From an uncultured virus (IMG/VR IMGVR_UViG_3300025789_000021) (lineage: Duplodnaviria; Heunggongvirae; Uroviricota; Caudoviricetes), in the IMG/VR virus record IMGVR_UViG_3300025789_000021: DNA of 20,000 bases, one strand, 5' to 3'. The number at the start of each line of letters is the position of its first letter. The first letter of the stretch is position 1. The notes below the pieces were generated by a model. It was not told the DNA's origin. It worked only from the letters and a program-made list of their open reading frames with translations, and searched no databases. Both the position numbers and the translations under genes were made by a program. Shown here piece by piece: positions 1-20,000 of the stretch.

Positions 1-2
1 CA

Positions 3-1292
3 GCCGCAGATAGAAATCTAAGATTAGCTACTGATGATAACAATCTTCTTAAAGAAATACGAGACGGCATCAACAAAATGCACGGTATTACTAACAAAAA
101 TGCAACTGAAAAAGCATCTAAAAAAAGTAAATCTACAGGTAGCAAAAATAAATCTGGAAAAGGCTATTTTGAACGGCATCCAACGAGAGCAGGTCCTGCT
201 GCATATCTAGGTACTAAATTGCTCAGCCCGTTTCTCAGTAAAATTTCCTCTGCTACTGGTAAAGTTTTTTCTGCTGCTAAATCTAAATTAGGTTCCCTGA
301 GCGAAATGCTTTTTGGAAAAACTATCAAGCCTATCCCGGCAGAAGGAAGAGTAATAGATGGTGTTCGTGTTGGTGGAGGATTTAGAGCAGAAGCAACTCC
401 TAATAGTCCATTAGGCAAGGCATTATTACAAAAAGAAGCAGAAGAATCAAAAGGGCTTTTACCTAAATTAGCTGAAAGAATTAGTACATTAACAAAAACC
501 TCATTTGCAAGATTATCTGGCGCGGGAGAAAGCGTAAGCTTAGCAGCAAGTAAAGCATTTGAACCCATAACCCGAATGGCTAGTAAAATAACAGGACCTG
601 TCGGGAAGTTAGTAGCGAAAGCTGGCGGCGGACTTGCTGGCGGAATATCTGGTATTTTCTCGGGATACGAAGAATATTCTGCTGATAAAAAGAAAGGTAA
701 TTCAACTAAAACTTCACTCAAAAAAGCTGGCACAGTTGGAACAGGTGCGGCAGTGGGTGCAGGCATTGGTGAATTAGCAGGCGGGACACTTGGATCATTG
801 ATTGGACCTGTTGGCACCGTACTTGGCGCTACTGCCGGTGGTGCAATAGGTAGTTGGCTAGGAGAAAAGGGCGGCAAACTACTCGCTGATTATATGGTAA
901 AGGATGATGCTAAGAAAAAAGCTACAGTGCATCCAATAAAGCATCCAATAAAGCATGAAGAAAATTCTGAATATATTAGAGATTTCAAAATACAACGTCA
1001 GCCCAGACTTCAATTGGCTGTTGCAACGCCATCTTTTGATAATTCTATAAATTCATATAGCCCTGCCAATACGTCTAGTAAAATCGGTAGGGAACAAAAT
1101 ACTCCACATAATATTGAACAGCATCGTCCTCAGGAGTATGTACAAAATCAACAAAATAATGAAACTTCAAGACATTTTGAAAAACTTAATGGAACAATGG
1201 AATCACAGTCTGCTAAGATAGATTATCTACACCGAGCGCAACAGGAAACTAATAATCACTTAGCTGCAATATATCGTCATATACGTGAGTGA
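3..1292 (+). CDS. Tape-measure / baseplate-hub-like protein, C-terminal part (5' truncated by the window edge)
   Basis: The frame is open from base 3, upstream of the ATG at 78, to TGA 1292. The protein is K/A/G/S-rich with a long glycine-zipper hydrophobic segment (GAAVGAGIGELAGGTLGSLIGPVGTVLGATAGGAIGSWLG) and a Q/N-rich coiled-coil C-terminus, typical of tape-measure-like proteins. It lies directly before the portal gene. Confidence 0.55.
   Translation, partial: AADRNLRLATDDNNLLKEIRDGINKMHGITNKNATEKASKKSKSTGSKNKSGKGYFERHPTRAGPAAYLGTKLLSPFLSKISSATGKVFSAAKSKLGSLSEMLFGKTIKPIPAEGRVIDGVRVGGGFRAEATPNSPLGKALLQKEAEESKGLLPKLAERISTLTKTSFARLSGAGESVSLAASKAFEPITRMASKITGPVGKLVAKAGGGLAGGISGIFSGYEEYSADKKKGNSTKTSLKKAGTVGTGAAVGAGIGELAGGTLGSLIGPVGTVLGATAGGAIGSWLGEKGGKLLADYMVKDDAKKKATVHPIKHPIKHEENSEYIRDFKIQRQPRLQLAVATPSFDNSINSYSPANTSSKIGREQNTPHNIEQHRPQEYVQNQQNNETSRHFEKLNGTMESQSAKIDYLHRAQQETNNHLAAIYRHIRE
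929..956 (+). repeat. 12-bp tandem repeat GCATCCAATAAA x2.3 (encodes HPIK-HPIK-H)
   Basis: Copies at 929-940 and 941-952, plus partial GCAT at 953-956; in frame. Confidence 0.9.
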
Positions 1293-1295
1293 TAC

Positions 1296-1301
1296 TAAAT
1301 A
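1296..1301 (+). promoter_or_regulatory. T4-like late promoter motif TAAATA upstream of portal
   Basis: ACTAAATA in the short gap before the portal gene. The same core recurs in many gaps and resembles the T4 gp55 promoter TATAAATA. Confidence 0.65.
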
Positions 1302-1326
1302 GTCTATAACTAAGAGAAATAGGTTC

Positions 1327-3123
1327 ATGGCATATAAAAAGAAATTTGTAAATAAGAGCGGGGTTTCTTCGCCAATCTCTGGTGCAAACAGTAATGCAGG
1401 CGCTTGGAATGGCTCGCCCGGTCAAAACGGAATGCCAACTGGTGGCTGGAACAACGATGACTTTGGGTATAAGAACTACATGTCTAGGCTTCCAGAAGTC
1501 TACACAGGTCACCCAAATAGAGTTGAACGTTACAATCAGTATGAAATGATGGATGTTGATGCTGAAATCAACGCCTGTTTAGACATTCTTGCTGAATTTT
1601 CTACTCAGCGCAATGAACATAACAAGACTCCATTTGAAATTGAATTTAAAGATGATCCAACTCCCCACGAAGTAGAATTGCTTACTAAACAGTTGCAACA
1701 GTGGTCAAAACTAAATGAATTTGACGTTCGCATGTTCAAGGTATTCAGAAACGTGGTAAAGTATGGCGATCAGGTTTTCGTGCGTGACCCAGAAACATTT
1801 AAATTATTTTGGATTGACATGGTTAAGGTTATCAAGGTCATTGTTAATGAATCCGAAGGTAAGAAACCAGAACAATATGTAATTAAAGACATCAATATCA
1901 ATTTACAAAACCTCAGCGCGGCACAGAAGACTAATACTGACTTTGCTGCTAATCCCGCAACTGGTCTTGGTGGTTCTGGTGGAGGAACCAATACTCCATA
2001 TACTGTTCCAGCAATGCCTTACAATACCTCTGGATCAAGATTTACTCTTGGACAGTCTGAATCGGCAATTGATGCTAAGCACGTAGTTCACCTATCATTG
2101 ACAGAAGGACTTGATCGTTTCTGGCCATTTGGGCAGTCTATTCTTGAAAACATCTTCAAGGTTTACAAGCAAAAAGAACTGCTTGAAGATGCAGTCCTTA
2201 TCTATCGTGTTCAAAGAGCACCAGAACGAAGAGTATTTAAAATTGACGTAGGTAATATGCCATCACACATGGCAATGGCATTTGTTGATCGCGTCAAGAA
2301 TGAAATTCACCAAAGACGTATTCCTTCTGTTTATGGTGGATCATCTGTAGTTGACGCAAGTTATAATCCACTCTCAATGAACGAAGATTATTTCTTTCCA
2401 GTTACAGCAGAAGGTCGCGGTTCAACTGTTGATATTCTTCCGGGTGGACAGAATCTTGGTGAAATTGATGACTTGAAATATTTTAATAATCGTCTTGCGC
2501 GTGGTCTCCGTGTTCCAAGCTCATATCTACCAACTGGACCCGATGATAATACTACTCCAATGAATGACGGGCGTGTTGGCACAGCGATGATTCAGGAATT
2601 TAGATTTAACCAATACTGTGAACGACTGCAAAATTATATTTGTTTGAAATTGGATGAAGAGTTTAAACTTTTCCTCCGTTGGAGAGGATTTAATATTGAT
2701 CCCGGTTTATTTGGTATTAAATTTAACGCACCACAAAATTTTGCGTCATATCGTCAATCAGAAATGGATAGTGCTCGCGTTTCAACTTTTGCAACAATGG
2801 AATCCTTTCCGTATATATCAAAACGCTTTGCTCTTGAAAGATTCTTAGGTCTTACCGAAGAAGAAATTAAGAAAAATGAAAAGATGTGGAATGAAGAAAA
2901 TGCTGATGATATGCTTAATGAACCACAAGGTTCTGATTTGAGAAACATTGGTATATCTACTGGTGATTTCCAAGCAGATTCAGATACGGCAGATCAGATT
3001 GACCAAGCATCGCAACAAGGACCAGAAAGTGAAATGGGAGTAGCTGGGCCAGTTGCGTCCGATGTTGGTGGTGCAGTTGCCGCAGGCGGCGGCGCAGCCG
3101 CTGGTCCATTGGGGAATAGTTAA
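1327..3123 (+). CDS. g20: Portal vertex protein (T4 gp20 family)
   Basis: 598 aa with hallmark motifs LEDAVLIYRVQRAPERRVFKIDVGNMP and MNEDYFFP...EGRGSTVDILPGGQNLGEIDDLKYF; first gene of the head module. Confidence 0.97.
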   Translation: MAYKKKFVNKSGVSSPISGANSNAGAWNGSPGQNGMPTGGWNNDDFGYKNYMSRLPEVYTGHPNRVERYNQYEMMDVDAEINACLDILAEFSTQRNEHNKTPFEIEFKDDPTPHEVELLTKQLQQWSKLNEFDVRMFKVFRNVVKYGDQVFVRDPETFKLFWIDMVKVIKVIVNESEGKKPEQYVIKDININLQNLSAAQKTNTDFAANPATGLGGSGGGTNTPYTVPAMPYNTSGSRFTLGQSESAIDAKHVVHLSLTEGLDRFWPFGQSILENIFKVYKQKELLEDAVLIYRVQRAPERRVFKIDVGNMPSHMAMAFVDRVKNEIHQRRIPSVYGGSSVVDASYNPLSMNEDYFFPVTAEGRGSTVDILPGGQNLGEIDDLKYFNNRLARGLRVPSSYLPTGPDDNTTPMNDGRVGTAMIQEFRFNQYCERLQNYICLKLDEEFKLFLRWRGFNIDPGLFGIKFNAPQNFASYRQSEMDSARVSTFATMESFPYISKRFALERFLGLTEEEIKKNEKMWNEENADDMLNEPQGSDLRNIGISTGDFQADSDTADQIDQASQQGPESEMGVAGPVASDVGGAVAAGGGAAAGPLGNS

Positions 3124-3130
3124 TCAGGGA

Positions 3131-3136
3131 TAAATA
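3131..3136 (+). promoter_or_regulatory. Late promoter motif TAAATA, 5 nt before ATG 3142
   Basis: GATAAATAGTTATATG. Confidence 0.65.
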
Positions 3137-3141
3137 GTTAT

Positions 3142-3384
3142 ATGAAACTAAATGAAATGTTTGCACCACCAATAAATGGTTTACAGGATGTCAACTCTGA
3201 CAATAGCAGACCCGCGTGGAGAACATCCCGTAAAACTAAATTAACATTAACGCAAATACGTAAACTACGCCGTATGTTAGATTTAAGAAATTACGAGCGT
3301 AAAAAACACTTAGAAAAAGTGCGTAAACAATATGGTGCTAAGCCAGAAGTCGGAGCAAGTATGGCTCCTCCAGCAATTGCATAA
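3142..3384 (+). CDS. Small basic prohead protein (positional equivalent of T4 gp67/gp68)
   Basis: 80 aa, R/K-rich (RKTKLTLTQIRKLRRM...QYG), between portal and core genes; begins MKLNEM. Confidence 0.7.
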   Translation: MKLNEMFAPPINGLQDVNSDNSRPAWRTSRKTKLTLTQIRKLRRMLDLRNYERKKHLEKVRKQYGAKPEVGASMAPPAIA

Positions 3385-3436
3385 TCATAAAAATCAAAAA
3401 ACACACACTTATTGAGTTGTTTTCTTGCATATGGGT

Positions 3437-3442
3437 TAAATA
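3437..3442 (+). promoter_or_regulatory. Late promoter motif TAAATA upstream of the core/protease/scaffold/capsid genes
   Basis: GTTAAATA in the gap, followed by RBS AGGAG (3465-3469) and ATG 3478. Confidence 0.6.
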
Positions 3443-3477
3443 TATTCACAAAGCCATTTGTATCAGGAGACAATTTA

Positions 3478-4323
3478 ATGGATATTAGAAAATACGAAAA
3501 GTTGATCAATTTAGTTATCAACGAAGACCAAGCAGCAGCAGACGCACTTTTCCACGAAATCGTAGTTGAAAAATCACGCGAAATCTTTGAATCAATCATG
3601 GCTGACGAAGACATGATGGACGAAGGTATGGGTGGACAAGTTGGCGATATGCTTGACGAAATTAATGCCGAAGAAGCAGGTGTCACCGAAGAAGAAGATA
3701 TTGACTTTGATCAGGACATGGAAATGGACGACATGGACGACATGGACGGCATTGATATGGATGATGAACACGAAGACGACATGGGACACATGGAACATGA
3801 AGAAATTGAAGATGCCGTAATTCGCATTGAAGACAAACTTGACCAGTTGATGGCTGAATTTGAAGACATCATGGGCGGCGACAAAATGGACCACATGGAT
3901 GATGAAGACGAAGATGCTGACATGGGAGACGATGATCAGGACTTTGGTAACGACGAAGAAGAACCAATGATGGAAAACGTCAATCTTCATAAAGTTTCAG
4001 TAACTCACGGCGACAACGGTCAAAACACCAAGTCTACTGTAGCATTTAACTCAGGCCAATCAGGAATGGACAGTCGTCCAGTTAAGTTCTCTGGCGATGC
4101 AGAATCAGTCCCTACCAGCCCTAAGAAGCCAAGTGATTACTTGACCAAAGGCGAAGGAAATCTTCCGGGCGCAGGAAATTTCAAAAACGTACCGGGAAAG
4201 AATAATTTCAAAGAAAAGGGCGACACTGCACCTAAGCCAAAGCATGGTGATGATGGATCAAACTTCCGTAGTCCAGTAGCAGAATCACGTAATCGTGCTC
4301 CTACTCGTAGACCACAGCGTTAA
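3478..4323 (+). CDS. Acidic prohead core / internal scaffolding protein
   Basis: Start moved to ATG 3478 because of the AGGAG RBS. Helical N-terminus (ALFHEIVVEKSREIFESIM), very D/E/M-rich middle, basic low-complexity tail; lies between portal and protease. Confidence 0.75.
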   Translation: MDIRKYEKLINLVINEDQAAADALFHEIVVEKSREIFESIMADEDMMDEGMGGQVGDMLDEINAEEAGVTEEEDIDFDQDMEMDDMDDMDGIDMDDEHEDDMGHMEHEEIEDAVIRIEDKLDQLMAEFEDIMGGDKMDHMDDEDEDADMGDDDQDFGNDEEEPMMENVNLHKVSVTHGDNGQNTKSTVAFNSGQSGMDSRPVKFSGDAESVPTSPKKPSDYLTKGEGNLPGAGNFKNVPGKNNFKEKGDTAPKPKHGDDGSNFRSPVAESRNRAPTRRPQR

Positions 4324-4329
4324 TAGGAA

Positions 4330-4437
4330 TCTGAAAGCAGATGGCTTTGCTGTATCAGAGAAATGAGAAACAGACAACCGCTAAGTCGGGGCTGTTTACG
4401 AGTGAATGGGTCCGTATTAATACGGACCCATATGCTC
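4330..4437 (+). other. Structured intergenic region: three consecutive hairpins including a perfect 26-bp palindrome (4406-4431)
   Basis: TCTGA..AGCA/TGCT..TCAGA (4330-4359); AAACAG..CCG/CGG..CTGTTT (4368-4397); ATGGGTCCGTATTAATACGGACCCAT (4406-4431), extendable by GAGT/GCTC to 4400-4437. Confidence 0.7.
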
Positions 4438-4467
4438 TATCTGATCAGAAATCAAAGGAAATTTACA

Positions 4468-5109
4468 ATGATTCCTAATAGAAAAATATTACAAGAATTC
4501 TTGTCACCGTTAGCATCAAACACGATAATTGAATCGGTTGATACAGGTAACGGAAAAAATTTATACATGAAGGGTATATTCATTCAGGGAAACGTCAAGA
4601 ACGCAAATGAAAGAATATATCCAGTTGAAGAAATCAACAGAGCAGTCAGAACACTAAACGAACAAATAACCAATGGATATTCTGTTTTAGGTGAAGTTGA
4701 CCATCCTGATGATCTTAAAATTAACCTAGACCGCGTTAGTCACTGCATTACCACTATGGATATGGATGGACCAAACGGCGTAGGTAAATTAAAAATTCTC
4801 CCAACTCCAATGGGTGATCTTGTCAAGACAATGTTGGAGTCGGGTGTCAAGCTAGGTGTATCAAGTCGTGGTTCGGGTAACGTAAGCGACATGGATGGCC
4901 GCGTCAGTGATTTTGAAATAATCACTGTAGATATTGTTGCACAACCAAGTGCTCCAAACGCATATCCCAAGGCAATTTATGAAGGACTTCTGAATATGAA
5001 GTACGGACATAAGGCACTTGAGATTGCCAAAGAAGCACAAGGCAACAAACAAGTACAGAGATACCTTGCTGAGGAAGTAAAACGCCTCATCAATGATCTT
5101 AAATTATAA
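4468..5109 (+). CDS. g21: Prohead core protease (T4 gp21 family)
   Basis: Motifs GIFIQG..KNANERIYP, LGEVDHP (catalytic His), GVSSRGSG (catalytic Ser) and TVDIVAQPSAP. The start at ATG 4468 has RBS AAGGA at 4455-4459. Confidence 0.95.
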   Translation: MIPNRKILQEFLSPLASNTIIESVDTGNGKNLYMKGIFIQGNVKNANERIYPVEEINRAVRTLNEQITNGYSVLGEVDHPDDLKINLDRVSHCITTMDMDGPNGVGKLKILPTPMGDLVKTMLESGVKLGVSSRGSGNVSDMDGRVSDFEIITVDIVAQPSAPNAYPKAIYEGLLNMKYGHKALEIAKEAQGNKQVQRYLAEEVKRLINDLKL

Positions 5110-5121
5110 AGGGGACTAAGC

Positions 5122-6228
5122 ATGCTAGATGCCATAAAGCCATTACTAGAAAGCGGTCTTATCAACGAAGACGTAGGCAGAGAATTAAACGAAGCCTGGG
5201 AATCTAAGTTGAATGAAGCCCGTAATCAAGTTCGTGCAGAACTTCATGAAGAATTTGCACAACGCTATGAACACGATAGAATGGTTATGGTAGAATCCCT
5301 TGATAAGATGATTACCGCTCATCTCGCAGATGAAATTTCAGAATTCGCATCTGAGAGAGCAGCAATGAATGAAGACAGAGTAAAAAATCAAATTAAACTG
5401 CGTGAAAGTGCAACTAAGTTCAATGATTTCATGGTTACTAAATTAGCCGAAGAAATTCGTGAACTTCGTTCAGATCGTAAAGTTCAGATGGAAAATCAGA
5501 AGAAGTTGGAACAATTTATTGTTCATGCTTTGGCTCGTGAAATCAAAGAATTTGCTATTGATAGAGAAGCAGTTGTTGAAGCAAAAGTCAAGCTCGTTGC
5601 TGAAGGTCGCCAACAAATTGAAGCACTTAAGGACAAATTCGTTACTGAAAGTGCCAAGAAAGTCAGCACCATGGTTGGAAATCACCTCAAGGGTGAACTA
5701 TCACAACTAAAAGAAGACATTAAAATCGCAAGAGAAAACAATTTCGGTCGCAAGATTTTCGAATCCTTCGCAAGTGAATTCTCAGTAACTTATCTAAATG
5801 ATAAGGCTGAAACTCGCAAGGTAATGAATGCTCTTGTAGCAAAAGACCGTCAACTTGCAGAAGCCAAATCTCAGTTGCAGAAAGCAGCTAAGATCGTTGA
5901 AAGCAAGGAACGTGAAGTTCGCATTATTAAGGAATCAACTCAACGTGAGAAGACAATGGAAGACCTATTGTCAACTCTCAATGACGAAAAAGCCTCAGTA
6001 ATGAGAAGTTTACTTGAAAGCGTTCAGACACCTAAATTGAAGAACGCATTCGACAAATATTTACCAGCGGTACTTAATACCGGTTCAACACAAAAGGCCC
6101 AAAAGACCTCATTGACTGAATCCGTTATTGCAGAGGCAACTGGTAATAAAACTGTCCAGAAACCAATTGAGATTGATACATACGAAAAAGATAACGTAAT
6201 CGATCTTAAGCGCCTGGCAGGGCTATAA
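5122..6228 (+). CDS. g22: Prohead scaffolding protein (T4 gp22-like)
   Basis: 368 aa, E/K-rich coiled coil with many L/I-x-E sites, ending RLAGL; lies between protease and capsid; GGGG RBS. Confidence 0.85.
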   Translation: MLDAIKPLLESGLINEDVGRELNEAWESKLNEARNQVRAELHEEFAQRYEHDRMVMVESLDKMITAHLADEISEFASERAAMNEDRVKNQIKLRESATKFNDFMVTKLAEEIRELRSDRKVQMENQKKLEQFIVHALAREIKEFAIDREAVVEAKVKLVAEGRQQIEALKDKFVTESAKKVSTMVGNHLKGELSQLKEDIKIARENNFGRKIFESFASEFSVTYLNDKAETRKVMNALVAKDRQLAEAKSQLQKAAKIVESKEREVRIIKESTQREKTMEDLLSTLNDEKASVMRSLLESVQTPKLKNAFDKYLPAVLNTGSTQKAQKTSLTESVIAEATGNKTVQKPIEIDTYEKDNVIDLKRLAGL

Positions 6229-6253
6229 TAAAGACATATTAGGAGATATAAAC

Positions 6254-7450
6254 ATGTCAAAAGTACTATTAGAAAGCCGTTGGGGCGAAACAAAAGATGC
6301 TCTGCTTGAAGGCTTAAAGGGCAATCGTCGCTCAACAATGGGTGTTATCCTTGAAAATACTAAAAAGCAGTTGCTTGCAGAATCTTCTGCTGGCACGACT
6401 ACTGCTGGTAATATCGCAACTCTAAACCGCGTTATTCTTCCAGTTATTCGCCGTGTTATGCCAACTGTTATTGCAAACGAACTCGTAGGCGTTCAGCCAA
6501 TGACTGGTCCAGTTGGACAGATTCACACTCTTCGTGTTCGTTACGCTCAGTCATTGACTGACAACTCAGCAGCACAGACTTCGGTCGTTGCTGGTGAAGA
6601 AGCACTTTCACCATTCAAGATCGCGCAGGCATATTCCCGCGTACCAGCAGCAACTACAAGCACTAATTATTACACTGGTGCGGACACTGCTTCACTTGAA
6701 GGCGACGGTGGTAAGCAGATCAGCGTACAAATCCTCAGACAGGCTGTTGAAGCCAAGTCACGTAAATTGCAAGCACGTTGGACTTTTGAAGCTGCTCAGG
6801 ACGCTCAATCACAACACGGGATTGACGTTGAAGCAGAAATCATGGCAGCACTTGCACAGGAAATTACTGCTGAAATCGATCAGGAAATCTTGCTTTCATT
6901 GGCAACTCTTGCATCAACTGAATACACCTTCAACCAAGCAACTGTTTCAGGTACTGCTACTTACGTTGGTGACGAACATGCTGCTCTTGCTGTTCTTATC
7001 AACCGCGTTGCAAACTTGATCGCACAGCGCACTCGTCGCGGTGCAGGTAATTGGGCTGTTGTTTCACCAGCATCATTGACTGTTCTTCAATCAGCAACTA
7101 CTTCTGCATTTGCACGTACAACAGAAGGTACATTTGAAGCTCCAACTAACACCAAGTTCGTTGGTACTTTGAATGGTGCAATGCGCGTATTCGTTAACTC
7201 ATATGCACCTGACACTCAGCCAGTATTGGTTGGTTATAAGGGTTCATCTGAAACTGACGCAGCAGCGTTCTATTGCCCATACATTCCGTTGATGTCATCT
7301 GGCGTTGTCCTTGATCCGTCAACTTTCGAACCAGTCGTAAGCTTTATGACGCGCTACGGATATATCGAGCTTACCAACACTGCCTCAAGTTTTGGGAATG
7401 CTGCGGATTACGTTGGAGAAATTGCGGTCCAAAATTTGACGTTCCAATAA
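6254..7450 (+). CDS. g23: Major capsid protein (T4 gp23 family)
   Basis: Motifs PVIRRVMP..IANELVGVQPMTGPVGQI, VEAKSRKLQARWTFEAAQD..HGIDVEAE, VGYKG..DAAAFYCPYIPL and FEPVVSFMTRYG. Strong AGGAG RBS and codon bias typical of a highly expressed gene. Confidence 0.98.
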   Translation: MSKVLLESRWGETKDALLEGLKGNRRSTMGVILENTKKQLLAESSAGTTTAGNIATLNRVILPVIRRVMPTVIANELVGVQPMTGPVGQIHTLRVRYAQSLTDNSAAQTSVVAGEEALSPFKIAQAYSRVPAATTSTNYYTGADTASLEGDGGKQISVQILRQAVEAKSRKLQARWTFEAAQDAQSQHGIDVEAEIMAALAQEITAEIDQEILLSLATLASTEYTFNQATVSGTATYVGDEHAALAVLINRVANLIAQRTRRGAGNWAVVSPASLTVLQSATTSAFARTTEGTFEAPTNTKFVGTLNGAMRVFVNSYAPDTQPVLVGYKGSSETDAAAFYCPYIPLMSSGVVLDPSTFEPVVSFMTRYGYIELTNTASSFGNAADYVGEIAVQNLTFQ

Positions 7451-7488
7451 GTTTAACACAACTTATTACGAAAGTAAAGCAAAAAAAT

Positions 7489-7527
7489 GGAAAAGGAGAG
7501 AAGAAATTCTCTCCTTTTCTTTTGTTT
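7489..7527 (+). terminator. Rho-independent terminator after g23
   Basis: GAAAAGGAGAGAA-GAAA-TTCTCTCCTTTTC: a perfect stem with a GAAA tetraloop, followed by TTTTGTTT. Confidence 0.9.
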
Positions 7528-7531
7528 ATAA

Positions 7532-7560
7532 TTGACAAATGCTGCTGACTATGATAAATA
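7532..7560 (+). promoter_or_regulatory. Promoter of the homing endonuclease: late motif TAAATA (7555-7560), with TTGACA 17 nt upstream
   Basis: TTGACA at 7532-7537, TAAATA at 7555-7560, ATG at 7566; directly after the terminator. Confidence 0.55.
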
Positions 7561-7565
7561 AAAGT

Positions 7566-8366
7566 ATGAAACATTTTATTTACAAAACAACTCACAAAAA
7601 CGGCAAATACTATATTGGCAGACATAGCACCGACAACATAGAAGATGGTTATGTTGGGTCAGGTAAATGGCCATTGTCCATTAAAGATAAATCATCACTG
7701 ACTCGTGAAATATTGGAGTTTGTTGATGATTTTGACACGCTGGTTAAACGTGAAGGCGAATATCTCACAGAACATTATGGTAAACCCAATTGCATGAATA
7801 ATAACATTGATCCCATTGGATTTGATTCCGGTGATAATAATCCGATGCGAAATCCCGAGATAGCGGCAAAGATATCCGGAGATAATCACTGGCTAAAGCG
7901 AAATCCGGAAAGAAAAGAAGATTTTAGGAACCAACAGCTTAATAGGGTTAAAGACGGGAGTCACAATTTTTTGGGAAACGATAATCCAAACAAAGATGGA
8001 AGAAACGCCAAATTGGCATATGAACGTGGAACACACAATACCTTGACTAACAACCCATCAACCGTAAATGCTACTAATGGGACACACCATTGGCAAGATG
8101 GTAAAAGTCCAAACTACCAAGGAAAACTTAATAAAAGGTTAGTTGAAGAAGGTCGTCATAATTTCCTTGGTCCGGAGTTGAATCAGAAACGGATTGATGA
8201 AGGAAATCATAATCTTGTTGGATCAGACACGAATCTTAAAATGTTAGCCGAAGGTAAACATCCATCACAACAAAAGAAAACCTGTGAACATTGTGGAAAA
8301 ACTGCGAGTGTTGGGATGTATAAACGTTGGCACGGTGATAACTGTAAGAACAATAAGGACAAGTGA
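7566..8366 (+). CDS. Free-standing GIY-YIG homing endonuclease (Seg-like) with C-terminal Zn-finger
   Basis: N-terminal FIYKTT..NGKYYIGRHST...DGYVGSG...REILE..(E)...N matches the GIY-YIG domain. It also has a GDNNPM motif, G-x-H repeats and a C-terminal CEHC...H..NC. The start is likelier ATG 7566 than 7539. Confidence 0.88.
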   Translation: MKHFIYKTTHKNGKYYIGRHSTDNIEDGYVGSGKWPLSIKDKSSLTREILEFVDDFDTLVKREGEYLTEHYGKPNCMNNNIDPIGFDSGDNNPMRNPEIAAKISGDNHWLKRNPERKEDFRNQQLNRVKDGSHNFLGNDNPNKDGRNAKLAYERGTHNTLTNNPSTVNATNGTHHWQDGKSPNYQGKLNKRLVEEGRHNFLGPELNQKRIDEGNHNLVGSDTNLKMLAEGKHPSQQKKTCEHCGKTASVGMYKRWHGDNCKNNKDK

Positions 8367-8368
8367 AT

Positions 8369-8533
8369 ATGAATGAAGAAGAGCCAATCAACGAATATAA
8401 AAAGGAACCACAGATGCTCACTAAAGAGTTCTGTGAAGAATTGGTGCGGAGAGGAAAAGAAAATATAGAAAAATCTACACAAGCACTTAAGGAACTATAT
8501 CAAGAACTGGGAATTTCGGATGAAGATCAATGA
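8369..8533 (+). CDS. Small acidic hypothetical protein, 54 aa (not in the ORF track)
   Basis: MNEEEPINEYKKEPQMLTKEFCEELVRRGKENIEKSTQALKELYQELGISDEDQ. AAGGA RBS at 8355-8359; fills the gap and overlaps the next start. Confidence 0.65.
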   Translation: MNEEEPINEYKKEPQMLTKEFCEELVRRGKENIEKSTQALKELYQELGISDEDQ

Positions 8534-8816
8534 AATTACTGAAAAGAATATGGTTTGGAAAAATCTTATGGAGTTTGACTTTGACTTTGATACAGAATAT
8601 AACAATGCAGAAAATTTCTCACGAATAGTACTTAAGGTTAAACACCGAAACAAATATCAGATAGCACATGAGTTAATGGATCACTTCAATAGCCGCGCCA
8701 AAGATTTCATTGATGCTAACCCATTTGATCCTACTGACCCAGATATCATTGCGCTACAAAATAAAGTGAGAAAGATGATTGCCAATTTGAATCAACTTGC
8801 TACGCAACTTATTTAA
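8520..8816 (+). CDS. Hypothetical helical protein with MKINEITE leader (candidate internal head protein)
   Basis: 98-aa ORF in the operon; its N-terminal motif is shared with neighbouring genes. Confidence 0.7.
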   Translation: MKINEITEKNMVWKNLMEFDFDFDTEYNNAENFSRIVLKVKHRNKYQIAHELMDHFNSRAKDFIDANPFDPTDPDIIALQNKVRKMIANLNQLATQLI

Positions 8817-8829
8817 AGGAAAAGATGAA

Positions 8830-9084
8830 ATGAAAGACAATGAGTGTGTTGAAATCCTTGAAGACGGAACAGTATATTACTTTGATCTGGATGTATGCAA
8901 CAGAGAAGCAGAAAAGGCAATTGAAGAACTTCACATGAAAGAAGGAGTACTTCCAAACTTTGACTATACTTCATCAATTTTCACTCTCTTTATAAGTTCC
9001 ATTCAAATCCTTAGTCAGTCTGGCTGGACAACGGATGAATTACTACAGGAAGTTCTGAACCATTCAGAAGCCGAAGATGAGTAA
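8830..9084 (+). CDS. Small acidic hypothetical protein, 84 aa
   Basis: ATG 8830 follows AAGGA (8816-8820); its stop overlaps the next start (TAATG). Confidence 0.7.
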   Translation: MKDNECVEILEDGTVYYFDLDVCNREAEKAIEELHMKEGVLPNFDYTSSIFTLFISSIQILSQSGWTTDELLQEVLNHSEAEDE

Positions 9085-9638
9085 TGAAAATCAGTGAAAT
9101 GACAATGAGAGGACCAGACCTCTCAAAACAGGCAGAACAATTTGTACAAAACAATAAAGACCAATGGTATAAAAATGGTAAACATGTAGCAGACATTGAA
9201 GACTTTAAAGTCTTACATGATGGTAGTAACTATTATTCATTGTGGGATGATACAGCTTTCGTGGCATGTTGTTCGCTAACAGACGAGAACACCGTAGATA
9301 ACGTTTATGTTAGTCCAGATTACAGAGGCAAGAAGATTTTGTCAATGTTATTGTGGTTTTTTAAGACCAGACTAAATCGTTCACCATTAATTTTGGGTAG
9401 TGTTCATTCTAAGGATATGCAGGAAGTTATCAAGGGACTATCACGTTTTAACAAATACTGGCACAATGTGAATACCGGAGAGAATGCGCCTTTTAGTATA
9501 GACACACTGGATAAATTTTATAGCTATGTAGAGGTCACACCATGGCGTCTCGTATTGGAAAATGACGGTGAGTTTAACTGGCCGATGTATAATGGTGGTG
9601 GATTTGTTAAGGAGGCATATGAGCCATACATAGACTAA
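9084..9638 (+). CDS. GNAT-fold acetyltransferase-like protein with MKISE leader
   Basis: VDNVYVSPDYRGKKILSMLL resembles GNAT motif A (V-x-P-x-Y-R-G-x-G, second Gly replaced), preceded by beta-strands YYSLWD..FVACCSL. Confidence 0.6.
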   Translation: MKISEMTMRGPDLSKQAEQFVQNNKDQWYKNGKHVADIEDFKVLHDGSNYYSLWDDTAFVACCSLTDENTVDNVYVSPDYRGKKILSMLLWFFKTRLNRSPLILGSVHSKDMQEVIKGLSRFNKYWHNVNTGENAPFSIDTLDKFYSYVEVTPWRLVLENDGEFNWPMYNGGGFVKEAYEPYID

Positions 9639-9641
9639 ATA
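9636..9641 (+). promoter_or_regulatory. Late promoter motif TAAATA overlapping the GNAT stop codon, 4 nt before kinase 1 ATG
   Basis: GACTAAATACATCATG; no Shine-Dalgarno sequence near the ATG. Confidence 0.6.
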
Positions 9642-9645
9642 CATC

Positions 9646-10206
9646 ATGCGTATATCAGAACTCCTCACAGAATCAGAAATCTTGGATGAAATCAGTCGTC
9701 CTCATTTAATGGATGCAAGAGATATTCTTAGAAGAGCCGGATACAAACAATTAGGTTCCGGAACCTTTGCATATGTATACGCTAAACAGGATGCTCCAAA
9801 TTGTCTTAAACTATTTGTAGCAAAGGACACGGCCTATATTGAATTTATTAATCTTGCAATGAGTAATCCCAATCCGCACTTTCCTAAGTTTAAAGGTAAG
9901 TTGATGAAGATAACAAATCATTACTACGCCATTCAAATGGAAAGATTATCTCCCATTGACTATGTAGAAATGCGTACTATGATGTACGCAATTGACAATT
10001 ATACCTCTGATATTTACTATAGTGGCAAGGCAAGTGATGCTTCTTTAGCAAACATGGAAGAAGTTGAAAAGAAGCAGCCGGGAATTACTAAAGCTTGCGA
10101 GGCTATAGCAACAACCATCACGCGTGGAAGATCGTTAGATATGCACCGTGGAAACTTCATGATGCGTGGAAATGTTCTGGTTATTACTGATCCGGTGGCA
10201 TGTTAA
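9646..10206 (+). CDS. Protein kinase 1, resembling the T7 gp0.7 catalytic domain
   Basis: Gly-loop LGSGTFAYVY, catalytic Lys in CLKLF, hinge IQMERL, catalytic loop DMHRGNFM, and terminal ITDPV. Confidence 0.85.
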   Translation: MRISELLTESEILDEISRPHLMDARDILRRAGYKQLGSGTFAYVYAKQDAPNCLKLFVAKDTAYIEFINLAMSNPNPHFPKFKGKLMKITNHYYAIQMERLSPIDYVEMRTMMYAIDNYTSDIYYSGKASDASLANMEEVEKKQPGITKACEAIATTITRGRSLDMHRGNFMMRGNVLVITDPVAC

Positions 10207-10458
10207 TATGAAAATAACAGAACTCCTCACAGAATCAGAGATATTGGACGAAATAAGCCGACCAAAACGTTCAGAAGCACATAATATTCTTATGAATGCA
10301 GGCTATGAAATGTTGGGTTATGGAATATTTGCTAATGTGTATGCTAAGCCCGGTGAAAATGGTGTCCTCAAACTTTTTGATTCCGAAGACGAAGCATATC
10401 AGAAATTTGTTTATATGGCAATGAGTAATCCCAATCCGCACTTTCCTAAGTTTAAAGG
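9656..10458 (+). repeat. Identical DNA blocks shared by the two kinase genes (offset 562 bp)
   Basis: 22-mer CAGAACTCCTCACAGAATCAGA at 9656-9677 and 10218-10239; 41-mer GCAATGAGTAATCCCAATCCGCACTTTCCTAAGTTTAAAGG at 9856-9896 and 10418-10458. Confidence 0.92.
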
Positions 10459-10777
10459 CAAGATGATGAAGATAACGGACGAATACTACGCGATTCGTAT
10501 GGAAAAATTGACTCCTTTACCCGATACACCAGATACTGCATCATATGCAAAAAAGATTTCAGCATATGTTAAACTGATACAGAACAAATCGGGGCGAATA
10601 CGATCTGATGCCGACGAATTGATAAGTGATATTGACGAGATTGAAAAAGAACAGCCCGGAATTAAATATGCCTGTAATATGATTGGGAACAGGTTTAAAG
10701 AAGAAATCATAGACATTCACAACGATAATATCATGCTGCGAGGAAACATATTGGTTATAACTGATCCAGTTATCTAA
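10208..10777 (+). CDS. Protein kinase 2, tandem paralogue of kinase 1
   Basis: Start moved to ATG 10208 (MKITELLTESEILDEISRP, aligned with kinase 1). Motifs LGYGIFANVY, VLKLF, IRMEKL, DIHNDNIM and ITDPV. Confidence 0.85.
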   Translation: MKITELLTESEILDEISRPKRSEAHNILMNAGYEMLGYGIFANVYAKPGENGVLKLFDSEDEAYQKFVYMAMSNPNPHFPKFKGKMMKITDEYYAIRMEKLTPLPDTPDTASYAKKISAYVKLIQNKSGRIRSDADELISDIDEIEKEQPGIKYACNMIGNRFKEEIIDIHNDNIMLRGNILVITDPVI

Positions 10778-10788
10778 CCGTTTCGCGA

Positions 10789-10828
10789 TTGTCTTTGCAC
10801 TTCCTTAAATTTATACTAAGGCTAAATA
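10789..10828 (+). promoter_or_regulatory. Late motif TAAATA (10823-10828), preceded by a possible sigma70-like TTGTCT-17-TATACT
   Basis: TTGTCT at 10789-10794, TATACT at 10812-10817, then GCTAAATA. The sigma70 match may be chance in AT-rich DNA. Confidence 0.5.
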
Positions 10829-10853
10829 CAGTATAAGATAATGGAAGCAATAC

Positions 10854-12293
10854 ATGACATCACAGCCCTTTAACTCATTGAGTGGTTATACAGCAGGAAT
10901 TCCTCCAGTAAGAATAGTAGATGGCAACGGAAATGTTGTTACCAACGTCTTTACTTCTGGAAACGTTGCCGCTGGTGCCTTCTATTCTAATGATTATTTT
11001 TTAGCAAATGGTGCACCCTTTTCGGCTCCTGCTGGAGGCTCAAATACACAGATTCAATTTAATAATAATGGAATAAGTGGTGGTATTCCAAGCGTTACGT
11101 GGAATGGAAGTAAAATAAGTTTAGGTAACGTATCTAATGTTTCAATTGGTGGTGGTCTTAACGGCTATTTTTTACAGACTGATGGTTCTGGAAATCTAAC
11201 ATGGTCTCTCGGAGGAAGTGGAGGAAATGGATCACCGGGTGGTTCTAACACACAAGTCCAGTTTAATCAAAATGGTGCATTTGCTGGTGCTTCCGGGTTC
11301 ACATATAATACGAATAATAACACACTTTCTGTCACAGGAATAATAAATGCAGCAAATCTTGTTGCAACAAACATAAACACAACCGGAAATATCGTTAGTA
11401 ACTATTTTTCTGGCAATGGGGCAGGACTTACTGGAATTACAACACAATATGCAAATTACGTAACATCAAATTCCCAGCCAAACATTACCAGCACTGGAAC
11501 GCTAACAAACCTTTCAGTTTCAGGAAATATCATATCTTCACAGTATGTGAGTGCGGCAAATATCCAAACGGGTGGACAGACACAGACCGGAACATTAGTA
11601 GTTACCAATAATACTACCTTAAACGGCACTACGATTGGTCTTGGGCAGATAAACTTTACGAACTCGCCAAATATTTCACTCGGTCCAATCTCAAATTTGC
11701 ATATTTCTGGTGGTCTTAATGGCTATGTTCTCACTACCGATGGATTAGGCAATTTAAGTTGGGAAGTCGGCGGCGGGGGCGGCGGGGGAAACACTTCTCC
11801 CGGTGGGTCAAACTCACAGGTCCAGTTCAATTCAAATGGATTGTTTGGTGGAAGCCCATATCTTACATATGATAATTTTGCGCATGCTCTTACCGTTGGT
11901 GGAAACTTAATTGCAAATGCATTACAAATTGGTTCTGGTGTATATGAATTCTCAACATCAGAGGTCTATTTTGCGTCAACTGTTAGCACAACTCCCAATC
12001 AAGTATTGTTTAGTATTCCGGTACAAAACATATCTGGTGTAGATTTCCATATTATTGCTACTGATACAATTGCCAACACAAGACAGTCAGCTAAAATTTC
12101 ATCTTTATATTACGCCGGAATGGTATCTTATACTGAATATGCAGGCTTACAAATCAATGGCGGAGTTGGGCAATTTGACGTTACTTATTATGCCGGAAAT
12201 GTTATAACTCCCCCTGCCGTGCAGCTTTTGGTTAATCCAGATACGTCAAACTCCATTGTATATAGAATGCAAATCACCGTATATGCTGGATAA
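10854..12293 (+). CDS. Virion fibre / structural protein 1
   Basis: 479 aa, G/N/S/T-rich. Three GGSN(T/S)Q(I/V)QFNxNG repeats, two GGLNGYxLxTDGxGNLxW repeats, and a beta-rich C-terminal domain. Confidence 0.8.
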   Translation: MTSQPFNSLSGYTAGIPPVRIVDGNGNVVTNVFTSGNVAAGAFYSNDYFLANGAPFSAPAGGSNTQIQFNNNGISGGIPSVTWNGSKISLGNVSNVSIGGGLNGYFLQTDGSGNLTWSLGGSGGNGSPGGSNTQVQFNQNGAFAGASGFTYNTNNNTLSVTGIINAANLVATNINTTGNIVSNYFSGNGAGLTGITTQYANYVTSNSQPNITSTGTLTNLSVSGNIISSQYVSAANIQTGGQTQTGTLVVTNNTTLNGTTIGLGQINFTNSPNISLGPISNLHISGGLNGYVLTTDGLGNLSWEVGGGGGGGNTSPGGSNSQVQFNSNGLFGGSPYLTYDNFAHALTVGGNLIANALQIGSGVYEFSTSEVYFASTVSTTPNQVLFSIPVQNISGVDFHIIATDTIANTRQSAKISSLYYAGMVSYTEYAGLQINGGVGQFDVTYYAGNVITPPAVQLLVNPDTSNSIVYRMQITVYAG

Positions 12294-12304
12294 GACCATA
12301 AAGA

Positions 12305-12310
12305 TAAATA
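12305..12310 (+). promoter_or_regulatory. Late promoter motif TAAATA
   Basis: GATAAATA in the 40-bp gap before fibre 2, followed by an AAGGA RBS. Confidence 0.6.
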
Positions 12311-12333
12311 ATTAGATAAAGGAATAAGCAAAA

Positions 12334-15300
12334 ATGGCAGTTAGACCCTTAAATTCAGTAGCAGGATTCTCAGTAGGAGAATATCCGTATTCGACTGTTA
12401 TTCTGGCTAACGGGGATGTCACTACCAATAACATTTCCACAACTGGCCTCGCAAATCTTAATGTGATTGGAAATGTAAAAATTAGTGGTGGTATCTCTGG
12501 ACAAGTGATTACCACTGATGGTTTAGGAAATCTGTCATTTACGTCAATAAGCACTAACAGCCTGAATAGCGGAACCAGTAATATTCAAGTAATCAATAGT
12601 GGCAACATCACTATGAGTAGTGCAGGTGCATCTAACGTAGTTGTTGTTACCGCTTCTGGAATATATGTAAATGGCGTGGTCACAGGAAATGGTTCCGGAC
12701 TGTCATCTATTAATGGTTCAAACGTTGTTGGTTCGGTGTCAAACGCCACTGCTGCTAACTCATTCCTCACCAACTCTTCAGTGGCAACCACTGCATATCC
12801 TACATTTGTAACTGTTGGATCAAATGGTTGGTTCAGTGCTGTTACGTCAACCGGCATTAACGCTAATTTAGCAAATAACTCAATTACTGCTTCACAGTTC
12901 GTGGGTAGTCTTAATGGTAACGTAGTTGCTAACGGTGTGAATGGCTATGTTACTGCTAACAATTTCAACGTTTCGGGTCAAGTAATTGGCAATAGCAATG
13001 TTCAAATTGTTACTTCTAATTTTGGCATTCGTTCAGTATCTTCAACATATATAGATAATATCGCAACGCCAAGTTCAACTATAGCGAATGCCGCGATTCA
13101 TGCGATTGCCGCGCCGACACTTGCGGCAGCAAACACTGCGATTGTTGCAACAAACGCAGCAACATTCTTTATTCAGGGTGCACCTATTGCTACTGGCAAT
13201 ATGACTATTACCAATCCATATGCACTGTTTGTTGGAAATGGAAATGTTTATTTTGCAAATGGACTCAACGTATCAGGAAATGCTAATGCAGGTAATATTG
13301 GCGCTGCAACTGGTGTATTTTCAACTTCCGTTAATACCGGAATTGTTCAGAATGGCAGTTCTAATGTGGCGATTGCTGCTGGCGGTAATATTAACCACTA
13401 TGTTGGTGGGAACGCTACCTCTCAATTGGTAGTTTCCGCAACCGGTGTAAACGCAGCAGGTTATATAAATGCTTCTGGTAATATCGTTACTGGTTCGAAT
13501 GTTATATCCAACTCCGTTTTAAGCACAGGCGCGATTACAATCGCAACTGGTGCTAACGGAAATATCAATCTTTCTCCTAATGGAAATGGTAATATCACTG
13601 TTGCCAATAGATATATTAATAACCTGTCCGATCCAATTAATCTTCAAGATGCTGCCACAAAAAATTACGTAGATACTACAGCACAAGGTTTGGACGTTAA
13701 GCAAAATGTTACTCTTGCAACTGCCGGAATACTTCCATCCTATACGTATAACAACGGATCAAGCGGAATCGGCGCGACCCTAACAGGCACCGCAAATGCT
13801 ACATTAACTATTGATAGTACTGCGGTCACCGCAAATGCTCGTGTGTTGATCAAAAATGAAGCCGGTGCAAATGCGCCATATAACGGTATCTATTTGGTAT
13901 CTAATACAGGTAACTCAACATCGGCATATGTTCTTACTCGTACCACCGACTTCGACCTAAATTCACCAAGCGCCCAAATTCCGGGTGCATTTACGTTTGT
14001 TACTGGCGGAACTACAAATGGTAATACGGGCTGGGTATGTACTACTCCGGCTCCAATTACACTTGGTACAACAAATATTACGTTTAGTCAGTTCTCTGGT
14101 GCTGGTACATATACTGCCGGAACCGGATTAACATTAACTGGAACAGTATTCAGTATTAGCAATACTTCTGTAACTTCTGGAAGTTACGGGACGGGTGATC
14201 GCGTCGCATCATTCACTGTAAATCAACAGGGTCAATTGACTGCTGCATCAAATACTCCGATTACGGCAAATGCTGCCAATTTAAGTGGAACCGTTCTTTC
14301 ATCAACAGTTGTCACATCAAGTCTGACATCAGTTGGTAATCTCACATCACTGGTAGTATCAGGAAATACCACTTCCAGCAATGCAAATATCACAGGAACA
14401 TTAACTGGAAATATCATCAGTGCTTCTGGTAATATTTCCGGTGCCAACTTAGTTGCAAACACTGGAGTATACGCAGGTAATACCGTTGGTAGAGCATTTA
14501 TTGGATATGATAGTGCAAACCTATCAGTTGCCGAATTTGCTGGAAACGTAAATAATTATATTGCAGTGTCAATGTTTAACTCAAATACAGGAACACAGGC
14601 GACGGCAGACTTTGCGATATATGATACTACTGGTCCTTTAAGTACAAATAATAATTTCATTGATATTGGTATTCTCGGTAATAATTATAGTAATGCCAAT
14701 TGGACTATCAATAATCCGTCAGACGCGTACATTTATACTGGAAATACAAACCTATCTATTGGTACTCAATCATTAGGTGGTGGACAAAATTATATCAACT
14801 TCTTTACTGGAGGCGGTCTTGCATCAAATGAGCGCATGCGCATTGATGCAAATGGAAATATCGGTATTGGTAACACATCACCAACCAATACTCTTTCTGT
14901 AACTGGAACAGCATATGTTTCAGGTAATTTAAGAGTAGGAAATCTAAGTGCATCCATCGCCAATCTTACTGGTGCGAATATTTCTAACAATCTCATATTA
15001 GGAAACTCAACCTCAACTACAGGAATTACTTGGGGAAGTGTAACAACTACGTCAGTTACTGCTAACCAAGCAATCGCAAGTATTCCAGTAACTGGAATAA
15101 CTGGCGTTGAGTTCTTGGTCAAAGGTGTTGACCAAAATGGTATCGCCAATAAGTATAGTTTTTCTGGAATTCACGCAGTGACTGATGGTGTAAATAGCGA
15201 TTGGTCAGCGTTTGGTGGGGTTTCGTTAGGTGGATATACTGGGTCATTTTCTGTTGCCGTATCTGGCTCCTTACTAAAATTACAAGTAACGCCAGCAAGT

Positions 15301-15342
15301 AGTAACTCTACGGTTTGGACTACTCAATATAGATACCTATAA
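12334..15342 (+). CDS. Long fibre protein 2
   Basis: 1002 aa. Contains the trimeric neck motif INNLSDPINLQDAATKNYVD, a common fibre module (RVLIKNE..NGIY..LTRTTDFD..GAFTFVTGG), an ERMRIDANGNIGIG beta repeat, and a C-terminal domain paralogous to that of fibre 1. Confidence 0.85.
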   Translation: MAVRPLNSVAGFSVGEYPYSTVILANGDVTTNNISTTGLANLNVIGNVKISGGISGQVITTDGLGNLSFTSISTNSLNSGTSNIQVINSGNITMSSAGASNVVVVTASGIYVNGVVTGNGSGLSSINGSNVVGSVSNATAANSFLTNSSVATTAYPTFVTVGSNGWFSAVTSTGINANLANNSITASQFVGSLNGNVVANGVNGYVTANNFNVSGQVIGNSNVQIVTSNFGIRSVSSTYIDNIATPSSTIANAAIHAIAAPTLAAANTAIVATNAATFFIQGAPIATGNMTITNPYALFVGNGNVYFANGLNVSGNANAGNIGAATGVFSTSVNTGIVQNGSSNVAIAAGGNINHYVGGNATSQLVVSATGVNAAGYINASGNIVTGSNVISNSVLSTGAITIATGANGNINLSPNGNGNITVANRYINNLSDPINLQDAATKNYVDTTAQGLDVKQNVTLATAGILPSYTYNNGSSGIGATLTGTANATLTIDSTAVTANARVLIKNEAGANAPYNGIYLVSNTGNSTSAYVLTRTTDFDLNSPSAQIPGAFTFVTGGTTNGNTGWVCTTPAPITLGTTNITFSQFSGAGTYTAGTGLTLTGTVFSISNTSVTSGSYGTGDRVASFTVNQQGQLTAASNTPITANAANLSGTVLSSTVVTSSLTSVGNLTSLVVSGNTTSSNANITGTLTGNIISASGNISGANLVANTGVYAGNTVGRAFIGYDSANLSVAEFAGNVNNYIAVSMFNSNTGTQATADFAIYDTTGPLSTNNNFIDIGILGNNYSNANWTINNPSDAYIYTGNTNLSIGTQSLGGGQNYINFFTGGGLASNERMRIDANGNIGIGNTSPTNTLSVTGTAYVSGNLRVGNLSASIANLTGANISNNLILGNSTSTTGITWGSVTTTSVTANQAIASIPVTGITGVEFLVKGVDQNGIANKYSFSGIHAVTDGVNSDWSAFGGVSLGGYTGSFSVAVSGSLLKLQVTPASSNSTVWTTQYRYL

Positions 15343-15352
15343 TTTAAACTGA

Positions 15353-15358
15353 TAAATA
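15353..15358 (+). promoter_or_regulatory. Late promoter motif TAAATA
   Basis: GATAAATA before fibre 3; a second TAAATA (15374-15379) abuts the ATG. Confidence 0.6.
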
Positions 15359-15379
15359 ATCACAGAGTGTAGGTAAATA

Positions 15380-17713
15380 ATGGCAGCAAGACAATTTAAT
15401 GGTGAATATGGATTTTCAGTTGGCAATGCTGCTAACCTGAGTATTATAGCCGATGCCAACGGAAACGTGATTGCAAATTATTTAAGTGTTGCTAATAACG
15501 CAAATGTTAGTGGAAATATTTCCACCACAGGAAATGTCAGTGCTTCTTACTTTATTGGTAATGGTTCTCAGTTAACTGGAATTTCATCATCAGTCAGTGC
15601 GGGCGGCACCAATACACAAGTTCAATACAACAACTCAGGAAACTTCGCAGGTTCATCTGCGTTTACCTTTAATCAGACAACCAATGCTCTTTCTGTGACC
15701 GGTAATATTTCTGGCAATAATTTAACAGTATCAAACAATGTGAGTATCAGTGGAAATTTAACAGCAAATACAACCTCTATAATTGTTGCTAATGCTTCCT
15801 CGTCTACTACCTATGGTCCTAGCGGAATCACCGCTGCCACGGGAAACACGTTATACTTGTTATCTTCCAACGGCTCTGGTGCCAATTTAACATTGTTAAG
15901 TACAGGAACTGTAAAATTATCCGCAAACGGCATTTCTACTACTGCTTGGACAACTAATGGTATTGGTTTGATTCAATCTGCGGCAACGTGGACAGATAAT
16001 ACTTCAACAGGCAGCGCATCTATTACTGGCTACATTGCTGCTACAACACTTACCGTATCGTCTGTAGTGAGTGGTGTTCTTGCTATTGGTCAAACGATTG
16101 CTGGTGCTGGTGTTACTACTGGTACCACTATCACAGGCGGTAGTGGTACAACTTGGACTGTATCTGTAAGTCAGACAGTAGGTAGTGCTGGTAGCCCTAT
16201 AGCTATTACAGCGACTACTGTTATTGGTTCTGCGTACATGAACTATTTCGCGCCGCAAACATATACTTCTGCAAATACTGTTACATTAAACAATATTTAC
16301 GGAACATATTTTGCAGCACCTATTGGGGGCGCAAATACATCAACGTTAAACACGTATGCACTCGGAGCAGATAGTATGCGCGTAAGTGGCAAAGTCACGG
16401 TTGATAACTCTTTGACCGTAGGATTTGGTGTTACCTTTAACGCTACTACATCAAGCGTCACAGCCAACACTATGACTACAGGATCACTTATCCTTGGTGG
16501 ACCTACACAGACTGGTGCGATTACACTTGGACAGTCAACAGCCAACCAAACTGTAAATATTGCCAATGGTGCTACAACTTCTGGTAACACTAAAACAGTC
16601 AATATTGGTACTGCTGGATTATCTGGTTCAAATACTACCATTTTTATTGGCTCTAACGTAGTCAATGCAAACTCAGTGACAACTATTTATGGGCAACACA
16701 TTCTAAATCCAGTTGGTGGTAATGCTATTGCGTGGGCGACAAATGGAGTATCACTAATACAGAACGCAGCAACATGGACTGATACAACCACCGCAGCAAG
16801 CGGGACGGTCCCCACCGCCTACATGAGCGTGTTTAACCCTCAGACTTATGCGGCTGCCAATACATCCGTTACCGTTAGCTCGCTTGTTGGAGCTTATTTT
16901 GCTGACCCAGTTGCTGGCACGAACGTCACGGCTGGTCAAAAGTTTTCACTCAGAGCAGACAGCATTGTTTCCAATGGTTTTGTAAGACTAGACGGTACCG
17001 TCAATATGGGTACCGGGGTCAACTTTACCGGCACCACCACGAGCATTTTGGCGACGGGGCAAACCACCGGCTTGATTACCTTTGGTGGTACCACTGGTAC
17101 CGGTGCAATCACTGTTGGTCAGTCAACAGCAAACCAAACAGTAAGTATTGCCAATGGCGCTACTGCCTCTGGCAACACAAAGACAGTTAACATCGGCACT
17201 GCTGGATTATCTGGTTCAAATACCACTATTGTCATTGGCTCTAACGTAGCAAACGCAAACAGTATTACCACAATGAACGGAACAGTATCGTTTCCGGGAA
17301 CTTCAAGTGCTATTGCCGCTATTATGACAAACACTGCTGAACTTGTCAATATTGTGGCAGCAGCACCGGCAGCAACTCAAACTTTCTATGTAAACCTCGG
17401 TGCTGTTCAGTATTACACGGCAAATGCTACTACAAACTGGACACTAAACGTTGCGTTTTCATCAACACAAACATTTGCTAACGCTATAGCAGTTGGACAA
17501 TCAGTAACTCTCGCGCTGCTTACTACACAGGGTGCAGCAGCTTTTTATAATAGTGCAGTTCAAATTGATGGCACGGCAGTTACTCCATATTGGCAAGGTG
17601 GTACAGCACCCACTTCTGGTAACGCTAATGTTATTGATGTTTATACATATACTATCATTAAAACTGCCGCAACGCCAACCTATACTGTCTTAGCATCTCA
17701 GACTAAGTTCTAA
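15380..17713 (+). CDS. Fibre protein 3 with internal duplication
   Basis: 777 aa, T/G/A/N/S-rich with almost no charged residues. Shares the N-terminal motif of fibres 1 and 2, has a ~180-aa internal repeat, and ends in a WQGGTAPTSGNANVIDVYTYTIIKT domain. Confidence 0.85.
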   Translation: MAARQFNGEYGFSVGNAANLSIIADANGNVIANYLSVANNANVSGNISTTGNVSASYFIGNGSQLTGISSSVSAGGTNTQVQYNNSGNFAGSSAFTFNQTTNALSVTGNISGNNLTVSNNVSISGNLTANTTSIIVANASSSTTYGPSGITAATGNTLYLLSSNGSGANLTLLSTGTVKLSANGISTTAWTTNGIGLIQSAATWTDNTSTGSASITGYIAATTLTVSSVVSGVLAIGQTIAGAGVTTGTTITGGSGTTWTVSVSQTVGSAGSPIAITATTVIGSAYMNYFAPQTYTSANTVTLNNIYGTYFAAPIGGANTSTLNTYALGADSMRVSGKVTVDNSLTVGFGVTFNATTSSVTANTMTTGSLILGGPTQTGAITLGQSTANQTVNIANGATTSGNTKTVNIGTAGLSGSNTTIFIGSNVVNANSVTTIYGQHILNPVGGNAIAWATNGVSLIQNAATWTDTTTAASGTVPTAYMSVFNPQTYAAANTSVTVSSLVGAYFADPVAGTNVTAGQKFSLRADSIVSNGFVRLDGTVNMGTGVNFTGTTTSILATGQTTGLITFGGTTGTGAITVGQSTANQTVSIANGATASGNTKTVNIGTAGLSGSNTTIVIGSNVANANSITTMNGTVSFPGTSSAIAAIMTNTAELVNIVAAAPAATQTFYVNLGAVQYYTANATTNWTLNVAFSSTQTFANAIAVGQSVTLALLTTQGAAAFYNSAVQIDGTAVTPYWQGGTAPTSGNANVIDVYTYTIIKTAATPTYTVLASQTKF
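15944..17272 (+). repeat. Two copies of a ~180-aa module in fibre 3 (15944-16684 with a 67-aa insert; 16730-17272)
   Basis: AW(T/A)TNG..LIQ.AATWTD starts both copies. GAIT(L/V)GQSTANQTV.IANGAT.SGNTKTVNIGTAGLSGSNTTI.IGSNV.NANS.TT ends both (16514 and 17102, offset 588 bp). Confidence 0.9.
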
Positions 17714-17727
17714 AAAGTGAGATAGTT

Positions 17728-18609
17728 ATGCCAAGAATTAGTACATTAGGTAATGGTAGCGCAAAAGGTTATGGATTCGGTGCTAAAGTAAGTTCTGGTG
17801 GCGGTGCTACAGGTTCAGTCACATATTCTACTCCTGGTTCTTATTGCTGGACTGCTCCCGCTTGCGTAACATCTGTATCAGTAGTTGCTGTTGGCGGCGG
17901 CGGTGGTGGATCAAATCCAACTAGAGTATGTATAGGCGGATGTTTTTGTTATGTAGACGGAGGCGGAGGCGGAGGCGGCGGATTAGGATATTACAACAAC
18001 TATACCGTAATCCCAGGATCAAACTACAGGGTAGTGGTAGGAGCAAAAGGAACTGGCGGCAGTCCTGCAGGCTGTGGTAGTCCTCTTAAAAATGGTAATG
18101 CAGGCGGCGATAGTTATTTTGTAAGCACATCTCTCGTTAAAGGTGGTGGTGGTAGTGGTGGCACTACGGCAGCGGGCGGAACCGGTGGTGTTCATGTAGG
18201 AACTGGCGGCGGTAATGGCGGCAAAGGCGGCAACGGATGTTATAGTGGATGTGTACTGAATGTCACAGGTGGCGGCGCAGCAGGATATTCGGGAAACGGG
18301 GGAAATGGGAACTTTGCGGCACCAACAGGAGGAGGCGCGGGTGGTGGATGTAGGTATGGTTTCTATCATGGCGGCGGCGGTGTCGGGTTATTAGGGCAGG
18401 GAACAAGTGGTGGTGTTGGACGAGGCGGTTCTGGTGGAGGCAACGCCTCAGGAGGAACATATGGGACATGCGGTGCGCCCTACGGCGGCGGCGGCGGTGC
18501 TTCTAGATGCTTTACACTTCCGGGTTCAAACGGAGCATGTGGTGCAGTGCGTATCGTCTGGCCAGGTACGACTAGACAATTCCCATCAACTTGTGTTGGT
18601 GCACCATAA
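17728..18609 (+). CDS. Glycine-rich, cysteine-rich adhesin-like virion protein
   Basis: 293 aa with WTAPAxVTSVSVVAVGGGGGG...GAVRIVW framing many poly-Gly runs, a polyglycine-II-type domain conceptually like T-even gp38; 13 Cys. Confidence 0.7.
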   Translation: MPRISTLGNGSAKGYGFGAKVSSGGGATGSVTYSTPGSYCWTAPACVTSVSVVAVGGGGGGSNPTRVCIGGCFCYVDGGGGGGGGLGYYNNYTVIPGSNYRVVVGAKGTGGSPAGCGSPLKNGNAGGDSYFVSTSLVKGGGGSGGTTAAGGTGGVHVGTGGGNGGKGGNGCYSGCVLNVTGGGAAGYSGNGGNGNFAAPTGGGAGGGCRYGFYHGGGGVGLLGQGTSGGVGRGGSGGGNASGGTYGTCGAPYGGGGGASRCFTLPGSNGACGAVRIVWPGTTRQFPSTCVGAP

Positions 18610-18636
18610 CTTATTAACAGGCTAAGATATAGATAA

Positions 18637-18642
18637 TAAATA
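18637..18642 (+). promoter_or_regulatory. Late promoter motif TAAATA
   Basis: AATAAATA in the gap before the oxygenase gene. Confidence 0.5.
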
Positions 18643-18675
18643 CTTTCATATGATATAAATTTGGGATGTGAAATT

Positions 18676-19320
18676 GTGACTGATCTTAAAGAAGACGATA
18701 ATATACTTGTTAGTGAATTTTACTTCCCATCTGGGATTTATAAGATAAAAAAACCTGAATTCATTGAATCTGCAAAAAAGGTCATGAAAAACAGCCTCAG
18801 TTGCTGCAATGAAGAAGTAAACGAAATTTATCCAATTTCACATACTTCACATATGTTTGATGAAGAATTGGCGGATTTACTGAATTACATAGCACAGACT
18901 GGATGGAACATTCTTGAATCTCAGGGATATGACATGTCACTATATGATACCAGCGTCACTGATTTTTGGGGACAAAAATTATTAAAACATGGACAACAAC
19001 ACGAACATATTCATGGGTTTGGTGCACAGTTGGTCGGTTTTTATTTTTTAAATGTTCCAGAAAAAAGTACCAGACCATTCATCGTTGATCCAAGACCAGC
19101 AAAAATTCAAATAAATTTGCCACAGACAAATGGGTCGCTTGCCACCTATGGATCAGACAAAGTAAATTTTGATGTCAACGCTGGCGATTTATTTTTCACT
19201 AATGCTTGGTTAGCACATGGATTTGAACCTAATGCATCAGATGAGCCATTTGAGTTTATCCATTTTATTATACACGCTGTTCCTACTAAAAATACAAATG
19301 AAACTCCGGAGGTAATATGA
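18676..19320 (+). CDS. Putative 2OG-Fe(II) oxygenase (TIGR02466 / 2OG-FeII_Oxy_5-like)
   Basis: F(P)S N-terminus, WGQ...HEHIH..LVGFYFL, DPRP, GDLFFTNAWLAHG..FIHF. The start is probably GTG 18676 after GGGA; the track start is 18661. Confidence 0.8.
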   Translation: MTDLKEDDNILVSEFYFPSGIYKIKKPEFIESAKKVMKNSLSCCNEEVNEIYPISHTSHMFDEELADLLNYIAQTGWNILESQGYDMSLYDTSVTDFWGQKLLKHGQQHEHIHGFGAQLVGFYFLNVPEKSTRPFIVDPRPAKIQINLPQTNGSLATYGSDKVNFDVNAGDLFFTNAWLAHGFEPNASDEPFEFIHFIIHAVPTKNTNETPEVI

Positions 19321-19541
19321 TTGCGGAATATCACATACGCTTTAATAAAAGACATGGACAGCAAAATTGGGGAGACGTTGATAGTGTCTGGCGAGTAATC
19401 GGTGGAGGAAGAAACTTGATAGTCAAACATGTCAAAATTAATGTTCCTTGTCGTGGAGAAAAAACTGGACATGATTGGAGTATGGTGTGTGATGGGACCC
19501 TTACTTTAGATGAAGAAACGTCTACGGCAACTATTGATTAA
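19317..19541 (+). CDS. Small beta-rich hypothetical phage protein
   Basis: 74 aa; GGAGG RBS and ATGA overlap with the oxygenase stop; YHIRFNK..G...VWRV...KHVKINVP...DWSMVCDG. Confidence 0.8.
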   Translation: MIAEYHIRFNKRHGQQNWGDVDSVWRVIGGGRNLIVKHVKINVPCRGEKTGHDWSMVCDGTLTLDEETSTATID

Positions 19542-19581
19542 GGTGTTATTTTATGTATGTACGGATTAAAGGCAATTTATA

Positions 19582-20000
19582 ATGACAGTAACTTTTAGTA
19601 ATTTGAATTTAATTCAAAATCCGTTAACAACATACTGGACAAATTATTATTTCGGTATTGCTAATGCATTTTACCAGCCCCAGTTATTGGGGACGGACTC
19701 CAATTCAAATGTATATTTTTCTACGACAACAGGAGGATATATATCAAAAGTAAATAACACGGGTGATACTATATTATGGCAAAATCAGTTCCAAGTACCC
19801 TATGCTTATACAAATTACTTTTCAGCATCTCCCAGCGGAAATTATATAGCATATTCCAGTCCAGTTACAGTAACGGGAACGAATCCTAATCAATTAGCAA
19901 CATATGGGTTGGCATTATTAAATTCTTCTGGAAGTGTAGTTTTTAGTTTGACCAGTCCGAGTATTGCTCTGAGTACATCTTCACAGCATGCTATAACACC
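19582..20000 (+). CDS. Probable beta-propeller-repeat virion protein, 5' part (runs off the window)
   Basis: The frame from ATG 19582 is open to the window end: MTVTFSNLNLIQNPLTTYWTNYY...GTDSNSNVYF...ISKVNNTGDTILWQ... DSNxNVY and KxNxxG..WQ resemble propeller-blade motifs. Confidence 0.55.
   Translation, partial: MTVTFSNLNLIQNPLTTYWTNYYFGIANAFYQPQLLGTDSNSNVYFSTTTGGYISKVNNTGDTILWQNQFQVPYAYTNYFSASPSGNYIAYSSPVTVTGTNPNQLATYGLALLNSSGSVVFSLTSPSIALSTSSQHAIT

Follow-up and report, generated by a model that had tools for sequence, protein, structure and literature searches.

A portable N-terminal leader on unrelated proteins of uncultured jumbo phages resembles a T4 head-protein propeptide

Here we describe a family of short, closely similar N-termini that head otherwise unrelated phage proteins, among them two protein kinases and a GNAT-like protein, and that are best explained, judging from sequence comparisons, as a portable leader of uncultured jumbo phages (~350 kb) with T4-type heads. 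We lean towards the view that this leader is a capsid-targeting propeptide of the T4 style, and the enzymes that carry it probably end up inside the virus particle, because the tag closely resembles the peptide that T4 clips off its head proteins. The DNA analysed, hereafter the window, is a stretch of 20,000 nt from the IMG/VR record IMGVR_UViG_3300025789_000021. The phage is an uncultured giant kin of T4, a jumbo phage, and the window is its T4-type head module: profile searches place a T4-type portal, an S77 protease, a scaffold and a Gp23-family capsid protein all within it. The 81.6-kb contig that holds the window also encodes a gp55-like sigma, and a megablast of window positions 8300-10900 against 'phages' gave no match. 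The argument concerns the following features.

3142..3384, plus strand: head-module protein of 80 aa at the T4 gp67 position (phrog_13986)
4432..5109, plus strand: T4-type prohead core serine protease, Peptidase_S77 (PF03420, E 6.4e-25; phrog_207, E 7.6e-58)
5122..6228, plus strand: scaffold, protein at the gp22 position (phrog_10922)
6254..7450, plus strand: major capsid protein, Gp23 family (PF07068, E 1.9e-97)
7489..7520, plus strand: intrinsic terminator-like hairpin with a 14-bp stem, directly 3' of the capsid gene and 5' of the candidate cargo cluster
7539..8366, plus strand: homing endonuclease (phrog_314, E 6.3e-22)
8520..8816, plus strand: helical protein of 98 aa without known family (ORF, profile searches)
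9084..9638, plus strand: divergent GNAT-like protein (PF00583, scoring 22.6 bits with the cut-off at 20.7)
9635-9641, plus strand: CTAAATA, a T4-late-promoter-like heptamer ending 4 nt 5' of the kinase 1 ATG
9646..10206, plus strand: protein kinase 1, T7 gp0.7-like (phrog_15752, E 4.6e-18)
10208..10777, plus strand: protein kinase 2, tandem paralogue of kinase 1 (phrog_15752, E 4.6e-12)

First, five reading frames of the window begin with M[KR][IL]xE, and they carry the N-termini that the original prediction had assigned to them: MKINEITE at 8520, MKISEM at 9084, MRISELLTESEILDE at 9646, MKITELLTESEILDE at 10208 and MKLNEM at 3142. As that prediction also held, the motif is missing from the fibres (10854, 12334, 15380), the oxygenase (18661) and the endonuclease (7539); it is likewise missing from a glycine-rich protein (17728) and from the small ORFs at 8363 and 8797/8830. 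The tagged genes point the same way as those for head and fibres and represent four leader-bearing families with unrelated mature parts, the two kinases (52% identical) counting as one independent case because they are paralogues. The leader occurs in forms of 5 residues (MKIxE), as in the GNAT-like protein (MKISE, 9084-9098, directly 5' of the conserved core MTMRGP) and the gp67-position protein (MKLNE), of 8 residues (MKIxE[IL]xE), as in the 98-aa protein (8520-8543), of 10 residues (MKIxE[IL][IL]xE-S), and of 15 residues (..SExLDE), as in kinase 1 (9646-9690) and kinase 2 (10208-10252). All of these forms sit at the extreme N-terminus, from the start Met, and every one ends in (I/L)-x-E, the motif at which T4-type prohead proteases cut. 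The L/I-x-E sites that had been pointed out within the window leaders are indeed present, at ISE-5, ITE-8, LTE-9 and LDE-15, with kinase 1 bearing them at E5, E9 and E15.

Second, the leader recurs on many other proteins. A pattern scan of IMG/VR recovered at least 119 stretches, and among the 80 loci fetched, 73 matches head ORFs of at least 67 aa, the other seven being frames of 9-12 aa. At most one in-frame start lies upstream in 67 of these 73 ORFs, and blastp of their mature parts (1e-5) divides them into at least 22 unrelated families, compared with 17 stretches and three families for a scrambled control pattern of the same codon classes. Within the family of the GNAT-like protein, 64 of 101 clusters begin with a leader of 5 (32), 8 (25), 9 (4) or 10 (3) residues, placed immediately before the MTMRGP core, and E is the last residue in each of the 32 leaders of more than 5 residues, although the search pattern did not demand it. 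These counts bear on the simplest alternative, a combination of chance and paralogy. MK followed by A/T-rich codons is a common translation start context. On this account MK-I is a common start and true sharing is confined to the two kinases, which are tandem paralogues; the motif is also no longer than 5 residues in the gp67-position protein and the GNAT-like one. However, a greedy ORF list for the 81.6-kb contig has M[KR][IL]xE at the start of 4 of its 64 longest-start ORFs (or of 5, should kinase 2 begin at ATG 10208 like its homologues), none of the 409 first-ATG ORFs of T4 starts in this way, and a 333-kb relative, G001, has 8 such starts among 437 ORFs where position-wise residue frequencies predict 1.14 (Poisson P 2.6e-5; 1.2e-3 when three kinase paralogues are taken as one). 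Leader scores in G001 are bimodal, with five matches at 10/10 versus 17 at 7 and 36 at 6, and the longer pattern [KR][IL]xE[ILMF][ILMF]xE, sought in all six frames of that genome, occurs six times, five of them directly after a start Met. The motif is thus commoner than chance, and chance plus paralogy, already disfavoured by the counts and by the spread of the 10-residue form over unrelated families, strikes us as very improbable.

Third, the codon pattern indicates that the leader is under selection at the peptide level. Between kinase 1 and kinase 2, the leader codons differ by seven synonymous and two conservative changes in 19, and the rest of the two proteins is ~50% identical; 25 of 29 kinase homologues start with M[KR][IV]xE, and E15 and P19 are invariant. 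A tag that is real and selected might nevertheless serve another purpose, such as translation initiation, stability or localisation, with the enzymes made after infection and acting in the cytoplasm in host takeover. We consider this account unlikely, though it carries appreciable weight; the synonymous change combined with kept amino acids speaks against a signal at the RNA level. In the AlphaFold models the leader is predicted to lie outside the folded enzymes: the pLDDT of the kinase is 48 for residues 1-10, 62 for residues 11-20 and at least 85 beyond (overall 89.8), with the fold beginning at about residue 21, and residues 1-10 of the GNAT-like model have a pLDDT of 45.

The two kinases called in the original prediction both match phrog_15752 and are predicted to adopt a protein-kinase fold; their homologues carry the precomputed label PF27024 in the database. 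A Foldseek search with the kinase model returned protein kinases and APH enzymes with probability 1.0 and a TM of only 0.33-0.43. K55, D165, N170 and D182 are invariant in the 29 kinase sequences, and we take these to be the catalytic Lys, the Asp-x-x-x-x-Asn loop and the metal-binding Asp, such that both kinases appear catalytically intact. They resemble the T7 gp0.7-type kinase in the profile match of both mature parts, in fold and in conserved catalytic residues, and differ from it in being minimal (~165-residue core), tandem, located beside head genes and leader-bearing. T7 gp0.7 is an early gene product and cytoplasmic, and the gp0.7-kinase homologues of T7-like phages and of the T4-like phage DLP_6 are without the leader, which would suit a cytoplasmic role for the tagged enzymes as well.

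The assignment of the third enzyme as a GNAT holds in part. The match to PF00583 is marginal and covers only residues 36-92, the best Foldseek E for the model is 0.017, and the best VIA-align Z is 7.7, where the tool's confidence bar is 8, with acetyl- or acyl-transferase titles in 43 of the 50 matches listed. The acetyl-CoA motif of GNATs is Q/R-x-x-G-x-G/A. Y-R-G-K-K-I-L stands at the expected place in the window protein, and because both glycines of the motif are replaced, we file the protein as divergent and GNAT-like in fold, with uncertain activity. A homologue search with the 98-aa protein found its own cluster only, and its structural look-alikes in the Atlas are generic helical bundles below the bars, so we give the protein no functional assignment. 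Its start codon is uncertain: the sole database cluster is called from an alternative start, Met11 at 8550 (88 aa), and the Atlas contains an exact copy of the 98-aa form. The identical 8-mer MKINEITE heads one GNAT-like homologue.

Among T4 proteins, the leader is most like the propeptide of gp24. The original prediction had compared it with the N-terminus of IPIII, MKTYQEFIAE, from which it is considerably more distant. The 10-residue forms MKITELLTES and MRISELLTES of the window and MKINELLNES of G001 are nearly the same as the gp24 N-terminus MAKINELLRES (NC_000866), as the alignment of KINELLRES with KINELLNES, KITELLTES and RISELLTES illustrates. In both cases some 10 residues at the extreme N-terminus end in L-x-E followed by Ser. 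When T4 was searched with M.{0,2}[KRE][IL].E[ILMF], three ATG frames of at least 40 codons matched, of which only gp24 is a true ORF start. The T4 vertex protein gp24 loses this propeptide to gp21, presumably by a cut after Glu10. Gene order is similar too, since T4 g24 comes after g23 and a homing endonuclease, and the window endonuclease occupies the position of segD, between g23 and g24. In T4, however, the tag is carried by a paralogue of the capsid shell protein, whereas here enzymes carry it, as do members of at least 22 unrelated families. A gp24 paralogue was considered as leader carrier and rejected, G001 and the contig each having a single match to the major capsid protein.

Moreover, the leader shares its general design with other T4 propeptides. 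Both gp24 and the internal proteins carry N-terminal propeptides of 10-20 residues, called CTS, and Alt, with the N-terminus (M)MELITELFDE, is cut at ITE-6, as the available text of PMC5694885 describes; the motif of the T4 protease gp21 is given as L/I-X-E (PMC9026906, available text). The CTS of IPI-III and the Alt propeptide are likewise short N-terminal tags on unrelated proteins with an L/I-x-E end, and for the CTS the accessible parts of PMC9026906, PMC5694885 and PMC12373910 report that it is required for loading into the prohead core and removed by gp21, and that the cargo is injected. With Alt, T4 provides a precedent for an enzyme as cargo. The leaders described here differ from the internal-protein CTS in having several length classes and in being known from sequence alone, and the cargo differs as well: small restriction inhibitors and one ADP-ribosyltransferase in T-even phages, compared with kinases, a GNAT-like protein, a NUDIX hydrolase and many unknowns. 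The jumbo phages phiKZ, 201phi2-1 and SPN3US offer a second parallel, as a gp21-related protease cuts many of their head proteins after Glu and many processed proteins are ejected by phiKZ-like giants (PMC9026906, PMC5694885; available text). In contrast, these belong to a different lineage, their motif is S/A/G-x-E, their propeptides often exceed 100 residues, and the available text of these sources describes no short portable tag in common. A tag serving another purpose does not predict near-identity to the gp24 propeptide, nor an (I/L)-x-E end in every length class.

The window also encodes what is presumed to be the leader-removing enzyme, the S77 protease at 4432..5109, the start of which was set by aligning six relatives in a frame open from 4363. 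Comparable sites are seen in its neighbours: the scaffold N-terminus MLDAIKPLLES includes LLE-10, and the predicted capsid maturation site is L41-A42-E43/S44, and in all nine relatives read the corresponding position has L-x-E with S or N after it. The gp67-position ORF is preceded by gATAAATAgttatATG, and relatives of its product begin MKLVELFE, MKINDIITE and MNLNEMF, the second being an MS-detected structural protein of PA5oct.

Leader-bearing contigs point to one kind of phage. For 22 larger ones, most of them small fragments, genome size was estimated as bases divided by CheckV completeness, giving 346-380 kb for 21 and 479 kb for the remaining contig. An S77 protease was found in seven of the 22, among them 5 of the 6 contigs with a completeness of 30% or more. 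A restriction of the leader to S77-bearing phages is again something that a tag with another purpose does not predict. Within G001 the leader genes are scattered and include some for enzymes of metabolic type (an NT5C nucleotidase, a NUDIX hydrolase), which fits that alternative. A second near-complete relative, G003, has one full leader gene, a few partial ones and neither a kinase nor a GNAT-like gene, so leader use differs between genomes. The cultured Vibrio phage 2.275.O, a relative with 67% identity in the major capsid protein, has no leader gene (best score 7/10), and the leader system is therefore not general to the wider group.

A search for a close cultured model phage found none, and in PA5oct, used as a surrogate, only gp150 and gp271 score at least 8. 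Of the six annotated PA5oct CDS that start with M[KR][IL]x[ED], four (gp150, gp205, gp230 and gp381) are flagged by ESI-MS/MS and two (gp075 and gp382) are not, against a background of 93 flagged among 461 in the available part of PMC7318152. The resulting enrichment (hypergeometric P 0.017, or 0.033 with gp271 added) concerns 6-7 genes only, and the virion proteins include tail parts. The leader-family homologue gp271, with MKIKEIILEN five codons inside its annotated start, is not virion-flagged, nor are the untagged gp155-158 at the corresponding locus, in keeping with a tag that serves some other purpose.

The original prediction had placed kinase 1 under a TAAATA late motif, and CTAAATA does lie 4 nt before its ATG; G001 has TATAAATAcagtaATG before its first kinase. 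TAAATA as such is not enriched, with 42 sites on one strand and 60 on the other, where base composition predicts ~66 per strand. TAAATA was also rejected as a mark of leader genes: it lies 3-7 nt upstream in only 8 of the 73 IMG/VR leader ORFs, and TAAATA-N4-5-ATG is found on ~26 genes of many kinds in G001, with no specificity for tagged or structural genes. Because this arrangement is general in the clade, the argument for late expression is weak, and the position of the cluster, downstream of a strong terminator after the capsid gene, is compatible with separate, cytoplasmic use.

On balance, the core of the original idea, a removable leader that targets proteins to the head, draws support from the breadth of at least 22 families, the (I/L)-x-E end, the occurrence in S77 phages, the predicted location outside the fold and the likeness to gp24. 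If the leader is a capsid-targeting propeptide, it would draw its protein into the prohead core during core assembly, and the S77 protease (4432-5109) would cut after the (I/L)-x-E that ends the leader, releasing the enzyme in mature form within the head. As T4 IPI-III and Alt suggest by analogy, the cargo, here two gp0.7-like kinases, the divergent GNAT-like protein and the 98-aa helical protein, would then stay with the DNA and be ejected on infection. Alternatively, the cargo might enter the core and be cut, only to act in the head, for example by modifying head or internal proteins, or to be degraded and expelled like T4 gp67, gp68 and gp22, with no injected anti-host arsenal. We regard this as rather improbable. 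The 5-residue form also heads the core protein at the gp67 position, T4 gp67 is cut into fragments according to the available text of PMC9026906, and the 98-aa protein is small, helical and without an enzyme family, all of which would suit such a fate. Against it stand the invariant catalytic residues of the kinases and the precedent of T4 Alt, which is packaged with such a propeptide, is ejected and acts on the host (PMC9026906, available text).

Finally, we tentatively suggest, as a possibility distinctly less assured than the propeptide itself, that the leader is a general address label in a clade of jumbo phages of ~350-380 kb, and that active kinases of the Ser/Thr type and the acyltransferase-like enzyme modify host proteins at DNA entry, before phage gene expression; the kinases would then be the first protein kinases delivered by the virion of a tailed phage. 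Our literature search, which reached few subscription journals, turned up no report of leaders like these in T4-like phages of the jumbo or metagenomic kind, nor of phage kinases packaged in virions. Should the capsid reading be wrong, many phage proteins would still share a conserved N-terminal signal in need of an explanation. If it is right, a short natural tag of several lengths may become a tool to load foreign proteins into T4-type heads, and packaged kinases would join T4 Alt and the virion RNA polymerases among the enzymes known to be delivered with the virion. Moreover, the at least 22 cargo families, most of them without known function, would be candidates for first-minute takeover or counter-defence, and the injected proteome of a whole uncultured jumbo clade would be predictable from sequence.

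Four genes lie downstream of a T4-type head module in the window, and the original prediction had grouped them by a shared N-terminal start: those for a 98-aa protein (8520), a GNAT-like protein (9084), kinase 1 (9646) and kinase 2 (10208). The relevant features, in window coordinates, are as follows:

1327-3123, portal (PF07230)
3142-3384, 80-aa protein in the gp67 position
3412-4323, acidic protein
4363-5109, ORF of the S77 prohead protease (PF03420)
5122-6228, scaffold
6254-7450, Gp23-family capsid protein (PF07068)
7489-7520, strong terminator-like hairpin 3' of the capsid gene
7539-8366, homing endonuclease (phrog_314)
after the endonuclease, six small genes, then fibre genes from 10854
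-10181 to -9276, + strand, on the contig outside the window, 301-aa ORF resembling gp55, the T4 late sigma factor (tblastn E 5.4e-7)

The window is part of an 81.6-kb virus contig. By capsid protein, its closest cultured relatives are all jumbo phages, namely Vibrio phage 2.275.O (67%), PA5oct (66%) and the GAP32/BF group, and a much closer uncultured relative is the IMG/VR record G001 (333 kb, 92% complete, 95% capsid identity), in which three kinases stand in tandem directly behind the capsid gene and an endonuclease. A homing endonuclease gene directly 3' of the capsid gene is found in the window (7539-8366), in G001 (L006 4644-5417) and in T4 (106561-107232); these endonucleases belong to different families (phrog_314 in the window, HNH-like as read from the sequence in G001, and the GIY-YIG segD in T4), and the next gene is g24 in T4, whose propeptide resembles the leader, and a leader-tagged kinase in G001. 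Compared with six relatives, the window protease carries 15 extra residues close to its N-terminus (4432-4500), and its ORF is open 23 codons further upstream of the placed start. Outside the window, the contig carries a single ORF of 5928 aa (-41164 to -23378, minus strand) with further very large ORFs (1128, 1374 and 1104 aa) on its flanks.

All N-termini quoted in the original prediction are present in the window, and the genes described there as free of the motif indeed lack it. Where the 98-aa ORF begins is not certain: its sole database cluster starts at Met11, and the Atlas lists the 98-aa form. M[KR][IL]xE starts are commoner than chance: on the contig, 4 of 64 ORFs called from the longest start have one (five if kinase 2 starts at 10208), in G001 8 of 437 ORFs do (1.14 expected), and in T4 none of 409 does. 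Across all six frames of G001 the extended motif occurs six times, five of them directly after a start methionine, and a 10-position leader score is bimodal there, with five hits scoring 10 and one each scoring 9 and 8, above a tail in which 17 score 7 and 36 score 6.

Both kinases match the T7 gp0.7-type family phrog_15752 (E 4.6e-18, 4.6e-12); they are paralogues with 52% identity. The kinase 1 model (pLDDT 89.8) has a protein-kinase-like fold, Foldseek pairing it with Ser/Thr kinases and APH enzymes (probability 1.0, TM only 0.33-0.43), and all 29 kinase sequences compared retain K55, D165, N170 and D182. An M[KR][IV]xE start together with the pattern MRISELLxESExLDEIxRP is found in 25 of these 29, a short form, MK-[IL][TN]E-[IL].., occurs in two distant family members, and in the 317-aa homologue P0018 the second half of the leader is internal, behind an N-terminal extension of about 125 residues that reflects a fusion or else read-through of the gene call from the upstream ORF. 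Model confidence is low at residues 1-20 only (pLDDT 48 for 1-10, 62 for 11-20), and the 19 leader codons of the two kinases differ by seven synonymous and two conservative changes, the remainder being about half identical. T7-type kinases are early cytoplasmic enzymes, and the absence of the leader from kinase homologues in T7-like phages and DLP_6 counts against a capsid-targeting reading.

The proposed GNAT stands as GNAT-like, but a full GNAT assignment does not, given a marginal profile score (PF00583, 22.6 bits against a cut-off of 20.7) and a degenerate form of the usual acetyl-CoA glycine motif. For this 184-aa protein the best Foldseek E was 0.017 and the best VIA-align Z 7.7, with acetyl- or acyl-transferases named in 43 of the 50 listed titles. 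In its family, a leader of 5, 8, 9 or 10 residues, always ending in Glu and directly adjoining the conserved MTMRGP core, starts 64 of 101 clusters; in six others a longer gene call encloses the leader, in 19 the call begins at the core itself, and 12 differ in other ways. One homologue has the 8-residue leader MKINEITE, the very octapeptide with which the 98-aa ORF begins; for the protein of that ORF, domain/profile, homologue and Atlas searches found no family.

Because leader patterns recur in the kinase and GNAT-like families, we interpret the four window N-termini as belonging to one leader system in versions of 5, 8 and 15 residues, each of which terminates in (I/L)-x-E, and the leader itself as a separate, portable module. 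A DNA pattern for MKI[NTK]E[ILMF][ILMF][NTK]E plus a WSN codon matched at least 119 stretches in IMG/VR; in the 80 loci fetched from the matches listed, the match begins an ORF of 67 aa or more in 73, with at most one in-frame start further upstream in 67 of these, and a frame of 9-12 aa in seven. Among the matches listed, the mature parts of the 73 fall into 22 families (blastp 1e-5), most of unknown kind, the known types being one NUDIX hydrolase, one metalloprotease-like protein and several glycine-zipper proteins. A scrambled pattern with the same codon classes gave 17 stretches and 3 families, and we consider it highly improbable that the N-terminal likeness is due to chance. Dividing bases by CheckV completeness, 21 of the 22 larger leader contigs imply genomes of 346-380 kb and one 479 kb; for two contigs that had nothing but the short chance frames, the figure is about 165 kb. 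Seven of the 22 encode an S77 protease, including five of the six that are at least 30% complete. G001 has at least seven full leader genes, and in the near-complete relative G003 (345 kb, 75% capsid identity) there is one, together with a few partial ones; no leader gene was found in Vibrio phage 2.275.O, and no leader scoring 8 or more in T4.

Several further loci have such starts. In G001, a same-strand run at 28780-44849 (L008-L009) begins its genes with MKIREIITES (DUF6267), MKINDICES, MRFREFLIE, MRANEFITES, MRANEFIVET and MKINELLNES, and may be a cargo island. On the contig outside the window, a 198-aa ORF (31184, minus strand) preceded by gATAAATAcaagATG starts with MRIYELLESAID, which is leader-like and one residue shorter than the 10-residue form. 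Locus L105 (1501-2100) encodes a NUDIX hydrolase with the leader and an extension, about 66 residues long, that is basic and rich in glycine; the homologues in PA5oct (gp161) and G001 begin to match it only at about residue 58-67 and so do not share this extension, and the G001 ORF starts without a leader, which suggests that an enzyme family of known kind acquired the tag.

The original prediction likened the leader to the capsid targeting sequence (CTS) of T4 internal proteins, but its nearest likeness is the gp24 propeptide, as the T4 N-termini indicate: gp24 starts MAKINELLRES and is presumably cut exactly after Glu10, Alt starts (M)MELITELFDE, and IPII and IPIII both start MKTYQEFIAE. The loose motif at a true ORF start in T4 singles out gp24 only. 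A predicted capsid maturation site, L-x-E|S/N, is kept in 9 of 9 relatives, and L-x-E occurs within the first 10 residues of the protease and scaffold in most. Passages of the T4 literature state that gp21 cleaves after L/I-X-E and that propeptides of 10-19 residues, named CTS, target internal proteins into the core (PMC9026906), that gp24 and internal proteins have propeptides of 10-20 residues and Alt is cut at ITE-6 (PMC5694885), and that a shared signal sequence led to the finding of T-even ip genes (PMC12373910); a passage of a T4 review adds that CTS-type loading may be general among T4-like phages. We believe, with moderate confidence, that the best explanation of the leader is a T4-type capsid-targeting propeptide that would be removed by the S77 protease. 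Loading into the core without injection is, in our estimate, rather improbable.

PA5oct served as a surrogate for virion presence, its annotated CDS starting M[KR][IL]x[ED] being compared with ESI-MS/MS flags. Four of six such CDS are flagged, against a background of 93 of 461 overall, as given in PMC7318152 (P 0.017, or 0.033 with gp271 counted). Counting against a propeptide, gp271 is homologous to one of the leader families and carries no virion flag, and the PA5oct genes at the locus corresponding to the window cluster have neither tag nor flag. As an alternative, a tag that serves another role seems to us unlikely.

Evidence on timing is mixed; a search for RNA runs over 7400-10900 listed none. 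The tagged cluster is co-oriented with the late genes, and the terminator upstream of it speaks against late timing with the head genes. A TAAATA late motif had been proposed for kinase 1, and CTAAATA does lie 4 nt before its ATG, but TAAATA alone is not enriched, and the expected association with leader genes failed, the spacing-4-5 arrangement preceding only 8 of 73 leader ORFs. In G001, the first kinase has TATAAATA 5 nt ahead of it, and some 26 genes of varied kinds carry TAAATA-N4-5-ATG. A spacing of exactly 4-5 nt between TAAATA and ATG recurs in the clade (window 3125-3144 and 9635-9648; G001 genome-wide). The G001 counts are 31 sites at spacing 5, of which 19 fall at ORF starts, and 10 at spacing 4, of which seven do; most other spacings from 0 to 15 have 2-9 sites, 0-3 at ORF starts, spacing 3 being an outlier with 25 sites and just one at an ORF start. 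In T4 the spacing peaks near 26-28 nt and no ORF start shows one of 4-5, and in PA5oct there is no peak. Were this arrangement to act as a late promoter of the T4 type, transcripts would start at the AUG or next to it, pointing to leaderless late mRNAs; the gp55-like ORF makes T4-style late promoters plausible in this phage.

The capsid-targeting concept itself has been known since the CTS work on T4, and our literature search found no description of such a leader. Taken at the level of sequence, the N-terminus observation is confirmed and extended, the window N-termini being read as forms of a clade-wide portable leader. What is new is a putative gp24-like leader family with several length classes and breadth in uncultured jumbo phages, and, with it, enzymes such as kinases as candidate cargo.
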